IMG/VR virus record: IMGVR_UViG_3300028393_000001
Span: 1 to 64,000 of that record
DNA length: 64,000 bases
From: a virus
Reading direction: 5' to 3' (one strand)
The notes beneath the pieces are model-generated. The model saw only the letters and a program-made list of their open reading frames with translations, had not been told where the DNA came from and did not search any database. Positions 1 to 64,000 of this stretch are shown piece by piece (the first letter of the stretch is position 1; every line of letters begins with the position of its first letter). The position numbers were made by a program, and so were the translations under genes.

Positions 1-2
1 AC

Positions 3-707
3 TGAACTTAGATCAGTACCTGTAAATGTTAGGGTATTGCTTGCTGTTAATGTTTTACCCTCTGCAATAGTTAGGGTAGAGCCAGTTGCTGGAGCAGTAA
101 TAGCTACTTTATTAATTGTAGTAGCTGTGGCAACACCCAGCGTTGGTGTTGTTAGTACTGGGCTCAATAGTGGTATACTAATAACACCATTATTAATTGT
201 AATAGTAGTACCATCGACTTTTACACCGCCTAGTACACTAGTACTTGCTACCGGAATTCCTCCTGAAGGTAGTCCAGTATAGTATAGTTGCCCTGATGCA
301 TTATATGCTAAAGTTGAGCCATCTACTTTAACGCCACCAAGTACTGATGTACTAGCTGTAGGTAAAGTATAAGAATATGGTGCACTAATTACACCATTAT
401 TAATTGTAATAGTAGTACTATCAACTTTAACACCGCCAAGTATTGATGTAGTGGCTATAGGTAATGAGTATGAGTAAGCAGGAGTACCACTTATAACACC
501 ATTATTAATTGTAATGGTTGTACCATCAACTTTTACTAAGCCTAAAACAAGATTAGTAGCTGTGGGTATAGTTGCCCAACTTGTGCTAGTACCATCAGTA
601 ATTAAATACTTTCCACTATTACCAGCAACTGTTGGTAATACCATACTTGATGATAAGACATTTAGTTGAGTAATATAGTCTGTTTGACCAACATAAAAAC
701 TAGGCAT
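3..707 (-). CDS. Tail fibre protein, N-terminal part (runs off the window edge)
   Basis: Read manually: ATG at 707 directly after the stop of the upstream gene. Translation MPSFYVGQTDYITQLN... contains four repeats of PxA(T/S)xxxLGxVKVD(G/S)xT(ITINNGVIS), typical of tail fibres. No stop before position 1. Confidence 0.75.
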   Translation of the reverse strand, partial: MPSFYVGQTDYITQLNVLSSSMVLPTVAGNSGKYLITDGTSTSWATIPTATNLVLGLVKVDGTTITINNGVISGTPAYSYSLPIATTSILGGVKVDSTTITINNGVISAPYSYTLPTASTSVLGGVKVDGSTLAYNASGQLYYTGLPSGGIPVASTSVLGGVKVDGTTITINNGVISIPLLSPVLTTPTLGVATATTINKVAITAPATGSTLTIAEGKTLTASNTLTFTGTDLSS

Positions 708-1664
708 TTAAATCTCCTCAATATCAACAGTAGTACTGTATATTTCAAACATAGGATGTACTAAATCAGGTAATTGAGATAATTTTCCGTAAATCTGATG
801 TGCTTGTTCTTTATCCCAGTCCTCACTATTATCTGGAAATAGGCTAATTACTAGTGGTCGTGGTAACCCATTACCACGTAAAATTCTAGTAAACTCTAAT
901 CTATCTGAAGGTACTAAATACTTTAAATCAAAATTCATACTTCTATAACTAATGCCACGGTTTGTAACAAGATCGCCAGACTCAGTACGAGTATGTGCGC
1001 TTAGATCTTTAGTAGTAGAAGATAGTCCAAAAGAAGTATTATACTTAGGATACCAGTATGACCCAATTACTAACCTTGAAGCCTCAATGTAGGGGCTCTG
1101 ATTTTGTGAGTCTACTATTTCAATTAAGAGGCTAGTACAAGCAGCTTGCGAGGCTAAGGGTATCCAAACTCTGCCGTAAGTTCCTCCACCATAGGAGTAG
1201 CTATTGACTCCTAGGGGTAAGGTGCCCCAATTCCATAAGCCCAATACCTGATAGGGACAGGCCATAATTACACCTGAATCAAACCTTAAGGTACCAGTAG
1301 CCGTAGTTGTTGGTGAGTCTACTGTTCCACCAAGTGTTGGTGCAGTTCCAGTATACCCACGTACTCTTATTGTTGCAGCTGAGGATAGGTTGCAAAAGGG
1401 TAGTATAACGCCACCAATATTTGAACTACTTAAACTAACTACTAAGTTAGCCTTAGCAGTATATAGTCCATTCACTACACTAGTAGTAACAGAACCAGAT
1501 CTCCAAACTAGGGATTTGGAGTCTAGTTTCATGTTCGAGGCTGGGGTGCTCGCAGATGCTGTACTAGAGGCAGTTAGGGTAGTTGTACTAACATCTACCA
1601 CATTTTGATAAATTATTCTTAAATTATTCGCTGCCACTATTAACCTCCTGGTGGCACGGGCCAC
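708..1664 (-). CDS. Tail tip/baseplate-associated structural protein
   Basis: 318-aa ORF coupled within the tail operon, Thr/Ser-rich beta-type composition. Confidence 0.55.
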   Translation of the reverse strand: MARATRRLIVAANNLRIIYQNVVDVSTTTLTASSTASASTPASNMKLDSKSLVWRSGSVTTSVVNGLYTAKANLVVSLSSSNIGGVILPFCNLSSAATIRVRGYTGTAPTLGGTVDSPTTTATGTLRFDSGVIMACPYQVLGLWNWGTLPLGVNSYSYGGGTYGRVWIPLASQAACTSLLIEIVDSQNQSPYIEASRLVIGSYWYPKYNTSFGLSSTTKDLSAHTRTESGDLVTNRGISYRSMNFDLKYLVPSDRLEFTRILRGNGLPRPLVISLFPDNSEDWDKEQAHQIYGKLSQLPDLVHPMFEIYSTTVDIEEI

Positions 1665-2071
1665 ACTATATTAAAGGGATCTGCTTGAGTAGTAATATCC
1701 CGTAGGGCTTGACGGTATGTCTGCCACTGTTGATATAGTTCATCACCTAATCTAGCTTTTGCTGATAGGGTATCTGTCCAGTCAGAGGCAGTTAATCTCA
1801 TATTTCTACCCATTTTTATTAATTCCCATCTTTGCTCATCTGTTTGATTTTTTTCCCATTGTTTTGTATCATGGTTAAATATTGAGTAATTATTTGGTGC
1901 AGTAGGAATAAGGGTAGGTTGCTTATTTTCTATATAGTACTTATCTCCTCCATAACTACCTTCTATATAATCCTCAGTTGAGCTATCATAATTTATTAAA
2001 ATATGTGGCTCATCACATTGAAGCACTTTTTCTATTTTACCGTTTTTAATATTAAATATAGTAATAATCAT
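1640..2071 (-). CDS. Tail fibre assembly chaperone
   Basis: C-terminal motif R..RN.rL..SDWT...WQTYRQALRDIT.Q..P..I.WP.PP. The real start is probably ATG 2071 (ATGA overlap with the upstream stop), not 2233. Confidence 0.8.
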   Translation of the reverse strand: MIITIFNIKNGKIEKVLQCDEPHILINYDSSTEDYIEGSYGGDKYYIENKQPTLIPTAPNNYSIFNHDTKQWEKNQTDEQRWELIKMGRNMRLTASDWTDTLSAKARLGDELYQQWQTYRQALRDITTQADPFNIVWPVPPGG

Positions 2072-5000
2072 TTTTTTAACTCTATTATGCTTGCACTTCT
2101 TTGTTGTGCGACAGAGGTAGCATTGGCGTTGGATGCAGCATAAAGATAGTATGTAGCAGTACCTGCACTTGGAGTATCTACAAAAGTATATGAGAAAGGT
2201 CCATATATAGGTGTAGGATCTATAAATTCCCATACTTGAATACCACCAATAGGAATAGTAATGTTTAAGATAGATGTATTCGTACCATTTTGGTTTCTAT
2301 ATATCTGTATATTAACTTGAGATGCAAAAGTACCGCCATTATTGCCCCCTGTATAATAGAATCCTGGACTAATTAATGCTGACATACTTACTAAAATAGG
2401 TTTACCTGTAGTAGTAATAGAGGCATTTGCAATACTTGCTCCAGTACTATAGAATATACTTCCACTAAATAATGCTCCTACTGGTGATGTTACTGCATTA
2501 TCTTGAATATTACCTGTAGTAATAATATTTGCTGCGGTTAGATTTCCACTAAATGAGCCTGAGGCAGCTGATAGAGTACCACTAAAGGTTCCGGTTGCTG
2601 CTGACAAGGCACCTGAAAAGGTTCCGGTTGCTGACTGTAACTCACCTCCAAAATAGGCATCTCCTGCACTAGTTATAGAAAACCTAGTAGTACCAGTTTT
2701 TCTACCTACTATGCCATTAGGTCCTATAAATATTCCAGTATCTGGAACACCTGTAGCAGCATTTATTGCACCTACTACAATTGCTCCATCTGTACCAAAG
2801 CTAACTTTAGCACTTAGCGTATCATTAGCCGATTTACTAAGCTTAGTATTAGCATTAGCATTTGCGGCTGTAGCTGCATCATAAGCTGAATCAGCTTTTG
2901 CCTGTGCAGTAGCAGCATTTGATATAGCTGTAGCTGCACTTGCAGTTGCACTATTAGCAGTTGATTGAGCTGTAGCGGCATTTGCAGCAGCAGTATCTGC
3001 AGCTACTTGTGCAGCATATGCTTCAGTAATGTCTGTAACACGTACATTTTGAAACTCTACTCTGCCACCACCCGTACTAGGATATCCTAATATAATATGT
3101 GCGGCAGCTTTTACTGTACCAGAATATAAACTATTAGGTGCAAAATCTGAAGTAAAAGTTTGAAAACTAGTAGTTAAAGAAGATGCAACACTCCAAGCTG
3201 CATTAGTATAAGCACCCCAAGTATATTGTGAGTTACCATTTATATCATAATTTAGTAAGCCTAAATATACAGTACCTGAGGTAGCTCCAGCAGTTTTACG
3301 TATATATGCAGTTACTCTATATCTTCTAGTACGATCAACTATAAACTGTTTTGACTCAGCTAAATGTTCTCCGGTACTGCCTACAATAGCTGTTGTACCT
3401 GATAATCCACCACTAATTGTAGCAATATAAGCCGCTGGCCAAATAACAGGATCACTACAAGTAGGATCATAGTTAAGCACATTAGAAGCTGCAGCTGCTG
3501 TATCCGCAGCTTTTTGTGCGGCAACGGCCGCGGCTTGAGCTGTTACGGCTGCAGTTTGAGCAGTATTGGCTACTGCTATAGCTGCAGTTTGAGCTGCAGT
3601 AGCTTTAGTTGAAGCATCAGTAGCAGCAGCAGCTATAGCATTCGCCTGAGCAGCAGCAGATTTATTTGTAGCATCTGATGCTGCATTATTTGCAGCAGTT
3701 TGAGCAGCTGCAGCTACTGTAGCCGCATTAGCAGCATTAGTAACTGCAGTATTAGCAGTTGATTGAGCCGTGGACGCAGCAGATGCTGCATTAGCTGCAG
3801 CAGTAGCTGCATTAGCAGCAGCAGTGGCTGCAGTATCCGCTGCATCTGCTGCAGCTTGTGCTTCAGTTATATCATACCATTTAAAACCTTGAATTTCCCA
3901 GTAGCCTGCATTACCAGGATAACTACCACCACCATTGTAACTACCTAACCAGTCAGGTTGTATGTATTTTACATTTGCTTGCCATGTAGTAATACTATTC
4001 CAATAAGATTCGTATAGTCGCCAATCAGTATGCGGTGTTACACCTGACGGATTATATGGACTTCTTCCACCATTAGTATCACAAGGAGTACCCAAATTAT
4101 CTTTAAACTGTCGAAGAGTAAAATATAGTATGCCATTAGTACCTGATGCAGCTCTAGCCCAGAATCTAATTTTAAATTTTCTTGCTGTATCTAGGGGGTG
4201 ATATATGCCATCATTGTAAAAAGTACTATTAACAGACCTAGCTACCGTATTACCCTCTTTACCATCTGTAATTGTCTGAATATTTGCACCGGGCCAGTAC
4301 TGTACATCAAGTGCCAGGGAGGGGCCACTTTCCATAACTGCATTAGACCTAGCTATCATAGCAGTATTAGCTGCAGTTTGTGCAGCATTAGCTTTAGCAG
4401 TAGCATCAGCAGCAGCTGTAGCAGCAGCAGCATTAGCTTTAGCAGTAGCATCACTAGCAGCAGTTGTAGTTGCCGACGTAACAGCTGCATTAGCCTTAGT
4501 AGTAGCATCACTAGCAGCAGTTGTAGTTGCCGACGTAACAGCTGCATTAGCCTTAGTAGTAGCATCACTAGCAGCAGTTGCTATTGCTGTACTATTATTA
4601 ATATCATCAGGAACTGTAGTAGCCGAAAGTAAGGTTGCTCCTGCAGCGTTAAATACGCTACCACCTTTTAAAGTTAAAACTCCTGTACTACTATCAAAAG
4701 CTAGTGAAGATGAGTTATCTGCATTACCGATTCTGAACTTTGCATTGCCGCTATCATTACCTAAGAAGAATCCTGCATTAGTAGCATTTGCAAAAGTTGA
4801 TTTACCTGACCACAATGCTCCGCTGGAAGCTATTGATACAACACCTAAATTTGCTGAAAGTGCTGATAGGCTACCTACTTTTAAGTTACTTAGGTAGGGT
4901 ATGCCCCAAGTTATATTAGTAGTATTAGCACTATATATACCATCGCTTTGGTACATATACTGACCATCGGTTAAGGTAGCAGTAGCAGTAGCAGACCAAC

Positions 5001-7221
5001 CATTAGGAACTGCAGGTGCCGTGGTTACTCCTGGTTGTGCAGGAGGTGTGCTACTTGTAGTAACTATATAGGCAATACGGTAGGAATCTCCTTGTACACC
5101 TATTGTACCATCATTACGATAGCCAATAGTATTAACTGAAGACCCACTCCAATTTGCATTAGTAGTAGCTGCTAGGGTAGTATCTGTAAGTGTTATATTA
5201 CGTTGATAGAGAGTATAACCATTACCTGGTGCAGCTCCTGCAGCTGCACTCCACCCACTAGGATATGCACTTATTGCTGCTGTATTCCAATTATAGGTAA
5301 AAGCACCACTATAGGCTGGCGCGGAAACTGCCCAGTAGTACATACTAAGCGTTATTGACTTCTTGCCTTCTGCTATACCATACTTACCAATACTAATATA
5401 GTCAACCGCAACACTAGCACTTACTGCATTAATAAAGTCAAACCTTAATTGAGTAATATTACCGCCAGTTAAATATTCAGTACCACCAGCAGTTAGTGAA
5501 CGCATGTCTACGTTAATAGTAGTCCATACGTCTAAAGCTGGTTGTGGAATAGCTTTGTAATAATTTCCGCTCTCGCCATGACTAGGGTTTGCGTAAAATA
5601 CGAAACCTTCCCATGCACCGCTAACCCATTTAACTCGCATACTAATTATATATGAGTTATTAGGAACTAAGTCAAGGTTTGTTAATCTTAAATTCTGATC
5701 AATAACAGTATTAGTAAGGAGAGTAGCTGTATCTGTCTCGTAAGTAGCTACAGTGCCAGGAAAAGTTACATTACTTAGTAGGGTTGCACCAGCAAAATCA
5801 TAGTTAACCAGTGGATTTATATTTGATCCATCTGCTGCAGGCTTACTCTTATCCATAGTATACTGAAGATCAATTGTAACACCTTTATATACAGCACGTA
5901 GTATTGCAGTTGATATTATTACATCAGTCCCCATAGCACTAACAGTATATACGCCTGTTGAGGCAATACTAATAGTTAATCCTGTAGAGCTGTATACTGA
6001 ATAAGTAACAGCAGCATCTCCGGTTTTATTTGTAATACCGTCATAAACATAAAAAGTACCACTAGTATTGGCAAAACTAGATACATTACCGTAAACATCA
6101 CCTATTACTGTTGATGTCGGATTGCTTAAATTACCTACTATTGAATCTACGCCTGGTTTAATTCCGATTATCGATGCAATATCGGTAGCCAGTATTGTGC
6201 TACTATTAGTTCCTTCACGTATCTTTACTGTAATCTGCTGAGGCATTGATGCATATGCAGCTAAGGGAGTATAAGTATAAGTATTAGTAGTAGTATTCTG
6301 CTTACTAACTCCAGCTACAAAGAACTCATAGTATACAGTACCACTAGTATTTTGAGGTGTTGCTGTAATAACAGTATTTGCTGGGCTAGGTGTGCTGCCA
6401 TCACTTAAGTATGCAAAAGCTTGTGTACCAATTGTTAGATCAACTGCACGAGCTGAAGATCCTACTACACCATTATTTACCTTATTATAGACAACTTTTC
6501 TAGTATACGTAGTAGCTACCGGAGTTGCGGAAGAGTCATATACATTTATAGTAAATGTAATTGTAGCACCGTCAAGTGCAAGTGCACTTATTCCTGACAT
6601 AGTAAAAGATGTACTTGTACTTGTGTATGTACCTACTAGATTACGTGTTAAATTACCATCGTCTGCTATACTTACTGTGAAACTATTTGGTGTAGTACTA
6701 TTAGTACTATAAGCTAAATTAGTAGTACCACGACTTACTGCAATTGTTATATCTGTATTATTAAAAGATATAGGGGTACCATTAGCATCACAAGTTACTA
6801 ATACATTAGTTCTACTTAAGGTAATGAAATTAGACTCTGCACCCTCTGAGCTATAAGTTACAGTATAGTAGCCATATGCACTATCTAGTAGGTTTTCTGA
6901 GATTATGCATCTGTACTGTACAGATGCATTTGTAATCCATGAGTCGCTACTATTTAGGGTCCAAGTTTTTCCAGTACCTAGAGTAATCCAGGTATTAGGA
7001 GCGCTACTTAAAGCATATGACCAAGTATAGACTGCATTACTTGAAAATACTGATCCAGAAGGGGTAGCAGTTAAAACAATAGTTTGAGGAAGAATTGTTA
7101 CACTATTTTTACTTGCTAAAAATGCAGATGCTGTACCAGTAATAGCAAGGTTAGTTTGTTTTGATCTATACTTAGCAGCTTGTAAAGCTAAATCCCTATC
7201 ATTTAAAATTGGTGCTGTCAT
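2068..7221 (-). CDS. Large tail fibre / receptor-binding protein with Ala-rich coiled coils and carbohydrate-binding-like modules
   Basis: 1717 aa. Ala-rich helical repeats separate aromatic-rich beta-sandwich-like modules, followed by GTFSG(A/T)LSAA repeats near the C-terminus. A tail chaperone gene follows. Confidence 0.75.
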   Translation of the reverse strand: MTAPILNDRDLALQAAKYRSKQTNLAITGTASAFLASKNSVTILPQTIVLTATPSGSVFSSNAVYTWSYALSSAPNTWITLGTGKTWTLNSSDSWITNASVQYRCIISENLLDSAYGYYTVTYSSEGAESNFITLSRTNVLVTCDANGTPISFNNTDITIAVSRGTTNLAYSTNSTTPNSFTVSIADDGNLTRNLVGTYTSTSTSFTMSGISALALDGATITFTINVYDSSATPVATTYTRKVVYNKVNNGVVGSSARAVDLTIGTQAFAYLSDGSTPSPANTVITATPQNTSGTVYYEFFVAGVSKQNTTTNTYTYTPLAAYASMPQQITVKIREGTNSSTILATDIASIIGIKPGVDSIVGNLSNPTSTVIGDVYGNVSSFANTSGTFYVYDGITNKTGDAAVTYSVYSSTGLTISIASTGVYTVSAMGTDVIISTAILRAVYKGVTIDLQYTMDKSKPAADGSNINPLVNYDFAGATLLSNVTFPGTVATYETDTATLLTNTVIDQNLRLTNLDLVPNNSYIISMRVKWVSGAWEGFVFYANPSHGESGNYYKAIPQPALDVWTTINVDMRSLTAGGTEYLTGGNITQLRFDFINAVSASVAVDYISIGKYGIAEGKKSITLSMYYWAVSAPAYSGAFTYNWNTAAISAYPSGWSAAAGAAPGNGYTLYQRNITLTDTTLAATTNANWSGSSVNTIGYRNDGTIGVQGDSYRIAYIVTTSSTPPAQPGVTTAPAVPNGWSATATATLTDGQYMYQSDGIYSANTTNITWGIPYLSNLKVGSLSALSANLGVVSIASSGALWSGKSTFANATNAGFFLGNDSGNAKFRIGNADNSSSLAFDSSTGVLTLKGGSVFNAAGATLLSATTVPDDINNSTAIATAASDATTKANAAVTSATTTAASDATTKANAAVTSATTTAASDATAKANAAAATAAADATAKANAAQTAANTAMIARSNAVMESGPSLALDVQYWPGANIQTITDGKEGNTVARSVNSTFYNDGIYHPLDTARKFKIRFWARAASGTNGILYFTLRQFKDNLGTPCDTNGGRSPYNPSGVTPHTDWRLYESYWNSITTWQANVKYIQPDWLGSYNGGGSYPGNAGYWEIQGFKWYDITEAQAAADAADTAATAAANAATAAANAASAASTAQSTANTAVTNAANAATVAAAAQTAANNAASDATNKSAAAQANAIAAAATDASTKATAAQTAAIAVANTAQTAAVTAQAAAVAAQKAADTAAAASNVLNYDPTCSDPVIWPAAYIATISGGLSGTTAIVGSTGEHLAESKQFIVDRTRRYRVTAYIRKTAGATSGTVYLGLLNYDINGNSQYTWGAYTNAAWSVASSLTTSFQTFTSDFAPNSLYSGTVKAAAHIILGYPSTGGGRVEFQNVRVTDITEAYAAQVAADTAAANAATAQSTANSATASAATAISNAATAQAKADSAYDAATAANANANTKLSKSANDTLSAKVSFGTDGAIVVGAINAATGVPDTGIFIGPNGIVGRKTGTTRFSITSAGDAYFGGELQSATGTFSGALSAATGTFSGTLSAASGSFSGNLTAANIITTGNIQDNAVTSPVGALFSGSIFYSTGASIANASITTTGKPILVSMSALISPGFYYTGGNNGGTFASQVNIQIYRNQNGTNTSILNITIPIGGIQVWEFIDPTPIYGPFSYTFVDTPSAGTATYYLYAASNANATSVAQQRSASIIELKK
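4444..4580. repeat. 57-bp tandem repeat (~2.4 copies) encoding TAASDATTKANAAVTSATT
   Basis: AGTAGCATCACTAGCAGCAGTTG recurs at 4444, 4501 and 4558. Confidence 0.85.
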
Positions 7222-9338
7222 TAAATAATTACCTCTACATTAATTGTACCGTTTACCCAGTCAGGGCTAAGGGTTATTACTTGTCCAGTTTTACCAGCTG
7301 TTAACCCAAATCTATTGTGTGTTAGTGTAACTTGTTGACCTAACTTTAAATATAGTAATTTAGCTGTGCCAGTAAAAGCATATACTGTATGGGGTACTTT
7401 AAAGTAGTTATTAAGTGTAGTAGCCAGTACATTTGCATCTGATCCACTAATTAAATTAGTATCTATTTGTATAGGTGTACTATCTAATTTATAGGTTGCC
7501 TGTACATTAGTATCTATAACAGTTTGAGAGTACCATGCATCATTAAACATATAATTAGCATCACTAGGTATACTACCAGCTAAGGCTGTTTGAGGAGTAT
7601 AATTAAGCGCATAACCAACTTTGGTAGCTGCTATTACTTTAGTTTTATTAGATATATGTAAACTATGGTGTAAAATATCTCCATCAGTAATACTCATTAC
7701 AGCATCTGTAGTAGGTGTACCTAATTGCAATAATTGTAGCAATCCTTTTCTATTAAAGAAAAGTTGCGCATTAGCACTACGGGCAAGTTTCTGACAGACT
7801 TCTAGTACATTCACTCTGTCTTTAAGTGCAATACCTACAGCGGCAGTATTAGCAGCAACAAAACTTCTTAAATTAACTAGGTCTAGGTCAGCTGAAGTTA
7901 GTCTATTACTAACCTGACCATATTGGGTAACTATAAGTGTAATTATATTCGCTATATTATTAGTATAGGTAGAAAGCAATCCAGCAGTTCCAGTTCCGCT
8001 TAAATCTACAGAATTCTTCAACCCCTGTAAGCTCATGGTAACAGTACCATCAGGCGGGGATTTTAAGGTAAACTTACCAGTAGTTAAATTTATTATAGCT
8101 CTATCAGGTCTATTAATATTACGTACTCGTATAGTACCTGAAGCAGTTGCAGTAGTTAAAACAAATGTATTTCCATCTGCTAATTGGGAAATAGTAAAAG
8201 CAGTGGGGGATACTATAGTTTTTACATAGTAGGTTGTACCTGATACAATACCACCAATTGACGTATCAAATATAATGGACATTCCAACAGATAAATTTTG
8301 CGTACTAGCGCAAGTAACTTGGTTTGTAGTTGCGGCTGTTGAGGTTACTGTAGTACCGTAAACTGTAACATCAGTATAAATTGGTACTCCATTATCACGT
8401 ATCTCAATTGCTAGTTCTGTATTATAAACATTTGCCTCTGCCTGTACTCCATTAATTAGGCTACCTGTAGTTGTCAAATTAGCTGAAGTTAAGGCAAAGG
8501 GAGTTCCTCCACTTGTTGCGGATACTGTAAATGTAGTAGCCGAATCAATAGTTTTAACGTAGTATACGGTATTAAAAACCAAATTACCAAAAGTACTAGG
8601 GTACGCAGTAATTGAAAAAGTAAATACTACTGGTGCATTTAATATGAAGCCCGCTGTACTCATACAAGTAATAAGATTAGTACCAGTTGTAGTACTTGTT
8701 ATTTGTGTTCCAACATTAGTATCATTAAACATATACTCTAAATAAGCTGGATCTACTAATACTGGTGACATATTAAATACTTCACCAAATACAAGTGGAC
8801 GTATAGTATCCTGATTTGTCTGCCCATTTGCCCAAGTACCATAAATTCCAAGTATATTATCACTTATTGGATAGTTAAGACGGTTTAGTTTATCGCGTAC
8901 TTTTACATTAATAGACTCTCGCGCGCTTGAATCTACATCTTCAATAATACCATCAAATACTTTTTCGAACACAGTATGTACATCAGCTAGAGTAGCTGCT
9001 GTCCAGGTTGGGTCACCTAAATAAACTTGAACAGCTCTGCTATCCCAAATATATTTAGTTCTATCTAGCCAGTCATCTAAGTCGCCATTGTAATTAGCTA
9101 TCTGTATATCACCAAAACTCATTGATAAACTACCATCAATAGTAAGTGATTCAGTTGTCTGTATATTGCCACTAACATAGGGCAGGTACGTTACATCAGC
9201 ACTAGTTGTAGTATAGCCAATATTAGATAGATAAAATGTCGTCTCCGTTCCAGTAGAGACATTTTTTGCAGTAATTTCTACTAATAAGCCTAGTATGTGG
9301 GTAGGATCTGCTAACCACGCTTGAGTTACATTACTCAT
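7221..9338 (-). CDS. Tail tip / baseplate hub-like protein with two inserted beta-barrel repeat modules
   Basis: 705 aa, downstream of the tape measure. Two similar modules (..YYVKTI.S.T.FT.S...G..F.LT) and a C-terminal LKLGQQVTLTHNRFGL motif typical of tail-tip proteins. Confidence 0.6.
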   Translation of the reverse strand: MSNVTQAWLADPTHILGLLVEITAKNVSTGTETTFYLSNIGYTTTSADVTYLPYVSGNIQTTESLTIDGSLSMSFGDIQIANYNGDLDDWLDRTKYIWDSRAVQVYLGDPTWTAATLADVHTVFEKVFDGIIEDVDSSARESINVKVRDKLNRLNYPISDNILGIYGTWANGQTNQDTIRPLVFGEVFNMSPVLVDPAYLEYMFNDTNVGTQITSTTTGTNLITCMSTAGFILNAPVVFTFSITAYPSTFGNLVFNTVYYVKTIDSATTFTVSATSGGTPFALTSANLTTTGSLINGVQAEANVYNTELAIEIRDNGVPIYTDVTVYGTTVTSTAATTNQVTCASTQNLSVGMSIIFDTSIGGIVSGTTYYVKTIVSPTAFTISQLADGNTFVLTTATASGTIRVRNINRPDRAIINLTTGKFTLKSPPDGTVTMSLQGLKNSVDLSGTGTAGLLSTYTNNIANIITLIVTQYGQVSNRLTSADLDLVNLRSFVAANTAAVGIALKDRVNVLEVCQKLARSANAQLFFNRKGLLQLLQLGTPTTDAVMSITDGDILHHSLHISNKTKVIAATKVGYALNYTPQTALAGSIPSDANYMFNDAWYSQTVIDTNVQATYKLDSTPIQIDTNLISGSDANVLATTLNNYFKVPHTVYAFTGTAKLLYLKLGQQVTLTHNRFGLTAGKTGQVITLSPDWVNGTINVEVII

Positions 9339-9363
9339 AAAATCTCCAAGATCAATTTACCCT

Positions 9364-9392
9364 ATTATACTCGGTTAGGTAAAATAAGTCAA
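9364..9392 (-). promoter_or_regulatory. sigma70-type promoter for tail tip genes
   Basis: TTGACT-N17-TATAAT on the minus strand. Confidence 0.8.
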
Positions 9393-9412
9393 GCATAATT
9401 TTTATTAGGCAT

Positions 9413-9438
9413 AAAAAAGCCCGCATTAAGCGGGCTTT
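9413..9438 (-). terminator. Rho-independent terminator after the tape measure gene
   Basis: AAAGCCCGC-TTAAT-GCGGGCTTT hairpin followed by a T-tract on the minus strand. Confidence 0.8.
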
Positions 9439-9440
9439 CC

Positions 9441-12400
9441 TTAAACTACGGTTACCCCAGAACGGGCTTTCCAGTCTTGTTGATTTAGCATTTGTGCATT
9501 ACCGCTATTAATGGCTTCTGCATTTCTTGCATTTGCTGTAAATGTTGTTGCGATTAAGTGTCCTGTTTGTTCCTTTTGATCTTCACGTAACTTTGTTACT
9601 TCTTCTCTTAAGGCTTTAACTTCTGCGATTAAGGCGTCATTATTAAATAGGTTCTTACTGTCTGCATTAGAGTAAACTCTAGCAGGATTAGAAAAATCTG
9701 CTAATTCAGGTCCTTGCTCACCTACTAAGGACATTCCAGAGACTAAACCTCCGGCGGCAAGTTTAGGGTATGGAATACCTGCAGCTACAGAGCCTGAAGC
9801 AGTTGCTGAAGCTTGAGCTATAGTGGTTACTCCTACTGCTGTTAAATACTTTTCTAGTAGTTGGGCTGTTGTATCTGTTGCAACTGCAATCTTATCTAGG
9901 AAACCTAGTTGTTGTTGCACGTCTGTTTTCTGATTTTCTAGCGCACTACTAGTAGCATCTACAGCTGTACCAACTGCGGCGAAGTCCGCGGCATACTGGG
10001 TACCAGATGCATTCATAACTTTAGAGTTTGCTAAGAAACTATCAGATGCTTTTGATAAGTTTGCTACTGCGTCATCTCTGGTTTTTATATCTGTTGCAGA
10101 ACTTGAAGTAGTAATTTTAACTTTAGCAGCAGCTGCAGTTTGTTCAAATATTGCCTTAGACTGTGCGTACTTTTCTTCAGGAGACATGGTAGAAGAGTTT
10201 CCACCAAGTAGTGCAGTTTTATAGTCTTGTAGTGATTTAATTGAGGTAGTTAGTGAGGTGTTTGTAGTATCATAAGCAGATTTAAGTTTATCACGAAGTG
10301 CAATCTCATCTGTTAGGGCATTAATATATCTTTGACGGGGTCTTAGAGCGGCGTCCATCGCGTCTAATTCCTTCTGTCTAGTTAAGTTTAGGGCTTCGTT
10401 ACTTCCCTTTAGTTCATATATTTTTATTTCTTGACCTAAGATTGATGAAGCGTAGGCTTCTGCTGCTGAGGCTAGTTCATCTACTGCCCCACTCAAGCCC
10501 TGTAATTTAGCATATGTTACTGCACTAGCGTCATCAGTTACTTTAAAACCTAGTACTAATTGTTTAAACTGTTCTCTTGTTAGGTTACTTGCAAAACCTA
10601 ATTTATTCAATTCCGTATTTAAAGCTATTTGTTTAGGAGCTAATCTCTCTGCAGAGGTTAAAAATTTATCGCCGAAGTTTTTAGTACTGTCTAAGAAGTT
10701 TGTTAAGCCTCCTGAGGCTTTAATCATAGCATCTGATACTGCAATACCTTGTAAGCCAGTTCCAACAGAAGTTTTACCAACACTAGTCATTGCAAGATTA
10801 ACTTTGTCCATGCCATCAACAACACGCATAGTTGTTTCTAGCATACCTTCACCAAACTTGTTATATGCTTCTAAAGAGCTAAATAGTGCGTTTGATGCTG
10901 TATCTAACATTGAGCTTAAGATACTGTTTAAGGCATCGTCAAGTTCCTTACCTTTTAGACCCCGTAAAGAAGCTAATGTAGATACGTCTACTTGTGCTAA
11001 CTTATCCATTACCTCTTTATTACTCATTCCTAGTTTTTCACCAGCAGCGATCATTAGCTGACCTGCATTGTTAAAAACTTTTGATAGGGAGTCTTGAATT
11101 TTACTATCTAGATCTTTTGTTTGTGTATCTAAAGATTGTTTAGTATTACTAATCCATAAGAAGCTTGATGTACTTGTAGTTAATACGTCTTCATATGTTT
11201 TAAAGCTATTACCAGCGTTAGCCATTACATCTGCAAAGCTGCCAGTAATCTTTAGTCCTGCATCTGTAATTTGTTTTTCGGTGCTGCTACCAAATAATCC
11301 CCCTAAAACGCTATAACCACTAGAACCTTCTTGAGTACCAAACTGACTACCTGTACGAAGTCCTACAACACCATAAACTCCTTTAGCTACACCGCTAATA
11401 CCATCTTTAATACCGGATAGTAATTCAACCATCTTATTGTAGTAAGAGAGTCCATCTACAGTAGTAGCATTAAGTATATCTAAAGAGTTGGAGATTGATT
11501 GTGACTTTGCAGTATCGTCTCCAGCTACAGTTCCAGTTCCTTGCTTAGTTTGACGTTCTGCAGCAGTTTTACCGGTCATATCTACCATGCTAACATCACC
11601 GCCACCTGCCATAGCAAATAGTGTTGCTAGTAAAGCTGCGCCCATTATGTAACCTGGAGGGCCTAGAGTACTAAAAGATGATAATATAGCTGGTGCATCG
11701 GCACCCACTTTGGCGGGAGCTGAAGCTATTTTAATACCTAAAATCTCGGTTTCTGCTACACCTTCAGCAGTTACTTTAGTAGTTAAAATACCTAGACTAA
11801 AGGCTAGATCTTTTAGTTCTAAAGCCGCTGTTTTAATACTAGATATTTTTTGTATGTTATCTAGTACTTTATACGCAAGAGTTTTTTCTCCAAACATTTT
11901 CTTAGAAGATGCAAGTAGGGCTTCATCATTTTTTAGTTTATCTCTTGTATTCTGTTTCTCTAATTTACCTAAACCTCTTTGAGCATCCTCAGCATCTTTA
12001 GCTTCCCTACTTCCTAGATCCTTACCTATTCCAGCATTAATAATTTCTTGTAAATCAGATTTTTTGCGTAAGTAGTTTAAATCTTGATCTGCCATAGCTG
12101 CTATAACTTCTGTAGTTTTACCAACTGCCTCGCCTACTGTGCCAAAAGCATCAGCTAAACTAGCGGTACGCATTACTAAACCTTCCATTGCAAATGCTTG
12201 ATCTTTTAGTATCTCACTTTCTTTAGCTTGCTTTATGGCAGTAGTTTCTGTAATACCTAATATTTTTACTCTACCGTCATAGATTATTTGATTCTTGTTT
12301 TTTTCTATTTTAGCCTGAGCTATAGCTGTATCAGCATCTTTCTGTATACCTCGATTAGTATCATTAGCAATACGATCGTAACCCATTTCATCGGGTTTAA

Positions 12401-15400
12401 TAGAACCAGCAGGTACTTTTTTCTTATTAGCATCCTCTTGTATTTTTACTATCTCTTTATCTTTTATAGCTTGTGCGATACTAAGATCTAATGCTGCTCG
12501 AGCTACAGCTAAAGCCGCTTCTTTTTTAGCCTTATATTCGTCTGATAATAACCCTAGAGATACCTGGGCTTGAAATTCTGCTTGAGTTATATCAGATAAC
12601 GTAGTTGCACTCAATGCCTCTTGTGCGTCTTTTGCTAAGTCAAGGTTATATTCGCGTTGAGCTATTGCTAGTTTAATGTTCATTAAACCTATTTGGTATT
12701 GATATGCTTTATTTTGGTTTTCGATTAATTGTAAAATTCCTAAATTTGTTAATGCTAACGTTTCTTCGTCTTTTTGGGCCTCAAGCTTAGTCTTTAATTC
12801 CGCATTAGTAACTTCTGCTATTTGATTTGTTAGCCCCATTATTTTTCTAGTTATTACTTCTTGATCTGCGTCTTGCTTTTTAGTATCAGATTTAAGATCA
12901 AATTCTTGTTTAGTTGCATATAAAGTCTCATCTTGTATTTGTAACAAACCTTGCATCATACCCAATTTATCACTAAATAACTTAGCTATATTGGATTCCT
13001 GCATTAGCTCCTTTTGTTTAACTGCACCTATTGCTACCTGTTTTGAATACAATAAAGCAGTAGCAGCTTCTTGCACTTTAGCATCTTCTTGAGCCATTTT
13101 CGATGCAAGAGACGCTGTAGCACCTGCTAGAGGTCCAGCCTGTACTCCAGCAGCTTGTTCGGCAGCAGTAGGTCCACTCATTCTAGATCTAGGAGCAACA
13201 TTAGGATTTGAACCGCTTAAAGCTTTATCCAATAGTTTCTGTATTGCCGCAGGGCCGGCCTTCATAGCTTCTGCAAATATTTTTAAACCATCTAATTGTA
13301 CTTGTAGTTGTGCTTTCTTATCAGGATCTGGCTCATTTGACACAGCTAGTGTCGCGCTATTAATTTCTACGGCGGTACGTAACTCTTGCATAGCCACATA
13401 ACTTTTATATGCAGACTCTAACTGTTCCTTAGCTAATACTGCATCTCTTTTAACAAAATCCATATTAGCATATAATGCTTGAAGACCTGTTAAACTCGTA
13501 GCGGTAGCTCTATCAACCCCTAGTGCAATCTTCTGTGCTACATTACCTAGAGATATTTCTATTAATTTAGAGCCTTTTTGGAATGCAGAATACTGTGCTT
13601 CGGCTATTAATTCTGAAGCTTTTACTTCTTGTGTTTTTTGTGTAGCTTGATTAGATTCTAATGAAAGATTTTGAAATCTCTTACCTTCTCCTAAAGCCTT
13701 ATTTGCTTCATCTTTTTTATCTTTTAATTCCTTACCACCAGGTAATTGTAAATGGCCCAATAGACTTTTATTATACTCATTTAAGGCAACAGTAGCATCA
13801 TCATACTTCTTTTGTAGCATAGCTACATTATCAGCATTTTCTCTTATAACTACAGAATTATTAGTAAACTCATTACTTAGGCCAATTAATTTATTAGCCA
13901 TATCTGGTGATAATAAACTTAATTTTGCACTATCTTTTAAAAAGTCCTGTAAAGCATCTTTAGAGCTCTGGCCTTCTTCGCCTACCTTTTGTAAGGAAGC
14001 AGCTACAGCAACCAAACTAAGCCCGAGTTTAAACATAAGATCAGATGACATTATTGTCATATTAAAATCTTGGGAGGCTTTAACAGCAATATCAGTAGCT
14101 GCTTTAAATGTCTGTAATGTAGTTGAAAAATTATTAAATTCTCTATTTGCTTCGCTTACACTATCTCTTACTTTCTTATATAATTCAGGTAAATCTTTAG
14201 GGTCCATAGCTTTCAAAGCATCTTCCATGCTTTTATTATCTAACTTAGGTATCTTAAGAATATTCATCATATTAACTTTGAACTTACTACCTATCTTATC
14301 ATTATTAGCTAATAAGTCTATGCTATCTGATACTGAAGAAACAATAGAATCTCTAGTTTTACTAGCAATATCTCCACCGTATATACGTTTGGCAAAATCT
14401 ACTAAGTCATCCATCCAGTTAGCTTTGGCTTTAGCTTTATCTCCTGCTTTAATAACAGCATCAATACTATCTGCTACACCCATAAAGGCGTTAGCTATAG
14501 CTGCTGTAGATGCTACAGACATACGCTCTAGGGGATCTTTAGCTTGAATAGCTTCTAGAGTTCTTGCTACATTATCTCCTGACTCTTTTAAAGTGTCATA
14601 GCTTTTAGAAAAAACTGCTAATTCTTTATCGTTTTTTCCTAACGCGTTAACAGCAAGATCTATTGTTGCAATTACAAAACCTATAATAGCACCTATTTCA
14701 CCAAATTTTCCAACAAAACCAGATATTTTAGAAAGTGCACTACTAGCAGCATTTTTTAGTATATCAAAGCTACCTGAAGCTGTTTGAGCTATTCTACTAA
14801 TATTACCTATTTTATCAATATGTTCTGTTAGTTGTTTTCCTGTTTTTGCATCAATACCTGTTACTACACCTATACCACCAGTTTGATTAGCTAGCTTTAG
14901 TTGGGCATTCATATTTTTAAATGCAGCACCTAAGCCTTCTGTAGCCTGTATATGTGCAGTATTAGATTTAATATCGTCTAAGTGAAACTTTTTATTCATT
15001 GCAGCAGCATCTGCTGTTAAGTTCTTTTGTATGTTTGATCTATTTTTATCACGTTTATCTGCTGTAATTACAGCATCGTCTGCAGCATGGTCTGCATCAG
15101 CTCTCATTGTAGTAACTTTTGCTAAATGTGCTGCTAGGTTACTGCCTTGTTTTTTATGTAGATCATCATCGCTTTTTAATAGTTCATCTGATCTTGTTTT
15201 CATTGCGGATATTTGATCAGAAGTTAGCTCGTAAGGATTTATTTTTGTTAAATCTCTAACATCTTTACCAATTATCTTCTGGCTGAGTTTATCCATCTGG
15301 CTCTTTTTAGTAAGATCTGCTATGGCTCCACTAGATTTTTGAGTATTTATATACTCCTGTTTAGCTGCATCCATTAACATTACATCTTTATTACGATAGA

Positions 15401-16520
15401 ATTCTCTTTGATTTTCTAATTCTATATTACTAGCAAGTCTAGTATCATCAGCATGCTTTTTAGCCATAACAGCTAAACTTGCAAGATTTTGCTTATAAGC
15501 AAATAAACCTGGAGCAGCTTGATTTAATAGTACTTTTGCTACTCCTGCTAATGCAATACCTAGCAGTATACTATTATCTGCTAACATGGATACGAATGCC
15601 CCAACTGGGCTATTTACTAATGCTAAAAAGCTTTGACCTAAGTTCTGTACACTTGCGCTTAGTTTAGAGTATGGATTGGCATCAATATTAATAGCACCAA
15701 ATTTCTTTTCACCTTCATCTAATACAGCATTAGCAAAAGCTTGTTTCTTTTCAAAGTCTGTTAAAGTACTAACAGACTTGCCAAGTTGGCGTGCGTAAGC
15801 TTCCTGCGAAGGAATAACACGAGCCATAATACCTAGTTCATCTAACAATTCTGGTTGTACTTTAACAATACCTTTTGTTAAACGATCCATAGAATCAGGC
15901 ATATCTCTGCCTAAAGCTAAAGAAGCCTTTCTGGCTACTTCAGTCATTCTAATCATATTAGCATTACTCATACCACCTGCACTAGCTAACGCAGTCGCTG
16001 TCATAGCCTGTTGCATAGATAAGGCGCCATCAGACACTGCTATTAACTGCTTAGATAGAGTCCCTAAGGCTTTACCGCTTTGTGCTCCTAATTGATCTAA
16101 ACCTTTAACCATATTACTAACATCAGCAGCTTTACTCAAGGCATTAAATGCAGCACTTACAGCAAATAAATTGGCAGCAAAAGTTGCATAGACGTGCACG
16201 AGCCCGCCCAAGCCTTGTGCTTGTGCAGCAAAATCTCTTCCACTAGCTCCTGTGCTACCAGTTATACCACGACTTAAGTTAGTATCACTTGCTCCGCCAC
16301 CACTACCAGGTTGTGCAGCTGCAGCTCTATATGCAGCAGCTACAGGCTGACTTCTGGCTACGCCTTCACGAGCTGCCGCAGTAGCTGTGGGTACACGAAT
16401 CTTGGACGCAGCTTCACCCGCATCTCTAAGAGTATTTCTTAGCTTTTCTCCCTGACCCGTTAAATTATTTATAGTGCCGCCGTCACTCGCCTTAATGCCT
16501 ATAATGATGTCATCTGACAT
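9441..16520 (-). CDS. Tail tape measure protein (T5 pb2-like)
   Basis: 2359-aa helical protein after the tail chaperones. N-terminal GRDFAAQAQGLGGLVHVYATFAANLFA..AAF and ELLDELGI motifs as in T5-like tape measures. Confidence 0.92.
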   Translation of the reverse strand: MSDDIIIGIKASDGGTINNLTGQGEKLRNTLRDAGEAASKIRVPTATAAAREGVARSQPVAAAYRAAAAQPGSGGGASDTNLSRGITGSTGASGRDFAAQAQGLGGLVHVYATFAANLFAVSAAFNALSKAADVSNMVKGLDQLGAQSGKALGTLSKQLIAVSDGALSMQQAMTATALASAGGMSNANMIRMTEVARKASLALGRDMPDSMDRLTKGIVKVQPELLDELGIMARVIPSQEAYARQLGKSVSTLTDFEKKQAFANAVLDEGEKKFGAINIDANPYSKLSASVQNLGQSFLALVNSPVGAFVSMLADNSILLGIALAGVAKVLLNQAAPGLFAYKQNLASLAVMAKKHADDTRLASNIELENQREFYRNKDVMLMDAAKQEYINTQKSSGAIADLTKKSQMDKLSQKIIGKDVRDLTKINPYELTSDQISAMKTRSDELLKSDDDLHKKQGSNLAAHLAKVTTMRADADHAADDAVITADKRDKNRSNIQKNLTADAAAMNKKFHLDDIKSNTAHIQATEGLGAAFKNMNAQLKLANQTGGIGVVTGIDAKTGKQLTEHIDKIGNISRIAQTASGSFDILKNAASSALSKISGFVGKFGEIGAIIGFVIATIDLAVNALGKNDKELAVFSKSYDTLKESGDNVARTLEAIQAKDPLERMSVASTAAIANAFMGVADSIDAVIKAGDKAKAKANWMDDLVDFAKRIYGGDIASKTRDSIVSSVSDSIDLLANNDKIGSKFKVNMMNILKIPKLDNKSMEDALKAMDPKDLPELYKKVRDSVSEANREFNNFSTTLQTFKAATDIAVKASQDFNMTIMSSDLMFKLGLSLVAVAASLQKVGEEGQSSKDALQDFLKDSAKLSLLSPDMANKLIGLSNEFTNNSVVIRENADNVAMLQKKYDDATVALNEYNKSLLGHLQLPGGKELKDKKDEANKALGEGKRFQNLSLESNQATQKTQEVKASELIAEAQYSAFQKGSKLIEISLGNVAQKIALGVDRATATSLTGLQALYANMDFVKRDAVLAKEQLESAYKSYVAMQELRTAVEINSATLAVSNEPDPDKKAQLQVQLDGLKIFAEAMKAGPAAIQKLLDKALSGSNPNVAPRSRMSGPTAAEQAAGVQAGPLAGATASLASKMAQEDAKVQEAATALLYSKQVAIGAVKQKELMQESNIAKLFSDKLGMMQGLLQIQDETLYATKQEFDLKSDTKKQDADQEVITRKIMGLTNQIAEVTNAELKTKLEAQKDEETLALTNLGILQLIENQNKAYQYQIGLMNIKLAIAQREYNLDLAKDAQEALSATTLSDITQAEFQAQVSLGLLSDEYKAKKEAALAVARAALDLSIAQAIKDKEIVKIQEDANKKKVPAGSIKPDEMGYDRIANDTNRGIQKDADTAIAQAKIEKNKNQIIYDGRVKILGITETTAIKQAKESEILKDQAFAMEGLVMRTASLADAFGTVGEAVGKTTEVIAAMADQDLNYLRKKSDLQEIINAGIGKDLGSREAKDAEDAQRGLGKLEKQNTRDKLKNDEALLASSKKMFGEKTLAYKVLDNIQKISSIKTAALELKDLAFSLGILTTKVTAEGVAETEILGIKIASAPAKVGADAPAILSSFSTLGPPGYIMGAALLATLFAMAGGGDVSMVDMTGKTAAERQTKQGTGTVAGDDTAKSQSISNSLDILNATTVDGLSYYNKMVELLSGIKDGISGVAKGVYGVVGLRTGSQFGTQEGSSGYSVLGGLFGSSTEKQITDAGLKITGSFADVMANAGNSFKTYEDVLTTSTSSFLWISNTKQSLDTQTKDLDSKIQDSLSKVFNNAGQLMIAAGEKLGMSNKEVMDKLAQVDVSTLASLRGLKGKELDDALNSILSSMLDTASNALFSSLEAYNKFGEGMLETTMRVVDGMDKVNLAMTSVGKTSVGTGLQGIAVSDAMIKASGGLTNFLDSTKNFGDKFLTSAERLAPKQIALNTELNKLGFASNLTREQFKQLVLGFKVTDDASAVTYAKLQGLSGAVDELASAAEAYASSILGQEIKIYELKGSNEALNLTRQKELDAMDAALRPRQRYINALTDEIALRDKLKSAYDTTNTSLTTSIKSLQDYKTALLGGNSSTMSPEEKYAQSKAIFEQTAAAAKVKITTSSSATDIKTRDDAVANLSKASDSFLANSKVMNASGTQYAADFAAVGTAVDATSSALENQKTDVQQQLGFLDKIAVATDTTAQLLEKYLTAVGVTTIAQASATASGSVAAGIPYPKLAAGGLVSGMSLVGEQGPELADFSNPARVYSNADSKNLFNNDALIAEVKALREEVTKLREDQKEQTGHLIATTFTANARNAEAINSGNAQMLNQQDWKARSGVTVV

Positions 16521-16575
16521 AGCTTCCCCTTATTCTATAAACGTAAAATTTTACGTCTTAATATTCACAGCCCCA

Positions 16576-16604
16576 ATTATACCATTTACGGAAGTAGAAG
16601 TCAA
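16576..16604 (-). promoter_or_regulatory. sigma70-type promoter for the tape measure gene
   Basis: TTGACT-N17-TATAAT on the minus strand. Confidence 0.75.
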
Positions 16605-16625
16605 TAAGTAAATTTTTTTCGGTTA

Positions 16626-16659
16626 TAAAAAAACCCCTGTATCTCACAATACAGGGGTT
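16626..16659 (-). terminator. Rho-independent terminator after the tail chaperones
   Basis: AACCCCTGTAT-loop-ATACAGGGGTT hairpin plus T-tract on the minus strand. Confidence 0.8.
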
Positions 16660-16661
16660 AT

Positions 16662-17036
16662 CTATTTTGTTTTCGGCCTTGCATCAGCAATGGCTTTTGA
16701 CCTATGCCTATCAATAATTCCTATTAACTCAAACTGGGTTCTTCTATCTTCGACCGGTACATCTAGTAGTTCTAGTATATCTACTAATCCTACATAATTT
16801 TTACCCAAGTATATGCCATTCATTGAATCCCACTCATCTCGCAGTTTTTGATAAATTCCTAAGGCTTCCTGAACATCTATATTAAGATCTTCATAGTCTA
16901 CCGGAATTTCATCATCTACTGGTTCAGTACCTAAAGCCTCACACATTTCAAAGTAATCATCTTTAGTCATTGATACAGTGCTATTAGCAAAGTAGGATTC
17001 TAGTTGGCGATTTAGTTCGCGGTACTGGTCTTCGTG
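16662..17036 (-). CDS. Tail assembly chaperone, frameshifted C-terminal part (gpGT-like)
   Basis: The frame is open from the slippery site at 17036-17042 (FHEDQYRELNRQLESYFANSTVS-MTKDDYFEMCE...). YFEMCE.LG.EP motif of T5-like chaperones. Confidence 0.75.
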   Translation of the reverse strand, partial: HEDQYRELNRQLESYFANSTVSMTKDDYFEMCEALGTEPVDDEIPVDYEDLNIDVQEALGIYQKLRDEWDSMNGIYLGKNYVGLVDILELLDVPVEDRRTQFELIGIIDRHRSKAIADARPKTK

Positions 17037-17443
17037 AAATTTGAGAGCTCAGTTACTGTCTCTGAAATAAAGGCATCAAAATTGGCAGATGATTGCATTA
17101 GGAATAATGCATTATCTTGGTCATAGGCCAGTTCATCATCAGGATTCTGCCCTGTTAAGTCTACTGGAGCTAACTGTTCTAGATAAGATAGTTTTAGACC
17201 TGACCATCCTTTAATACATGCATTAACGTATAACTGTAAGAATAGTTTGTCATCTAGTTCTTCAACAGGTTGACGATTCTTGAAAGTTGTCTTAGTTGAC
17301 TTCTTACGAATACCTACTAAGGTTTCGCGAGAAAGAAATACTGCGTTAATCTTGAAGCCATTTAACCCTGGATAATCTACTTCGACCGCTTTAGAGGGCA
17401 CTAATAGTGATTTCAGGCTGAGGGCTGCATTTTGTGTTGCCAT
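17012..17443 (-). CDS. Tail assembly chaperone (gpG-like)
   Basis: 143 aa between tail tube and tape measure. IKGWSGL motif. Confidence 0.85.
   Translation of the reverse strand: MATQNAALSLKSLLVPSKAVEVDYPGLNGFKINAVFLSRETLVGIRKKSTKTTFKNRQPVEELDDKLFLQLYVNACIKGWSGLKLSYLEQLAPVDLTGQNPDDELAYDQDNALFLMQSSANFDAFISETVTELSNFTKTSTAN
17036..17042 (-). promoter_or_regulatory. Programmed -1 frameshift slippery site A-AAT-TTC
   Basis: X XXY YYZ heptamer near the end of the first chaperone ORF. The -1 frame joins the downstream ORF with no stop. Confidence 0.75.
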
Positions 17444-17511
17444 TGAATTGTCCTTTATTATAATAGACGAGAAAAAGAGGTAGAGGAGATCAACCCTCTA
17501 CCAAGAAAAAA

Positions 17512-18960
17512 TTAAGCTGCGTAGTAACGAATTGTGATATCGTTGTTCTTATCAAGTGCAAAAGTATTACCATTTGCAGTAGCAGAAGGCGTAGATCCTT
17601 CAGCAGTGAAGTTAATAGCTGTAGATACAACTGATTGAACGTCAATTGTAGGAATACTAAATACAGTTGAAGGCATATCAATAACAACCCTAGTTGCGTT
17701 TGAGCTACCACCAATAGCGATACTTAGTGCAGCCATAGGTTCAGTACTACTAGACGCTGCTGCAAGCATGTCAGCTAATAGCTGTCCTGTGCTTTGTACG
17801 CCCGTACCAGTTTTCATATATGCACTCATAGTGCCTGTTACGGCGCGAGTAGCAGTATAGTACGTGAAAGGAACATTAACAATACCAAGATTAGCAGGAG
17901 TAATGTAGGCAATATTATTATTAATAGTAATAGAACCACCTGTTAGGGCTACTGCATATGATGTACCTGCTGCTGCACTACCGATTGCATTAACTAGACT
18001 TAGGCTAACAGTGCTTAGCTTATTAGTAATGAATGGTGCAGTAAGATTTCTAGCAGTATATTGAGCAGCACCACCTGTGGCAGTTAGTGTATTAAGTGAG
18101 GCAGCTAAACCAATTGTTGCCGACTTATCAGATAGGGCAGTTCCCATACCTGACCAAGCAACCGTAGCAATACCGTCAAGGCCAAAATCAACCACAGCTT
18201 GATTTAGGGCGCAGTTATCAACAACGTAGGTAACGCTATCAACAACGAAAATCATACCAAACTTTTGTAGTTGGTTAAAGTTTGATCCAGCACTGCTTAC
18301 GTAGGAGTAAGTAGTGGCAACAGGTGCCCATGCTGACTTATATAGTTTAACAGGACCAGCAGCAGTAATTGCAGTGATTGCAGCACCAGCAGCTTTTGGA
18401 TTTGTTAATTCAATAGTAATTGAACTACCCGTTAAAGTCTTAATAACACCAGCAGAATTTAAGATAGATGCATCACTTGCATGACTAAGTCCACTAATAA
18501 TTACTGCGTCACCTACTGCTAAACTTGTAGTAGTAAAGGTACCAGTTAAGGTAACTGTACCAACACCTGCAGCAAATGCGTAGGCAGCTGTAACACCGCT
18601 AGCAGCAATTGTAAGAGTATTAGCAGTACTAATTGCATTAACTCCTAGTAAGGCGTTCCATAGTACAGCTTCTTCGGCACTGATATAGGTCGTTGCATTA
18701 GCAGGACGAATATACGTACTCATCGAGAAGTCTACAGGAGCTAAACTTGTATTGAATGAACGTTGTCCACGAATAGGTGCAGAACCTGCTTCAGATACTG
18801 TAATTGTATCTTGGTTGGTTGTTTGTGTAAATGTAAAACCGTCAAGAACTTGTAATTCTTGCGTATTAGCAGTGGTAAAACCGGTTGATTGGACTACTCC
18901 GTAAGTGTCCACGTTACTAGTAAAGAATACTCTACTATTACGTACTAGATTTAATGCCAT
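17512..18960 (-). CDS. Major tail tube protein (T5 pb6-like)
   Basis: MALNLVRNSRVF...ELQVLDGF.F.Q...RGQRSFNTSL.PVDFS.STYIRP, and NQA.VDFGLDGIATVAWSG, match the T5-type tube protein. Confidence 0.9.
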   Translation of the reverse strand: MALNLVRNSRVFFTSNVDTYGVVQSTGFTTANTQELQVLDGFTFTQTTNQDTITVSEAGSAPIRGQRSFNTSLAPVDFSMSTYIRPANATTYISAEEAVLWNALLGVNAISTANTLTIAASGVTAAYAFAAGVGTVTLTGTFTTTSLAVGDAVIISGLSHASDASILNSAGVIKTLTGSSITIELTNPKAAGAAITAITAAGPVKLYKSAWAPVATTYSYVSSAGSNFNQLQKFGMIFVVDSVTYVVDNCALNQAVVDFGLDGIATVAWSGMGTALSDKSATIGLAASLNTLTATGGAAQYTARNLTAPFITNKLSTVSLSLVNAIGSAAAGTSYAVALTGGSITINNNIAYITPANLGIVNVPFTYYTATRAVTGTMSAYMKTGTGVQSTGQLLADMLAAASSSTEPMAALSIAIGGSSNATRVVIDMPSTVFSIPTIDVQSVVSTAINFTAEGSTPSATANGNTFALDKNNDITIRYYAA

Positions 18961-19031
18961 TTTATTTCCTTTTTATTTAGTATCTTGGTACTAGACTAGA
19001 TATTTATCTGTGTTCATGCCTCTGATACTGG

Positions 19032-19469
19032 TTACATTATCTGATATCTAACCTGTAGGTTTATTTCACCTACGGCATAAGGAGCTAACAGCCCTTCATC
19101 AGTTGTTATTGAAGCTACTAAAATTTCAGTAGTTTCATATTTTTTTACGGCGTCATAGACTACAGATCTATTCTGGTCTACTACGTTTTCTATATCCTCT
19201 AGCAACTGTTCTAGCTGCATTTGAGCATCTTCGCCACGAGTGTAAACTTTTATGCTTACATTTAAAAAGCCCCAAGCAAAGCCTGCTAATTCATACTGGC
19301 GTTGTTCGCTACCTGGACTCATATAAATTGAGGGAAAGTCGTTGACTTCATCCCAGAATTTTAATTTGGGGTAGGCATTACCATAAACATTTGAGGGATA
19401 GGTAATACCGTCTAGCAGGGTTTTAAACCTATCTGCTAGGGCGGTAAGTATTGACGTTCTACGACTCAT
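19032..19469 (-). CDS. Tail terminator protein (T5 p142-like)
   Basis: RRTSI..AL, KLKFWDEV.DFP and ITTDEGLLAPY motifs. Synteny fits. Confidence 0.85.
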   Translation of the reverse strand: MSRRTSILTALADRFKTLLDGITYPSNVYGNAYPKLKFWDEVNDFPSIYMSPGSEQRQYELAGFAWGFLNVSIKVYTRGEDAQMQLEQLLEDIENVVDQNRSVVYDAVKKYETTEILVASITTDEGLLAPYAVGEINLQVRYQIM

Positions 19470-21055
19470 AGTGCCTGTGCCCTTAGTTGATTACCTACCC
19501 TTGTTGCAGCAATTTCTCTGATTGACTGCGATATTAGCAGTTTAGGGTCTCGTGTTTTTGGTGAACCCTGCTTAAATCCTGGTTCAAATGTTTGATAAGG
19601 ATTTTTCATATAGCTATAAAAAGCTGTAATCATTCCTTGTCTACTCTGACTCATTGACTCTACTTTTGCAGATTCTGCAAATCTACCTGTACGATAGTTT
19701 AGAATTCTTTTTTCAGTACCACTACCCATATTAGCAGATATTACATTTTGTAAGTGTTGATTTATAAGAGACTGTAGAGAAGTTAATGATCTAGATGTAT
19801 TAACAGACTTTATACCTGGTACAATTGCTTTTCCAGATAACTTATTTTGTTTATCTATTTCTGTTTTAGCTTTTTGTAAAGCGGAAGATACTTTTTTAAA
19901 TGTCTTATTAACTTCTTCTACTTGTTTATCCTTACTAGATTTTTTATTAGATTTAGTTACTTTAGTAACTACTACTGGTAAAGTCTTACCAGTTTTAAGT
20001 ATATTTCTAATATTTAACTCTACAGATTCTAGTAAAGAGGGTGACCCTTTTGTATTAATTAAACTATTAGCTAAAACATTTAGTGATCTTGCATCAGCAG
20101 TTATTAAATTAGCTAATTCTTTACCTGAAGGTAACTTTTCAAGTTCTGCAGCTTTTGCTATTACTAAATCTGTTAACGGTTTTAAACTAATTACTAAATT
20201 TCTAAATACATTAGTAGCATCTAGATCGCCTTTTTGTTTACTGGCTATAGTATTTATTAAATTAGTTAACTGTGTGCCTGCAGCTGATAATCTTCTACCA
20301 GCTAATTCGTTATCTTTAGTATACTGTAACTCAACCTCAAGATGGGGTCTATTCCCTAATACAGACTTTGTTGCTTTTGCAAAAATATGTTCTTTATTAA
20401 CTATATTGCTAGTTAAGTAATCTGCATCTAAGATTACTTTCATTATTTTTTCTAAGGTATTTACGGACTCTTTATTAATCCCATCCCCTAAGTTTAATTT
20501 AAAGTCCCTGTACCCTTCGCCAGTACTAGTAGTATCAAGAAATAGCGCTTGTTTAAGTCTTAGCGTAAATACCCCTGCTAAGTGCCCGGATTGTACATTT
20601 TCACTTATATGATTGAATACTTTAATTTCATCCTTAGTACTTAGATGTAAATTTACTAACATAATTTCAATATAGTCTAAAAATAACTTACGTAAAGTAT
20701 TTTGAGGCACTGAAGATAGTTTAAACTCTTCTGCATTTACTTCTTTTAATTTTTTATAATAATCTGATGTTTCTATAAAGTATATAAACTGGGTAAAATC
20801 AATAGACTTTAATAAAGTTTCAGTAGCTACTTTAATAGTATCATCTTCAATAGAATCATTTAACTGTGTAATTAAAGTATTTAAAGAGGATTCTGTAATT
20901 ATAGATGAGGCACCTGTTTTAGCTGCTTCATACTTTGCGCGAAGACTATCTGAATCTACTAACTTAGAATATTCTATTTTTCCTTTACTAGATAATCTAT
21001 TAAACTTATTAAATATTCTATTTTGTAGTGTTATATCAAATTCAGCAATACTCAT
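19466..21055 (-). CDS. Tail completion protein (T5 p143-like C-terminus, long N-terminal extension)
   Basis: C-terminal LNYRTGRFAES...YSYMKNPYQTFEP...RDPKLLI..SIREIA. Synteny fits. Confidence 0.7.
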   Translation of the reverse strand: MSIAEFDITLQNRIFNKFNRLSSKGKIEYSKLVDSDSLRAKYEAAKTGASSIITESSLNTLITQLNDSIEDDTIKVATETLLKSIDFTQFIYFIETSDYYKKLKEVNAEEFKLSSVPQNTLRKLFLDYIEIMLVNLHLSTKDEIKVFNHISENVQSGHLAGVFTLRLKQALFLDTTSTGEGYRDFKLNLGDGINKESVNTLEKIMKVILDADYLTSNIVNKEHIFAKATKSVLGNRPHLEVELQYTKDNELAGRRLSAAGTQLTNLINTIASKQKGDLDATNVFRNLVISLKPLTDLVIAKAAELEKLPSGKELANLITADARSLNVLANSLINTKGSPSLLESVELNIRNILKTGKTLPVVVTKVTKSNKKSSKDKQVEEVNKTFKKVSSALQKAKTEIDKQNKLSGKAIVPGIKSVNTSRSLTSLQSLINQHLQNVISANMGSGTEKRILNYRTGRFAESAKVESMSQSRQGMITAFYSYMKNPYQTFEPGFKQGSPKTRDPKLLISQSIREIAATRVGNQLRAQAL

Positions 21056-21057
21056 AA

Positions 21058-21627
21058 TTAATTTACCGTCAAGGCATACTGATCAAAAATACGTTGAATT
21101 GATGCAGGTAGCTTGCTATTTGTAATATACTCAATTTGACGATTATTGCCACCAGGGGCTGAGTTAGAGTGTACTGCACCTTCATGGCGCATATAGTATT
21201 GTATGAACTCTAGTACGCCTAACTTTAAACCTTCTGGGCACCCATCATTACCTGCTACATAAGTTAATTTATAACCTGCTGGTTGTAACGGAAATACTGA
21301 GTTAAAAACACATTTTACAACTTGTTCTTTTTGTACATAGATCCAGTCTGTGTACTGCGTTAAAGAAGTATACGTTAAACCATAATCTCCAGAATAACTA
21401 AGTGCCGAAACTGCTACTACAGGTCCACTTGAAGGGACTAATATTGAGTTTCCACCATCATAAATTTCTGCTATAGATTCTTGTGAATCTAGAAGGGGGT
21501 TTCTACAAAAAATTCTTACAGCTTCTGAGATTTTAGGTATTAAAAAATCTATTTGATTATCCTGTGTGGTACTAGATATACCCGCATAGGCTTTATATTC
21601 TGCTCTGGATACTAAATCATTAGCCAT
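21058..21627 (-). CDS. Head completion / head-tail connector protein
   Basis: LVS..EYK.YAGI motif, located directly after the capsid gene. Confidence 0.8.
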   Translation of the reverse strand: MANDLVSRAEYKAYAGISSTTQDNQIDFLIPKISEAVRIFCRNPLLDSQESIAEIYDGGNSILVPSSGPVVAVSALSYSGDYGLTYTSLTQYTDWIYVQKEQVVKCVFNSVFPLQPAGYKLTYVAGNDGCPEGLKLGVLEFIQYYMRHEGAVHSNSAPGGNNRQIEYITNSKLPASIQRIFDQYALTVN

Positions 21628-21672
21628 ATTCTTTCCTCTTGTCTTTTACATACTCCGACTAGCGAGGCATGT

Positions 21673-21699
21673 AAAAGACAGGACCGAAGTCCTGTCTTA
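21673..21699 (-). terminator. Terminator after the capsid gene
   Basis: AAGACAGGAC-TTCG-GTCCTGTCTT hairpin plus TTT on the minus strand. Confidence 0.75.
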
Positions 21700-21708
21700 C
21701 TTAACGAA

Positions 21709-23682
21709 TTAAGATACGTAACGAAGGGCTTTAACACCTTGGCTAGCTGTAATTTGTGCCATGCCGACACGCATTGAGGCTACTAGAACACGAGCTTGTT
21801 CAGCTGCTAATTCTTGAGTATCAACACGTAGACCACGCTGAGCACCAACTAAGAAGTTAGGTACATATACTGCAAATGCAGCAATGTTTGTTAACGCTGT
21901 AATTGCACCAGTTGCTCTAGCAGCAAGTTCACCGGTAGCAATAACTGGAGAACCAGCAATCATACCAACTTGACCAGTAATAACAGTAGCTAAAGGACCT
22001 ACTTTTTCCATTGTCATGAAAGTTGTATCTTCCATTAGCTCATAGTATGTATCATTGTTAACGATATAGGCTACGTCAGCTGGATCAATACCGTAGTTAC
22101 CTAGTTGAGCACGTAAACCACGTAGTTTAGCAATAGTTACAGCACCGTTAGCTACAGTTTGTAGAAGTGCAGGATTAGTACCTGATGAACCAGCACGGTT
22201 AGATAAACCACTGATCGGCACTGCTGAAGCATCACCAGTCAATAGTGCACCGTCAATTGCTTTAGCGCAACGACGAACCATAGCTTCACGAATCATAGGC
22301 ATTAGCACTAATAGGGAATCTTCTTCCTCTTCGTAACCAACGTACTCTTTTGTCGCTACTTTGTAAGCGTTTAAGGTAACTTCGTTTAACTTGTGAGCAA
22401 CTGCCGAACCACCAGAGCCTGTATCTAGTGAAGTACCACCGCTGAATGTTGTAACCCAGCTTGCTGATCCAACTTCTGGATTAACAGGGATACTCATTAC
22501 GTTAGTCTTCATTGCAATTTGACGGAACATTGGAGCTACTACTAGTTTACGACGTAGAGCTGCTTCCATTTGCAATTGAACTTCTAATTCCCATGGAGTT
22601 GTACCAGGAACGTGAGCAGCACTAGATTTCTCTAATAGTGTACGTCCATATGTAGTTTGGGAAAGAGACTTACCTAGAACTGAGGCTAAAAGAACTGCGT
22701 TCTCTTTTTCTTCGTAAGATACTGGATCTTGCTCAGATTTGTCTGCAAAAGTCATTTTAGACTTTTGCATAGCAGCGATTTCTGCTGACTTTTCTGCTAA
22801 GGCTGCTTGTAGGCTGCTTAGTACTTCTTTTGTTGTTTCTTGCTGTTCGTTGAAACGTTTTTCAACTTCAGCCATTAGGCGCTCAGCACCAGTATCAACT
22901 GTTTGTACAACTGGAGCTGCGGCTACTGCTGCGGCTACTGCTGACTTAACACGAGCTTCTAGTTCAGCTTCTTGAGCTGCCTTAGTTGCTTCTTGAGTGG
23001 CTTTAGCAGCGGCTTGATCTGCGAAAGCTTTAGTGGTTTGTTCAACCGCTGATTTAGCTGCATCTGCAACCATTTGTTTGATTTCTTCTGGATTCATTTT
23101 CCATTCCTTCTGTGATGTGCCGTCTGCTTCCTTAGAGGATTCTAGCCCTTTAGCTGACTCGCTTTCGGGTGCAAACTGCTGTTTAAATATTTTATACTCA
23201 TCGGCATCGTCAAATGCCTTAGACAAACTAAATAGAGTATTTTGGTTAGCAGGCACTGAAACTATTGATATTTCTACCAGTTCCAATTGCTTGATTACAA
23301 ATAACTCAGTTGCAGCATTATATTCAGCATCCATAACTCTGAATCCAACGCTAAACGCGGTTACTACCCCGTCTTTTACTAAATTGAAGATTTCTGCAGC
23401 AGCAGAAATTCTTGCCTTTACCCATAAACCTGTACTATCGACTCTATGCTGTACCATACGACCCACTGGATCATCATAGTCATGCTGTGCAAGAATAATA
23501 GGATTTTTCAAGTAGTTTTTAATTCCTGCTTCCCAAACGCTGGCAGGAACTACGTCCCCTTGTCTATCTATATCTGTGGTACTTGCATACCCTTCGATAT
23601 AAACTGAATCACTAGGTTCATTGGTTGCAGGAGCTGCTTTAGTAAAAGTACTATTAAGATATAATACTTTGTTCTTATTCAT
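21709..23682 (-). CDS. Prohead protease fused to HK97-fold major capsid protein
   Basis: N-terminal HK97-type protease (IEGYAST..DRQGD, NPIILAQH, FSVGF, ELVEISIVSVPAN), then a coiled-coil delta domain and a capsid domain in one frame. Confidence 0.9.
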   Translation of the reverse strand: MNKNKVLYLNSTFTKAAPATNEPSDSVYIEGYASTTDIDRQGDVVPASVWEAGIKNYLKNPIILAQHDYDDPVGRMVQHRVDSTGLWVKARISAAAEIFNLVKDGVVTAFSVGFRVMDAEYNAATELFVIKQLELVEISIVSVPANQNTLFSLSKAFDDADEYKIFKQQFAPESESAKGLESSKEADGTSQKEWKMNPEEIKQMVADAAKSAVEQTTKAFADQAAAKATQEATKAAQEAELEARVKSAVAAAVAAAPVVQTVDTGAERLMAEVEKRFNEQQETTKEVLSSLQAALAEKSAEIAAMQKSKMTFADKSEQDPVSYEEKENAVLLASVLGKSLSQTTYGRTLLEKSSAAHVPGTTPWELEVQLQMEAALRRKLVVAPMFRQIAMKTNVMSIPVNPEVGSASWVTTFSGGTSLDTGSGGSAVAHKLNEVTLNAYKVATKEYVGYEEEEDSLLVLMPMIREAMVRRCAKAIDGALLTGDASAVPISGLSNRAGSSGTNPALLQTVANGAVTIAKLRGLRAQLGNYGIDPADVAYIVNNDTYYELMEDTTFMTMEKVGPLATVITGQVGMIAGSPVIATGELAARATGAITALTNIAAFAVYVPNFLVGAQRGLRVDTQELAAEQARVLVASMRVGMAQITASQGVKALRYVS

Positions 23683-23693
23683 AAGACTCCTTT

Positions 23694-24884
23694 TTAAGTG
23701 CTCGTACTATCTTTAGTAGGAGCCCCACCTTGCGACGGATTGACAGCTGAGCCAGCAATATTTGCGGGAACTCTAATCTGATCTAAACCTGCAATTTTAT
23801 CATAGCGTAACTCATCACGTGCCTCATTGGGGGTTATGATTCCACCATTTACTAAGCTTGAGTGATAGGCTGCTATATCTTTTAGTTCGGGCTGTAGACT
23901 GGTAACATTTGAAGTTATTGCATCTATATCATACCCAAAATATCTTTCTAATGCCGATGTATATTTACGAATTACGGGCATTACTGTTTCTAAGTAAAAC
24001 ATTCGCAAATTTGGTGCTATATTAGCATTATTTCCACCATCTAGTAAGATAGGTGGCACGCCAATTGATTTTAATATTTTAGTGTCATGGGACTTAATTG
24101 AGGTATCAAAATCCATGTCTTGAAAACTAGTATTAAGTAAATTTGATGGCTTTAGACCGCTATCTAAAATCATAGGGCGACGAGCCCCATTTTTTGGATT
24201 GTATTTTGCGATCCAGTTTTGTATTGTTTTTTCTTTTGCCTGAGAACTAAGTGTATTATCACTAGTTAGTACAATACCTGGTATTGCACCGTTCTCAAAA
24301 AATGAGTCCTGAAAATTCTGCATTTTGTACATAATTTGCATAGACCTTGAGCTGGCTTCTAGTCTGCTAGCTCCACGATAAATAGATGTACTACTTAAAT
24401 CTTTAATGTGAATAATTTCTGAGGGCTTAAATTTTACTGTATTGTTATATGTATAACCTTGTATAAATGTCTTTTCATCAGGTTGAATTTGCACGTTAAC
24501 AGCGGGTAAATGATAGAGGTGTGCCCCATCATAGTACATAAAAATATTGCCGTCTAATACAAAGTCAGTAAATATATTTGTTCTGAATTCTTGTGCTGAT
24601 TGAAAAGGATTTGGGTTAAAGTTTAAGAGATTTAAGAGTGTTTTTTGTCTAAGTCCTGATTGTACATCAGAATTTAATTTATTCTTTACGTCGTAGTCTA
24701 AACTAGCACAAGCACTAACAAGCATATTAGTACCGCGATTTACTGACTCTAGTTTTTGAAAGGCAATCTTATGGCTGAAAGCAGCCACTGACCCAATATT
24801 TACGCCTTGTTCTCTACGAATTATTTCTTGAGCTGGATTTAGTTTTTCAACAATCCATGCTCCTACATTGTTATACCATGCCAT
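23694..24884 (-). CDS. Portal protein (HK97/T5 type)
   Basis: PNPFQSA.EF, FFENGAIPG, GVPPILLDGGNNANI and GIITPNEAR motifs. Confidence 0.93.
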   Translation of the reverse strand: MAWYNNVGAWIVEKLNPAQEIIRREQGVNIGSVAAFSHKIAFQKLESVNRGTNMLVSACASLDYDVKNKLNSDVQSGLRQKTLLNLLNFNPNPFQSAQEFRTNIFTDFVLDGNIFMYYDGAHLYHLPAVNVQIQPDEKTFIQGYTYNNTVKFKPSEIIHIKDLSSTSIYRGASRLEASSRSMQIMYKMQNFQDSFFENGAIPGIVLTSDNTLSSQAKEKTIQNWIAKYNPKNGARRPMILDSGLKPSNLLNTSFQDMDFDTSIKSHDTKILKSIGVPPILLDGGNNANIAPNLRMFYLETVMPVIRKYTSALERYFGYDIDAITSNVTSLQPELKDIAAYHSSLVNGGIITPNEARDELRYDKIAGLDQIRVPANIAGSAVNPSQGGAPTKDSTST

Positions 24885-24893
24885 TTTTATACC

Positions 24894-25325
24894 TTAGGTA
24901 AAGGCGCTAAAAAACGAGCCTGTAGTAACCTTAGTAGTGCTAGTTGTACCTTGAAATTTATCCCGTTGTATATCAACCCAACGTGCTTGACGTTGCACTG
25001 ATTTAGGATCAGGCGCTTTGCCGAATATCTTATGTAAATTGACGTGGTGTTTATTACACAAAGTCCGTACCAGATCATAAAGCTCTGTTCGGTGCTCTGC
25101 TATAAACTCGTCCCTTACAGCCAATATTCCTTCATCGGTAGAAATATCATACTTTTTTACTTTAGCCCATACATCTAGCAGAATTGTAATAGAGTGAAAG
25201 TGATGTAGCTCAAGATCTTCCCCAGTACCACAAATATAACAGTGGTCCTGTTTATCGTACGCTGCTTTAGCTTTATCTCTTACGTGTTTAACCGGAATTC
25301 GTTTATTACCAGTATTTTTTGCCAT
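24894..25325 (-). CDS. T5-like nicking HNH endonuclease
   Basis: CYICG..EDLELHH...TLC.KHH..LH. Same position (between portal and terL) as in T5. Confidence 0.8.
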   Translation of the reverse strand: MAKNTGNKRIPVKHVRDKAKAAYDKQDHCYICGTGEDLELHHFHSITILLDVWAKVKKYDISTDEGILAVRDEFIAEHRTELYDLVRTLCNKHHVNLHKIFGKAPDPKSVQRQARWVDIQRDKFQGTTSTTKVTTGSFFSAFT

Positions 25326-25356
25326 AATTTTTTCTACACACTATGTGAATGCTCCT

Positions 25357-25385
25357 ATTATATCACTACAGCACAAAGAAGTCAA
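25357..25385 (-). promoter_or_regulatory. sigma70-type promoter for the head operon
   Basis: TTGACT-N17-TATAAT on the minus strand. Confidence 0.75.
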
Positions 25386-25625
25386 CATATAAATTTTTTC
25401 TGCTATAATAACCAGTAGTTAGTTTATTGAATATAATCTTTTCACGTATTTAGAAGGCCTATTAGTACTACTTAATTTGCGGCTAATTTACTAAAGGCAT
25501 AGGGTGAGGCGTACTGAGTAGCGCAACTAGTATTAGCAAATATAAAGTTATCATAGGATAGCCCAACTACCCACATAGTACTACCTATATTTGTATCATA
25601 GTAGTTATAAGGTTTTTCCTTACTC

Positions 25626-26951
25626 TCACCCACCTGTTGTAAAAGTGTAGATAGCGTATCTGACAGCATCTGCACAGTGAGAGGCTATCTTATGCTCTGG
25701 CTTTTCCTTAGTTACGTTAGCCTTAGTATCCCACCTATATTGGTCAAACATATAAAGAATGTTCTCACAGTGTGGACTAACCTTAATTCTGTTCTGCTCT
25801 ACTAGCATCGCAACCAAGGCAATACCATCTAGTACGGACTTTTTAGCCTTTATAGTTGCAATATCGTGTGTGTAGGCTAAGTCTGCTGCAAACTGTGCAG
25901 CTGCAGAGTCAATAAAAATTGTTTCAATTTTCCACTTGTCAATCAACTCCTGCATCCGTTCCACATGACCCTCAGTTGTAGCTTGCGACTCCTGATACTC
26001 ATCTACAATGTGGTAGCTGTCCTGCACTGCTTTATATACTATAACTGCAAAAGCAGTAGGATCTTTATATCCTGGATCTAATCCAGCTATAACTTCATCG
26101 CCGTCCGTATACTCATAGTCTGCAACGTGAGTAATTGCATCAAACTGATAGATCTGTCCCTCAAAGGTCGAGAATGAAGCCATGTACTCCTGCTCAAACT
26201 CCGCTTTAGACATTACACTCTGTGCCTCTAGTACATCTGACTCTGACATACGTGAGTTTTCAGTATAGTCAGCGGTAATAGATGCCCACTCAGGAAACTT
26301 GTCTGAGAATCCACGATCATAGAATCTGGAGAACCAGTTGTTTTTACCACGAGGTGTAGAAATAAATATAGCCTTTGAGCCTGGTCTATCTAGGGTCGGT
26401 CGTAAGGCGACGTTAAACGCAGCCTCACCATCTCCTAGGGCGGCTTCGTCAAAGATGATTAGGTCATAGGAGCGACCAACGCATGAGTCAACAGTAGATA
26501 AACTACCCAGTCTGATAGTCGAGCCATTCTCTAACTCTAAGATTTTATCTTTTACGTTATCGCGTTCGACTTCTAGGTCAAATGCACGTATTAGTCTACG
26601 CTGTAGTTCAAATGAGATGCTGGAGAGTGTATAGTTAGGCGATATAATAAGGATATTACATCCAGGTACCAGCATTACTAGTTGCCCAATTACGTTAGCA
26701 ATGTAGGTTTTGCCTAATCTACGAGCTAAGGCAGCACAAATAAATCTGTACTTAGGATTATTTACTGCGTTAATAAGGGCAACCTGTGCTCTATTAACTT
26801 GATCCCATGCCGTAGTTGTAATACCAGTCTCTATATCATAGGCTGGTAGTAGCTTAAGATAGTTTATAATCGGTAGTTTAATAAACCTCCGAGCTGGATC
26901 AAACTCAGTTATAGCTTCAGAGTCAATATCTGGTCGTGAAATTTTAAGCAT
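25626..26951 (-). CDS. terL: Terminase large subunit
   Basis: Walker A ARRLGKT, Walker B LIIFDEAA, ISTPRG, and a nuclease domain with GLDPG and H..DA.RY. Confidence 0.95.
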   Translation of the reverse strand: MLKISRPDIDSEAITEFDPARRFIKLPIINYLKLLPAYDIETGITTTAWDQVNRAQVALINAVNNPKYRFICAALARRLGKTYIANVIGQLVMLVPGCNILIISPNYTLSSISFELQRRLIRAFDLEVERDNVKDKILELENGSTIRLGSLSTVDSCVGRSYDLIIFDEAALGDGEAAFNVALRPTLDRPGSKAIFISTPRGKNNWFSRFYDRGFSDKFPEWASITADYTENSRMSESDVLEAQSVMSKAEFEQEYMASFSTFEGQIYQFDAITHVADYEYTDGDEVIAGLDPGYKDPTAFAVIVYKAVQDSYHIVDEYQESQATTEGHVERMQELIDKWKIETIFIDSAAAQFAADLAYTHDIATIKAKKSVLDGIALVAMLVEQNRIKVSPHCENILYMFDQYRWDTKANVTKEKPEHKIASHCADAVRYAIYTFTTGG

Positions 26952-26981
26952 TTGTACCCATATAATTTGTAAACTCTTCTG

Positions 26982-27173
26982 TCATTGTACTACTAGGTGC
27001 CCACTAGCATATAGTAGGGCCATTACAGGACCTGCAATATGTTCTGCTATTTCATATAGGGCCCATACAGTTAGGGCAACGGCCCACCAAGGATTAGTCT
27101 CCGCCTTATGCCCTAGCCAAAGGAAAAACTTTCCATGTTGGCGACCAATGTAATTTGCAAATCTGACTATCAT
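26982..27173 (-). CDS. Small membrane protein
   Basis: 63 aa, hydrophobic, with a GGAG/AGGA RBS. Confidence 0.55.
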   Translation of the reverse strand: MIVRFANYIGRQHGKFFLWLGHKAETNPWWAVALTVWALYEIAEHIAGPVMALLYASGHLVVQ

Positions 27174-27181
27174 CCTATCTC

Positions 27182-27769
27182 CTAATCAATTATAAAACCT
27201 TTTCTTAGGTAATCTTTGGCAGCAACAAACTGCCCCAGTTCTGGTATTTCTTCATCTTCCCATACCGGTACTGCTCGAGTATTACCATACTTAAAATCTG
27301 GATTTAGGCGGAGATGTACTTCAATTACCTTTGAGTCAATAAACTCAATATTGAGGTAGGGAAACTTACGTAGTACTGAAAGCGTTAAAGGAATGGGATA
27401 TAAATCACTTACCTTTTCCCAGCGCAGGAAGCGGTATAGGGGAGCATTTAACGCCCTAAAACCTTCAACGGCTAATACGGGAACACCACATTCATAATCT
27501 ACGCTTATATGTCTGCCCCTAAACAATTCACACCAAAAGTACCCTAGGGGTAGGTAGTCTGTTGTATCTTGTATATAACGAATACTAGCACCTAAACCCA
27601 TTCCCTTGAGATTACTAATAGGTCTAACTACATACTCAGCCGGTTCGGGGACTGGAACTCCTGCAGGACCGCAACGATAGCCTAGTTGTCTAGAGAGTAT
27701 TAATTTATCAAATAGCCATAGGTCCTTAACCGCAGTGGATACCCATGCTTCTTCATCTGTTGTTATCAC
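27182..27769 (-). CDS. ATP-grasp-like hypothetical protein
   Basis: YVVRP..NL.GMG.G, E.F.G.HISVD, LNIEF and IEVHLR pattern recalls the ATP-grasp fold. Confidence 0.5.
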   Translation of the reverse strand: MITTDEEAWVSTAVKDLWLFDKLILSRQLGYRCGPAGVPVPEPAEYVVRPISNLKGMGLGASIRYIQDTTDYLPLGYFWCELFRGRHISVDYECGVPVLAVEGFRALNAPLYRFLRWEKVSDLYPIPLTLSVLRKFPYLNIEFIDSKVIEVHLRLNPDFKYGNTRAVPVWEDEEIPELGQFVAAKDYLRKGFIID

Positions 27770-27770
27770 C

Positions 27771-28475
27771 CTAACTCCAATAACGATTATCTAATTTGGA
27801 CCAGTAATCTGGATTATTTCTATTCCAGAAGTTTTTTAGTAAATAGGTAGCCATTCCTAGGTAACCCATCCGCTTAAACCTACGAGAATCTTGACCAAAG
27901 TGGTATTTTAGTAACCTAAACTTCTTAGGAGAATACTGACGGGATAAGAAGTAGTCTTCAGAAGTAGATAACCTCTCTGCAAATCCGCCAAACTCCCAGA
28001 AACGATCACGTCTGGTTAAAAAGAACGCTCCTACTGCAAAGGGTGCGCGATACTTTAGCACCCCATTTACTAAATTAAATAGGGTGAACCCTATTTGAGC
28101 TCGTAAGTCACCGTCATAGCAACGCGCTCGAAGACCAATTAAGTCTAAATCATATCTGGTAATAGTATTCACAGCATTTGTTATAACTGCAGAATCAAAA
28201 AAGCGTACATCTGCGTCGATGAATAGTAGGTAGGGAGTTGTGGCTAAGCGAGCAGCCCTATTCTTGGCTAAGGAGACCGGACCACCTTGTATAACTTCAA
28301 CATTCAAACCGGCTGAGTTATCCTTAATAACCTCACGCGTGCTATCCGTACTGCAGTCAGCAATAATAATCCTAGTTTTTCCAACCCCCTGCTGACGCAA
28401 TTCTGCAAGGAGGTGGCCAATATATAGTTCCTCATCTTTCGAGGGTATAATAATAGTAATTAAATCACTTAACAT
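27771..28475 (-). CDS. Glycosyltransferase family 2
   Basis: IIIP..DEE, IIAD.STD.T, LLFIDAD (DxD), GGF and ED motifs. Confidence 0.9.
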   Translation of the reverse strand: MLSDLITIIIPSKDEELYIGHLLAELRQQGVGKTRIIIADCSTDSTREVIKDNSAGLNVEVIQGGPVSLAKNRAARLATTPYLLFIDADVRFFDSAVITNAVNTITRYDLDLIGLRARCYDGDLRAQIGFTLFNLVNGVLKYRAPFAVGAFFLTRRDRFWEFGGFAERLSTSEDYFLSRQYSPKKFRLLKYHFGQDSRRFKRMGYLGMATYLLKNFWNRNNPDYWSKLDNRYWS

Positions 28476-29220
28476 CAGCTTCCTCTGTCCATGTAACTAT
28501 TTCCCAACGTCCATCGTAATGCTCAACTAGGGCAGTACACGACTCAACCCAGTCTCCATCATTCATGTACACTACACCATCAATCACTTTAATCTCTGCA
28601 TGATGTATATGACCACATATAACACCATCGTATCCACGTTTCTTGCAGTACTGAGCTAAGTTCTCCTCAAACTTGAAGATAAAGTCTACTGCACGCTTTA
28701 CTCTTGTTTTGAGATATTGACTAAGACTAAAGTACCCAAAACCAAAGCGACGACGTAACCAATTGTATTTTGAATTAAACGATAAAATAACATCATATGC
28801 TCTATCTCCTAAAAATGAAATCCACGGTGCTAAACGGGTAATCCCGTCGAATAAATCACCATGTGTTACTAAGTAGTGCTTACCATCAGCACCTATATGT
28901 TCTATTTGATTACAGATTTCCACTAAACCAAATGAGAACCCGTAGGGAATCATAGGTCTGAGGAACTCATCATGATTTCCAGCCACATATACGACACGAG
29001 TACCACGTTTAGCATGGCCTAGTACTCTACGGACTACATTAGTATGTGACTGCTTCCAACGCCACTTATTTTGTTGAATACGCCAGGCATCTATAATATC
29101 TCCTACTAGGTAGAGTGTGTCACAGGTGTTGTGCTTTAAGAAGTTGTTTAAGGCCTCTGCTTTACAATCACGTGTACCTAGGTGCACGTCTGATATAAAG
29201 ATCGAGCGGTAGGTGTTCAC
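28465..29220 (-). CDS. PlcP/LpxH2-type metallophosphoesterase (phospholipase C-like)
   Basis: SDVHLG, GDIID.W, GNHDEF, HGD.FD, CGHIHH and N.GDWVESCTALVEH motifs. It has GNHD rather than the GNRD of LpxH. Confidence 0.8.
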   Translation of the reverse strand: MNTYRSIFISDVHLGTRDCKAEALNNFLKHNTCDTLYLVGDIIDAWRIQQNKWRWKQSHTNVVRRVLGHAKRGTRVVYVAGNHDEFLRPMIPYGFSFGLVEICNQIEHIGADGKHYLVTHGDLFDGITRLAPWISFLGDRAYDVILSFNSKYNWLRRRFGFGYFSLSQYLKTRVKRAVDFIFKFEENLAQYCKKRGYDGVICGHIHHAEIKVIDGVVYMNDGDWVESCTALVEHYDGRWEIVTWTEEADVK

Positions 29221-29711
29221 AGAGGTTTTGCCTCAATGTTAACTAGTTGTTGAATAAGTCGACCATATCTAGTACCATCGCCTCCCTGACCTTCATTAAT
29301 CTGCACATTTACCTGCGACTTGATCTGAGAGTTCTTTACTTTTTCCAACTCAATCTGTCGATCAAGTTGCTCCATTGTCATCTTATGAGATAGCTGTAGT
29401 AATTCAGCAATGTCTTTATTAGAACCTACGTCCGCTTCCTCTAATTCCTGAAACTTTTTCTTGATTAGGGCATCCATCGCGGAGCGCATCTTAAAACGGT
29501 TGTTAAACCCAACATCAAAGAATACTTGATCTATGTAAGCCTTAACATCTCTGCGAGCAAGGGTCGTGGAGACCATGTGTACTGGAATATCCAATATATT
29601 GGCAACTTCGAGAATATCTTGATTCTGAAGATAGCAGTTTGCAACTTCAAGAGACTCAGGTGAGATTTCAAGAACCTCAGACGGTGTAGTGGTTGGTAAG
29701 TTTTTCATCAT
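29217..29711 (-). CDS. terS: Terminase small subunit (T5-like)
   Basis: ISPE.LEVA..YL N-terminal HTH, GFNNRF, S.KDIAELLQ..HKM and NVQIN pattern of T5-like TerS. Confidence 0.8.
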   Translation of the reverse strand: MMKNLPTTTPSEVLEISPESLEVANCYLQNQDILEVANILDIPVHMVSTTLARRDVKAYIDQVFFDVGFNNRFKMRSAMDALIKKKFQELEEADVGSNKDIAELLQLSHKMTMEQLDRQIELEKVKNSQIKSQVNVQINEGQGGDGTRYGRLIQQLVNIEAKPL

Positions 29712-29769
29712 TTTGTTCCTTGCCCGGATTATACCACCTTTTGGGGTTTAGGGTCAAGTTGTAAAATTT

Positions 29770-30207
29770 TCATGGTCTAGCAAACTCTCCATGTAGTTCC
29801 ATTGCTTTAATATCATAAGCTTCTTTAGCTTGTTCCGGTGTATCAAATGTTCCTAAATGATACTCCTTACCTTTATGCTTTATACGCGCTTGAAATTTAT
29901 TTCTATGCGCTTTTACACCTTTAGGATATATTCCAAAACCTTTTGAATTAGCAGTGTTTTGTAAAGGTGTAGCAAGACGTAAATTTTCAATCCTGTTATT
30001 ACATCTATTACCGTCTATATGATCAATTACATACCCGTCAGGTATCTTACCTTTTAACATTTCCCATATTATTCTATGTACTCGATAAGTTTTATGATTT
30101 ATGTGTGCTTGTATATATCCATGCATATCAACATATCCATAAACATGATTAGTACCTTTTTTTAATAGTAATCCATCATCATATTCGCATATATCATTAA
30201 AATTCAT
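29770..30207 (-). CDS. HNH homing endonuclease with AP2 domain
   Basis: HRIIW, IDHIDG.R.NNRIENLR and C-terminal HLGTF.T.E.A..AY...A..LHGEFA. Own promoter TTGACG-N17-TATAAT at 30229-30257. Confidence 0.9.
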   Translation of the reverse strand: MNFNDICEYDDGLLLKKGTNHVYGYVDMHGYIQAHINHKTYRVHRIIWEMLKGKIPDGYVIDHIDGNRCNNRIENLRLATPLQNTANSKGFGIYPKGVKAHRNKFQARIKHKGKEYHLGTFDTPEQAKEAYDIKAMELHGEFARP

Positions 30208-30550
30208 AGTATCTCCTAAGTTTTATCAATTATATCATGTAAGGTGGGCCACGTCAATGTGTAAATTTCAAATGGTGATTGGCACCGAAAAGCTGGGTCA
30301 AAAATTTTAAATGTATCGTCTGCGATAGGGCCCCACACATAGTTGCCAAAATGGAGTCTAATAACCCCCCTATAAGCATACCCACCCTGGCAATGGTCAC
30401 CAAAACTGTAAATGTAGCATATTAACAACGCTTTGTAAAGTTATGTAAAGATGCCCTGGGATGTGTCGCGCGACCATAATTCATGTATAATAAACACATA
30501 GACAGCAAAGATAGACAGTAAGTAACAACCTAACCAAAAAGGAAATCATT

Positions 30551-30916
30551 ATGGCCCGCACTACTACCCGCTCTCCCTTAGCACAATTCATGGCTACATC
30601 CCTAAAGCGCGCACGTTCACGCGATAAAATGGCTGGCCGTGACTCTGACGCTCGCGTTACTGTAGATTATCTCTGCGGTTTGTACTATGGCCAAAATGGT
30701 AATTGTTTCCATACTGGTGAGACTATGACCTTGGAGCGTGGCCTAGAAGATGGCGCGGTATGCCCTACACTATGCACATTCGACCGCATCGATAATGCTA
30801 AAGGTTATGAAATTGGTAACATTGTTCTAGCGTGTGATGGTATTAATCGTATGCGTTCGGATATGCCCTTAAAACAATTCCGCGCACTATGCAAGCGCAT
30901 AGGTGCAATGGTATAA
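30551..30916 (+). CDS. His-Me finger (HNH-like) nuclease-type protein
   Basis: Q.G.C..TG..M...DRIDN.KGY..GNI.L.C..IN.M motif. RBS AAGGA. Confidence 0.6.
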   Translation: MARTTTRSPLAQFMATSLKRARSRDKMAGRDSDARVTVDYLCGLYYGQNGNCFHTGETMTLERGLEDGAVCPTLCTFDRIDNAKGYEIGNIVLACDGINRMRSDMPLKQFRALCKRIGAMV

Positions 30917-31086
30917 TGAAAAGGGGAAACCCTTTTCATATTTAATAGGATTACTTAAAATGAAACAATCATACACTACTAAACAAATTGCAGAATTTGC
31001 ACAATTTTGCAAACGTCACGGGATTACATTTAATAACCTTATTGAATATAATTCTGCAATAGAACAATATTACTATGGTTGATATG

Positions 31087-31185
31087 ATTGCCACAATGCA
31101 TACTATTGCCACAATGCATACTATTGCCACAATGCATACTATTGCCACAATGCATACTATTGCCACAATGCATATTATTGCCACA
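31087..31185. repeat. 18-bp tandem repeat ATTGCCACAATGCATACT (5 units plus a partial)
   Basis: Units start at 31087, 31105, 31123, 31141, 31159 (one mismatch) and 31177 (partial). Confidence 0.95.
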
Positions 31186-31333
31186 TCGACAATAGTTAGC
31201 ATAATGCATATAGTTACTATACTAAGTACGATTGTTAATTTGCGCCTAGTACCTATATGATTTTCTAGCGCAAAACCTTACTGTTGACAGGGTTATTGGT
31301 GTGTGTTATAATTAAGACTTAGAAGGATACAAT

Positions 31334-31534
31334 ATGATAACACTTAAAGAATTACAGACAGAATTGTGGGATTACTACAAAGACGTTCACGGCGTAAGGC
31401 CAAGGCATTGGACAGATGACCAATGGAATAGTATCCTTTTCTTAAAGGATCAATGCGCTACACTTGACGACATTGTTAGCAATATGTCTGAAGAACAACG
31501 CAAGGCCGAAGGCTGGACTAGGCAGGACGTATGA
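31334..31534 (+). CDS. Hypothetical protein
   Basis: WDYYKDVHGVRPRH motif common in phages. TTGACA promoter and AAGGA RBS upstream. Confidence 0.7.
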   Translation: MITLKELQTELWDYYKDVHGVRPRHWTDDQWNSILFLKDQCATLDDIVSNMSEEQRKAEGWTRQDV

Positions 31535-31625
31535 CTGAAACAATTATAATTGCCTTTATGGCAGGTATCCTTGCCTGCCTGTTTATCAAGATATGCATAT
31601 TAATACTCTATAAGGTTATACTAGA

Positions 31626-31955
31626 ATGATTCACCTATTTGATTATGCTAACTACTTAGGCATCACAAAGCCTATCGTTATCAAAATTAATACAAGATCT
31701 CATAAGCATTGGGAGGGCTCATACTTACCTAAGTATAACGCAAAGGGTAAGCTGATCGAGCATCGCATTACTATATGGCTAGATGGTATGAATCGCGACT
31801 TTGATACTGTACTAGCCCATGAGCTTATCCATGCTTATCATGAGGAAAATGGTATCCAGGAATGGCATGGTAAACAATTCAAGAAAGCTGCCAAATTGAT
31901 GACTGAAAATTTCACCTGGTTAGAGGGTGTTTACCGAAAGGGTATTGATACCTAA
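31626..31955 (+). CDS. SprT-like zinc metalloprotease
   Basis: LAHELIH...HG..F motif. Confidence 0.7.
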   Translation: MIHLFDYANYLGITKPIVIKINTRSHKHWEGSYLPKYNAKGKLIEHRITIWLDGMNRDFDTVLAHELIHAYHEENGIQEWHGKQFKKAAKLMTENFTWLEGVYRKGIDT

Positions 31956-31961
31956 AATGAT

Positions 31962-32102
31962 AATGGTCGTCAAGACCATTATGGTCGCTTCAAGCGACCA
32001 CTTACCAGCCCCCATACCCACCATGTAGCAACCTGGCAAAGGTTGCCATTTTGGTAAGGGTTGAGGCGCCAAAATTATACCCCTATCCTGGCCCTTTGTC
32101 AA
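31962..32102. repeat. Intergenic element copy 1 (palindromes plus leftward promoter)
   Basis: Degenerate palindrome 31962-31980, ATGGTCGCTTCAAGCGACCA 31981-32000, and minus-strand TTGACA-N17-TATAAT at 32074-32102. Confidence 0.85.
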
Positions 32103-32169
32103 GCGATTTATTAATAACCTATTTTTTGTAGGGTTGTTTTATCTGCTGATTCTAGGCTATAATAAACCC

Positions 32170-32343
32170 ATGACAACGACAAACCCCCAACCCTTAAATG
32201 ATATCGAATTAGGCAATGATTTTTTTGCCATCGTGGGTGTACCCTGCGAACAACAACGCGCTCCAATGGATGCTGAAACAGCGGCGCGTGATGCTATAAT
32301 GCGTAGGCATTATGCAGAATCTTATGGCGATATTTGTAATTGA
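32170..32343 (+). CDS. Hypothetical protein (probably leaderless)
   Basis: ATG lies 6 nt after TATAAT (32158-32163). Confidence 0.5.
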   Translation: MTTTNPQPLNDIELGNDFFAIVGVPCEQQRAPMDAETAARDAIMRRHYAESYGDICN

Positions 32344-32441
32344 AAGGACTTTATCATGTATATATTAAATATCATTTTGTCAATCATTGTCGGCCTGGCA
32401 GTTGTTGGCTTTGTTATGTATGTTCAAAAAATTGATGGAGA

Positions 32442-32675
32442 ATGGCTATGATTTTATCTTTTATGGAATTGGCAATTGATTCTAGACAATTCAATGGTCG
32501 AAGCTCTCAAATGGCGCGCGCGCTGGTAATTAATAAGGCTTGTGATTATATCATGCACTACCTATACCCTCACAAGCATGAAGAAAATGTCGTACCCCAT
32601 GCCGATTTGGCAATTGTTAATTTTGTGACTGGTACTGTTGAATTACCCGTTACGCTTCACCCTGAGTATCATTAA
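32442..32675 (+). CDS. Hypothetical protein
   Basis: 77-aa ORF with GGAG RBS. Confidence 0.5.
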   Translation: MAMILSFMELAIDSRQFNGRSSQMARALVINKACDYIMHYLYPHKHEENVVPHADLAIVNFVTGTVELPVTLHPEYH

Positions 32676-32816
32676 AATGAAACTGAAAAAGATTTCTAAA
32701 AAGACAATTGAAAAATTCCAGAAAAAATTACAAGAAAAAATCAGGGGACGCGAAAAAAATCGCCAACAACACGAAAAAATGTGATATAATTTAATTTTAC
32801 TTGAAAGGCCTTTATT

Positions 32817-33200
32817 ATGACTATCCTATCCTTCACCTCTGCCAATGGCGGCGTTTCCCATGTTGTCAAGGCAACTACTGCCAAGGCAGTAAATTACACC
32901 CCCGAACAAACCGCCAAAATGGTTAGCGAATATCAATCGGGCAATACTGTTGAATCAATTGCCGAATCCCTTGGCAAAACTGTTCGTTCTGTTGTTGCTA
33001 AACTGTCCCGCGAAGGCGTATATCAGGCTAAAACCTACGTTAGCAAATCGGGCGAACCCGTTGCCAAAAAGGACATGGTTGCCGACGCTATTGGTAATGT
33101 TCTCGGTTTGACCGAAGCAGAAACCGAATCGCTTACCAAAGCGAATAAGACTGCGCTTTCGAAAATCTTTGCTGCTTTGGCAAATAGCAAACCCGTTTAA
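32817..33200 (+). CDS. T5 A2/D3-like DNA-binding protein, paralog 1
   Basis: NYT.EQT..MV..YQSG..VE.IA..LGKTVRSVVAKLSREGVY HTH-like block plus KKD.VAD.I...ESLTKANK. Resembles T5 A2/D3 as recalled. Confidence 0.65.
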   Translation: MTILSFTSANGGVSHVVKATTAKAVNYTPEQTAKMVSEYQSGNTVESIAESLGKTVRSVVAKLSREGVYQAKTYVSKSGEPVAKKDMVADAIGNVLGLTEAETESLTKANKTALSKIFAALANSKPV

Positions 33201-33246
33201 GGTTTGGAAACCCTGGTCAATTTGACCAGGGTTTCTTTTTTGGTAT

Positions 33247-33327
33247 ATGGTCGCTTCAAGCGACCATTACTATTTTGGTAAGCATTGGGGCGCCAAAAAT
33301 TATACCACAAAAACCTGGCTGTGTCAA
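33247..33327. repeat. Intergenic element copy 2
   Basis: Palindrome 33247-33267 and minus-strand TTGACA-N17-TATAAT at 33299-33327. A terminator hairpin at ~33207-33240 precedes it. Confidence 0.85.
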
Positions 33328-33383
33328 CTTATTTATTAATAACCTACTTTTTGTAGGGTCATTATATATGGTAGAATTTACCC

Positions 33384-33740
33384 ATGAAAACGCTACAACA
33401 CAAAATTGATTTTGTTACCAATGGCATTTGGCTTGCGCTAATGGAATCATATCCAAAATTGATACGATTCGATGCTCCAAAAATTGTGCTATGTAATCGG
33501 CTTACCCGCACGGCAGGCAAAAATTATCAGGAAGAAAATCGTATTCATTTAGGCAATAAATTCTTCGCTAATAATCATAAAGCTATGATGCTGGAAATTT
33601 TGCCGCATGAAATAGCGCATCAGGCCGATTTTAATTTATTCGGCGTATATGAAAAACATGGTGGGCATGGCCCTAATTGGTGTGAAATCATGGTAAAATT
33701 AGGCTTACCCGCTAATCGTTATCACTCACTCACAATATGA
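33384..33740 (+). CDS. SprT-like zinc metalloprotease
   Basis: RL.RTAG, PHEIAH and HG.NW..IM..LG motifs. Confidence 0.8.
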   Translation: MKTLQHKIDFVTNGIWLALMESYPKLIRFDAPKIVLCNRLTRTAGKNYQEENRIHLGNKFFANNHKAMMLEILPHEIAHQADFNLFGVYEKHGGHGPNWCEIMVKLGLPANRYHSLTI

Positions 33741-33949
33741 TAAAAATCACTTCATGGCTTGGCACAATCGCTTCAATCATTGGGGCTTTTTTGGTAGCAT
33801 CGCAAATTGTATTCATTGGCTATTTGGCATTTATTGTCGGGTCGGCATCATGGTTGATTGTGGGTGTAGCGCGTAGGGATTCATCACTAATCGTTTTGAA
33901 TTTCGTTTTCTTTTTGGCTAACATATTGGGGATATATAATGCTTGGTAA
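33737..33949 (+). CDS. Small 3-TM membrane protein
   Basis: Three hydrophobic segments, ATGA coupling. Confidence 0.65.
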   Translation: MIKITSWLGTIASIIGAFLVASQIVFIGYLAFIVGSASWLIVGVARRDSSLIVLNFVFFLANILGIYNAW

Positions 33950-34108
33950 AATTTTGGTAACTATTTTCTTTCCTGTAATTGCCCTCTTAGATTGGACAAT
34001 TTCAAATTATCCGCTTCGCGACTTCTGGAAAAATAACCGTGAAGCATACCTAGATTTTATGAAAGATTAATCAAAAAGGCAACTATTGCCTTTTTGAAGG
34101 CACCAAAA

Positions 34109-34164
34109 ATGGTCGCTTCAAGCGACCATTATCATTTTGACTACTATCGCCTGGGGCTGGTCAA
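34109..34164. repeat. Intergenic element copy 3 (promoter part degenerate)
   Basis: Palindrome ATGGTCGCTTCAAGCGACCAT at 34109-34129, followed by TATCATTTTG. Confidence 0.8.
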
Positions 34165-34214
34165 TAGAAAAATTCAATCGCAAAACCTGGCCGTGTTCAT
34201 GCTATAATTCGCCT

Positions 34215-34688
34215 ATGAAAAACATTATCATATTTGACCTAGACGAAACTGTCATAAATTCGTCACATCGCACACCTAATAACCCTGATGGCACTCTAAA
34301 TTTAGATGCCTATATTCGGTTACATAATCCCGAAAATGTCGCAAAAGATACATTATTGCCAATTGCACAATTAATGCGTGCTCGGTATGCAATGGGCGAT
34401 TATATCATTGTTTTGACTGCTCGCGATATGAAACCATGCGATTATCAATTCTTAAATGATTACAATTTGCCTTATCATAAAATAATGTCGCGTGACCAAG
34501 CAACGGCAAAGCATTACAAAATGAAAGACGGCGAATATAAAATGCGCTGGATTAAACCATTCTTAAATTTAAAACAATTTGCAGGTCGGCAAGTTGTTAT
34601 GTTCGATGATGCTAAACCCGTAAAATCAGCACTCAGAAAATTATTTCCTGTTTTATGTGCTCACAAAGTAAATGCACGTTTTGCGTGA
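34215..34688 (+). CDS. HAD-superfamily phosphatase / nucleotidase
   Basis: IIFDLDETV (motif I), VLTAR (II), K (III) and MFDD (IV). Start ATG 34215. Confidence 0.85.
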   Translation: MKNIIIFDLDETVINSSHRTPNNPDGTLNLDAYIRLHNPENVAKDTLLPIAQLMRARYAMGDYIIVLTARDMKPCDYQFLNDYNLPYHKIMSRDQATAKHYKMKDGEYKMRWIKPFLNLKQFAGRQVVMFDDAKPVKSALRKLFPVLCAHKVNARFA

Positions 34689-34721
34689 TATAATAACTCT
34701 CTTATTAACTGAAAGCATATA

Positions 34722-35420
34722 ATGGCCAAAAAACAATTTTTCGCGATTCTCGACACCGAGACTACAATTTCGGATACTGTTGCCGATTTTGCAATTATTA
34801 TCGTTGACCGCGAAGGCAAAATTCACAATCAATGCGCGGTACTGGTTGCTGGTCATTATGGCAATCATGAGTTATTCCATGATAAAAATGCAAATGATAT
34901 TTGGGGGTACGCTGGTTTAGAAAAACGTAAAGCAAATTATGCGACAATGCTAGAATCGGGCAATCGTATGCTTGCTTCAACTAATGCTATCAATAAATGG
35001 ATTAATCAAGCAATTGGCAAGTATAACCCCTCATTGACTGCTTACAATTTGGCATTCGATTTGGCAAAATGTGCCAATACTGATATTGATTTATCAGGCT
35101 TTACTTCCAAATTTTGCCTATGGCAAGCGGCGGTAGGTAATATCTGCAATAAAAAAGCATTCAAGCAATTTGCCCTCGATAATCACGCATTTAATAATGC
35201 GACTAAACTAGGCAATATGACATTCAAAACCAATGCCGAGATTGTATGCGGTTTTATTAATAATAATTTCATTGAGGAACCACACACCGCCTTAGAAGAT
35301 GCCCGCGATTTTGAACTGCCTATTTTGACTACAGTTATCAAAAAACGCAATTGGCGCGATAATATCACTGCTTACGCTTGGCAAGATTTTCAAGTAAAAA
35401 ATCACTTTACCGCAAAGTAA
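34722..35420 (+). CDS. DEDDh 3'-5' exonuclease
   Basis: ILDTETT, AYN.AFD and HTALEDA motifs. Confidence 0.85.
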   Translation: MAKKQFFAILDTETTISDTVADFAIIIVDREGKIHNQCAVLVAGHYGNHELFHDKNANDIWGYAGLEKRKANYATMLESGNRMLASTNAINKWINQAIGKYNPSLTAYNLAFDLAKCANTDIDLSGFTSKFCLWQAAVGNICNKKAFKQFALDNHAFNNATKLGNMTFKTNAEIVCGFINNNFIEEPHTALEDARDFELPILTTVIKKRNWRDNITAYAWQDFQVKNHFTAK

Positions 35421-35457
35421 AACGGTATCCAATTTGGCGATGGTCGCCAGGTTGGAT

Positions 35458-35625
35458 ATGGTCGCTTGAAGCGACCACAATTTTAATCGGGTGTAATGGG
35501 GTAATTTTTCGGGTAATGGGGTAATAACTTTCATTATAGAATTGGCAATGGTCGCTTGAAGCGACCCTTATCATTTTGATAAGGGTCTGCGCCAAAATTT
35601 TATCATAAGCCTGGCCTGGTGTCAA
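35458..35625. repeat. Intergenic element copy 4 (two palindromes plus leftward promoter)
   Basis: Palindromes at 35458-35477 and 35548-35566. Minus-strand TTGACA-N17-TAAAAT at 35597-35625. Confidence 0.85.
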
Positions 35626-35712
35626 TAGGGATAAACCCTTATGTTGTATTTTTTCACACTTGCCCATTGGTGGGGTTTTCTGCTATAATAAATTTTTAAA
35701 TGAAAGGCTATT

Positions 35713-36342
35713 ATGATTAAATCTATCGGCGATAATTATGTGAGATTCGCAAAATCTGATTTTTCAGAATTACGGCGTCAATTGTCAATTCTTGAAGGTT
35801 ATATTTTTGGCAAGAATAAATCTGCAATGACTGCGGATTATTGGGGCGTATGCGAAGAAGGTGGCGAAGAAGATACCATTGTCAAATTGGCAGATGGTTT
35901 GACGGGTAAACCCTTGGGCATTACTTGGCAAAAAATCGTGAAACATTTTCCTGCACTAATTGCAGAATTAGACAAGCATGGTTTGCACTACTATATCGGC
36001 AAAAATTATGTTGGTAATTGGGGCGTTCATCGTCATATTTATGATGAATCTTCAACAATGAATTTGTGCCTGCTAGTAAACGGCAATAATGGCGGGACTG
36101 TTAACTTTCACGAATTTGACAATGATTCAGAATTTTTTGATGAATTGTCCGATGACCATATTTTCGATTTGCATCATGCATCGTTCGAAGAAGGAACAAT
36201 TACAGAATCGGTAAAGATTAAAGACGGCGACTGCTTCTCTTTTAATACTGGTCAATGGCACTCGCACATTGTCCAAGGCGAAAAAGCAGAATTATTTTTG
36301 CTACACTTTCGTGATGCCACTTCTGTACATGATTTAGCATAA
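35713..36342 (+). CDS. Hypothetical protein, possible cupin/2OG-Fe(II)-type double-stranded beta-helix
   Basis: HRH motif early and FNT..WHS late, typical of DSBH metal sites. Confidence 0.5.
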   Translation: MIKSIGDNYVRFAKSDFSELRRQLSILEGYIFGKNKSAMTADYWGVCEEGGEEDTIVKLADGLTGKPLGITWQKIVKHFPALIAELDKHGLHYYIGKNYVGNWGVHRHIYDESSTMNLCLLVNGNNGGTVNFHEFDNDSEFFDELSDDHIFDLHHASFEEGTITESVKIKDGDCFSFNTGQWHSHIVQGEKAELFLLHFRDATSVHDLA

Positions 36343-36381
36343 AACAAGGGTTGCCAAATTGGCAACCCTCTTTTTTCTATA

Positions 36382-36460
36382 ATGGTCGCTTTAAGCGACC
36401 ATTGTCATTTTGGCAAGGGGCTGGCGCCAAAATTTTACTCTAACCCTGGCCCTTTGTCAA
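36382..36460. repeat. Intergenic element copy 5
   Basis: Palindrome 36382-36402 and minus-strand TTGACA-N17-TAAAAT at 36432-36460. Confidence 0.85.
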
Positions 36461-36596
36461 TAGGTGTTTACCCCTATGTTGTATTTTCACAAAAATAAAA
36501 AATAACTTGAATTCCTGGCCTTTTGTCTATATAATAGAGGCTTAGCAGGCAGTAAAGGGAAACTGTAAAAAATCCCTGATTCTCTTGGAGTGTACT

Positions 36597-36923
36597 ATGG
36601 CAGAAAAAGCCGTCAATTATACCGCAGAACAAACTGCGGTAATGGTGTCCGATTACCAGTCGGGTGTAGGTGTGGAACAAATCGCTTTGTCGCTTGGCAA
36701 ATCGGTGCGTTCGGTGGTTGCGAAATTGTCTCGCGAAAAAGTATATGTTGCCAAAACGTATACTACCAAAACGGGCGAGGCCGTTGCCAAAAAGGATGCC
36801 GTTGCAGACGCAATCGGCGCGGTGCTCAAGCTCACTGAGGCTGAGACCGAATCCTTGACAAAAGCCAATAAAACGGCTTTGGCTAAAATTTTTGCGGCGC
36901 TTGCCAATAGCAAGCCCATGTAA
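36597..36923 (+). CDS. T5 A2/D3-like DNA-binding protein, paralog 2
   Basis: Closely similar to 32817-33200. GGAG RBS before ATG 36597. Confidence 0.7.
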   Translation: MAEKAVNYTAEQTAVMVSDYQSGVGVEQIALSLGKSVRSVVAKLSREKVYVAKTYTTKTGEAVAKKDAVADAIGAVLKLTEAETESLTKANKTALAKIFAALANSKPM

Positions 36924-37004
36924 AATTTGGCAATGAAAGCCCGCTTAGGCGGGTTTTCTTTTTCCGCAATAGTTGCCTTTTTGGTAATGGTCACCAGGGT
37001 GATA

Positions 37005-37217
37005 ATGGTCGCTTCAGGCGACCACTATTTTTGCGAATCGTTGCCTTTTTGGCGACTACCACTAAATCGATAACGGTCGCTTCAAGCGACCGTTATTTTC
37101 GCATGCTTAAAGCATGCGCCAGTGGCTGCGCCAGTGGTCATATGAAATTCTGCTACCTCGTGTGCCCTGCGCCAGTGGCTGCGCCAAATTATAACAGAAA
37201 GACTGAGGGCGTGTCAA
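37005..37217. repeat. Intergenic element copy 6 (two palindromes, TGCGCCAGTGG repeats, leftward promoter)
   Basis: Palindromes at 37005-37024 and 37070-37096. Minus-strand TTGACA-N18-TATAAT at 37188-37217. Confidence 0.8.
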
Positions 37218-37381
37218 GTAAATAATTTCTTACTTGAACCTGGTAGTCGGTTCCGCTATAATAATTACTTAGACAGGCAGATAGGGCCAAACGGGTACAA
37301 GAAGCGCAAAATTTCTTATTTGACTCTCAGCCCCTAATGCCTTATAATTTATTCATAAACAAACAAACCAAAGGAAGCAAA

Positions 37382-37693
37382 ATGACCGCAAAAATCGTAA
37401 ACTACACCGCAGACCAAGTTGAGAAGTTGGTCGCAGACTACCAGTCGGGCCAATCGGTCGAGATGATTGCTGACAGCCTAGGCAAGTCGGTGCGCTCGGT
37501 TGTGGCTAAGCTCAGTCGTGAAGGCGTGTACCAAGCTAGGAGCTACGTCTCTAAGACTGGTGCAAAGCCTGTTAAAAAGGACCTGGTTGCTGACCAGATT
37601 GCCAATATCCTCCTGCTTACTGAAGCAGAGGCAGATAGCCTGACCAAGGCTAACAAGACCGCCCTGACTAAAATCCTGGCTGGCTTGCAGTAA
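37382..37693 (+). CDS. T5 A2/D3-like DNA-binding protein, paralog 3
   Basis: Same family (GKSVRSVVAKLSREGVY). AAGGA RBS before ATG 37382. Confidence 0.7.
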   Translation: MTAKIVNYTADQVEKLVADYQSGQSVEMIADSLGKSVRSVVAKLSREGVYQARSYVSKTGAKPVKKDLVADQIANILLLTEAEADSLTKANKTALTKILAGLQ

Positions 37694-37724
37694 ACGCCGC
37701 AGTTTAGGGTCAAGAAATATTCAC

Positions 37725-37753
37725 TTGAATCATGACCCTAAACCTTGTATAAT
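37725..37753 (+). promoter_or_regulatory. sigma70-type promoter of the large non-coding transcript
   Basis: TTGAAT-N17-TATAAT, overlapped by the inverted repeat GTTTAGGGTCA/TGACCCTAAAC. Confidence 0.75.
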
Positions 37754-37760
37754 AGATTTA

Positions 37761-38468
37761 TGATTAGGCGATAACATAATAAAAATTATAATTCGCCGAC
37801 TCATAATGCAGGAATCGGAAAAGTTAGTAGCTGGTTCGATGCCAGCCCCGTCATCTTAGGGTGCCGGGTATGCTTATGTAGGTAAAGCGACCACTTCCAG
37901 CCTGCAGAGAGGTACCGATCCTCCAAAAACGGCTGTGGTTGGGGGTAACATCTGAAGATAGGAACCCTGGGGTTACTAACACCATCATGAAAAGTTAGGG
38001 GAGAAAGAACTTCCGATCAAATACAGCTATCATCTAACAAAGATCTGGGTTTCATCCAGCCATGTAGGTATGGACTCCTACTAGCGCACGGACTTATACA
38101 CGTAGAGTCATAAAATATACGCGGTCGAATAGCCTATGTTACAGGCTTGACTAGGCAACTTTGAAGCATACTCCAGCTAACCACTGGCTAAGGCGCTCAG
38201 GTTTAGGGTCAGGTAAGGGGTGTGGTGCCCTGAGCCAACATGGAGAGTACAATGACAGTAACTATCCCAAACAAAAAACTGTTACTGAGGAAACCAGCAG
38301 AGAAAGGCAGTATGTAAGCTCCGGCTGTGTACGTTCTCTATAGGATAACCGATTAAAATTAGCACAGTTAGATAAGCTCTGACGTTCTCTACTACCATAT
38401 AACCCCTGACAAGGTTGCGGCTAGAGGCTCACCTTACGACTGTAGGCCTGTCAAGCCTTAGCTAATCA
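37761..38468 (+). ncRNA. Putative large structured non-coding RNA (~710 nt)
   Basis: Own promoter and terminator, no credible ORF, complementary 5'/3' ends, a T-loop hairpin and many nested helices. Confidence 0.65.
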
Positions 38469-38471
38469 ACT

Positions 38472-38505
38472 AGCCCCTACGGAGTCATGCCCGTAGGGGC
38501 TTTTT
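38472..38505 (+). terminator. Rho-independent terminator
   Basis: AGCCCCTACGG-loop-CCGTAGGGGCT followed by TTTT. Confidence 0.85.
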
Positions 38506-38546
38506 GTTGCTTAAAAATAAAGAACCTGCAGAATTCTGGACGTCCG

Positions 38547-38583
38547 GCGCCAAAATTATACAGTGCCTGAGTGAGTTTGTCAA
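38547..38583 (-). promoter_or_regulatory. Leftward promoter of the repeated GCGCCAAAATTATA class
   Basis: TTGACA-N17-TATAAT-TTTGGCGC on the minus strand. Confidence 0.75.
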
Positions 38584-38823
38584 GTGTGGATTCCTCATCG
38601 TCTGAAGTGCCGCTGAATACAAGTCTGTTTTTTAAGGTGCCCTCTAATAGGTAGTCTGTTAATGAAACTCATAGGTTTTGTTTTTAAAAATTAGTGTAAC
38701 CTCTAGGTTCTGACCCTAAGCTGCCCAAATCAGGGCCCAGTTGCCCCTGAGTGCCCGAAATTAGCTTAATCTGACATAATTCGAGAAACCTGCGGAAATT
38801 TAGACATTTAGGACTTTAAAACG

Positions 38824-38855
38824 AAAAAAAGCCCCCTACTTTGACATAGGGGGCT
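38824..38855 (-). terminator. Terminator of the leftward early operon
   Basis: AGCCCCCTA-loop-TAGGGGGCT plus T-tract on the minus strand. Confidence 0.8.
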
Positions 38856-38862
38856 AATTGGC

Positions 38863-39165
38863 CTAATTTAGGGTCAGTTTCTTCTCAATTAAGGCTAAAA
38901 CTGACTTATTTACCTTCTCCAGCGATTCAAGCATATCCGAATTTACATCTAGTAGCTTAGCGATGCGCTCTATATATTCGTCCTTCTTCACAGGAACTTC
39001 ACCACGCTTGGTCAAGTACTCCTTCTTTTTGTACACGCCCAGACTGCTTAGCTTAGCGATGACTGATCTTTCTGGAACGCCCAGACCCTCAGCTAAAGCA
39101 GACACTGGCACTCCGGCCAAGTAATCCGCTTGTAATTTCTTTGTTGTTAGTTCGTCGTATTTCAC
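38863..39165 (-). CDS. T5 A2/D3-like DNA-binding protein, paralog 4
   Basis: RSVIAKLSSLGVY...PVKKDEYI..IA...LESLEK.NK. Confidence 0.65.
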   Translation of the reverse strand: MKYDELTTKKLQADYLAGVPVSALAEGLGVPERSVIAKLSSLGVYKKKEYLTKRGEVPVKKDEYIERIAKLLDVNSDMLESLEKVNKSVLALIEKKLTLN

Positions 39166-39168
39166 TGC

Positions 39169-40035
39169 TTATTCCCAAGGTAATTTAGTTAGGGTAGTCC
39201 ACTTGGCTACTGGTTCTGTTTTGATAAGAGGTTCTGGGTGACTATCCCAATTTAAGGGATCACAGATCATGTCTTGATGTCTAAGGTCTGGATGACAGAC
39301 CCAACACTGTGTAATCATTAGTCTTGATAGCTTATTAAGTAAGCCAATCTCGGAATCATTAATACCATATAAAATCCAAGCAGCCTTAGGGTCTCTGCTG
39401 GTACCTTCACGAGGGCCTGATCGGACTAGGAGTCCTTCCTGGCGCAGCCTTAGTAACTCACCTATCTCGATCTCAGGCCACTCGGTGATACAGGCTTCAG
39501 CTAAGTCTTCTGGCATTACAGCCTCTAAACCTTCACGAGACCACTTAGAGTAGGGCACTCCCTGATAACGCTTAATTCCAGCTAAGATAAGTGGAGTTAA
39601 TGAGGAGAATTCTGGTTGTGCAATCTGTTTAGGCACTAGCTTGCTACGAGGTAATCTGCAGGCTAAAAACCAGCATCCTCGACTAAACTCTGACCCTAAG
39701 TTGAGCTTAGCTGTGCTTCTTGGGTCTACTAAACCATCTTTATACACTAAAGTCCATTGACCAAAATAGTGTAAGAGCTGGTCTAAGAACCAGCTAGACT
39801 GGCTAGCAAGTCCTACGGAGTCAGCTAGTTGAGCTAAGATAAGTGGGTTAGCCGTGTTAAAGGCTTGGATCGGCCAAGCCGTTAAATCCCGTTTTTTGCC
39901 TCGCGGCAGCTTATCGGGGGTGGGAATTTCAGTTCTATTTTGCATTTTTAAGATTAATTTTAGCTTTTTAAAATGGGATTTCTCCAACTTAGATGGAGGA
40001 ACAGGGGGACCCTCAATTGCAGACGGTTGCTGCAA
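39169..40035 (-). CDS. Conserved T5-like hypothetical protein (start uncertain, possibly 39945)
   Basis: Long ORF with blocks such as F.SL.P..LA..K...G..Y..W and LM..Q.WV.HP.L, which I recall from T5-like phages. Promoter TTGACT-N17-TATAAT upstream near 40138-40166. Confidence 0.55.
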   Translation of the reverse strand: MQQPSAIEGPPVPPSKLEKSHFKKLKLILKMQNRTEIPTPDKLPRGKKRDLTAWPIQAFNTANPLILAQLADSVGLASQSSWFLDQLLHYFGQWTLVYKDGLVDPRSTAKLNLGSEFSRGCWFLACRLPRSKLVPKQIAQPEFSSLTPLILAGIKRYQGVPYSKWSREGLEAVMPEDLAEACITEWPEIEIGELLRLRQEGLLVRSGPREGTSRDPKAAWILYGINDSEIGLLNKLSRLMITQCWVCHPDLRHQDMICDPLNWDSHPEPLIKTEPVAKWTTLTKLPWE

Positions 40036-40282
40036 ACATATCCTGTTGCTTCAAAAAATGGGATTTTTGTGTACGAACAGGGGTTTGCGCTGTCTGTTGA
40101 GGCCCCCCGTTGTACTGTATTCTTTGAATATACAATAATTATATCACACTTTTTTTCATAAGTCAACTACTTTTTTAAGCAAGGGTGAAAATTTACTAGA
40201 ATATGACCAGGATAGTGGGAGATTAACTTATTGAGGAAGGGTTCCCTTTGTAGGAATTCCCTCCGATGGCGGCGGTTTAGGG

Positions 40283-41170
40283 TCAACTAATTGCTGCTTG
40301 CTCTAGTAGTTGACGATGCTGAATCCATGACCTGAAGTTAGCAGACCACAGGGTGTTGAGCACGTCCATATGAGTCACGCCCTTTTCAACATCTAGGAAC
40401 GAGCCTGAGCGCATAGGAGTTGCCTGATGCTCGAATGGACTCGCATGCCAAGGACGTGCTTTTAACAGTCGTTTAGCTATACGTTCAGCTTTCTCTAGGC
40501 TTCGGTCTTGAAGTCGGTAACTTACCTGAGCACAGCAACTAGCTGAGATTAAACGTGCAGAGGCACGATCTAAGATGGTATCATCACCATAAAAAATTTG
40601 TCCAGACTCATCCTGACGGCGAGTCACATAGGGAACGTGCCAGTCACCTGCGTGTAGTTGCAGGGGCTTGCTTTCCAGAAATGCTTGACCCATTACCTTA
40701 GCTAGGGTTTGTATTTCCGGCTGAGCGTCTTCATGATCTCGCAATTCAAAAAAGTTCGCCCATTCAGTAGCTGTTAGGACTACACGAATCATCTGAAAAG
40801 GCTCAGTGACTCTGTTAACTATCTGCTTGTGAAGACCTAAACCCTTTAAGGTCTCTGCGTAGTCTAAGGCTGAGTAGCGTGCTGCATTCCAGTAGGTAAC
40901 AGCAACTTGGGTATCATCAATCTCCTCACGAGCCTGCATACCTGATTGCGCTCGGCCCCAGAATACAGGCTCTGCTGGGTTTGCGCTGACTAGCTGAAGC
41001 ATATCATCAACTGGTACAGCTCTTGAACTGGCAGAGTTTCTAGAGAACTGACGATGCGTAAGTACTTCAGCGTGGATAAAGCGAGGATACTCTAACTCCA
41101 GGGTAGTGATACGAACTCCGTTTGCTATGGAGTCTTGAACTACATTAGCGGTAATATTAGTTGTTTTCAT
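40283..41170 (-). CDS. thyX: Flavin-dependent thymidylate synthase (phage type)
   Basis: YPRFIHAE..THR.FSRNSASSR, HKQ..NR..EPF, NFFELR...AQPEI and HASPFEHQA motifs. Confidence 0.88.
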   Translation of the reverse strand: MKTTNITANVVQDSIANGVRITTLELEYPRFIHAEVLTHRQFSRNSASSRAVPVDDMLQLVSANPAEPVFWGRAQSGMQAREEIDDTQVAVTYWNAARYSALDYAETLKGLGLHKQIVNRVTEPFQMIRVVLTATEWANFFELRDHEDAQPEIQTLAKVMGQAFLESKPLQLHAGDWHVPYVTRRQDESGQIFYGDDTILDRASARLISASCCAQVSYRLQDRSLEKAERIAKRLLKARPWHASPFEHQATPMRSGSFLDVEKGVTHMDVLNTLWSANFRSWIQHRQLLEQAAIS

Positions 41171-41354
41171 TGGTAATCTCGGTAAAAAGTGATCTTCTTA
41201 TGTTTGGTCCTAGGACCCTGTCTAGCATTTCTCTAGTGCGAGAGATCATTCCACAAGCTAGGATTAGCATATCTCTGTGGTCATCACATTGCATGATGGC
41301 TTGATCGATGAGTACGAGTAACTCATCGTGTCGTTGTTGTCTTTGTTCACTCAT
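41157..41354 (-). CDS. Hypothetical protein (paralog-like to 50563-50763)
   Basis: Shares the pattern LID..I...D.H...L.LA..M..R with 50563-50763. Confidence 0.55.
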   Translation of the reverse strand: MSEQRQQRHDELLVLIDQAIMQCDDHRDMLILACGMISRTREMLDRVLGPNIRRSLFTEITNENN

Positions 41355-41682
41355 CTAGTTCCTCTACAAGGGGTGCCCCTAAAGTGCTGGTTGAAAGTTT
41401 ATTTTCAAAAAGACAAATAAATGAGTAAATAAATAGACCGTCGCGGATTCCCACTTGGTCTATTAATTTAACGTCTTGGACGTCGTGATTCTGCTTACAG
41501 TGCTTACAGTACACATACTTAATCATTGTTCTGGATCTTCCATGCTAATCTGAACCTGACGAACGCACTGTTTTAAAGTCTCTGTGAGTACGTCTATGTT
41601 AGAATGGTCTACGTGTAAATCTGTTAGCCTATGCTCAATAGAGCACGACTGATTCTTGTGAAAGTCACTTTCGTGTGTTACT

Positions 41683-41946
41683 TTAATTATCCACATTTTT
41701 TATCCTAAGTCCTAGCAAGCGGAAAAATAGTTGCCTAAAAAAGTTCTGCGGCCTCTTAGTCCTGAACACTAATTCATCTGTGTTAATATAGAAATTACCG
41801 CCTGAAATATTACTAGAGGTAATAAGGTATCCACTATCAATAATCTTAGAGGTAGTAGTCCAGGCCTTAGGTATTAAATGGTCGTCTAAGTCTAAGGGAA
41901 TCTGCTCCTGCATGGGCCAAAATAGTTTAAGTTCAAGTTGTTGCAT
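41683..41946 (-). CDS. Hypothetical protein
   Basis: 87-aa ORF with AAGGA RBS. Confidence 0.55.
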   Translation of the reverse strand: MQQLELKLFWPMQEQIPLDLDDHLIPKAWTTTSKIIDSGYLITSSNISGGNFYINTDELVFRTKRPQNFFRQLFFRLLGLRIKNVDN

Positions 41947-41970
41947 TACTATCCTTAAAATGTTCTTGAA

Positions 41971-42171
41971 TCATTGTTCAACTCCAAAGTGTTCCATAAT
42001 CTCACCCATCAATGCGTAGGCCTTATGGTTGTAACCTATACCTAAACATTCTCTTACAATCAACTCGGCGAACTTTTCTTGATCCAATGTCATAATCGGT
42101 GTGTAGCCCCCATCTGTGTAGTACGCAACCTTTTGTGCCTGTTCAGCAAGTTTTCGAATTCGTTCGTTCAT
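41971..42171 (-). CDS. Small 'MNERI..LA...FAELIV.EC...FGVE' family protein
   Basis: Family motif, paralog at 43267-43482. Confidence 0.65.
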   Translation of the reverse strand: MNERIRKLAEQAQKVAYYTDGGYTPIMTLDQEKFAELIVRECLGIGYNHKAYALMGEIMEHFGVEQ

Positions 42172-42983
42172 TCTTCAACTCCGTACACCAACCGCTCAGG
42201 TGCAGTAAAACAAAAAAAGCGTCTGTTGGTGGCTCGGCCTATGGCGCATAGGTTTAGTTTTTTTGCAATTTCATAACCCATTTCAGTAATACCACTGCGA
42301 GATATAACGATAGGCACCGCCATTTGTGCAGACTTAATAATCATCTCGCTGGTCAGTCTTCCAGTTGTGTAAAATACTCGGCCATTTACTGATATGCTAT
42401 CTTTAGGTTGTAATGCCAACCATCCGGCAATGGCATCTAATGCATTGTGTCGCCCCACATCTTCAATAAACACCAGCATGTTTTCACCTTGAAATAATGC
42501 ACAACCATGTACAGATCCAGCAGTTTTATAAATGCTGTCATTTGTGCGTATAGTATTTACAATAGCATACAACTGAGTTTGCGTGATCGAGGCTGGAGGC
42601 AATTGTATATCACTGATATTATCCATCAACTCTCCAAACATACTACCTTGCCCACAACCCGTGGTGACTGTACGTTTGGCTGTTTTCCTATTGAAATTCC
42701 TAATTCCATTATGGGTCTTTGCCGCAGCCGCCCCAACTTCCCAATCTACCGTTATTGAATCTATTTCTGCCGCAGAAGCAATCAGTCGTTGATTGAGCAA
42801 GTACCCCAACACCAACCATTCGGGATAGGCTCCTAGGGTCATCAGTGTGACAATTTCTTTTTTATCTACATAAACTGTCAGGGCACGTTCAGTAGGTATT
42901 TGTAATGTCTGCATCTCGCCGTGATGATTCAACACCGTAACGGTCCTTGTCAAGGAAACGTCGGATACTGTGATATTGTTCAT
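42168..42983 (-). CDS. fdhD: Formate dehydrogenase accessory sulfurtransferase
   Basis: TTGCGQG, G.VHGCALF, EDVGRHNA.D, TTGRLTSEM..K and SRSG.T motifs. Confidence 0.92.
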   Translation of the reverse strand: MNNITVSDVSLTRTVTVLNHHGEMQTLQIPTERALTVYVDKKEIVTLMTLGAYPEWLVLGYLLNQRLIASAAEIDSITVDWEVGAAAAKTHNGIRNFNRKTAKRTVTTGCGQGSMFGELMDNISDIQLPPASITQTQLYAIVNTIRTNDSIYKTAGSVHGCALFQGENMLVFIEDVGRHNALDAIAGWLALQPKDSISVNGRVFYTTGRLTSEMIIKSAQMAVPIVISRSGITEMGYEIAKKLNLCAIGRATNRRFFCFTAPERLVYGVEE

Positions 42984-43266
42984 TCTATATGTCTCTTGGA
43001 ATCTACGTTAGAACGATGACACATGTACAACACACCCACTACATAACCCAATAAGAATCCCCAAAAAAATGTCATGATTTCATTGTCCTAAAAAACATTT
43101 TTGCACATAGTCATATACTCTTTGTCTACCATCAGCATCTTGTTGAAATATAAAATTAGGAGTATTAAATTCAAAATGTTTATTTGCTGTGTGCCACCAA
43201 ACTTCTATTAGCGCATGATCTTGAAAAAAAAAAGTTTGCCTAAAATATGATTGACATCTGCTTTAG

Positions 43267-43482
43267 TTATCTCGTTAATTCTTCAACCTCAAAACGTTCT
43301 TTAATTGCCTTAGCTGTGGCGGGATTACCACTAAATACAGCAATCTTACTACATTCAAATATAATCAACTCAGCGGTACGAAACTGAATCTCTTTGATTT
43401 TATCGTAACCTAACCTGGTCCAAGTTTCAGGCACTAATTCATCGAGCACTTGGCTGGCAAGTTCTTTAATTCGTTCGTTCAT
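43267..43482 (-). CDS. Small 'MNERI' family protein
   Basis: Paralog of 41971-42171. Confidence 0.6.
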   Translation of the reverse strand: MNERIKELASQVLDELVPETWTRLGYDKIKEIQFRTAELIIFECSKIAVFSGNPATAKAIKERFEVEELTR

Positions 43483-43880
43483 CGTTTATGCATCTCACAT
43501 AGGGTTGTAATCCATCCACTGCTACTTTGCGTAGCTGGATTACCGCACTCTTCGCAAGTAACACTGGTCATTGATTCTGCTAAGCGTACCATACCGTCAA
43601 TCGTGTCATCGCCGCCTGAGTAGTAGAAACGCAAGGTGCCAAACTTCTCCTTGACTTGATCTAAGGTAACTTGATCAACAACCAAACTGTTCTTATTCTT
43701 CCAGTCTAGGTGATGTTGAATACTACCCATAAGCTGATCTAAGATATTAAACCAACCATCACCACATTCAAATCCCCAGCACATACAAGTTTCTATCATG
43801 CTTTTGTTACGATTAACCATCATTTTTGGATATCGCTGGCATAGCAACTGGTCTAGTTCACGTTTCATCTTTACCTCCAA
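43479..43880 (-). CDS. Conserved phage hypothetical protein
   Basis: ECGDGW, QVKEKFGTLRFY and CEECG..TLC motifs. Confidence 0.7.
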   Translation of the reverse strand: MEVKMKRELDQLLCQRYPKMMVNRNKSMIETCMCWGFECGDGWFNILDQLMGSIQHHLDWKNKNSLVVDQVTLDQVKEKFGTLRFYYSGGDDTIDGMVRLAESMTSVTCEECGNPATQSSSGWITTLCEMHKR

Positions 43881-46800
43881 AATATCGGATAAGTAAGTCT
43901 AGGGATATAACAAGCTGCATATTACCTACGACATCATCTGCGTTAAGATAGTATCCGGTAGGGTTATTCCGCCACTTTGTTAGTTGTTCTTGGAGTAGGT
44001 CACGGTGCTCCTCTAGCACAAGCAAGGCAATACGGTCAGCAATTTCACCATCTAATTCAATTTTTCTCATTACCAATCCTCCACACCTGATACTAGAATT
44101 GATACTTCTGCATCGTAGCCTGCAACCTCTGTATGATAGGTCATAGTAAGCGTACTGCCAATGCCACAGTCAGCAGTCTGTGTTAGCGTAAAGTAGTCTG
44201 TACCAACATCTTCACAGATAGTTTTAATTTTATTTAAATTATATACGCTCAGTTTCATTGTTTATCCTGCTTTTCCTAGTTGCTTTTCAAGATTATCAAT
44301 CTCATGATTAAGTCTAGCTCTAACATCTTGGAGTTCATCTTCTACTGAGGAAAGTTGTTCCTGTAAGTAGGTTACCTGACCTCTAAGATATTTAATCTCT
44401 TCATTTAACTCAAAGATTTTTTCTATGAGTTCTGCTTCTTTTTCTATATTCATTATTTATCCTTAAACAGTTCCCGTTTAGCATAGTGGAGATAGTCCTC
44501 AGTAGAGTTAATAATGTACTCTCTATCATCATACCAAATCTTGTTGCAACGACTATTACACTCGTATAAAAACCAGGCAACATCTTCATAGAGGTCACCA
44601 AGTAGTAGCCTGCTTAAATAGTCAATCATTGCCCCATCAATATTTGTATATGCATTCTCTAAAAATGAGTCTCGAATATCTTTAGGAATAGAACTAATGT
44701 AGAGCTCCTGCGCTCCAATACGCCGTTTCATAGCGACTACTAAGTCCTTAAATGTCTCATAGTTCATCTTTTATCTCCAAGGGACGACGAGGTCTATCCT
44801 TACAATACTCGCAAGTAGGATCATCGCAACGATCATCTAACCACTCATTACGAACAGGACTATAATTAGCATCATATTGCTCAGAATATTCAACTTTATA
44901 AAATGTCATCTTGACACCCTTATTTCTGCATCTGAATTATCCCAGCAGGCGTTGCGGTAATCGTATACAAAGTTGCATAACCCCTCATAGTTACCCCAAC
45001 CGTTCTCTGGTTCAAATTGTTTAAACTGTTCAGGGTCTGCAAGGAGTATATTCCAACCTTCATCTAGCAACTCTGCAATGTCTTTGGCAAATTTCAATCC
45101 TGCCTGTTCATCCGGCCGCCATAAAACATTGTATAAAGTCATACCATTTGACAATTTTACTTGGTCCGCCATTTTACCTAAATTATGGGTGATATTTGAC
45201 CCATAAACATCTGTTGGCATCAGTTTAGTTAAAGTTACATCTAAGCTCATACTGTTTTTCCTGGTGTTTTAAGTGTTACAGCAATGCAGGTACCTTCTAA
45301 GATAGTTATCTCCGTATCTTTAGATAGTTGTGCCATTTCTGTTAATTGTGCTTTTTGTTGCTCAATGGACATTCTACATTGCAGTTCTGTTTTATGAGCC
45401 TGACTACCCTGCATAAAGTTACAGCTATCGCCTAAACATATAAAAAGTACAGCAATGTAAATATTCATATTAAATATCCTTGTCTATACGTTTAACTAAA
45501 TTAAGTAATAACTTACTAGGAGCTCTTGGATTAACTATTTGGAACCCGCCTCCCGCAACGCGTTTAATTTTAACGCCTGGATTTTGTTTCTTAATCTTTT
45601 TAATCATATCCTGATTATTATCTTTTTTCTCAACTGATTCTTCTTCACTCATTTTTTAATCCCACAGGTTCTGGTAGTATTTGCCGAATAAGCGGAAACC
45701 GTTAGTGATACGATCCTGCACTACTTTCATGCCGTCGTAATCACACTTGTAGGTGTGATTAGGGCCGTCCTTCATTTCATACATGGTAGGCTCGCCTTTT
45801 TCATCCCAAGCACAGGCGACTGTATCCCAGTCGGTCTCACCTGAACGAAACTGGTCTTCCCATGAATCATCTAGTTTGCACTCAAAGGCAAAAATCATTT
45901 CATCTAGTACCCACTCCCAACGCTTGAAGTGGTTGGAGTCAGTATCATATTCATTTTCTTTTGGATCTGCTTCTGTGCTCTGCAATCCAATACCCTTGGG
46001 TACGTCTTGGTCATCAACAAAGCCTGCTCCGTGTTGAGTAGCCTTTAATTGTTTGAGCATTGGCAAGATGATATGGGCTAGGGTAGCGTCCATATTCCAA
46101 GTATCCCAACGATCAAGCTTAACTACTACTTGGCGCTTCTGCTTAGAGTGAATCCAGGTGCACGCCCGCATTAACAAGCTGTCCTTTTTATCGCCGCCAG
46201 CAAGCCAAGTACCAAATTTGTGAACGCGCTTGTCCTCGTCTTTATCCAACCAGAAAAGCAACTTTTCAGCAATCTGGTAGGGTCCAATCCAGTCGGGATA
46301 ATTTCCGATTTTAACTCTCATGGTATAACTCCTTCTACCCAATTTTCAGCACAATCTTGTGCGTATTTCCTAGTTTGTCCAACTAAACTACGGGTTTCAA
46401 TCCAAGTATTTTCGTGGAAGAAAAGGACTAAATAGTCATTATCTATTCCACCTATGTATATACTAGCAGATCGTGGACCTTTTACAAATTCTTCTATAAA
46501 CTTCATATAATCTCGCATAGTTAATCCCAAGTGCGGTGATCTTCGGCAACATACTCTAAACCATCATACTCGTGGATGTGCCACTTAATACCTGCTGGAA
46601 TGTCTACAATTTTAAGTTGTGAGTAAGTATCATCAGCTTTTTCGCCCAGTTCTTGTACTACTTTTACTAGGTTAGGGTCGTTACGTTCTATCATACCTGG
46701 CCAGAAGTTGATGGGGCTGCAACCATCCAACTCACAAAATCGCTCGATTGCAGCATCCGATAGGCCAAAACCGCCAAAGCAGGTGTTAATTACGACTTTC

Positions 46801-47742
46801 ATTTTCAATTCCTAATGTTTGTGGTGAATGATCTAAATATTTGTTGTCGTATATATAGGCATCTGGGTCAACGATAGTAACTTCTAGGTCACAGTGTCTA
46901 ATATCATAGTCTGTGAACATATGATTATTGGTATAAACTCTAAACTTCATACCATGCCATGTATGTATAAGCATACCAGTTAAACCATTAGCTGATTTAG
47001 TTTCATTTTTAATTTCTGCAATAGTCTCTTTTAATTTTACAATCTCATCTGCGGCTTCTTCTAGTAAGTCTACAATACGATCAGGCGCTCCCTCCTGCAC
47101 ACTTTTTCTAGTGGGGATTTGGCGTCTGATCTCGGCACGATAGCGTAAGCGATATACTAAATCATTTTGCATAGGTATCTTTATACTCTAAGTTTAAGAA
47201 GTCAGTACTATCGGCTAAGATGTCAATATCAACACCATGACCTTTCTGTGCATCAATCATATCTTCAAGAACTCTGGTACCATATCCACTAGCCCCATAA
47301 CTACTTTTATGACAAGTGTAAGTAGAGCCGCTAGTACCTTTAAAGTAATAGCAGTTGTCGTCTTGGGTAACAGAGGTAATACCACTGTTCATTCTCCAAG
47401 AGTCAGAACCTAGATAACCACCATACCAAGAGCCAAATACTCTGTAATGACTGCCAGTTTCGTATTTAAGTTTAATAACTAACCATTTATCAGGACAATA
47501 TTCGCTCATACAAACTCCATTCCATAGCTATGTTCTGAGTCTTTATAGACGTTCAATTCCATATCAGAGAAGTCCCATCCCTTAGTTTCCAAGAACTCAC
47601 CAATACGATAACAACTCTCAGCACCTGGATGAGTCCCACCTAGACGAACATTCGCCATAAGAGTAGAAATAACTTGTAGGTCTGTATCTGACAAACCTTT
47701 TAGACTATAGGTGCCTTTATTTTCATTATATGTGAGTTTCAT
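43858..47742 (-). other. Dense run of small co-oriented early hypothetical ORFs
   Basis: Coupled minus-strand ORFs: 43858-44076, 44070-44258, 44262-44453, 44453-44767, 44906-45250, 45247-45468, 45470-45652, 45656-46321, 46318-46530, 46521-46808, 46786-47172, 47162-47509, 47506-47742. Confidence 0.7.
45656..46321 (-). CDS. Conserved phage hypothetical protein
   Basis: WDTWNMD.TLA.II.PML, W.WVLDEMIFAF and GFRLFGKYY.NLWD motifs. Confidence 0.7.
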   Translation of the reverse strand: MRVKIGNYPDWIGPYQIAEKLLFWLDKDEDKRVHKFGTWLAGGDKKDSLLMRACTWIHSKQKRQVVVKLDRWDTWNMDATLAHIILPMLKQLKATQHGAGFVDDQDVPKGIGLQSTEADPKENEYDTDSNHFKRWEWVLDEMIFAFECKLDDSWEDQFRSGETDWDTVACAWDEKGEPTMYEMKDGPNHTYKCDYDGMKVVQDRITNGFRLFGKYYQNLWD

Positions 47743-47824
47743 TTGATTTTCCTAAAAGATTAATTATAACACGAAAAAAAGGGCAGTTCAAGTCAATATT
47801 TTTGACCTAAACTGCCCCTTGACC

Positions 47825-48655
47825 CTAAACCTCTACAGTTTTCGGTTGGTAACCAACAGCACTAGGCTCGTGTCCCGCGTATCCACGCGGATTGCACACA
47901 ACCTGAGTACCCTCTATTTGGTAGTCCCAAGGATCATGAGTATGACCATGAATCCATAACTTGATTTGTGGATGATCTTTTATAAACCAGTCCAGCTTTG
48001 AGGAGAAAGCACCATTCATGTCCCGCTCATGAGCAAACCTCGGGTGAGTGCTTAATCGGCTAGGCGCATGATGACTAACTACTACAAACTTATCATACCA
48101 ACGACCTTCTAACATGAACTCAAAATACCTTTTGGTATCTTGATGAACCTCTACTGAGTCTAGAGGAGAGAATCTTGGAGGACGTCCCCTAGAATGTGGT
48201 TTTAGGGAGTTATTAACACATCTGAAGTCATTCATCATGCCTCCTGTTATCTGTAAGGTTGAGGGTAGCCCCGCATTCATATCAGTCCAAAGAGTGCCGC
48301 ATAAGAAGGTAACATCCTCAATGACTGCTAACTCTTGCTCTAGGATACGTAAGTTTGGTAAGTAGCTTAACTGTGCACGTAAGTGTTCCAAGGTATTAGC
48401 ATAGTCACCATGATAGTGCTCGTGATTACCCATGATGTAGATTACATGAGGCCACTTACGGCAGCAATCTTGAAAAAATAGGTGATAGGTCTGAGATTTA
48501 TTGTTAAACCAGTTATCTTCAAAGTTGTCCTTGTCACCTAACATATTTGCAACGCAGATATCACCGGCCAGGACTAGTACTGTGGCCGAATCCACATTCT
48601 CTAATACAAGATACCTAACTTCAAGGTGTAAATCGCTGCAAACTGAGATTTTCAT
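47825..48655 (-). CDS. Calcineurin-like metallophosphoesterase
   Basis: SDLHLE, LAGDI, GNHEHY, HHAP, HGHTH and NPRGY motifs. Confidence 0.9.
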   Translation of the reverse strand: MKISVCSDLHLEVRYLVLENVDSATVLVLAGDICVANMLGDKDNFEDNWFNNKSQTYHLFFQDCCRKWPHVIYIMGNHEHYHGDYANTLEHLRAQLSYLPNLRILEQELAVIEDVTFLCGTLWTDMNAGLPSTLQITGGMMNDFRCVNNSLKPHSRGRPPRFSPLDSVEVHQDTKRYFEFMLEGRWYDKFVVVSHHAPSRLSTHPRFAHERDMNGAFSSKLDWFIKDHPQIKLWIHGHTHDPWDYQIEGTQVVCNPRGYAGHEPSAVGYQPKTVEV

Positions 48656-49045
48656 GGTAGTAGGTGTTTAATTAGTTGTTCTGCTAAGAGGTAGTAGCCG
48701 TAAGGAGGAAATATTACTGCAAAAAATACGCTCCAAAATCCTTTGGCAATGTAGATGCCCCCCACATAAAATAGCATTGCCCATCCTGAAAAGTAGGGAT
48801 GGCGTACTGTCTTTTCATTATTCATTATAGTGATTCTTTATCTAAATTTCAAGTAAATTATTGCCAGGCTGAGTAATAGGTAAGCCATTCATCTATACAA
48901 TTTTGTTCGTTTATTTCGTCTTCTCGTCCCATTTCTTCCATCTGCTGACTCCATTCAGAGAAGAATTGTCGTAAGATTTCAGCTTCTGAGATAACTGAGT
49001 ATCCAATACCGCCACCATCCTCTTCGAGAACATATTTCCAGTATT

Positions 49046-49327
49046 TCACAATATTGTATTACCTGGATTATCGTGCTTAAATGCAATTATACCATGAGTA
49101 AGAATCTTAACTTGTTCTTCACTCATTTTTAGGTTAAAACTATCACTTATAATATGTAAGATTTCATGTAGGACTGCAACCTGTTGTGTTTGCTGAGTGG
49201 CAGCTGCATTAATAGAGATCTCCTGCTGATTAAAGTTAGCAAGACCTAAGTTTCCCTGCATTTCTTCACCTGATTTATAGACTACATCGTACTGTAGGCC
49301 CGCGATTCGTACTTTAGTGTTTGTCAT
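49046..49327 (-). CDS. Small HExxH metallopeptidase-like protein
   Basis: LHEILH...E motif. Confidence 0.6.
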   Translation of the reverse strand: MTNTKVRIAGLQYDVVYKSGEEMQGNLGLANFNQQEISINAAATQQTQQVAVLHEILHIISDSFNLKMSEEQVKILTHGIIAFKHDNPGNTIL

Positions 49328-50219
49328 TTTTTATTAAATTAATCCAATTATCAATTACCATTTTCCAGTCATAGTTTCTGATTGCGTGCTGCTGAATACT
49401 AACACAGCGTTCCTTAAACTCTCTGGGATTGTTTTTGTAGAATTGTATGGTTTCTACAGACCTCTCAACAAACTCTCGTTCCTCAACTGGAACCTCAACT
49501 GCACCACGTGGGCCAATTCTATTCCAGTGACCTACTGGTGTAGACACAACTAGGCGGCCTGCAGCTCCAGCTTCAAGGGCAGGTAGTCCTGCTCCTTCCC
49601 ACGTTGAGGACACTAATACGCAGCCTACAGTAGGGTAAAATCCTGGCATAGTAACAAAAGAGTTGTGGTAAAGTTGCGCTATTTTTAGGGGCAGTTTTAC
49701 CCTTTCAGCAACTTCGTCAATTAGGTGCGCACGTTTAATGTGGTTGTTATGACTAACCTTGTAGGCACCTGCATAGCCTAAGATTTCTAGTCGATCGGGT
49801 GGGTCTGCACGAAAGCGTTTTACATTCACAGCAATTGGAATAATAGTAGGCACTCTAGAGATGCCCAGTTCCTTAGCCTGTTCCTGCAGCCATTTTGAGA
49901 CTACTCCAAATCCCTTAAAACGGGCAGTTATTAGAATATCCATTTGTTGGTAGTATTCTAGGTCTTCACGGCTGTGAGCAACAGCAATACACTTTTCAGG
50001 AGGCACTCCATAGTGCTCTATACAAAGTCCACGTATACCTGTAGTAGAGGAGATAAAACAATCTATTTGACTGGTTAACTCCTGTACTTCATGTAGGGTA
50101 TATGCACGATTCCACGGCATAATAGCAGAAGTAATGTCATGCTCAGTTAGGTAGTTTGATAGGTCATAGTGTATAACACCATAAGCCCATTCAGGTTCAA
50201 TGTAGAATATTACTTTCAT
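49314..50219 (-). CDS. GT-B fold glycosyltransferase (GT4-like)
   Basis: S..EG.GLP.LEA.A.G..VVSTPVG signature. Likely start MKVIFY at 50219. Confidence 0.8.
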   Translation of the reverse strand: MKVIFYIEPEWAYGVIHYDLSNYLTEHDITSAIMPWNRAYTLHEVQELTSQIDCFISSTTGIRGLCIEHYGVPPEKCIAVAHSREDLEYYQQMDILITARFKGFGVVSKWLQEQAKELGISRVPTIIPIAVNVKRFRADPPDRLEILGYAGAYKVSHNNHIKRAHLIDEVAERVKLPLKIAQLYHNSFVTMPGFYPTVGCVLVSSTWEGAGLPALEAGAAGRLVVSTPVGHWNRIGPRGAVEVPVEEREFVERSVETIQFYKNNPREFKERCVSIQQHAIRNYDWKMVIDNWINLIKNDKH

Positions 50220-50768
50220 AGGACTAATACTGCTACCGCAAACAAGGATACAACTATAACTAATAAGTATATCTGTACGGGTTTCCAATCACGAGTTTTA
50301 TCAAACTCATGGTGTTCATCAAATCGTTTTAAGGCCATTAGCCTTTTGGAATTAAATCCTGACATCTCTATCTTTCATGTTTCAAAGTATTTTCTAATTT
50401 CTTTAAGAATTATCTCACGAGTAGCCTGAGCCATTCCTAGGTCGTAAGTTGTTGCAGCATGATGCATACCAATATCATTAACTACTGCATAAAGATGCGT
50501 GAATACTAATCGATTGTAATCACCTAAATCTTCTTTAAGTTGACACTGCTTTTGAATAACATCTAAAATTTGCATTGTAATACGTCCTCGTATAATATTT
50601 TTCGCCCTGGTTTAGTTAAAAGACCGTCAAAAATATCTGTTGATCGTTGTAACATAGCAGATGCTAGTAACAATAATTCTGCATGGTTATCCGCAAGTTG
50701 AATAGAACTATCAATTAAGATCATCATTTCGCGCATTTTGCTAATTTTTTGTTCATTTGTCATATTAT

Positions 50769-51092
50769 TTATACTGAAAAACTATTACCACATCCACAGC
50801 TATGTTTAGCATTAGGATTACTTATAACGAACTCTTTAGACATAAAAGAACCTTTATAGTCTATAGTAGCACCCGTTAGGTATTGCATACTAATCGCATC
50901 TATTAGTAGACGAAAGTTGTCTAAGGGTATTTCGAAATCATCTTCATTTGTTACCTCATCTAAGGTAAATCCGTAATTGAATCCCGAGCATCCACCACCT
51001 TGAACAAAAGTTCTAAGGCATATGCTTGGATTATCTTCTTCAATTAATATGTCTAATATTTTAGACTTTGCAGCATCGGTTACTGTAATCAT
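50769..51092 (-). CDS. erpA: A-type Fe-S carrier (ErpA/IscA, HesB family)
   Basis: GGGCSGF.YGF, D..S.QYL.GA.IDY and NPNA..SCGCG.SF motifs. Confidence 0.85.
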   Translation of the reverse strand: MITVTDAAKSKILDILIEEDNPSICLRTFVQGGGCSGFNYGFTLDEVTNEDDFEIPLDNFRLLIDAISMQYLTGATIDYKGSFMSKEFVISNPNAKHSCGCGNSFSV

Positions 51093-51444
51093 TTATGGCC
51101 GCCTTTATAGCATCTTCTGCTAAGATTGAACAATGTATTTTAACTGGAGGCAGGGCAAGCTCTTCAGCAATATGAGAATTATTAATAGTTAAAGCTTCAC
51201 TAAGTGTTTTACCTTTAACCCACTCGGTAACAAGTGAACTTGACGCAATCGCTGAGCCGCATCCATATGTTTTAAATTTGGCATCTGTTATAATTCCCTC
51301 AACTACTCGTATTTGTAATCGCATTACATCACCACAAGCAGGTGCCCCTACCATGCCTGTGCCAACTTCTGGATCATCTTTTTGGAATGATCCTACATTT
51401 CTAGGATTCTCATAGTGATCCAAAACTTTTGTGGAATAACTCAT
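51061..51444 (-). CDS. iscU: Fe-S cluster scaffold
   Basis: VLDHYENPRNVGS, GAPACGDVM, KTYGCGSAIASSS and LPPVKIHCSILAEDA motifs. Confidence 0.95.
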   Translation of the reverse strand: MSYSTKVLDHYENPRNVGSFQKDDPEVGTGMVGAPACGDVMRLQIRVVEGIITDAKFKTYGCGSAIASSSLVTEWVKGKTLSEALTINNSHIAEELALPPVKIHCSILAEDAIKAAINDYSNRCCKV

Positions 51445-53123
51445 TTTATTCTTCCCATAACTATCTTATGAACCCAACTATCTGTATAGTTAGGTTCTTC
51501 TATTACTTCTTCTATCTTAAATTCTTTTAATATACCAGCATAAGGGTCAAAATCGTTATAGAAGGCAACCTCAGCACAGTGACGAACTATAGATTCTGCA
51601 AACATATTAAGTGCCGTTTCAGGATCACTTAACTTACTGTCCTCTAGGGCTACAAGCATAAGTTCATCATACTCGTTAGCTACTAGGTGTATCCCTGCCT
51701 TATCCATATAATATTTTATAAATGCGTTCATTTTGGTTTCCTAGTAGACTCTATACTACAGTACGCATATGTGCCGGAGTTAGCACGTTCTGCTTTAGCC
51801 TGTGCGGTTAAGCAGCTACTTAATGTGAGGTATTTAAACTCTTCAAATTTAGATGGACGTGCTCCACCATCAATAAGAGTTATAACTAATAATATCCACA
51901 TTATTCTTCTTCCTCTTCTTCAATTTCTGTATCTTGGTCTGCTAAGGAGCCCGGGCACAAGGCCCAGTCTGATTGTACGCACTTAACATACCCATATATA
52001 ACATGAGTGCCAAAGAACAGTAATAAAACTGCTGTTGCAACGTATTTGTATATAAGTGGCATTTATGATTTAGATACTTGTTTTGATAATAATTCCATGT
52101 ATTTACCCATGCTTTCAATTTGAAAATGATGTAAGTACATATATAGTTTAGTTTCAGTAGGCCAGTCTTTGAATCTTTCAACTATGGCTGGATTAACTAT
52201 CTGTTCCATTTCTTTTAGGTATTCTTGTTGTTGTTTTTCAACTAAAGTCATGATCTTTCCAATGTTTCCAGGTCCATCCTAGAGTTTTTAAATCTTCTGT
52301 TACTTCTTCTGTGACTGTACCCTCTGGGACTACTTTCCAAGTAAGTGGAGGATCATCAAAGTCACCCCAGATACCAGAACAATACCAGCTCATGTAATCG
52401 CCTTCACCACGCATAGTGGCGATTACACTGCCTGAGTGACGCCAACTACAGTGCCAATCTTCTTGACCTTTAATCCACACAATATTGCATAGTGAGGCAT
52501 AAAGATGTTGAGCATAAAGCTCATTGCTTTGTACTTTTTCCATCATATAGGTGGAAGCATAGAGGTCGTGTTCTAAATTAACTTTCATTTTAATCTCTTC
52601 TATTACTCATTAGCTGAAGTTTAATACTAAAACCTAGTAAACTTAATTGTAGTTTTGGTCCCGCAAATAGTCGTGTATTCCAAGCAGCTTCTATGCCAAA
52701 TATGATATAACTATATCTAAATAATTCTAGGTTAAATGTATACCCATTCTTGAACACTTTTGAATAGTGAAAATACTCTCTAAAAGCTCCTGCTTTTTTC
52801 CACGGGTTTGTAATAACCAAATCTGCAAATATCATATTTTATCCTTTATTATACTAATCTTCAGGGTCTAAGTCAAGTGAGTATTGCTCGCGTTGACTAA
52901 ATCTACGTTCTTGAATAGTACGTTCTTTAAAAACTTTTTCTCTTGAGCACATTAGACACTTAGAATTACCACAATCTAAGGCATGATGCTTGGCTAATCT
53001 ATGCGGTTGAGATAGGTAGTAGTCTATACCAAATTCTTTAGCAATTTTTAATTGTTTAGCAATAGCGGCGTCATCTTTTAAAAGTCTTTTACTATGATTA
53101 AATTTATCCTGCTCATTGCTCAT
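51441..53123 (-). other. Run of small early hypothetical ORFs
   Basis: Minus-strand ORFs at 51441-51731, 52063-52251, 52238-52588, 52590-52835 and 52854-53123. Confidence 0.6.
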
Positions 53124-53127
53124 TGTA

Positions 53128-53463
53128 TTACCTGAAGAAAATAAGGGCCATAATAACTGATTGAATCATAAATCCAATAGTAATAACCATTACTATTAAT
53201 TGGTTCTTTTGAATCAAGGCTTGAGCAAACATTGCAAATAGGGCTGCCCATATTAATAATACCATATCTAGGATAGGTGTCTTATCGCTTAACCCGAACA
53301 TAAGTGTTAATAGGGTTGGTAGGGTTGAAGAGTGTAATAGGACTACTGATATAAGATGCAAACTAGTAGCGCTAATATTAGCAACGTGTTCTCCTATCCA
53401 AGACATAGGACTAAATTTATTTATTGTATCTTTAATGGTAAATTTCTCTATTTCGTCTATCAT
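53128..53463 (-). CDS. 3-TM membrane protein
   Basis: Hydrophobic, coupled to the cell-wall hydrolase gene. Confidence 0.6.
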   Translation of the reverse strand: MIDEIEKFTIKDTINKFSPMSWIGEHVANISATSLHLISVVLLHSSTLPTLLTLMFGLSDKTPILDMVLLIWAALFAMFAQALIQKNQLIVMVITIGFMIQSVIMALIFFR

Positions 53464-54017
53464 TTTACTCTTTCCGGTTTTGTTTGATAAAAAATATGGT
53501 GGCCTATCTTAGATACTTCTTCTAGACCTTTCCATTGTGGCTTTACATAGTCTGCGTGAAAGTATAAGGCGTTCTTTAGGCTAGGCAGGGTAAAACCTTC
53601 AAGTAATACCTTTTTAGCTGCTATTTCGCTGTCTTCCCAAACTTTTTTGTTTACTTTAAGTCTGCTTTCGCTGCCATCGCATAACCACGAAAATTGACAT
53701 ATTACTTTTTCATAGACAACATTTTTAGCATTGACCACGCCACAAATACCTGCGCCAAACCTGCCATCTTTTGCACGATTTAAAGTTACCTGGGCAACTG
53801 CGATCTTACCCTCAACTGGCTCACCGCTAGCTTCGTAGTACACATTGCGAGTCAAGCACTTTAACTCTCTATCCATTTCACTAATTGATTTAAACTTAAT
53901 GATTACATCACCATCTTGTTCCATTAACCTATTAGTTCTAAATTCATAAACCTTTTCAACAATAAGTAGGGGTATAATTAAAGTTGTAGAAAGGATTGCT
54001 GCTTTTATGATATTCAT
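53460..54017 (-). CDS. Cell wall hydrolase (SleB/Hydrolase_2 family)
   Basis: CL..NVYYEA.GE...G..AVA.V..NR, CQFSW, A.YFHA.YV.P.W and IG.H.FY motifs. N-terminal TM segment. Confidence 0.9.
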   Translation of the reverse strand: MNIIKAAILSTTLIIPLLIVEKVYEFRTNRLMEQDGDVIIKFKSISEMDRELKCLTRNVYYEASGEPVEGKIAVAQVTLNRAKDGRFGAGICGVVNAKNVVYEKVICQFSWLCDGSESRLKVNKKVWEDSEIAAKKVLLEGFTLPSLKNALYFHADYVKPQWKGLEEVSKIGHHIFYQTKPERVK

Positions 54018-54101
54018 TTAGCATTCTCCTCTAGTAAACATAGTATAGCTGTTGTTATTTCTGTATCTGCTTTAACCAATTCAATTGCTTCTAAGTATGA
54101 A

Positions 54102-54389
54102 TTAGCCTGTACTTCCCACTGGGCTAGTTGACTGTCTATCTTTGCGTAAATTTTGTAACTGTGCATCCTGCTCCTTAATAGTCTGTCTGTACACCTCTAC
54201 CTCTTGTAGCAAGGCAGCTTCTCTTTGTTGAAGCTGCATTAATGCTTGCAAGTGTATTTGGTGTTGATCTTCCAGACTCTTGATATGAGATGCTGCTCTG
54301 GTAGCCAGAGCTGTTGGTGGACGGACAATTTGATTACCATTGGCATCAATTTCCATAGTTCCGTTAGTTAAAGCTGTTGCTATATCCAT
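54102..54389 (-). CDS. Hypothetical coiled-coil protein
   Basis: 95-aa ORF at the start of the leftward operon. Confidence 0.55.
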   Translation of the reverse strand: MDIATALTNGTMEIDANGNQIVRPPTALATRAASHIKSLEDQHQIHLQALMQLQQREAALLQEVEVYRQTIKEQDAQLQNLRKDRQSTSPVGSTG

Positions 54390-54689
54390 ATTAATAATAA
54401 AATAATGATAGTTGAAGAAACATTATACGTGTTTTAGCTCATAAAATCAAGTCAATTTTTACGCACTCCTGCCCTTGGTCTACTGAGTTAAGCATATAAA
54501 TTTAAATTTGAAACTTTTTCTAAAATTTTGTAAAATATATCTTTAGAAGGAGACGACTATGACCGAGATTGAAGCAGCTTTTTTCTACGGAGACTTCAGC
54601 CTTATCAATGAGATTTTAGGAGATTTGCTTGGTGAGATTCATCAAGATACTCCCATAGCTTAAAAAATTTTTATTAAAGAACTTACAAA

Positions 54690-54866
54690 ATGAAATACGA
54701 AAATTTTGATACCTGGATGACAATGGTCAACTTACAAGTTGAGCGCTTCTGCGGACTTGGAGTTGATGACATACCTGACTACAACTACTGGGATAACTTC
54801 GATGCTGGCATTAGTCCTGAGGACACTGCTCATGAAGCTCTTGAGGCCGCTGGCTATCAGTTTTAG
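54690..54866 (+). CDS. Small acidic hypothetical protein (58 aa, not in the ORF track)
   Basis: MKYENFDTWM...GVDDIPDYNYWDNFDAGISPEDTA..ALEAAG. Read manually. Confidence 0.55.
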   Translation: MKYENFDTWMTMVNLQVERFCGLGVDDIPDYNYWDNFDAGISPEDTAHEALEAAGYQF

Positions 54867-54995
54867 AGTATAAAAATTTGGTATTGACTTGGTGTGGTGT
54901 TTAAGGTATAATAAATGTTCTATTAAAAATAGTCTGACAAAGTCTGATAATTTTTTATTTAACAAAAAAAGGAATATATCCAAAAAGGATTACTA

Positions 54996-55322
54996 ATGCC
55001 GCTAACTAAACCACAACCTTACACCGAGGAAGATACCACTACTATAGTTAGTAGGTATCGAGCAGGTGAAACAACGGAAACTATAGCTGAGAGTACTGGT
55101 AGGTCTCACCGATCTATTATTGCAAAACTTTCACGAGAAGGCGTATATGTTTCTAAAACGAAACCTCCGTCAACAAAGGCCACTAAAGTGGAGCTTATAA
55201 CACATATTGCAGAGATGGTAAATATTGATGTCAACGCGATCGCTACCTTAGAGAAGGCAACACATGATGCCTTACAAGAATTACACGATGCAATTCAAAT
55301 TCTTGCAAAGCAGGCAAAATAA
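54996..55322 (+). CDS. T5 A2/D3-like DNA-binding protein, paralog 5
   Basis: YTEE.T....RY, RSIIAKLSREGVY and TK.ELI..IA...I.TLEK. AAGGA RBS. Confidence 0.7.
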   Translation: MPLTKPQPYTEEDTTTIVSRYRAGETTETIAESTGRSHRSIIAKLSREGVYVSKTKPPSTKATKVELITHIAEMVNIDVNAIATLEKATHDALQELHDAIQILAKQAK

Positions 55323-55340
55323 AGCATAAAAAATTTATAT

Positions 55341-55369
55341 TTGACTTTGAGTCCTCAATCCGGTATAAT
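55341..55369 (+). promoter_or_regulatory. sigma70-type promoter of the small-RNA cluster
   Basis: TTGACT-N17-TATAAT. A second promoter TTGAAT-N17-TATAAT lies at 55514-55542. Confidence 0.8.
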
Positions 55370-55376
55370 TTATTTA

Positions 55377-55504
55377 TAAACAGTCGGGAAGCCGATATGC
55401 ACAGGGGGTGCAATTAGCGTTTGTCAACGACACCTTCGACCACTACTCAGGCATTGTATAGGCCTACATCTGCGAAGTTAAGTCATAGTGGCAACGACTG
55501 TTTA
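55377..55504 (+). ncRNA. Putative stem-closed small RNA
   Basis: TAAACAGTCG/CGACTGTTTA closing helix directly after the promoter, with internal hairpins. Confidence 0.55.
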
Positions 55505-55547
55505 ATTTTTTACTTGAATTATATAGTGTTTTACTGTATAATTGATA

Positions 55548-55639
55548 TTTATAAGGGTGGAAAGCGGATGCAATTCACGGCACGCTTCCTTAATTGTGGC
55601 GAATAACTTATCCGAGCCACAGCCCAAAGCCCTCATAAA
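55548..55639 (+). ncRNA. Putative three-way-junction small RNA
   Basis: Closing TTTATAAGGG/CCCTCATAAA with internal GGAAAGCG/CGCTTCC and TGTGGC/GCCACA stems. Confidence 0.5.
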
Positions 55640-55640
55640 C

Positions 55641-55766
55641 AAAAGTTCAGACAGTTCTAGACTGGCCGGATTAGCAACTGTGCGTAGATAACCCACGACT
55701 AGTAGTGCTCGGCCGAGCACCGAAAGCGTCCATGCTACGACATTGTTAATAGTTTGCTGAACTTTT
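55641..55766 (+). ncRNA. Putative stem-closed small RNA
   Basis: AAAAGTTCAG/CTGAACTTTT closing helix with an internal GTGCTC-GGCC-GAGCAC hairpin. Confidence 0.5.
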
Positions 55767-55856
55767 CTTTATGGGTGTTATGTGTTCCCCGCCCATGATA
55801 GGGAGTAACAACTTAATTGCAGGCGAAATCACTACCTGTAGCCCACCGTAATCTTT

Positions 55857-55931
55857 GCTCGATTCGTCTATCGGTTAGGACACCAGCCTTTCACGTTGGT
55901 AAGACCGGTTCGATTCCGGTATCGAGTACCA
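55857..55931 (+). tRNA. tRNA-Glu(TTC)
   Basis: Cloverleaf, anticodon loop CTTTCAC, GTTCGATTC T-loop, encoded CCA. Confidence 0.92.
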
Positions 55932-56077
55932 AATTTCTATGTTGTTCTAGTTTGCTAGAGCACTTAGACACCCAAGATCAGACCAACAGTTAGTAATGAT
56001 AGATTATTTATAATCCGTCGAAACCTGCGGTGGCGTAACAACTGACTGAACTAGGCTGTCGCCTTGACCTAGTTCCT

Positions 56078-56222
56078 ATTATTTAGTGTTATCAGGGTAT
56101 CGTCATAGGACGCTATGACTATGCGGGCCTAACTGTGCGAGGAACAGGTCCTAATATAACTGCTAGTCGCTTGCCAGAGGAAGCACCTTTGTTGGCAAAT
56201 TGGCACGATAGCACTAAATAAT
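56078..56222 (+). ncRNA. Putative stem-closed small RNA
   Basis: 16-bp closing helix ATTATTTAGTGTTATC/GATAGCACTAAATAAT around several hairpins. Confidence 0.55.
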
Positions 56223-56378
56223 GGTAGAGAGTTAATGTTAAAAATGGGTACTCAAAATATCCGTTCTTGAAGGTTCAATTCCTTTAATTTGTAGTCAGGT
56301 GAGAAGCGTGGGCAAAGGTTAGAGATCAACTAACCGCTACAGATAATATGGTTATTAAGTAATAAAAACATAGACTCG

Positions 56379-56474
56379 CCATATATTAGCATTCTGTAAT
56401 TCAAGAGGCAGAGAAGCCCTTTAATATGGGGTGTCGTGTAGATTTCAAGTATCTACCAGAGTGCTAATATATGG
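56379..56474 (+). ncRNA. tRNA-like RNA with an extended acceptor helix
   Basis: 18-bp closing helix around D-like, anticodon-like and T-like arms. No CCA. Confidence 0.5.
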
Positions 56475-56555
56475 GAGAGTACGGGTGATATGTAAGGGTT
56501 TCTCTAAGCCCTGATGATTGGAATTCCTAAGTTAGCCAACAACTAACCCCATAAC

Positions 56556-56658
56556 TTATCCTTCTGATGAGCTTGTGAAATTCAAGCGAAACTCTAACAC
56601 AACCCGCTAGGGTCTTACCCTTTCAACCTAGTTTGAGGCGTTACGAGTCAAGGAATAA
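56556..56658 (+). ncRNA. Type I hammerhead ribozyme
   Basis: Stem I TTATCCTT/AAGGAATAA, core CTGATGA (56564-56570), stem II GCTTG/CAAGC, GAAA (56588-56591), stem III CTCTAAC/GTTA(C)GAG, GTC cleavage triplet (cut after 56649). Confidence 0.9.
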
Positions 56659-56716
56659 AAAAGATAGCCGTGTTGCCACTTATAGTATTGCGTCGCCGCT
56701 GGAACTAATTCCTCTT

Positions 56717-56750
56717 AGCCCTGTAAGGTTTGCCCTTACAGGGCTTTGCT
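56717..56750 (+). terminator. Rho-independent terminator of the small-RNA cluster
   Basis: AGCCCTGTAAGG-TTTGC-CCTTACAGGGCT followed by a T-rich tail. Confidence 0.8.
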
Positions 56751-56836
56751 TTCACTAAAATATGTTACCATAAAAATTTTAGCTGTTGACATAAGATGCC
56801 ATAACTGGTATAATAAGGCAAAATAAAGGTCTACCA

Positions 56837-57031
56837 ATGAGTTCTTCTTATACCTATGTCAAAGAGTTAGAGTTATTAATTTTGGATAAATTACTTCCTG
56901 TTTATGAAAAGCACCAGAAGTCTCAAGGAGTAATAAGCCCCTTTCAGGGTATTAATCAAGATTTATTATCTCAGATAAAAGCAAAGAAAAAACTCCCTGC
57001 GCTCCTTAGGGCTAAGGAAAAACACACTTGA
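56837..57031 (+). CDS. Hypothetical protein
   Basis: 64 aa with TTGACA-N17-TATAAT upstream. Confidence 0.55.
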   Translation: MSSSYTYVKELELLILDKLLPVYEKHQKSQGVISPFQGINQDLLSQIKAKKKLPALLRAKEKHT

Positions 57032-57268
57032 CCTGGCCAGAGAATTCAAGTATAATTACTTATTGCGCGGAATTTGGCGTTGTCCGCGTTTATTTAAATT
57101 AATCATAACTGTCTACAATTCATCATCGAAGCACGGCTCTGCACAGCCACGCAGGACAGACTGAATGTAGTATAATAAGTCTTTTTGCAGAAAGCATATA
57201 CGGTAGTCTCTTTTACAAGAGATTACTATAGTATTTAAGGTAAGTACTATACTAATCTTTATAATAAC

Positions 57269-57733
57269 ATGATAACACCTACAACAATACCAGCAATACC
57301 AGCAATAACTCCTGAAGAGCTAAAAGCCCTCTGGCCAGACCATCCAGCACATAGTACGGATACCGCAACAACAGAAACATTTACTGACCCTAAATCGTGG
57401 CCGTTTCCAGAAATAGACCATGACTGGAACCGCTTAGCAATAGACCTAAACACTCTTCCTCAAGACTCAACCCTTCAAGTCTTAGATGAACGTGCAAAAA
57501 ATTACGGTAAGTTCTCAGGTATTGGACAACTTACGCAGACGTTTAAAGAGATTATGCGCCAAGCCCCCTCATGGGAAGGGATGCAGCCAGATCAAAAGGA
57601 GAGCCTGGAGATGATAGTGCATAAGCTGGCGCGAATTCTTAACGGAAACCCTGACTACGCAGATAGCTGGGTTGATATTGCTGGTTACGCACGCCTAGTA
57701 TCAGAACGTCTAGAAACAGGATTAGAAAGATAA
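57269..57733 (+). CDS. Conserved phage protein (DUF6378-like C-terminal domain)
   Basis: L.ER...YG.F...E.LEMI.HK.ARI.NG.P...DSW.DIAGYA.L motif. Confidence 0.7.
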   Translation: MITPTTIPAIPAITPEELKALWPDHPAHSTDTATTETFTDPKSWPFPEIDHDWNRLAIDLNTLPQDSTLQVLDERAKNYGKFSGIGQLTQTFKEIMRQAPSWEGMQPDQKESLEMIVHKLARILNGNPDYADSWVDIAGYARLVSERLETGLER

Positions 57734-57771
57734 ACTTGATTTAGTAGTTAAATCTATTTATAATAGTGGCT

Positions 57772-58779
57772 ATGTTTAATCAAAATCAAAAACGCGTTGG
57801 CTTTGCGTGTAAAATTCAAAGCCAAGAATCTACAGATTTAGCCAGTTGTAAGACCAAAGGTACTACAATTACATGGCTAAATAGCCAAACTAAACAAGCA
57901 GCCGCAGAGCGACTGTGGACCTTAATGCAAACTAATATAGCAGCCCTTAGTGCACAAGCAGATTGGGTAGCACAGCAACCACCAGGTTTGCGAATGTTTC
58001 GCCTAAGCAGCGACTTACTAACTGCATACTCTCACGATGACTGGATGTGGTTTTACTTTCAATCAGATGTAGTAGACTTCTTAGAACGGAATCTACTAAA
58101 AATCGGTGATAAGTTCCGTGCAGCAGATGTACGTGTTAGCTTTCATCCAGGTCAGTTCTGTGTCTTAGCATCAGATAATCCAGGTGTAGTTGAAAATTCA
58201 ATTACCGAGTTCGAGTACCATGCCGACCTTATCAGGTACATGGGCTATGGTAAAAAGTTTCAAGACTTTAAATGTAATGTACACATTGGCGGTAAACAAG
58301 GCCCCAAAGGTATTATCTCAGCCCTACAACGACTAACACCCGAGGCCCGTAATTGTTTAACTATTGAGAACGCAGAGTTTACCTGGGGTTTAGATGCCTC
58401 ATTAGAACTAGTAGACCACTGTGCCTTAGTCCTAGACATTCATCACCACTGGATTCATTCAGGAGAGTATATTAACCCAGAGGATAGTCGTGTTAAACGA
58501 ATTCAAGAATCTTGGCGCGGTGTCAGACCAGTTATCCACTATTCAGTTAGTAGGGAGGACGTACTCCCAGATCATTGTGGACGAACACGGCCTGACCTCC
58601 GAGAGCTTAAATCAATGGGATTTACAGCAGCTAAACTCCGAGCACACTCAGAGTTCTACTGGAATCAAGATGTAAATCAGTGGGCTACCACTTTCCTAGA
58701 CCACGCCGACATTATGTGCGAGTCTAAGCAGAAAAATACTGCCTCTGAACAGTTTGCCAAAGAAGTAGGTCATGTATAA
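57772..58779 (+). CDS. uvsE: UV damage endonuclease
   Basis: GFACK, MFRLSSD, SFHPGQF.VL.S, N.H.GG, LTIEN, LD.HHH, HYS, AHS and DIMCE.K.K motifs. Confidence 0.9.
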   Translation: MFNQNQKRVGFACKIQSQESTDLASCKTKGTTITWLNSQTKQAAAERLWTLMQTNIAALSAQADWVAQQPPGLRMFRLSSDLLTAYSHDDWMWFYFQSDVVDFLERNLLKIGDKFRAADVRVSFHPGQFCVLASDNPGVVENSITEFEYHADLIRYMGYGKKFQDFKCNVHIGGKQGPKGIISALQRLTPEARNCLTIENAEFTWGLDASLELVDHCALVLDIHHHWIHSGEYINPEDSRVKRIQESWRGVRPVIHYSVSREDVLPDHCGRTRPDLRELKSMGFTAAKLRAHSEFYWNQDVNQWATTFLDHADIMCESKQKNTASEQFAKEVGHV

Positions 58780-58868
58780 TATACTACAAGTTATAGTGGG
58801 TATTTATTTATTTGAAATACTTACAGCTATAGTAATAGCTATATGGTTTCATTATAGGGGTTATTAGT

Positions 58869-59138
58869 ATGATACACGTATACGCAAGATTAGATAATCC
58901 AGTTGGAGAGCACGACTACCACAATTTGGGTTGCTATAATAAACAGCTTACTAAAAATAAAACACTAGAACTTGAACACAGTTTTTACTTAGGCATACTA
59001 TTTGCCCTAGACTTTCAATTCTATCCTCGCGCAGATCATGGCGGATTACGAATACACTTAGGCCTATTAGGTTACAATGTTGATTTTCAAATTCGCGATA
59101 ACAGGCATTGGGACGGTGATATGAATGACTGGCATTAG
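58869..59138 (+). CDS. Hypothetical protein
   Basis: 89-aa ORF whose end overlaps the 5' end of tRNA-Arg. Confidence 0.55.
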   Translation: MIHVYARLDNPVGEHDYHNLGCYNKQLTKNKTLELEHSFYLGILFALDFQFYPRADHGGLRIHLGLLGYNVDFQIRDNRHWDGDMNDWH

Positions 59139-59203
59139 TATAATGGATAATACAGGGGATTTCTACTCCCTAGATGTGGGTTCGATTCCTGCATGCCGGA
59201 CCA
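59129..59203 (+). tRNA. tRNA-Arg(TCT)
   Basis: Cloverleaf, loop TTTCTAC, T-loop, CCA. Confidence 0.9.
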
Positions 59204-59262
59204 AATTATTAACTTGAATCTCTAGTTAAAATCAGTTATAATAAATCTTTTCGGAGACTACT

Positions 59263-59463
59263 ATGGCAGGATATTCAAGAGAATTTTTAATTGATGCCTT
59301 TGTTAGCCGTTATGAGGTACTTAGTGACGAAGTAGTCGCTAGACAAAGGCAGTTAGCAGAAAAAACATACGATGAAGTTGGTAAAGATAAATTCCGTGTT
59401 CTTGCATCTTTAGATGCAGATGCCATTAAGGAATTTAAAGTTGCAACGGGTCGTAAAGGATAA
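59263..59463 (+). CDS. Hypothetical protein
   Basis: 66 aa with GGAG RBS and an upstream promoter. Confidence 0.6.
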   Translation: MAGYSREFLIDAFVSRYEVLSDEVVARQRQLAEKTYDEVGKDKFRVLASLDADAIKEFKVATGRKG

Positions 59464-59469
59464 TTAGTT

Positions 59470-59558
59470 ATCTAAGATGTGCACCGCGTACCACCTAGCC
59501 CCTTGGCAATATTAATTGCGAAGATTTTAATATATAGGGCGCATCGCACATCTTAGAT
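59470..59558 (+). ncRNA. Putative stem-closed small RNA
   Basis: 13-bp perfect closing helix ATCTAAGATGTGC/GCACATCTTAGAT. Confidence 0.5.
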
Positions 59559-59564
59559 TTATAT

Positions 59565-59653
59565 GGAGACGTGTGCCGAATTGGTTGAAGGCAAGGGACT
59601 GTAAATCCCCCACATAAGAAACGCTGTAGGTTCGAGTCCTACCGGCTCCACCA
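59565..59653 (+). tRNA. tRNA-Tyr(GTA)
   Basis: Loop CTGTAAA, long variable region, CCA. Confidence 0.9.
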
Positions 59654-59698
59654 TTATCTTTGAAAGTATTACTACTAGTAGTAGTTTCAAAAATAATC

Positions 59699-59774
59699 GC
59701 CCCGGTGACGGAATGGTATACGTACTGGTCTTAGAAACCAGGTTCTGGGAGTTCGAGTCTCCCCTAGGGCACCA
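59699..59774 (+). tRNA. tRNA-Leu(TAG), short variable arm
   Basis: Loop CTTAGAA, 5-nt variable region, CCA. Confidence 0.88.
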
Positions 59775-59779
59775 CTTAC

Positions 59780-59856
59780 CCGTGTATAGCGCAGCCTGAT
59801 AGCGCATCTCGTTTGGGACGAGAGGGTCGAAGGTTTGAATCCTTCTATACGGACCA
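59780..59856 (+). tRNA. tRNA-Pro(TGG)
   Basis: Loop TTTGGGA, CCA. Confidence 0.9.
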
Positions 59857-59874
59857 ATAAAAAAAGGAATTACT

Positions 59875-60318
59875 ATGTTAGTAGATAATATGAAAACCCT
59901 TATAGGGTCAACCTTTAGCCTTTACATTAAAGCTGCTAATTTTCATTGGAACATTGAAGGGGAAAATTTTCCTCAATATCATGCTTTCCTAGATAATTAT
60001 TATAATGATGTTTATGGTACAATTGATCAAGTTGCCGAATATATTCGTGCCCTAGATAGTTATACACCAGCAAGTTTAAAGCGTTTTCAAGAGTTAACTT
60101 TTATTCAAGATCAAACTATGCAACAACCCCCTATGGGAATGTTTCAAGAATTGTTCAATGATAATGCAACAATGTTAAAGTTTTTAACTGATACGTTTGA
60201 TGTAGCTACTGCGGAAAGACAGCAAGGAATTGCTAATTTTATTGCTGAAAGAATTGACGCGCATCAGAAACATCAGTGGATGATTCGCAGTATTTTAAAG
60301 AGCGTAGCTTCTCTATAA
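59875..60318 (+). CDS. dps: Dps/ferritin-like DNA protection protein
   Basis: K..NFHWNI.G.NF...H..L...Y......D..AE.IR.L and C-terminal K..WM motifs. Confidence 0.9.
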   Translation: MLVDNMKTLIGSTFSLYIKAANFHWNIEGENFPQYHAFLDNYYNDVYGTIDQVAEYIRALDSYTPASLKRFQELTFIQDQTMQQPPMGMFQELFNDNATMLKFLTDTFDVATAERQQGIANFIAERIDAHQKHQWMIRSILKSVASL

Positions 60319-60329
60319 AAAGCTAAAAC

Positions 60330-60403
60330 GGGCTTATAGTTAAACGGTATAACGGTAGCTTTGCAAGCTTCAATTCGGAGTTCGATTCTCCGTTGGTCCA
60401 CCA
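60330..60403 (+). tRNA. tRNA-Ala(TGC)
   Basis: Loop TTTGCAA, G3:U70 pair, A73, CCA. Confidence 0.85.
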
Positions 60404-60425
60404 CTTACACACACAAGGACATAAT

Positions 60426-60653
60426 ATGTTTTCACTAGATTTTTACATTGACTCTTTTCAATCAACAAAAAGAGCTTTAACCAATCAGGTCTTTACTGAC
60501 CCTAAACTGAACAAGGCTGCAAATAAATTTATTGACGCACAAACTCAGTTTGCAAAAATGCTTGCACAAAATACAGTAGATATGCTAAAGTATTCCGCCG
60601 ACGCTGTTACTAACAAAGCATTTCCAAAGGCGACCAAAAATGACACCGTTTGA
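60426..60653 (+). CDS. Phasin-like small helical protein
   Basis: D..ID..Q..K......F....L......FIDAQT.FAK pattern. AAGGA RBS before ATG 60426. Confidence 0.45.
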   Translation: MFSLDFYIDSFQSTKRALTNQVFTDPKLNKAANKFIDAQTQFAKMLAQNTVDMLKYSADAVTNKAFPKATKNDTV

Positions 60654-60864
60654 AATTCGTGCAGACCTGCTTAAACTAGCAGCAGATCACCTAGAAAAAC
60701 AGTTTACAGCAAATGTAAAGTTTGCAACAGAATATAACAAGGCTATGTTCCAAGCAGGAACTGCTGCTGCTACTGAAGCCTTAGTTAAAATGCCTACATA
60801 CTTTACATCTGAAGATGTAATTAAAAAGGCAACAGAATTTTATAGTTTTGTTCAAACAAAATGA
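60640..60864 (+). CDS. Conserved small phage protein
   Basis: MTPFEIR.DLLK.A...P......V...A...Y.FV motif. Confidence 0.65.
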   Translation: MTPFEIRADLLKLAADHLEKQFTANVKFATEYNKAMFQAGTAAATEALVKMPTYFTSEDVIKKATEFYSFVQTK

Positions 60865-61204
60865 AGTTATTTAAGTGCTTAAAACAATTCTTTGAGCCTA
60901 AAAATCCAATGCAAGATTTCATTGAGCGTCATAATCCTCAATCGGTTTATGATGTAGAACGATTGCAAAAAGAGTACGACAATCTTATATTTAAACTTAA
61001 GTAATATGCCCCTAGTAATTAAAGACCGTAAAGTAGTTTATCAGAAGCCAACTGTGGATGAAATGCCTAAGATTGGTAAATATGTTAGCCTGAATCCAAT
61101 CTTTCAAATGCATCGGGCACACGCTCATATTAGAAATCTATCAGAATCTATGAGTGTACTACAACGTAGTTTAATTCCTGGTGCATTAGAGCAATTAAAA
61201 TAAT

Positions 61205-61280
61205 TCCCTAGTAGCACAGCGGTAGTTGCACTTGACTGTTAATCAAGTTGTCCGTGGTTCGATCCCACGCTGGGGAGCCA
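61205..61280 (+). tRNA. tRNA-Asn(GTT)
   Basis: Loop CTGTTAA, G73, CCA. Confidence 0.92.
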
Positions 61281-61381
61281 TAAAATAGGCCTAAACAGGC
61301 TAGTCCAGGTGCAAGTCCTGGAATTTGTACTTGAATTTTCCTTAAAAATCAATTAAAATAATCCTTTAACTAGGAACACTT

Positions 61382-61846
61382 ATGATTAAACTAAACGACT
61401 TTTTAAACATTACCGAATATGAAACTGGACACCTTGAGGTTGTCCATCAACAAGACGTATATGGCAAAACTGCTATTAGTCTTGAAGTCTATGGCTTTGA
61501 ATTTAATAAACTAATATGCGTATATGATATAGTATCGCAAGAAGTCCTAGAAATCATAGCCAAAGACGATGCTGCTGGTAAAAGTTATGTGTGGCAAACT
61601 TCAGACATTAAAGGTTTAGGCAACTATCGCGACTACCTAATTGAGCTAGAAGCAGAAGAAGATATTTTAGAAAAAGCTGAAGCTATTTTCTTTAATAAGC
61701 CTTATGATTCACGAATAGTTGTTCCTATTGATATTAAAGACGAAGACTTCCTCTTATACGCAAAAGCTGCACATAAACTAGACATTACTATTAATGAGTT
61801 TATGGAACAAGCCATTCAGGAAATGGTAGAAAAATATAAAGGATAA
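61382..61846 (+). CDS. Hypothetical protein, possible C-terminal ribbon-helix-helix-like segment
   Basis: C-terminal V.VPI...D......AK.AH..DITIN.F.E.A. Confidence 0.55.
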   Translation: MIKLNDFLNITEYETGHLEVVHQQDVYGKTAISLEVYGFEFNKLICVYDIVSQEVLEIIAKDDAAGKSYVWQTSDIKGLGNYRDYLIELEAEEDILEKAEAIFFNKPYDSRIVVPIDIKDEDFLLYAKAAHKLDITINEFMEQAIQEMVEKYKG

Positions 61847-62046
61847 CATATGAACGTAAACAGAGTTTCTCTTCAAAAGGAAGAAGTGTACCGCCAGTGG
61901 GAAATTAAAAAGTTAGACAAGCGGCACGAAGAACTTCGAATAGAAGAACAACGTGCTAAGTTAGATCTTATAGACAATGAGCAAGCAAGAGTTGAAATGA
62001 ATCGTCGAATGAATCGTCCAGGACAAAATGTAGATAGGATGGCATA

Positions 62047-62268
62047 ATGGCGAAACCTAAACCAAAACGTAAACCCACGGGGGCTATCGACATTCAGCCA
62101 GAAGGTCCACACGTTCCGGCTATGCCTCCAGTACAAGGAAGTTCAATGATTAGTCCAGTAAGTCCCGTCGAGGCGGGTGGTGGAACGTATAACCGTCCAC
62201 CGCCTAAGCCTCAACCTTCAAAACCAATGAAGACTCCTAAACCTAAACCTCCGATGCCTAAGGCTTAG
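62047..62268 (+). CDS. Pro/Lys-rich disordered small protein
   Basis: Coupled to upstream ORF 61850-62047. Followed by a 33-aa basic ORF at 62270-62371. Confidence 0.5.
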   Translation: MAKPKPKRKPTGAIDIQPEGPHVPAMPPVQGSSMISPVSPVEAGGGTYNRPPPKPQPSKPMKTPKPKPPMPKA

Positions 62269-62371
62269 TATGCCCAGTCCTCGTAGAACCAGTCAGATTT
62301 TAAAGGGGAAGAAGCCGCCTAAGCCCCGAAGCCTAAATGCAATGGCTAAAAGATCGGCGCGCAAAAAATAA

Positions 62372-62458
62372 GGAAGATGTGTTGCAAGGTGCAACAGAGG
62401 CTTGCTAAGCCTTCGTCTAGAAATAGGCCGATAGGTTCGATTCCTATATCTTCCGCCA
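62372..62458 (+). tRNA. tRNA-Ser(GCT)
   Basis: Loop TTGCTAA, long variable arm, G73, CCA. Confidence 0.9.
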
Positions 62459-62461
62459 CTT

Positions 62462-62536
62462 AGCCGTGTAGCTCAGAGGAAGAGCAAACGCTTGATAAGC
62501 GTTAGGTCGACATCTCGGAATTGTCCATGGCTACCA
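62462..62536 (+). tRNA. tRNA-Ile(GAT), atypical T-loop
   Basis: Loop TTGATAA, T-loop CTCGGAA, CCA. Confidence 0.8.
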
Positions 62537-62763
62537 TAATTATCATTAGAAGGATATAATATGAAATACCAAAATTCAATGTGGGGCGATTACAGCCCTA
62601 CTCCAGCGGTTGAACAGATCGGCGTGCAGATAGAAGCAGACAATCAACCTGAGATGGTTGTAACAGCCCAACAAATGGCTACAGACCCCTCGTGTACTAC
62701 AACAGAGGATATGATTGCAGCAATGGGTACAGTACCAGCACGCTCATAAAGCTAATTTTAAGT

Positions 62764-62838
62764 GTCTCTCTAGTGTAATGGCAGCATCACAGATTCCAAA
62801 TCTGTTAGGTCAGGGTTCGAGTCCTTGGGGGGATGCCA
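62764..62838 (+). tRNA. tRNA-Trp(CCA)
   Basis: Loop TTCCAAA, G73, CCA. Confidence 0.88.
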
Positions 62839-62858
62839 ACTTTTTAACAGGATATTTT

Positions 62859-63278
62859 ATGAAAAAATTTATTTCAATTGCCGTTATCTCTTTTGCTGGC
62901 GTTGTTAATGCCGGAGAAATTACAGCCTCCTACTTAACCGATAGCGGACGTGATGGATATGCCATTAGTACACAGGTCAAAGGCGTTACCCTTGGAGCCT
63001 CACACGTTGATCGTGTTTATGACCGCTTCTCAGTAGGTAAATCTTTTGATATTGCTAAAGTCGGACCACTACAACTAGCAGCAGGCGGAAGCGGAGTATA
63101 TCAAAGTACTCTTGCTAAAAATGATAGTGGTTATGGCCTAGCAGCTCAGGTAACAGCAACTGCTGCGGTCAATAAAAACGTTGACGTAGTTGCTGGCGTA
63201 CAGAAGTTCTGGGGACAGGACCGCGTGAGTGCTCAAAATGGTAACTCGGCTACTGTTGGAATTAAAGTTAAGTTTTAA
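62859..63278 (+). CDS. Small outer-membrane beta-barrel protein
   Basis: Signal peptide MKKFISIAVISFAGVVNA, alternating beta-strands and a C-terminal GIKVKF BAM signal. AGGA RBS. Confidence 0.7.
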   Translation: MKKFISIAVISFAGVVNAGEITASYLTDSGRDGYAISTQVKGVTLGASHVDRVYDRFSVGKSFDIAKVGPLQLAAGGSGVYQSTLAKNDSGYGLAAQVTATAAVNKNVDVVAGVQKFWGQDRVSAQNGNSATVGIKVKF

Positions 63279-63281
63279 TTT

Positions 63282-63378
63282 AAATACACTACTTGCCACT
63301 TAATAAATATATGCGGAGACGTTCCGGACTGTGTCATTCCGCGGGTAACTGGGAGCACCCAGCATAGGTAGTGTGTTT
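63282..63378 (+). ncRNA. Putative stem-closed small RNA
   Basis: 13-bp closing helix AAATACACTACTT/AGGTAGTGTGTTT with a GC-rich structured interior. Confidence 0.5.
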
Positions 63379-63389
63379 TTTATTTTATA

Positions 63390-63678
63390 GTTGTATGAAG
63401 TAGACAGAAAAGTGTCTTGGACGGGGGTGCGAATCCCCCCAGGTCCACCAGAAGTATATTCGACCTCACACGCGGAGAGGTGAAATATAACAGAATATAC
63501 TTCTGATGGGCCTGCATAGTTTCGACAGGGCAAAGAGTAGGAAAATGGACAACTCGGTAGGCGATGACCGTTAATCAAGCAAAACAAGTAAACGCAAACG
63601 ACTCACAGTTCGCATTAGCAGCCTAAACACTGCTTAGGGTTTTGATAAGTTTTCCTCGTAACAGAATAAACTTATCTC
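63390..63678 (+). ncRNA. ssrA: Circularly permuted (two-piece) tmRNA
   Basis: Acceptor piece ending T-arm-CAGGTCC-A-CCA (63450), intervening hairpin, coding piece starting GGGCCTG (63508), G3:U70, tag ANDSQFALAA* (63594-63626). Confidence 0.9.
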
Positions 63679-63684
63679 AAATAC

Positions 63685-63760
63685 CGCAGAGTATGGAAGT
63701 GGTCATCCGTCTGGTCTCATAAGCCTGAAATCGTTGGTTCGAATCCAACCTCTGCATCCA
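63685..63760 (+). tRNA. tRNA-Met(CAT), initiator-like
   Basis: Loop CTCATAA, C1:A72 mismatch, CCA. Confidence 0.88.
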
Positions 63761-63778
63761 ATACGAAAGGAAAATTGT

Positions 63779-64000
63779 ATGAAATTAAAATCTACTCCAG
63801 GTGCAATGGCAAATGCCAAGATACCTACATCCGTAAGCTACGGAGCAGATGCCCCCTCCTTAGATGCTGATATGGGTGTAGAGGATATTAGTCCTACAGG
63901 TACTGATATGGATGATATTCCACCAGGCAGTTTTGAGTTATTGACTCCAACAGTTAATAATATTAAAATTACACACGAAGGTGATATGGGACGACTAAGT
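63779..64000 (+). CDS. Hypothetical protein, partial
   Basis: AAGGA RBS, ATG 63779, open to the window end. Confidence 0.55.
   Translation, partial: MKLKSTPGAMANAKIPTSVSYGADAPSLDADMGVEDISPTGTDMDDIPPGSFELLTPTVNNIKITHEGDMGRLS

Follow-up and report, generated by a model that had tools for sequence, protein, structure and literature searches.

This locus raises the question of why a phage would carry six near-consensus promoters, all on one strand and all leading into the same GC-rich start, with no gene for them to drive. An earlier note on the window (the whole 64,000-nucleotide stretch of DNA that was analysed) had described these minus-strand sites, and we found all of them (6/6) at the positions it gave and none in shuffled sequence. 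Across the whole 123,962-bp genome, the pattern TTGACA-N17/18-TA(T/A)AAT-(T)TTGGCGC, with a gap of 0–2 nt, occurs exactly six times, always on the minus strand (0 forward, 6 reverse) and between 32.07 and 38.58 kb; its strict form gives 4 matches against 0.00 expected over 100 shuffles. Four of the sites (32074–32102, 33299–33327, 37188–37217 and 38555–38583) match TTGACA/TATAAT at 12/12 positions, accounting for half of the eight perfect promoters in the genome, while those at 35597–35625 and 36432–36460 match at 11/12 because their -10 reads TAAAAT. The spacers, of 17 or 18 nt, lie within the 16–18 nt expected of sigma-70-type hexamers, and TTGGCGC follows each promoter, with GGCGC starting 3 nt after the -10 in four sites, 4 nt after it in the site at 33290 and 2 nt after it in the site at 37181. 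The description of these promoters as having no gene to drive also stood, as no minus-strand ORF of at least 20 codons with a convincing ribosome-binding site begins within 250 nt of the six starts, the one exception being a 28-codon ORF with a TTG start and a weak AAGG. These observations support a single family of promoter-grade sites without a gene, present far beyond chance. The sites, numbered as elements 1 to 6, and the features around them are:

31960–32001: two overlapping palindromic hairpins downstream of element 1, one a variant copy, ATAATGGTCGTCAAGACCATTAT, the other a GGTCGCTTCAAGCGACC copy.
32066–32102, minus strand: element 1, with -35 TTGACA at 32097–32102, -10 TATAAT at 32074–32079 and TTGGCGC at 32066–32072; aimed at hairpins at 32028–32046 and 31960–32001 and then at the 3' end of an SprT-like gene (31626–31955).
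33247–33267: palindrome ATGGTCGCTTCAAGCGACCAT, with more copies at 34108–34130, 35459–35477, 35550–35566, 36381–36403, 37006–37024 and 37070–37096.
33290–33327, minus strand: element 2, 12/12 with a TG extension and TTGGCGC at 33290–33296; aimed at the palindrome at 33247–33267, a plus-strand terminator (33206–33236) and the 3' end of DNA-binding paralogue 1 (32817–33200).
34131–34166, minus strand: decayed seventh copy, following the palindrome at 34108–34130, with a -35-like TTGACC and the CCAGCCCCAGG spacer kept and, by comparison with 35546–35630, the -10 and GGCGC deleted.
35589–35625, minus strand: element 3, 11/12 with -10 TAAAAT, convergent to the gene at 34722–35420; a hairpin (GACCCTTATCA..TGATAAGGGTC, minus strand) lies directly 3' of GGCGCA, followed by the palindrome at 35550–35566.
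35660–35689, plus strand: an example of a divergent partner, the next unit's promoter, TTGCCC-18-TATAAT with TG; further plus-strand divergent promoters lie at 36507–36535, 37234–37262 and 37320–37348.
36424–36460, minus strand: element 4, 11/12, convergent to the gene at 35713–36342 and aimed at the palindrome at 36381–36403 and a two-way terminator (36346–36370).
37116–37177, minus strand: repeat array with CACTGGCGC at 37116, 37128 and 37169, in addition to the TTTGGCGC of the element 5 promoter itself; akin arrays (TTTTCCACTGGCGC, TTTTGCACTGGCGC) adjoin the equivalent element in relatives.
37181–37217, minus strand: element 5, 12/12 with an 18-nt spacer and 2 nt from -10 to GGCGC, then three more CCACTGGCGC repeats and the palindromes at 37070–37096 and 37006–37024; convergent to DNA-binding paralogue 2 (36597–36923).
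37725–37753, plus strand: promoter of the RNA region.
38547–38583, minus strand: element 6, 12/12, opposite the plus-strand terminator (38472–38501) of the ORF-less RNA region; to its right lies no plus-strand gene or promoter, and its placement is alike in relatives.

All six sites are convergent to the 3' end of a target. The real genes are on the plus strand, as had been noted, throughout 30.5–37.7 kb, where plus-strand ORFs have matches (SprT-like for two ORFs; HAD/PNKP, weaker) and homologues in many related contigs. Elements 1–5 point into copies of the conserved palindrome GGTCGCTT(C/G/A)AAGCGACC, 21–105 nt downstream, and element 6 faces the 3' terminator of the RNA region at 37.76–38.5 kb, both in agreement with the earlier reading. 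Its further statement that several of the promoters meet a convergent terminator applies to two of the six (starts 32102 and 36460), where a hairpin resembling a terminator, its T-run on the promoter strand, lies no more than about 110 nt away; two others have weak ones at 150–186 nt, and the remaining two have none.

The element is conserved in related phages: matches to the strict pattern number 234, spread over at least 119 viral contigs and grouped on one strand in clusters that reach six copies. Among 79 loci picked solely by a neighbouring DNA-binding-protein gene, and not by the promoter, 77 contain the element, with 446 copies in all, every one antisense to that gene (0 sense). Flanking ORFs of at least 80 aa in the relatives show the same strict orientation, both downstream of the element (173 on the opposite strand, 9 on the same strand, 45 ambiguous) and upstream of it (165, 14 and 32, respectively). 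GGCGC lies 0–4 nt from the -10 in 352 of 412 unique promoters matching at least 11/12 on the element strand, compared with 0 of 144 on the gene strand; among the remaining 60 element-strand promoters, the 25 listed resemble ordinary gene promoters, mostly with an A/T tract upstream and several with a start codon following. When elements were selected by promoter and hairpin alone, 195 of 202 carried GGCGC. Conservation is highest in the -35 and -10 hexamers (sets of 206 and 183 related elements), and downstream of GGCGC a logo of related elements shows no conserved positions between copies or between phages. Together with the -10, GGC forms an inverted repeat in 137 of 302 elements of the relatives; this repeat is absent from all six copies of the present phage, and its role is therefore dispensable.

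What had been called an invariant leader is constant as a motif, but is better regarded as belonging to the DNA around the start site: among 364 unique elements GGCGC begins 3 nt (205), 1 nt (101), 2 nt (37), 0 nt (17) or 4 nt (4) from the -10, so it could not in every case form the same 5' end of an RNA. Stable-RNA ('stringent') promoters such as rrnB P1 and tyrT have a GC-rich discriminator, and the likeness to them that had been pointed out is a fair analogy, as both combine consensus-like hexamers with a GCGCC block near the start. The elements differ in that in most copies an extra 3 nt separate the GC block from the -10 and no stable RNA gene follows. Nor is the motif a copied host promoter type or a cellular stable-RNA promoter motif, since bacterial genomes totalling 596 Gb gave few and dispersed occurrences, 55 stretches that are mostly single and in unrelated taxa, only 4 of which contain two or more copies. 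It is also absent from T5 and from a Vibrio Demerecviridae phage.

An inverted island made up of the cassettes is present in this genome and in 3/3 relatives that are complete or near-complete, and in each the elements are co-oriented with the genes on both island flanks, toward terminase, portal and capsid. There is one element per transcription unit, giving 6–9 per genome. A strong gene-strand -10 lies within 230 nt behind 258 of 364 elements, in 123 of those 258 at a distance of 50–69 nt. On the other side, a stem of at least 7 bp (median 12 bp) begins a median of 2 nt past TTGGCGC in 169 of 206 elements, compared with 53 of 412 random positions. These hairpins fold better on the gene strand in 121 elements and on the element strand in 77, and contain 375 G-U pairs on the gene strand versus 219 on the element strand, so they look like the cassettes' own 3' hairpins, and the promoter would therefore start exactly where the 3' structure of the cassette stops.

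The best explanation, judged from sequence and arrangement, is that the six sites are sigma-70-type promoters of a conserved, lineage-specific class, for which we suggest the term GGCGC-start counter-promoters. We tentatively propose, with somewhat less than even confidence, that they bound or damp each early unit and that GGCGC is their control point. Each counter-promoter would sit at the 3' end of one unit of the inverted early-gene island, with the next unit's promoter behind it and facing away, and would be convergent on the hairpins that close the preceding unit. If these very strong minus-strand promoters fire, their polymerases would collide with those reading the cassette, and a counter-RNA, should it extend that far, would be complementary, end to end, to the 3' hairpin region of the cassette mRNA; collision and complementary RNA together could then delimit each unit and reduce or shut off its expression. 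The likely control point, GGCGC at the start (joined in many relatives by the -10/GGC inverted repeat), may respond to DNA topology or be recognised by a DNA-binding protein of the phage. The antisense tuning of each cassette that had been offered as one possibility is still the best fit to the conserved geometry, namely the opposite-strand flanks, the 446 to 0 orientation and the island layout. Several considerations count against the proposal: antisense silencing alone would need neither an invariant GGCGC nor exact hairpin abutment, a constitutive consensus promoter directed against the phage's own early genes looks wasteful unless regulated, and only about a third of the elements have an own-strand terminator that could set the length of the RNA.

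Known cases of a gene damped by an antisense or convergent promoter at its 3' end are the OOP RNA of lambda, which acts against cII, the face-to-face pR and pL of phage 186 and the sar of P22. The elements share with such promoters a position downstream of a gene and facing it, an RNA that would be complementary to the 3' end of the message and a setting in a phage regulatory region. They differ in being one per unit, all near-consensus, with an invariant GGCGC and abutting hairpins in more than 100 phage contigs, and in that their predicted RNA product is neither conserved nor clearly terminated. Antisense promoters at gene 3' ends, among them engineered ones, have been described as a means to tune expression (PMC4731013), and polymerase is described as capable, after termination, of remaining DNA-bound and initiating again in the opposite direction (PMC6978322).

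A different, rather unlikely reading is a docking or topology module at the DNA level, in which the hexamers would hold RNA polymerase and the GC block would tie opening to local supercoiling. The element and the weaker extended -10 promoter of the next unit would then form a coupled divergent pair whose members feed each other negative supercoils or polymerase, with RNA as a by-product. This would agree with the unconserved downstream RNA sequence, with the preferred divergent spacing (although the 50–69 nt peak partly reflects duplicated intergenic DNA, not independent events) and with a GC block that is invariant at the element start, in contrast to the A/T-rich starts of ordinary promoters in these genomes; discriminator G/C content is also described as setting supercoiling sensitivity across bacteria (PMC8422995). 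Element 6, however, lacks a divergent partner, in 4/6 copies here the -10 and the GC block are three T's apart, and the exact pentamer GGCGC retained in 195/202 elements is more than a plain GC clamp would require.

Less probable again is that the composite of hairpin, counter-promoter, inter-promoter block and forward promoter is kept mainly as homology for shuffling early cassettes. Blocks of about 60–150 nt are indeed repeated between cassettes and common to phages that differ in cassette content, and one copy here has decayed via internal deletion. Homology alone nevertheless accounts neither for conservation peaking at the hexamers and GGCGC nor for the 446 to 0 orientation. A parallel proposal exists for T4-like phages and their promoter-early stem-loop (PeSL) motifs. 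A PeSL promoter transcribes the gene that follows it in its own direction, whereas the conserved consensus promoter of the present elements runs antisense to its neighbours on either side and drives no gene, so that the elements depart from PeSLs in this respect. What they do have, like PeSLs, is a repeated intergenic stem-loop with an early promoter in a variable early region; the PeSL combination is described as a sigma-70 early promoter between small variable early genes and a likely substrate for cassette shuffling (PMC4122927; PMC2839356), and PeSLs as composites of terminator and promoter through which exchange takes place in hyperplastic regions (PMC4122927). A role in recombination is compatible with the counter-promoter reading and does not exclude it.

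Trans-acting small hairpin RNAs, acting as decoys or against host defence, are improbable, and the multicopy small-RNA family envisaged in the earlier note is poorly supported. Each RNA would consist of a 5' GCGCC and a long hairpin, in keeping with the strong promoters, with the long, mostly perfect hairpin a few nucleotides from the start in those 169 of 206 elements and with a canonical own-strand terminator within 300 nt (median 87 nt) in 132 of 364 elements of the relatives, compared with 47 of 395 random positions. However, the hairpin sequence varies between copies and between phages, stability and G-U use favour the opposite strand, only 22 of the 169 hairpins have a T-run on the element strand, and a search of Rfam gave no family match.

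It is equally doubtful that the elements are a tandem battery for long main-strand transcription that would cross the island, continue into the genes for packaging and structure and silence the early genes in passing. Such transcription could serve late expression, with antitermination of the kind known at lambda PR', or transcription-driven genome entry, as at the T7 A1–A3 promoters. The co-orientation with both flanks, here and in 3/3 relatives, the lack of element-strand T-runs in most hairpins and the lack of a canonical terminator within 300 nt in about two-thirds of the elements would all suit this reading. Against it, untranslated RNA is a normal target of Rho, and the structural block has near-consensus promoters of its own at 30257, 29757, 25385, 16604 and 9392.

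We give similarly little credence to GGCGC as the target of a phage nicking enzyme, by which virion DNA would be nicked in the non-template strand inside the melting region of each promoter, so that the promoters could fire solely from incoming DNA. The phage family is related to that of T5: the terminase is 48% identical to those of the ~113-kb Demerecviridae Vibrio phages, and the ORF at 24894–25325 is 46% identical (E 5e-41) to a protein at the same position in Vibrio phage 234P1 whose label, 'nicking endonuclease', is an annotation. T5 nicks are described as confined to one strand (PMC10644984) with the major consensus R/GCGCRGG (PMC3517423), and the T5 record has an 18-nt palindrome directly after the terminal-repeat nick; the elements likewise lie on one strand, with an invariant pentamer that shares the GCGC core. 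However, none of the six promoter sites (GGCGCCTC, GGCGCCCC, GGCGCAGA, GGCGCCAG, GGCGCAGC and GGCGCCGG) fits RGCGCRGG in full, and only the repeat at 37169 (GGCGCAGG) does. T5 nick sites, moreover, are dispersed and not clustered, lie outside promoters and, in 3/4 of the other consensus sites read, have no adjoining palindrome.

The suggestion in the earlier note that the sites act as a sink for RNA polymerase is neither favoured nor disfavoured by these observations.

A geneless backward promoter with an invariant GGCGC recurs in more than 100 related uncultured freshwater phages, and it is therefore a conserved control element; that the six sites of this genome belong to such a lineage-wide class is the new result.

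The six minus-strand sites at 32066-38583, described in an earlier note as TTGACA-N17/18-TA(T/A)AAT followed by (T)TTGGCGC, are present as stated. Four of them match TTGACA/TATAAT perfectly (12/12) and two have a single mismatch (11/12), in each case before TTGGCGC. If a gap of 0-2 nt is allowed, the whole genome holds exactly six copies of the pattern, every one on the reverse strand; 100 shuffles of the window yielded none. Four of the genome's eight perfect promoters belong to these elements, which we call GGCGC-start counter-promoters; the other near-consensus promoters mostly carry an A/T-rich upstream tract and an A/T-rich start, several with a start codon within ~25 nt downstream. No credible ORF was found behind any of the six, and a seventh copy, after 34130, has its -10 and GGCGC deleted. 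No RNA family was detected at or beside the elements, either in an Rfam gathering search of the window or in one by E-value over 31.8-38.9 kb. As restriction sites, GGCGCC and GCGC are neither avoided nor enriched, their observed counts being near the Markov expectation.

The 123,962-bp record, with an end overlap of 127 bp and a GC content of 37.7%, belongs to a tailed phage whose terminase shares 48% identity with the terminases of ~113-kb Vibrio phages from Demerecviridae (T5 family), and whose DNA is found in freshwater and lake metagenomes. Genes lie on the minus strand at 0.7-30.2 kb and 39-54 kb, with a plus-strand island in between (30.5-37.7 kb), the genes of which we refer to as cassettes or units:

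17.5-27 kb, minus strand: structural block of terminase, portal, protease-capsid fusion and major tail protein
55-64 kb: tRNA and tmRNA cluster
island, plus strand: two SprT-like proteins
island, plus strand: HAD/PNKP-like phosphatase, a weaker match than the SprT-like proteins
island, plus strand: 232-aa protein, common to many relatives
32817-33200, 36597-36923 and 37382-37693, plus strand: three paralogous proteins of about 105-127 aa, 69-80% identical (the DNA-binding protein family)
37760-38505, plus strand: ORF-less region between a promoter (37725-37753) and a terminator (38472-38501)

The cassettes of three relatives of ~100 kb, each complete or nearly so, are grouped in a block of 6-7 kb whose orientation is opposite to that of the genes on either side; each genome holds 6-9 elements, all in the direction of the flanking genes, toward terminase, portal and capsid, as in the present genome. 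A blastn search of 31.8-38.9 kb against cultured phages gave no match. Among contigs of at least 40 kb, the island is cut by the contig end in 15 of 29, many of these stopping a few hundred nt past the DNA-binding gene, within the conserved RNA region; since assembly breaks in sequence shared between strains could explain such ends equally well as physical genome ends, we make no claim about genome termini. The island also contains an 18-bp tandem repeat, ATTGCCACAATGCATACT (5.5 copies, 98% match, 31087-31185), in a small plus-strand ORF (31075-31260), which represents either a hexapeptide repeat or DNA iterons. In three island genes, the ATG lies just 6 nt past a TATAAT/TAGAAT -10 (32158-32172, 33372-33386 and 34203-34217), so that their mRNAs would be leaderless; relatives show similar starts.

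Scanning 2.9 million viral contigs with the same pattern returned at least 119 stretches with at least 234 matches, often with 2-6 copies per contig and, among the matches listed, always on a single strand within a contig. Among these listed matches, ORFs of at least 80 aa downstream of the element are on the opposite strand in 173 cases, on the same strand in nine and ambiguous in 45, and those upstream in 165, 14 and 32 cases, respectively. Additionally, 79 loci were fetched by homology to the DNA-binding protein, so that the motif itself was not a selection criterion. A relaxed form of the element is present in 77 of the 79, with 446 copies opposite the strand of the DNA-binding gene and none on the gene's own strand. 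GGCGC lies 0-4 nt past the -10 in 352 of 412 unique promoters of at least 11/12 on that opposite strand, and in 0 of 144 on the gene strand; among the remaining 60 promoters, the 25 inspected resemble ordinary gene promoters. When sites were picked by promoter quality and a perfect stem of at least 8 bp instead, 195 of 202 carried GGCGC, so that the pentamer is under no less constraint than the hexamers. Bacterial genomes totalling 596 Gb gave 55 stretches with the pattern, only four of which have at least two copies, mostly in short metagenome-bin contigs, and neither T5 nor Vibrio phage 234P1, the two cultured Demerecviridae examined, has its relaxed form; the element is therefore not a type of host promoter, nor is it shared throughout the T5 family. 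Mimicry of host promoters was rejected, given how rare and scattered the pattern is in bacterial genomes. No description of the motif or the arrangement was found in the literature searched.

Across relatives, the anatomy of the element is regular. Of 206 elements, 172 have a spacer of 18 nt and 26 one of 17 nt, and a stem of at least 7 bp (median 12 bp, loop 4) starts a median of 2 nt past TTGGCGC in 169 of the 206, as compared to 53 of 412 random positions. Only 22 of these 169 hairpins are followed by a T-rich tail, and the sequence downstream is otherwise not conserved. With the first 70 nt of both strands folded, the gene strand came out ahead in 121 cases, the promoter strand in 77 and neither in 11, and G-U pairs numbered 375 versus 219. 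This bias makes the hairpins look like 3' structures of cassette mRNAs, at the exact end of which the counter-promoter would begin. Canonical terminators within 300 nt are found on the promoter's own strand for 132 of 364 elements (47 of 395 random segments) and on the gene strand for 112 of 364 (64 of 395). Behind 258 of the 364 elements there is a strong gene-strand -10 within 230 nt, in 123 of them at 50-69 nt from the -35, so that the element is one half of a divergent promoter pair. Fixed places are held by an element adjoining an array of CCACTGGCGC-type repeats (here 37116-37177) and by another just past the terminator of the ORF-less RNA region.

In 137 of 302 unique elements, the -10 together with the bases that follow it as far as GGC recurs inside the spacer as a perfect inverted copy of at least 8 nt; shuffled spacers never showed this. 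Arm lengths have medians of 9, 10 and 11 nt at -10-to-GGCGC distances of 1, 2 and 3 nt, and both arms change together, a pattern that suits a maintained hairpin or cruciform no less well than a protein operator. The inverted repeat is missing from all six elements here, and the spacer of the elements examined in a close relative, L183, is similarly non-palindromic; it is therefore not essential.

A candidate binder of the elements is the DNA-binding paralogue, whose gene is their most constant companion in related contigs. Its structure model (pLDDT 77.5) consists of two three-helix units; a Foldseek search against the PDB gave no match at E <=0.001, the best weak rows being bipartite DNA-binding domains, and a sequence profile search of the PDB with the family returned nothing meaningful. 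Pfam matches to GcrA are weak and below cut-off in 18 of 26 family members, as is the PHROGs match of the paralogues to a 'D5-like regulator', and tblastn against cultured phages found no match.

In contigs from four lake metatranscriptome runs (four studies), the ORF-less region is by far the best covered part of 31.5-38.9 kb, with a depth of ~38-455 compared to 0-6 over neighbouring genes, and variants among the contigs indicate that relatives are present as well. Zero cover was seen in the bins that span five of the elements with the bases just downstream, and a trace (0.17-0.85) in that of element 5; these are assembled contigs, from which short RNAs would be missing, and we draw nothing from this cover, which is neutral on transcription at the elements. 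The only Rfam match near the elements is a sub-threshold one to YrlA (Y RNA-like) at 37806-37910 (33 bits, E 3e-4). Around the -35 of the RNA-region promoter there is an inverted repeat, TTTAGGGTCA ... TGACCCTAAA (37703-37742), with related sites near 38207, 38716 and 38868; copies of TTAGGGTCA recur nearby and, in relatives, directly upstream of last-type elements. These sequences may represent a second operator motif.

Judging by hexamers, spacing and conservation, promoter function appears to be the only economical reading of this DNA, and with their strictly antisense position where each unit ends, right against its 3' hairpin, the elements point to the preceding unit as their target. The antisense tuning of cassettes proposed in the earlier note is plausible on these grounds; of its other suggestions, a multicopy small-RNA family is unlikely, because the predicted RNA is neither conserved nor clearly terminated, and a sink for host RNA polymerase is neither favoured nor disfavoured by these results. 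We tentatively favour, as a possibility still short of probable, that counter-transcription bounds and damps each early unit, with GGCGC as a control point. Polymerases from element and cassette would collide head-on, and the element RNA would be complementary to the 3' end of the cassette message. Such a mechanism gains plausibility from 3' antisense promoters described as a means of tuning genes (PMC4731013) and from terminated polymerase, which can restart in reverse from nearby sites (PMC6978322).

There is real room for the element acting as DNA, through docking, coupling to supercoiling or insulation. What leaves this room is that the pentamer does not vary, that a palindromic variant exists and that the forward promoter lies at a preferred distance; the supercoiling sensitivity of GC-rich start regions is established (PMC8422995). 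A bold but live alternative is that GGCGC is a nick site of the T5 type. T5-like phages carry site-specific nicks in one strand (as stated in part of PMC10644984), with the major-nick consensus R/GCGCRGG (from a section of PMC3517423); in the T5 record, minus-strand consensus sites coincide with known major-nick positions, and an 18-nt palindrome directly follows the terminal-repeat nick. The elements have the GCGC core, the one-strand rule and the adjoining hairpin in common with these sites, but no promoter copy has the full consensus, and T5 nick sites are not promoters: the left terminal repeat of T5 has no GGCGC-start promoter, and the other nick-consensus sites examined have no promoter in context and, in three of four, no adjoining palindrome. 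Two genes were considered in this connection:

24894-25325, minus strand: 143-aa HNH-motif protein, just downstream of the terminase large subunit
64281-64847 of the full record (G000), plus strand: 188-aa cytosine-5 methyltransferase-motif protein, just past the window (also L266:1399-1965)

The first is 46% identical to a 'nicking endonuclease' in the same place beside the terminase of Vibrio phage 234P1, although that name is an annotation only. We consider it very improbable that G/GCGC is cut by a T5-type nicking enzyme of the phage, with the nicked promoters firing only from the incoming, unreplicated genome. Packaged DNA would then have its non-template strand nicked where each promoter melts, leaving the promoters pre-opened; once the nick was sealed or the DNA copied, the GC block would keep the promoters shut. 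If true, the nicked elements would be an injection-specific timer counter-transcribing the early cassettes, and the long-unexplained nicks of T5-like phages would have a function. On either side of the island lies a further HNH or endonuclease VII-like gene (29770-30207, minus strand; 30551-30916, plus strand). In T5, the first-step-transfer region likewise has many repeats and palindromes that are conserved but untranslated, according to 10.1101/866236, a likeness to the island in style, with homology not shown. The methyltransferase-like protein, which matches PHROG 757 'DNA methyltransferase' (E 2e-43) and Pfam DNA_methylase at cut-off and is too short for the usual target-recognition domain, was weighed as a GCGC modifier and dropped.

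Antisense and convergent promoters are known singly from phage switches. Read as counter-promoters, the elements fail at least one defining feature of each of the nearest known systems: unlike these single promoters, they would yield an RNA neither conserved nor clearly terminated; compared to the PeSL composites of T4-like phages, their promoter faces in the wrong direction; they are not a cellular promoter type, in contrast to GC-discriminator promoters; and they do not fit the nick consensus of T5. What we assign as new here is the class, counter-promoters that form a conserved module, present in several copies and marked by a specific start motif.

An entire early-gene island is built here of units each closed by a near-consensus, geneless counter-promoter with a five-base invariant start, a design kept in more than 100 contigs of uncultured freshwater phages, distant relatives of T5. 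This implies a general means, so far undescribed, by which the early transcription units of phages are bounded, timed or insulated. At ~40 bp plus the hairpin, the element is compact. A GGCGC that proved to be a switch, through a protein, topology or a nick, would make it a new regulatory part, and also a marker by which early regions could be annotated in phage genomes from metagenomes.

Follow-up and report, generated by a model that had tools for sequence, protein, structure and literature searches.

A probable family of large, modular and structured phage RNAs absent from Rfam

To our knowledge, only a handful of large 'ornate' RNAs have been described from bacteria and their phages (OLE, GOLLD, ROOL and raiA). 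Each known ornate RNA has led to a new RNA architecture, most recently to RNA-only nanocages. GOLLD and ROOL are phage-encoded and often lie near tRNA islands; the GOLLD linker sometimes carries tRNAs, and its 3′ region is conserved and its 5′ region variable (PMC12286853). According to PMC4201824, the domains of YrlA RNAs are substrates of tRNA enzymes, GNCGAAN0-1G is the Ro-binding motif, and RNase P cleaves the M. smegmatis YrlA, which has an acceptor stem of 7 bp and to which CCA is added.

Here we present a computational analysis of a locus within a 64,000-nt window (the whole stretch of phage DNA under analysis), in which positions 37761–38506 of the + strand most probably specify one non-coding RNA of ~745 nt, a member of an uncatalogued family of phage RNAs that are large, structured and modular. 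The RNA resembles GOLLD and ROOL in being phage-encoded, in its size class (0.6–1.1 kb), in its rich structure and in lacking an assigned function; it also shares with them a link to tRNA genes, a tRNA or a tRNA-like element that lies within the RNA or next to it, and an invariant part beside variable modules. It differs in its conserved core and in the hammerhead that probably defines the 5′ end in its relatives. No description of this RNA was found in the literature outside the supplements of PMC10690425; the part of that paper available to us reports 8,495 short IMG/VR candidate structures, and part of the RNA may be among them.

No Rfam family reached its curated score on 37761–38506. A preliminary description of the locus had proposed a check against GOLLD, ROOL, OLE, RNase P and introns: the GOLLD, ROOL and OLE models gave no match with E up to 10 across 37600–38650, nor with E up to 5 on the relative L107, and the RNase P and intron models did not match the RNA. 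A sensitive-mode Rfam scan of the relatives L108 and L107 returned no family for it, and at curated scores the loci of 15 relatives yielded only tRNAs and tmRNA. The class is thus absent from Rfam, and this, together with covariation and RNA-library contigs, upholds the original proposal of a possibly new class of large non-coding RNA.

The boundaries of the transcript are set by a sigma-70-type promoter (TTGAAT-N17-TATAAT, 37725–37753, + strand; 10 of 12 consensus positions) and an intrinsic terminator (38472–38506, + strand), the hairpin of which (38472–38501) has 11 pairs, 8 of them G–C, and is followed by a T run. Judging from the −10 position, transcription would start near 37760. Both elements had been recognized in the preliminary description, every motif of which occurs where it had been placed. 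The promoter block is identical in the homologue L002, and the terminator shows compensatory changes in L144, L123 and L105. This unit, with its single promoter and single terminator, occurs once in the genome and has a GC content of 46.5% (39.0% for the whole window). It contains no credible ORF, as had been claimed: each + frame has 15–18 stops, the longest ORF spans 60 aa from a TTG start, and none is kept across the seven close homologues. The G–U pairs, T-loop, terminator and YrlA match described below are all consistent with the + strand. Directly 3′ of the terminator, a perfect leftward sigma-70 promoter (38555–38583, − strand; 12 of 12 positions) has no gene behind it and may belong to the RNA system; according to our motif maps, most relatives also have a leftward promoter at the equivalent position.

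The best sub-threshold Rfam match was to YrlA (RF02553; 33.0 bits, E 4.3e-5, gathering cut-off 69) and fell on 37806–37910. The segment, on the + strand, is predicted to fold into a tRNA mimic of the permuted YrlA topology, in which a T-arm is followed by a loop-closed acceptor-like stem and then a D-arm, with an outer stem replacing the anticodon arm. The outer stem (37807–37812/37901–37906) is 85% paired with 2 compensatory pairs, the T-arm (37830–37846) is 100% paired with 1, the closed acceptor-like hairpin of at least 7 bp (37847–37868) is 98% paired with 4 of its 8 pairs compensatory, and the stem of the D-arm (37872–37888) is invariant. The T-arm had previously been picked out as a T-loop hairpin; it is paired in all seven homologues, and three of them carry a C–G to G–C swap. 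The mimic has neither an anticodon arm nor CCA, its acceptor stem is closed by a 4–25-nt loop, and neither ARAGORN nor the Rfam tRNA model called a tRNA on it. Compared with YrlA, the RNA is ~7 times longer, the score lies under 69 and the mimic is optional: it is confined to seven family members and therefore cannot be the family's essential part, and typical relatives carry an unrelated segment in its place. The Ro-binding motif GNCGAAN0-1G is absent from 37761–38506, the outer Ro-binding helices of the YrlA model are largely deleted in the match, and PF05731 finds no Rsr/TROVE gene in the complete 124-kb phage genome (control genomes were positive). The circularly permuted tRNA-like layout with a loop-closed acceptor stem also recalls the precursor of two-piece (permuted) tmRNA, from which the RNA differs in having no CCA, no tag frame and no match to the tmRNA model or by ARAGORN. 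A candidate tmRNA-like tag in the core (GCU AUC AUC UAA) was ruled out, as compensatory changes support a helix between its GCUA and UAGC.

The most conserved part of the RNA is not the mimic but an invariant 95-nt core (37995–38089, + strand), predicted to form a three-way junction. Across 32 distinct sequences, 97.7% of the cells in its alignment are paired (32–48% in slid controls), 12 of the 15 pairs change on both sides (87 cells), none of 500 shuffles reached its score, and its G–U pairs suit the + strand only. It comprises P1 (38000–38003/38010–38013, with loop AAAGAA), a closing helix (38026–38029/38082–38085), P2 (38045–38048/38056–38059), P3 (38064–38068/38077–38081) and a conserved junction, UCAUCUAAC..AAGA. 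This structure was taken from the 32-sequence alignment; RNAalifold on seven sequences mispaired the P1 region through misalignment. Over the whole RNA, the helices are 92.3% paired in the seven homologues (28–45% when slid) and 16 pairs are changed on both sides, and in the typical family (18 sequences) 36 of 98 predicted pairs are compensatory. The search for homologues and covariation proposed in the preliminary description thus found both, and its term 'highly structured' holds by covariation but not by folding energy alone, which was no better than that of shuffles (z = −1.28 on the + strand, equalled by 2 of 20 shuffles; −0.26 on the − strand).

Around the core the RNA is built of modules, some of which have been gained, lost or duplicated among relatives. 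A 5′ leader hairpin (GGCGA/UCGCC, 37767–37797, + strand), 100% paired with 0 compensatory pairs in the five leader-bearing sequences, is missing where a hammerhead would make the 5′ end (L123 and L105). The module GGUUnnGnGUAAC...AUAGGAAC (37937–37990, + strand) is a block common to the whole family and is duplicated in L002/L103; in the family consensus, ...GGTTnnGAGTAAC...GGTAGGAAC, with a conserved GUAAC/AGGAAC block, directly precedes the core. The middle domain (38090–38237, + strand) contains several hairpins, the motif GUUUAGGGUC (38201–38210) and a GGGGUGUGGUGCCC hairpin; its positions 38090–38165 are absent from L123 and L105, and the block GUUUAGGGUCAGG..GUGGUG of typical relatives is homologous to it. 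The proposed helix GCTCAGG/CCTGAGC in this domain (helix 10) is paired in 76% of cells with only 1 compensatory pair. CAGTAAC/GTTACTG, also proposed earlier, does form a hairpin, in an optional insert (38238–38285, + strand) present in only two of seven sequences. The 3′ domain (38358–38466, + strand) is closed by AUUAGC (38358–38363) and GCUAAU (38461–38466), which are 100% paired in all seven sequences with three of six pairs compensatory (L141 and L103), and encloses a hairpin at 38407–38453; the helix TGACA(A)GG/CCTGTCA suggested there is 87% paired with no compensatory change. The global fold drawn in the preliminary description was mostly wrong, and three of its helices are unsupported, with 0 compensatory changes in each: the 3′ strand of the supposed 5′–3′ closure TGATTAG/CTAATCA pairs instead with 38358–38363; five of six relatives break one pair of the helix GTATGCTT/AAGCATAC, the 5′ strand of which belongs to the D-arm of the tRNA mimic; and CTTAG/CTAAG is 56–88% paired. 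A covariation scan of the typical family gave several long-range helices as candidates, none of which was transferred to the window with confidence, and much of the 3′ domain and of the long-range architecture stays at candidate level.

A DNA search located homologues of the RNA in 20 of 74 related records, and a core pattern search found 37 IMG/VR phage contigs that carry the 95-nt core. Seven metagenome stretches added three further distinct full-length homologues of 84–92% identity (L145, of which L140 is a duplicate, L144 and L141). Among eight near-complete related genomes the core gave four strong matches and one weak one, so the RNA is dispensable for some relatives. A blastn search with the 821-nt region had no match in 50,697 records of cultured phages, an empty result that carries little weight, and the model R1, which scores the window's core at 85.9 bits, finds no core in Vibrio phage 234P1, the closest cultured relative. 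Bacterial copies were considered and rejected: 79 contigs matched an 18-mer pattern, about the number estimated by chance, and all scored ≤26 bits by R1. The family is carried by uncultivated freshwater phages, which from the large terminase alone are judged to be distantly Demerecviridae-like (T5-like).

Hammerhead ribozymes share a core consensus (CUGANGA, GAAA and an NUH site) with three flanking helices. In 22 of 31 relatives such a hammerhead, often together with a tRNA, precedes the RNA in the same orientation. The corresponding modules of this phage are part of its tRNA cluster, where they make up a second ORF-poor RNA locus (55341–56750, + strand). It represents the 'upstream half' of a super-locus seen in relatives, and its homologues directly precede the core in 22 of 31 of them. 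The locus has promoters at 55341–55369 and 55514–55542, a tRNA-Glu (55857–55931), a type-I hammerhead with the core nucleotides and three helices (about 56556–56650; the window's own copy, at 56564) and a terminator (56717–56745), all on the + strand. The preliminary description had set the RNA apart from the tRNA cluster; this does not hold for 22 of 31 relatives, in which it is contiguous with the tRNA and hammerhead modules. The likeness to type I hammerheads (PMC3088659) lies in the CUGANGA and GAAA core, three covarying stems, an open stem I and a GUC cleavage triplet (GUA in one case), and applies to the relatives and to 56556–56650, not to the RNA at 37761–38506. The core columns do not vary in any of 19 sequences, stems I–III are 93–100% paired, and the stems overall are 96.4% paired (22–44% when slid), with seven pairs changing on both sides. 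Hammerhead_3 scores only 17–18 bits in the relatives (gathering cut-off 48.5), and no Rfam hammerhead model matched the window's copy with E up to 5; a 50–65-nt insert in stem III is probably the cause of the low scores. A second hammerhead inside 37761–38506 was discarded, as no stem II accompanies the pattern matches at CUGAAGA and CUGAGGA. In most relatives the hammerhead ahead of the RNA retains every core nucleotide and has covarying stems, so that the 5′ end of the RNA there probably arises when a precursor, in many cases one with a tRNA as well, cleaves itself. The present phage has the promoter where relatives have the hammerhead. The earlier term 'self-contained' is only partly right: in most relatives the RNA appears to be the 3′ part of a longer, hammerhead-cleaved precursor.

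Contigs from four lake metatranscriptome runs cover 37806–38433 and cross the module borders over this span, although an assembled contig is no proof of one 745-nt molecule, and the transcript may be cut into pieces. Their word depths were 9.8–284, compared with 2–14 for most flanking-gene contigs of the same runs, contig depth being a poor measure of abundance and RNA libraries being able to contain DNA; in run X9 the RNA contig (9.8) was near the flank contig (6.5). Variant RNA contigs join across the optional insert (38238–38285). In run X4 the contig ends at 37854 and 38314, and uncovered stretches of the flanks, coincide with strain-variable sites and were therefore set aside as evidence. 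A contig of run X10 starts at 37815 and is preceded by 21 loose letters, which we take to be sequencing adapter; this start is at most a weak hint at an RNA end near the position of the L123-type hammerhead cut.

As to function, we tentatively favour a reading in which the RNA would be a stable, abundant scaffold like GOLLD and ROOL, tied to the phage's module for tRNAs and translation. Some partner would bind to the invariant core, or the core would serve for self-assembly; the tRNA-like elbow would make the RNA more resistant to nucleases or provide a dock for host enzymes that handle tRNA. Cleavage by RNase P is plausible because of the 7-bp acceptor-like stem, as in M. smegmatis YrlA. A broader proposal, which we hold to be somewhat doubtful, is that the two loci (37.76–38.5 and 55.3–56.75 kb), fused in relatives, represent a new multi-domain class of phage RNA, amounting to >2 kb of conserved non-coding RNA in each genome and matured by hammerhead and tRNA(-like) signals, with a core that would be a new functional module (a GOLLD/ROOL-like assembly interface, or a ligand-binding or catalytic fold) and would remodel host translation or RNA metabolism. 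The candidate combines a Y-RNA-style tRNA mimic inside a 0.7-kb RNA, in the absence of the Ro protein, with a putatively ribozyme-set 5′ end in relatives, an invariant junction core and lake metatranscriptome contigs. The family is tractable for cryo-EM and for ribozyme and ligand screens, and bears on why tRNA-rich phages have giant non-coding RNAs.

The mimic could itself be the point of the RNA, as a decoy or tether that sequesters or recruits an elbow-recognizing host factor (a defence nuclease that cleaves tRNAs, RNase P, a modification enzyme or, as with Y RNAs, an Ro/Rsr-type complex). The covarying T and acceptor-like stems, the invariant D-arm and the 7-bp acceptor-like stem would fit, as would the tRNA-enzyme substrates among YrlA domains (PMC4201824) and the phage's heavy investment in tRNA biology (23 tRNAs and a tmRNA). 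However, only seven members have the mimic, conservation peaks in the core, the phage has no TROVE/Rsr gene, and the RNA has no Ro motif and no intact Ro helices, which makes this reading unlikely. It is rather less likely still that the region is a string of separate small RNAs with their processing signals, made as a polycistronic precursor that RNase P would cleave at the mimic and further nucleases elsewhere, into independent pieces. The gain, loss and duplication of modules and the hammerhead and tRNA processing signals of relatives speak for such a string, and the acceptor-like stem is a possible RNase P site (by analogy with PMC4201824); yet there is one promoter and one terminator, a covarying helix links 38358–38363 with 38461–38466, and contigs span the module borders from 37806 to 38433, though contigs prove no single molecule.

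Two further readings turn on the 10-mer GACCCTAAAC, of which the window has 9 copies (0.14 expected) and the genome 10. An inverted pair (37702–37711, − strand; 37734–37743, + strand) straddles the −35 hexamer and, given this over-representation, may act as an operator; all close and typical relatives retain its complement within the RNA, and in the typical ones both orientations occur there and could pair. The RNA might thus regulate by base-pairing in trans or cis, with GUUUAGGGUC and other single-stranded blocks pairing with GACCCUAAAC-bearing phage transcripts, or might sponge a motif-binding protein. We regard this as decidedly improbable, as the genomic copies are in mixed orientation to local genes, a 745-nt scaffold is unnecessary for a 10-nt match, and the motif resembles the hammerhead substrate strand of relatives and may be an RNA-structure or DNA-operator element. 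A DNA-level element (origin, injection stop or operator array) or the mRNA of a small protein would account for the density of palindromes, operator-like motifs and additional promoters of either strand around the locus, and for the 60-aa ORF (38161–38343) staying in frame through a 45-nt net deletion. We give this very little credence: compensatory changes preserve RNA pairs, with G–U on one strand only, and the ORF has a TTG start and no visible Shine–Dalgarno sequence, is mostly lost in L123, is absent from L105 and is without an equivalent in the typical relatives.

The preliminary description placed the RNA in a putative first-entry region and had it possibly acting early in infection, neither of which finds support here. 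Only the sigma-70-type promoter hints at transcription by the host polymerase, and hence early; the record's terminal repeat, of only 127 bp, does not fix the physical genome ends. An RNA-repair setting was considered and not adopted: neither RtcB nor a CCA-adding enzyme was found in the phage, where the search gave only a sub-threshold ligase-domain match at 71.5 kb. A phosphatase-type PNK domain lies at 34137–34688. The sole tmRNA is a two-piece one, at 63336–63679.

The RNA at window positions 37761-38506 (+) is expressed, conserved and structured, carries a tRNA mimic and, in relatives, has a 5′ end probably defined by a ribozyme. It lies within 1,169 bases lacking any ORF of at least 75 aa, between genes at 37337-37693 (+) and 38863-39165 (-), and its GC content is 46.5% (window, 39.0%). 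A scan tool recovered both the promoter TTGAAT-N17-TATAAT (37725-37753) and an 11-pair terminator (38472-38501) proposed in the preliminary description, and every motif quoted there was found in place. The -35 element is bracketed by an inverted pair of the 10-mer GACCCTRAAC, which has 10 copies genome-wide (0.14 expected per window), at window 19540, 29746, 37702, 37734, 38201, 40275, 45028, 47821 and 60498 and at genome position 84502. A sigma-70-type promoter bracketed in this way by a motif recurring ten times suggests regulated transcription by the host polymerase. Candidates for binding the 10-mer are three paralogous proteins of 100-118 aa that flank the RNA locus (36585-36923 and 37337-37693 (+), 38863-39165 (-)); they give weak GcrA/HTH-type matches and belong to a family abundant in IMG/VR (144 confirmed stretches). 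Just 3′ of the terminator lies a perfect leftward promoter (TTGACA-N17-TATAAT, 38555-38583 (-)) with no gene behind it, found at the same relative spot in the motif maps of most relatives; its product may be an antisense transcript or a short RNA that terminates at the shared hairpin.

A search of IMG/VR with the 118-aa protein encoded next to the RNA returned 76 loci; in a DNA search, 20 of the 74 records concerned (17/50 and 3/24) matched parts of the RNA. The most widely shared piece is window 37998-38086. A pattern made from its invariant letters, with the stems left out, gathered 37 IMG/VR stretches, which together with the window comprise 32 distinct sequences. Scanning metagenomes with another conserved 18-mer returned seven stretches and added three distinct full-length homologues: L145 (duplicate L140; 88% identity), L144 (84%) and L141 (92% over the initial 485 nt). 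Synteny is kept, with a paralogue gene (+), 1.1-1.3 kb of ORF-poor DNA and a convergent paralogue (-). The core is present in five of eight near-complete related phage genomes, one weakly (23.7 bits) and one in two copies, and is absent from the closest cultured relative. The two copies, in record G013 (L014/L139), are 1.8 kb apart (2363-2460 and 4160-4255; 71.8 and 48.2 bits). The 18-mer alone matched 79 bacterial contigs, about chance by estimate; none scored above 26 bits with the core model, and thus no cellular copy was found. In the closest IMG/VR homologue (L002/L103), the GGUAAC..AUAGGAAC module has undergone a tandem duplication of 74 nt after window ~37996, evidence of module-wise evolution of the RNA.

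In the core, hairpin P1, whose AAAGAA loop is invariant, is followed by a single-stranded AAAUACA and then by a three-way junction. GCUA pairs with UAGC to close this junction, which comprises the invariant strand UCAUCUAAC..AAGA, the variable hairpin P2, UAAUG and, stacked on the closing helix, hairpin P3. Across the 32 sequences, 12 of 15 pairs vary at both positions, standard pairs make up 97.7% of cells (32-48% in slid controls, in which partners are shifted) and 87 cells carry double changes (6-15 in the controls); the observed score was reached by 0 of 500 shuffles. The core contains G-U pairs, such as a U-G at the closing helix in nine sequences, which would be mismatches on the opposite strand; the RNA is therefore read from the + strand. 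The core covariance model finds a single match in this genome (85.9 bits).

Upstream of the core, 37806-37910 has the layout of YrlA. Its 5′ part comprises an outer-stem strand, a T-arm with a TTCGA-type loop and an acceptor stem closed on itself (seven bases paired with seven beyond a 4-25-nt loop), and its 3′ part a UA(U) linker, a D-arm whose loop contains GG, and the second outer-stem strand. In the seven close homologues every T-stem and D-stem is paired; pairing reaches 98% in the acceptor-like stem, where four of eight pairs are compensatory, and 85% in the outer stem, where two pairs are compensatory. The mimic is confined to these seven; typical relatives keep the flanking GGAAAGUAGUAG block, with a different segment in place of the mimic. 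The region has neither anticodon arm nor CCA, the phage has no TROVE gene and, in contrast to YrlA and Y RNA, the RNA is missing the Ro-binding motif named in PMC4201824. According to that paper, RNase P cuts the Mycobacterium smegmatis YrlA, the one that has a 7-bp acceptor stem, and CCA is added to it; by analogy, both reactions could take place at 37806-37910.

Over the full length of the seven homologues, our helix set is 92.3% paired (28-45% in slid controls), with both sides changed in 16 pairs. It includes a new long-range helix, 38358-38363/38461-38466, paired in 7/7 and with three pairs compensated in L141 and L103. This helix takes up the 3′ strand of the 5′-3′ closure drawn in the preliminary description, which shows no compensation. 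Two other proposed long-range helices are likewise not supported: GTATGCTT/AAGCATAC, whose 5′ strand is the D-arm, has one pair broken in five of six relatives, and CTTAG/CTAAG is only 56-88% paired. The CAGTAAC/GTTACTG hairpin exists, but as an insert in just two of seven sequences. The term 'highly structured' is borne out by covariation across the family, but not by folding energy, which is unremarkable (z -1.28). RNAalifold predicted 98 pairs, 36 of them compensatory, in 18 typical relatives, so the family is richly structured.

Of 31 relatives, 22 have a hammerhead core 190-340 nt upstream of the core motif, with CUGAYGA followed by a covarying stem II and GAAAC; two of the nine others are truncated on the upstream side. 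An alignment of 19 sequences, including a window copy but not L123, has no variation in the core letters; pairing in stems I, II and III is 93-100% (22-44% in slid controls), and seven pairs change on both sides. The predicted cleavage site is GUC in 19/19 and GUA in L123. Rfam scores these hammerheads at only 17-18 bits, probably because stem III contains an insert of 50-65 nt. Cleavage in L123 and L105 is predicted 21 nt 5′ of the T-arm, a place taken in this phage by the promoter-proximal leader; promoter and ribozyme would thus be alternative starts of the same RNA. Within the RNA, the complement of the 10-mer is similar to the substrate strand in the hammerhead of the relatives (..UUAGGGUC|AGGA).

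This phage has a second ORF-poor RNA locus (55341-56750 (+)), with two consensus-like promoters, tRNA-Glu (55857-55931), a hammerhead (~56556-56650), its own terminator and conserved structured modules; no known family apart from the tRNA was found in it. Its hammerhead (56556-56650 (+)), like those of relatives L104-L137, is an unannotated type-I ribozyme below Rfam thresholds. In 22 of 31 relatives, homologues of the locus are found immediately 5′ of the core and on its strand; some relatives have a true tRNA upstream. The RNA is therefore half of a larger RNA system connected with the tRNA cluster, which comprises 23 tRNAs and a tmRNA (genome 55.8-69.1 kb). The tmRNA (63336-63679 (+)) is a phage-encoded two-piece (permuted) form with the tag ANDSQFALAA; relative L113 has one too.

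Part of the stretch occurs in 24 public runs, six of them RNA libraries. We compared four lake metatranscriptome runs (four study codes, one year and habitat, possibly one campaign) with 36000-40200. In X4, 37854-38168 and 38170-38314 are covered by contigs that match the window exactly, with word depths of 180 and 95, against 2-14 for contigs on flanking genes. In X9, X10 and X23, contigs of an L123-type variant cover 37806-38433 at depths of 9.8, 70 and 284; the contrast is small in X9, where a flank contig has a depth of 6.5. Contig depth is a poor measure of abundance, RNA libraries may contain DNA, and contigs give neither ends nor strand, so these data are good but not final evidence for an abundant transcript.

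At curated thresholds, Rfam found only tRNAs and the permuted tmRNA in the window, all outside the RNA. In sensitive mode (37600-38650, E up to 10) the GOLLD, ROOL, OLE, RNase P and intron models, suggested earlier as a check, gave no match; of six matches only YrlA (RF02553; 37806-37910, 33 bits, E 4.3e-5, cut-off 69) is noteworthy, the others lying on the terminator. ARAGORN called nothing in the RNA, cultured phages have no DNA similar to the region and the literature yielded no description, although some short segments of it may feature among the IMG/VR candidates of PMC10690425. No Rfam family, cultured-phage match or publication was found for the RNA, and the family appears distinct.

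By behaviour, its closest analogues are GOLLD and ROOL. PMC12286853 describes both as large phage RNAs near tRNA islands that form RNA-only cages; the GOLLD linker sometimes holds tRNAs, and in GOLLD a conserved 3′ region adjoins a variable 5′ region. Because of this likeness we tentatively favour a stable scaffold or particle RNA that would be linked to the tRNA and translation module. A decoy or tether acting through the tRNA mimic, which typical relatives lack, is rather doubtful, and a precursor of several small RNAs is unlikely. We consider a regulator that acts by base pairing or by sponging the motif, built on the GUUUAGGGUC element, less probable still. The absence of a credible ORF noted previously stands, the longest in 37761-38506 having 60 aa and a TTG start, with 15-18 stops per + frame; a small-protein mRNA, or a DNA element, is highly improbable.

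The source record (123,962 bp; an IMG/VR virus rated 100% complete), whose first 64 kb form the window, has a terminal repeat of only 127 bp. The large terminase shares no more than 48.8% identity with those of cultured phages, with the best matches in 113-kb Vibrio phages, including Vibrio phage 234P1 (classed as Demerecviridae), which points to a distant member of the T5-like phages, so far seen only in freshwater metagenomes. Neighbouring genes encode a HAD/PNK-phosphatase-like protein (34137-34688 (+)), ThyX thymidylate synthase (40283-41170 (-)) and an FdhD/NarQ-family protein (42168-42983 (-)), the last being unusual for a phage.

Follow-up and report, generated by a model that had tools for sequence, protein, structure and literature searches.

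Type I hammerhead ribozymes have been described in bacteria, prophages and phages, and they were proposed to be cutters of long phage transcripts (Perreault et al. 2011, PMC3088659). A 2019 review (PMC6765202) still considers it unclear which biological roles hammerheads play in bacteria and phages. Theta ribozymes, which are minimal HDV-like motifs, cut adjacent to the 3' end of phage tRNAs and are proposed to stand in for host RNases in processing (Kienbeck et al. 2024, PMC10879173). In the literature searched, the alignments of Perreault et al. 2011 aside, hammerheads next to phage tmRNA or within phage tRNA or RNA arrays were not described.

The window, by which we mean the whole stretch of 64,000 nucleotides that was analysed, comes from the genome of a freshwater T5-like phage. 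Positions 56559-56654 of its plus strand carry every part of a type I hammerhead, namely the canonical core, its three helices and GUC as the cut site; each pair was checked by script (Table 1). This motif resembles the bacterial and phage hammerheads of Perreault et al. in its canonical 11-nucleotide core, three helices, open stem I, GUC triplet and intergenic phage site. Unlike those ribozymes, which lie between protein genes, it belongs to a protein-free RNA operon. Its stem III carries a 56-nucleotide extension, and it stays below the gathering score of Rfam 15, as do all 12 of the other loci of its class that were scanned. With the theta ribozymes it shares a location in an RNA-gene region of a tailed phage and, as predicted from its sequence, the nature of a small self-cleaving ribozyme. 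In contrast to HDV-like ribozymes, which cut at their own 5' end, the hammerhead would cut near its own 3' end. The tRNA-Glu that ends at 55931 is separated from the hammerhead by ~630 nt and from the cut (56649/50) by ~720 nt, so that the cut is not tRNA-adjacent. With ~630 nt to the only tRNA of the operon, the parallel to theta ribozymes is loose. The original prediction, which had likened the locus to tRNA-associated phage ribozymes, had itself pointed out that a different ribozyme class is used.

A scan with the Rfam hammerhead models had been proposed as a check, and Rfam 15 returned no match at its gathering score. In sensitive mode we obtained a partial match to Hammerhead_3 that covers the core alone (15.8 bits, E 5; threshold 48.5). 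The Rfam hammerhead families form clan CL00010, with RF00163 as the type I model. Short-stem members of the class scored 30.8 and 24.4 bits against the Rfam hammerhead families. Phage hammerheads were also compared among themselves: model R1 was built from 41 other phage hammerheads, leaving out the lineage of the ribozyme studied here. R1 recognizes the motif with 61.8 bits and an E value of 3.3e-16 (rough calibration), and this is the sole significant R1 match in the whole genome of 123,962 bp.

The elements follow each other in the order stem I 5' strand, CUGAUGA, stem II hairpin, GAAA, stem III hairpin, UC and stem I 3' strand. This is type I architecture, in which stem I opens to the flanks and stems II and III are closed by loops. 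All core nucleotides (CUGAUGA, GAAA and GUC) and the three stems were found by script at the positions claimed for them, and core, helices and R1 match together bear out the original reading: the hammerhead is canonical and of type I, and its stem III is enlarged. The A15.1-U16.1 pair is formed by A56591 and U56648, and H17 is C56649, which is unpaired and not G. Watson-Crick pairs are present next to the core at 10.1-11.1 (G56571-C56587) and 1.1-2.1 (U56563-A56650). The stems measure 5, 5 and 4+4 bp, with zero non-standard pairs in the R1 alignment. The insert in stem III had been described as ~40 nt with a CTAGG/CCTAG helix; the helix is there, and the segment from 15.2 to 16.2 amounts to 56 nt. 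A distal extension of stem I by UUAU/AUAA did not survive, given that relatives carry changes at 56556 and 56557 without compensation and that the consensus stem I has 5 bp.

Table 1. Predicted features of the RNA operon and its hammerhead (positions of the window)
Feature	Position	Strand	Basis and remarks
Promoter-like P1, TTGACT-17-TATAAT	55341..55369	+	Consensus scan, 11/12 matches
Promoter-like P2	55514..55542	+	Consensus scan, 10/12 matches; homologous, with the first RNA unit, to L007, L035, L072
tRNA-Glu (UUC), only tRNA of the unit	55857..55931	+	ARAGORN; Rfam tRNA 55.2 bits
Stem I, 5' strand UCCUU	56559..56563	+	Pairs asserted by script, R1 alignment; unpaired A56558 just 5'
Core CUGAUGA (C3-A9)	56564..56570	+	Sequence reading, R1 alignment; unchanged in L119, L120, L121
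Stem II hairpin, GCUUG 56571-75 / CAAGC 56583-87, loop UGAAAUU	56571..56587	+	Reading, script-checked pairs
Core GAAA (G12, A13, A14, A15.1)	56588..56591	+	Reading, R1 alignment
Stem III with 56-nt extension: basal CUC/GAG, bulged C56644, UAAC/GUUA, internal loop, inner helix, apical loop	56592..56647	+	Reading, fold, script
Stem III inner helix GCUAGG / CCUAGU	56606-11 / 56627-32	+	Pairs script-checked; 15-nt apical loop 56612-56626
U16.1 and C17	56648..56649	+	Predicted scissile bond C56649/A56650, by position in the canonical motif
Stem I, 3' strand AAGGA	56650..56654	+	Reading, R1 alignment, script; conserved A56655 next
Predicted hairpin unit of the 3' product, closed by AGGAAU 56651-56 / AUUCCU 56708-13	56651..56713	+	MFE and centroid fold of 56650-56753
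Intrinsic terminator-like hairpin, 12 pairs (7 G-C), U-rich tail	56717..56753	+	Terminator scan; stem kept in L121, loop changed

By its sequence, the ribozyme belongs to a large and known kind, the phage type I hammerheads that Rfam misses. At least 117 viral contigs of IMG/VR contain its core pattern. We counted 87 unique copies, namely those with sufficient flank, and 78 of them provide at least 4 bp in stem I together with at least 2 bp in stem III, against a mean of 10.7 (range 7-18) and 7/87 in controls. In alignment A2, 98.3% of the cells are paired and 12 of the 15 pairs show changes on both sides, compared with 25-37% paired cells in slid controls. Stems I and III of A2 had been pre-selected for pairing by script, and stem II was free of such pre-selection. 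Across the family, stem II reaches 97.6% pairing, and both partners vary in 4 of its 5 pairs. The class recurs in at least 47 lineages and is marked by a stem I of 5 bp with flanking conserved A's, a stem II of 5 bp closed by a UGAAA-type loop and a GUC or GUA cut site. In A2, stem I is preceded by an unpaired A in at least 90% of the sequences and followed by an A in at least 70%; the corresponding residues here are A56558 and A56655. These flanking A's and the UGAAAUU loop are candidates for tertiary contacts between stem I and loop II, the loop being an element fixed by the search pattern.

The length of stem III is highly variable across the class. Its stem III region spans 35-146 nt in 18 of the 75 unique members having stems, so that an enlarged stem III is not peculiar to the locus under study. 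Long inserts are commoner in tRNA-rich loci (4/6 lineages vs 8/41, Fisher p = 0.03), and three of these four lineages are related phages. The T-loop-like word UUCAA occurs in the inserts of 3/13 lineages against 0.8 expected, which is too weak to use. When all 47 lineages are considered, a tRNA or tmRNA is found within 300 nt in 5 (2.7 expected) and within 1 kb in 9 (5.2 expected). Nearness to these genes is thus a tendency of the class and no rule. In one lineage of 35 members the ribozyme lies 15-36 nt 3' of a permuted tmRNA. The Methylophilales phage Melnitz has a tmRNA related to that of the tmRNA-hammerhead lineage, yet no R1 match was found downstream of it.

Two cultured Acinetobacter phages, JeffCo (MW176034) and vB_AbaP_Alexa (MT375042), carry ribozymes of the same class, with R1 scores of 57.3 and 56.4 bits. 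Stem II and its loop are identical to those of the studied ribozyme and the core is near-identical; no feature is annotated under either match. The JeffCo ribozyme lies between a helicase gene and tRNA-Arg. These phages differ from ours in genome size (40-43 kb), in host and in their short stem III, with ~10 nt between 15.2 and 16.2. Their ribozyme is followed by a long conserved RNA that is shared with contig L051 and unlike the studied locus: BLAST similarity of JeffCo and Alexa to the window is restricted to 33-37 nt of ribozyme core, and no motifs common to the downstream module and our locus were seen by eye. Since Rfam 15 at its thresholds misses the whole class, phage annotation under-reports such ribozymes. 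The comparative set assembled here, with at least 47 lineages that include these cultured phages and their unannotated sites, is useful for annotation.

The closest relatives of the studied locus (L119, L120 and L121, together with L128) come from other metagenome samples, and their surrounding DNA is ~90% identical. None of the four shows a change in the core, in stem II or in the 5 bp of stem I, and their stem III extension is remodelled with compensating changes. With stems I and II invariant, covariation at the level of this lineage is confined to the stem III extension. In L121 and L128, for example, the interruptions of the helix are removed by a 3-nt insertion and 3 substitutions, which leaves 12 perfectly paired bp below the same apical loop. 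A metagenome scan for the exact 31-nt core returned 3 loci, which are two contigs already in the set and L128, an L121-like sequence, and thus added no diversity. The block 56380-56756 stays intact in all relatives, and adjacent units are gained or lost around it.

More distant relatives also have a hammerhead in the homologous RNA operon. Contigs L007, L035 and L072 of group c share the operon promoter and the first RNA unit with our locus (blastn of 55481-55625: E 7e-16 for L007, 3.5e-10 for L072 and 1.5e-9 for L035) and have a hammerhead downstream, ~100 nt past the matched stretch in L007 and L072 and ~190 nt past it in L035. G001 and G002, whose major tail proteins are 48-49% identical, contain hammerheads with a stem III of 61 and 67 nt in tRNA/RNA regions. 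R1 gave no match in the near-complete relatives G006 (89% complete) and G007 (100%), from which we conclude that the ribozyme is dispensable within the clade. Contigs L122-L125, which were found via a neighbouring protein of 154 aa, showed no hammerhead in the DNA examined.

The scans for promoters and terminators confirm that the ribozyme stands at the 3' end of an ORF-poor RNA operon that runs from promoter to terminator. Neither strand of 56000-56632 contains an ORF of at least 40 aa. From the two promoters to the next one (56786), the plus strand has a single terminator-like site, 56717-56745. Its stem starts 67 nt past the cut, in agreement with the predicted distance of ~70 nt. Taken together, motif and context make it likely that 56559-56654 is an active, probably constitutive type I hammerhead that cuts a non-coding transcript of ~1.3 kb at C56649/A56650. 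The operon would be transcribed from its two promoters, 55341 and 55514, and the ribozyme would fold once AAGGA (56650-54) has emerged and would then cut between C56649 and A56650. Metatranscriptome contigs from four runs offer no sequence that spans or ends at 56649/50: two exact X19 contigs of 151 nt lie at 56438-56588 and 56678-56828 with a depth of 2 that may reflect DNA carry-over, and the cover in X20, X22 and X24 stops at ~56433.

Cleavage by hammerheads generates one end with a 2',3'-cyclic phosphate and one with a 5'-OH. Given this chemistry and the topology of the motif, the upstream multi-unit RNA would terminate with the long hairpin of stem III, followed by a one-nucleotide overhang that bears a 2',3'-cyclic phosphate. 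A hairpin-ended terminus of this kind should withstand both attack by 3' exonucleases and polyadenylation. The final ~100 nt, consisting of the hairpin 56651-56713 and the terminator, would be freed as a separate 5'-OH small RNA, with a closing helix formed from the liberated 3' strand of stem I. The ribozyme had originally been thought to trim the 3' end of the polycistron, a description at odds with a topology that leaves a ~95-nt hammerhead tail, ended by stem III, on the upstream RNA. Because the whole type I hammerhead is retained on the 5' product (Perreault et al. 2011, PMC3088659), the cut would detach the last ~100 nt and not cleanly trim the polycistron. No phage-encoded RtcB for healing and ligation of such ends was found; a sub-threshold RNA_ligase match at 71493-71804 scored 25.8 bits against a cut-off of 27.

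Across the class, the job of the ribozyme would be to set the 5' end of the downstream RNA, which would be an mRNA leader in most lineages and a terminal non-coding unit here. A ribosome binding site and ORF start follow within 150 nt of the cut in 26 of 46 lineage representatives, a count that agrees with a role in defining downstream 5' ends. One other lineage, the L067 group, shows the layout of hammerhead, ~52 nt and terminator. A generic scan for H-type pseudoknots in the 3' products gave 32/48 against 29.1 expected. Among 8-mers downstream of the cut, none is common to more than 4 lineages, and the top words are A/T-rich.

These observations leave room for a second reading that is compatible with the first and moves the function to the downstream RNA: instead of being a free-standing processing site, the hammerhead could form, with the helix-closed unit of ~60 nt that follows it, a larger conserved small RNA in which it is the cutting module at the front, and the key product would be the released 5'-OH RNA of ~100 nt with its terminator. 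We regard this as possible, though not as the favoured account. It draws on the intact block 56380-56756 with its changing neighbours, and on the 67 nt past the cut, where L121 differs by one substitution and one 1-nt indel in a region that is ~90% identical overall. In the predicted fold, the closing helix AGGAAU/AUUCCU re-uses the 3' strand of stem I, which cleavage would have freed, and begins 1 nt into the 3' product. Group-c relatives allow an analogous 5-bp pairing between nt 1-5 and 50-54, in which an A-U pair is exchanged for C-G between L076 and L092. However, 23-45% of shuffles also reach 5 consecutive pairs, which is chance level per sequence, and we therefore infer the hand-off helix of the 3' product with reserve. 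A weak resemblance of the form UAGC..GUGU..CCACUU, 14-15 nt past the cut, occurs both in the studied lineage and in group c, but blastn does not report it at E <= 0.01. The dissimilar downstream module of JeffCo, Alexa and L051 likewise speaks against a common small RNA.

More speculative than this is a generalization of the processing-site reading. The hammerhead may be a standing part of a modular, protein-free RNA operon in a freshwater T5-like clade and may serve to make the ends of non-coding RNAs, that is, a stem III-capped 3' end with 2',3'-cyclic phosphate upstream and a 5'-OH small RNA of ~100 nt. The Rfam-invisible class as a whole might then be how phages define 5' ends independently of host RNases, past tmRNAs, in tRNA arrays and in mRNA leaders. 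The locus is a clean natural case for such questions, with a single ribozyme in a 124-kb genome, placed in a purely non-coding operon shortly before the terminator. In this setting, effects of cleavage on RNA stability and small-RNA release are separable from effects on translation.

A switchable ribozyme is improbable. The original prediction had the TTATCC of stem I pair alternatively with GGGTGA at 56483 as a possible switch, and had the ribozyme trim the 3' end of the polycistron, much as tRNA-linked ribozymes do. Regulation of some phage hammerheads was indeed the subject of speculation by Perreault et al. 2011 (PMC3088659), and an alternative pairing of 6 bp, including two G.U pairs, can be drawn. 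Moreover, the hammerhead structure of the isolated 116-nt segment (-19.5 kcal/mol) is not the MFE structure (-23.1 kcal/mol), which hides part of the core. Yet this pairing is not conserved among relatives. Where they change 56556 and 56557 (U to C, or U to C together with U to A), GGGTGA is invariant, so that the alternative helix loses one or two pairs without compensation. The competing 5' hairpin of the MFE fold is weakened by the same changes. The family consensus leaves 56556-58 unpaired, and the cut lies far from the tRNA end at which theta ribozymes act.

Least probable of all is an inactive relic or a chance look-alike that does not cleave in vivo, since the silence of Rfam at gathering score, the absence of the ribozyme from G006 and G007 and the internal loops that break the stem III extension in the studied version are set against an E value of ~3e-16 with an independent family model, catalytic positions that are all canonical and invariant in relatives while flanks and extension vary, and strong covariation in a class of at least 47 lineages.

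Three further candidate features were dropped or assigned to chance. A search of the whole genome for targets of the invariant apical loop gave as its best non-self complement an 11-mer at 49697 on the minus strand, with ~0.3 expected by chance. A second CTGATGA at 56511-17 was rejected as a ribozyme core, as it reads CCGATGA in L121 and is not followed by GAAA. We also rejected a pseudoknot between ACCCUU of the apical loop (56617-22) and the upstream AAGGGU (56494-99), the upstream part being engaged in a hairpin of its own. The closing pair of this local hairpin (56495-98 / 56509-12) covaries among relatives as A-U, G.U and G-C.

The window contains a canonical, conserved type I hammerhead in a non-coding transcription unit, whose terminator begins 67 nt past the predicted cut site. 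Its elements follow one another in order at 56559-56654 (+), each pair having been asserted by a script, and since stem I is open to the flanks the topology is type I. The original prediction of a canonical type I hammerhead holds: on every sequence-level criterion the element agrees with this class and type, and it misses the Rfam score threshold. Cleavage is predicted between C56649 and A56650. From 56000 to 56632 both strands are free of ORFs of 40 aa or longer.

Elements of the hammerhead and neighbouring features in the window
Feature	Position	Strand	Remark
Stem I 5' strand, UCCUU	start of 56559-56654	+	
Core CUGAUGA	directly 3' of stem I 5' strand	+	
Stem II hairpin GCUUG-UGAAAUU-CAAGC	after CUGAUGA	+	
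GAAA, then long stem III hairpin	after stem II	+	
GUC, then stem I 3' strand AAGGA	end of 56559-56654	+	
Promoter-like sites	55341 and 55514		
tRNA-Glu	55857-55931		sole tRNA of this unit
Terminator-like site	56717-56745	+	first on this strand after both promoters
Next consensus promoter	56786		
337-aa ORF with endonuclease match	57766-58779		between RNA operon and main tRNA array

A longer stem I, and a switch in which its 5' strand pairs with an upstream GGGTGA, had also been proposed. Positions 56556 and 56557 vary in relatives without compensation, which favours a 5-bp stem I and argues against the switch. The comparison supports a 5-bp helix with an unpaired A on each side (A56558 and A56655), and the class keeps these residues: A2, an alignment of phage hammerheads, conserves the first in at least 90% and the second in at least 70% of its sequences. 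The isolated segment has a minimum free energy of -23.1 kcal/mol, with a competing 5' hairpin, versus -19.5 for the hammerhead fold; sequence changes in the close relatives L119, L120, L121 and L128 weaken this hairpin. Neither a pseudoknot partner nor a target of the stem III apical loop stood out from chance in searches.

At gathering score, Rfam 15 has no match to the window hammerhead. The cmscan check suggested with the original prediction fell below threshold; the sole match, in sensitive mode, is a circularly permuted partial Hammerhead_3 (15.8 bits, E 5). Because of this silence, relatives were sought with a degenerate pattern (core, closing pair of stem II and UGAAA loop), which matches at least 117 IMG/VR stretches. 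In 78 of the 87 unique copies that have enough flank, 4 or more bp of stem I and 2 or more of stem III are in register, against 7-18 (mean 10.7) when 5' strands were swapped among matches and 7 when the 5' strand was read backwards. Within A2 (41 sequences with short stem III), 98.3% of cells are paired, stems I and III having been pre-selected for pairing by script, and 12 of 15 pairs change on both sides; in stem II, which was not pre-selected, 97.6% of cells are paired and 4 of 5 pairs covary. With the partner strand shifted by 1-3 columns, pairing falls to 25-37%. The covariance model R1, built from A2 with the window and its relatives left out, scores the window hammerhead at 61.8 bits (E 3.3e-16, rough calibration) and has no second significant match over the whole genome. 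Rfam misses this hammerhead class as a whole: none of 12 further class loci was matched at gathering score, and short-stem members score 30.8 and 24.4 bits versus a threshold of 48.5.

The same locus is present at ~90% identity in IMG/VR contigs L119, L120 and L121 and in L128, a metagenome contig. No change separates these relatives from the window in the core, in stem II, in the 5-bp stem I or in the 15-nt apical loop of stem III. The stem III extension of L121 and L128 differs by 3 additional nt and 3 substitutions; through these combined changes, a helix that is interrupted in the window becomes perfect over 12 bp. The RNA operon (55341-56756) is modular, with whole helix-closed units gained or lost at unit boundaries. 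In L119 and L120, 54890-55320 is missing and an additional ~187 nt are present near 56380; 56227-56379 is missing from L121 and L128, and L121 has ~950 extra nt past the terminator. Every one of these relatives keeps block 56380-56756, which comprises ribozyme, final hairpin unit and terminator. A small ORF at 54996-55322, with a weak match to a D5-like regulator, is absent from L119 and L120. Two small hairpins immediately upstream of the ribozyme show compensatory changes among relatives, A-U/G.U/G-C at 56495-56512 and U-A to C-G at 56535-56551 (GUUAG/CUAAC), so the spacer between units is itself structured. In the RNA-library run X24, a 274-nt contig (word depth 90.8) begins at 56231, where one unit has its 5' boundary, and extends into the extra unit of an L119-type relative; a 943-nt contig from run X20 (depth 28) spans 55747-56382. 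These contigs derive from relatives (2 and 28 differing letters, respectively), and DNA carry-over is possible.

The record (123,962 bp, IMG/VR, direct terminal repeats; the window covers its first 64 kb) encodes a major tail protein with 31-36% identity to homologues of T5-like phages (~110-120 kb). R1 hammerheads occur in 3 of 24 records related through this protein (G001, G002, G015) and are absent from two near-complete relatives, G006 and G007; the clade thus has the ribozyme repeatedly but can do without it. The promoter-like site at 55514 and the first RNA unit (55481-55625) are common to contigs L007, L035 and L072 (E 7e-16 to 1.5e-9), where a hammerhead follows the matched stretch by ~100 nt (L007, L072) or ~190 nt (L035). 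These hammerheads have a different stem II and a ~60-nt stem III insert unrelated to that of the window. L092 aligns over the same promoter and unit, and L076 has a hammerhead of this type; we call these five contigs group c. They share a conserved ~70-nt RNA 3' of the cut site (...CCCUAGCGUGUACCACUUGCUGGUGUUAGG...), in which CCUAG/CUAGG pairings may form as alternatives and whose resemblance to the first 35 nt of the window's 3' product is weak.

Across the class, 109 copies with stems represent 47 lineages. Since a ribosome-binding site (RBS) and ORF start lie within 150 nt past the cut in 26 of 46 representatives, the usual setting is an mRNA leader, as Perreault et al. inferred in 2011 for prophage hammerheads (PMC3088659, which places phage hammerheads in the literature since that year). 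A tRNA or tmRNA on the same strand occurs in the retrieved locus of 12 lineages, within 1 kb in 9 (5.2 expected) and within 300 nt in 5 (2.7 expected). A terminator-like site is at most 170 nt away in 6 representatives, at +67 in the window and +52 in the L067 group without an intervening ORF. One lineage of uncultured phages (35 members; L010 2778-3337 (-) and about 35 related IMG/VR loci, including L006, L012, L030, L040, L060, L074 and L104) carries a type I hammerhead on the strand of a two-piece (permuted, alpha-type) tmRNA gene and 15-36 nt downstream of it, with an RBS and ORF ~45 nt past the cut. Its tmRNA shares 75% identity with the one of Methylophilales phage Melnitz, a phage without a hammerhead at that site. 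The cultured Acinetobacter phages JeffCo (MW176034, L132 1195-1252) and vB_AbaP_Alexa (MT375042, L133 1199-1256) carry complete type I hammerheads of this class (R1 57.3 and 56.4 bits) with no annotated feature beneath the match, in JeffCo between a helicase gene and tRNA-Arg. A long conserved non-coding stretch, also present in L051, follows in both; this module has no similarity to the window locus.

The segment between positions 15.2 and 16.2 measures 56 nt in the window. Its minimum among the 75 unique members with stems is 9 nt, and in 18 of them (13 lineages) it is 35-146 nt long, so that an enlarged stem III is a habit of the class; four values of 315-324 nt, from the short-stem tmRNA lineage, are apparently false solutions. 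No convincing motif is common to the inserts. Lineages in which this segment reaches 50 nt or more are found at loci with tRNA genes more often than the others (4/6 versus 8/41, Fisher p = 0.03), a value qualified by three of those four being related phages, as the tail proteins of G001 and G002 are 48-49% identical to that of the window.

Hammerhead cleavage generates 2',3'-cyclic phosphate and 5'-OH ends, which here would fall on C56649 and A56650. Metatranscriptome contigs aligned to the locus neither span this bond nor terminate at it. From the topology, the whole ribozyme would stay on the upstream product, whose 3' end would be the stem III hairpin plus a 1-nt overhang, and ~100 nt downstream would be released. 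The earlier description of the ribozyme as trimming the polycistron at its 3' end thus fits only in part: the clean end would be the 5' end of the last unit. AGGAAU (56651-56) is predicted to re-pair with AUUCCU (56708-13), closing a ~60-nt hairpin just before the terminator, and group-c relatives have an analogous pairing with one A-U/C-G exchange. Because 23-45% of shuffles also give 5 consecutive pairs, we offer this hand-off of the stem I strand to a 3'-product helix as a hypothesis. No RtcB is encoded, and hence no phage-borne route to re-ligate the ends. A 323-aa ORF outside the window (G000:C1:71493-71804) matches Pfam RNA_ligase below threshold (25.8 bits, cut-off 27) and may encode either a DNA or an RNA ligase.

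The suggested parallel to tRNA-associated ribozymes holds loosely. Theta ribozymes are described in PMC10879173 as cleaving at the tRNA 3' end, whereas the window hammerhead cuts ~720 nt from the tRNA. Our literature search found no paper placing hammerheads in phage tRNA, tmRNA or ncRNA operons; the locus would be a tractable one in which to work out the purpose that phage hammerheads serve.

The 337-aa ORF at 57766-58779 matches phrog_8420 'endonuclease' (E 1e-73), with motifs that we take to be UV-damage endonuclease-like (UvdE-like). In X2, a freshwater metagenome run other than the source, 95% of the sampled words of the region are present. A phage-borne permuted tmRNA at 63336-63679 (Rfam tmRNA_permuted 136.8 bits, beta_tmRNA 116.9 bits; tag peptide ANDSQFALAA), adjoined by a tRNA-Met at 63685, points to a betaproteobacterial host.
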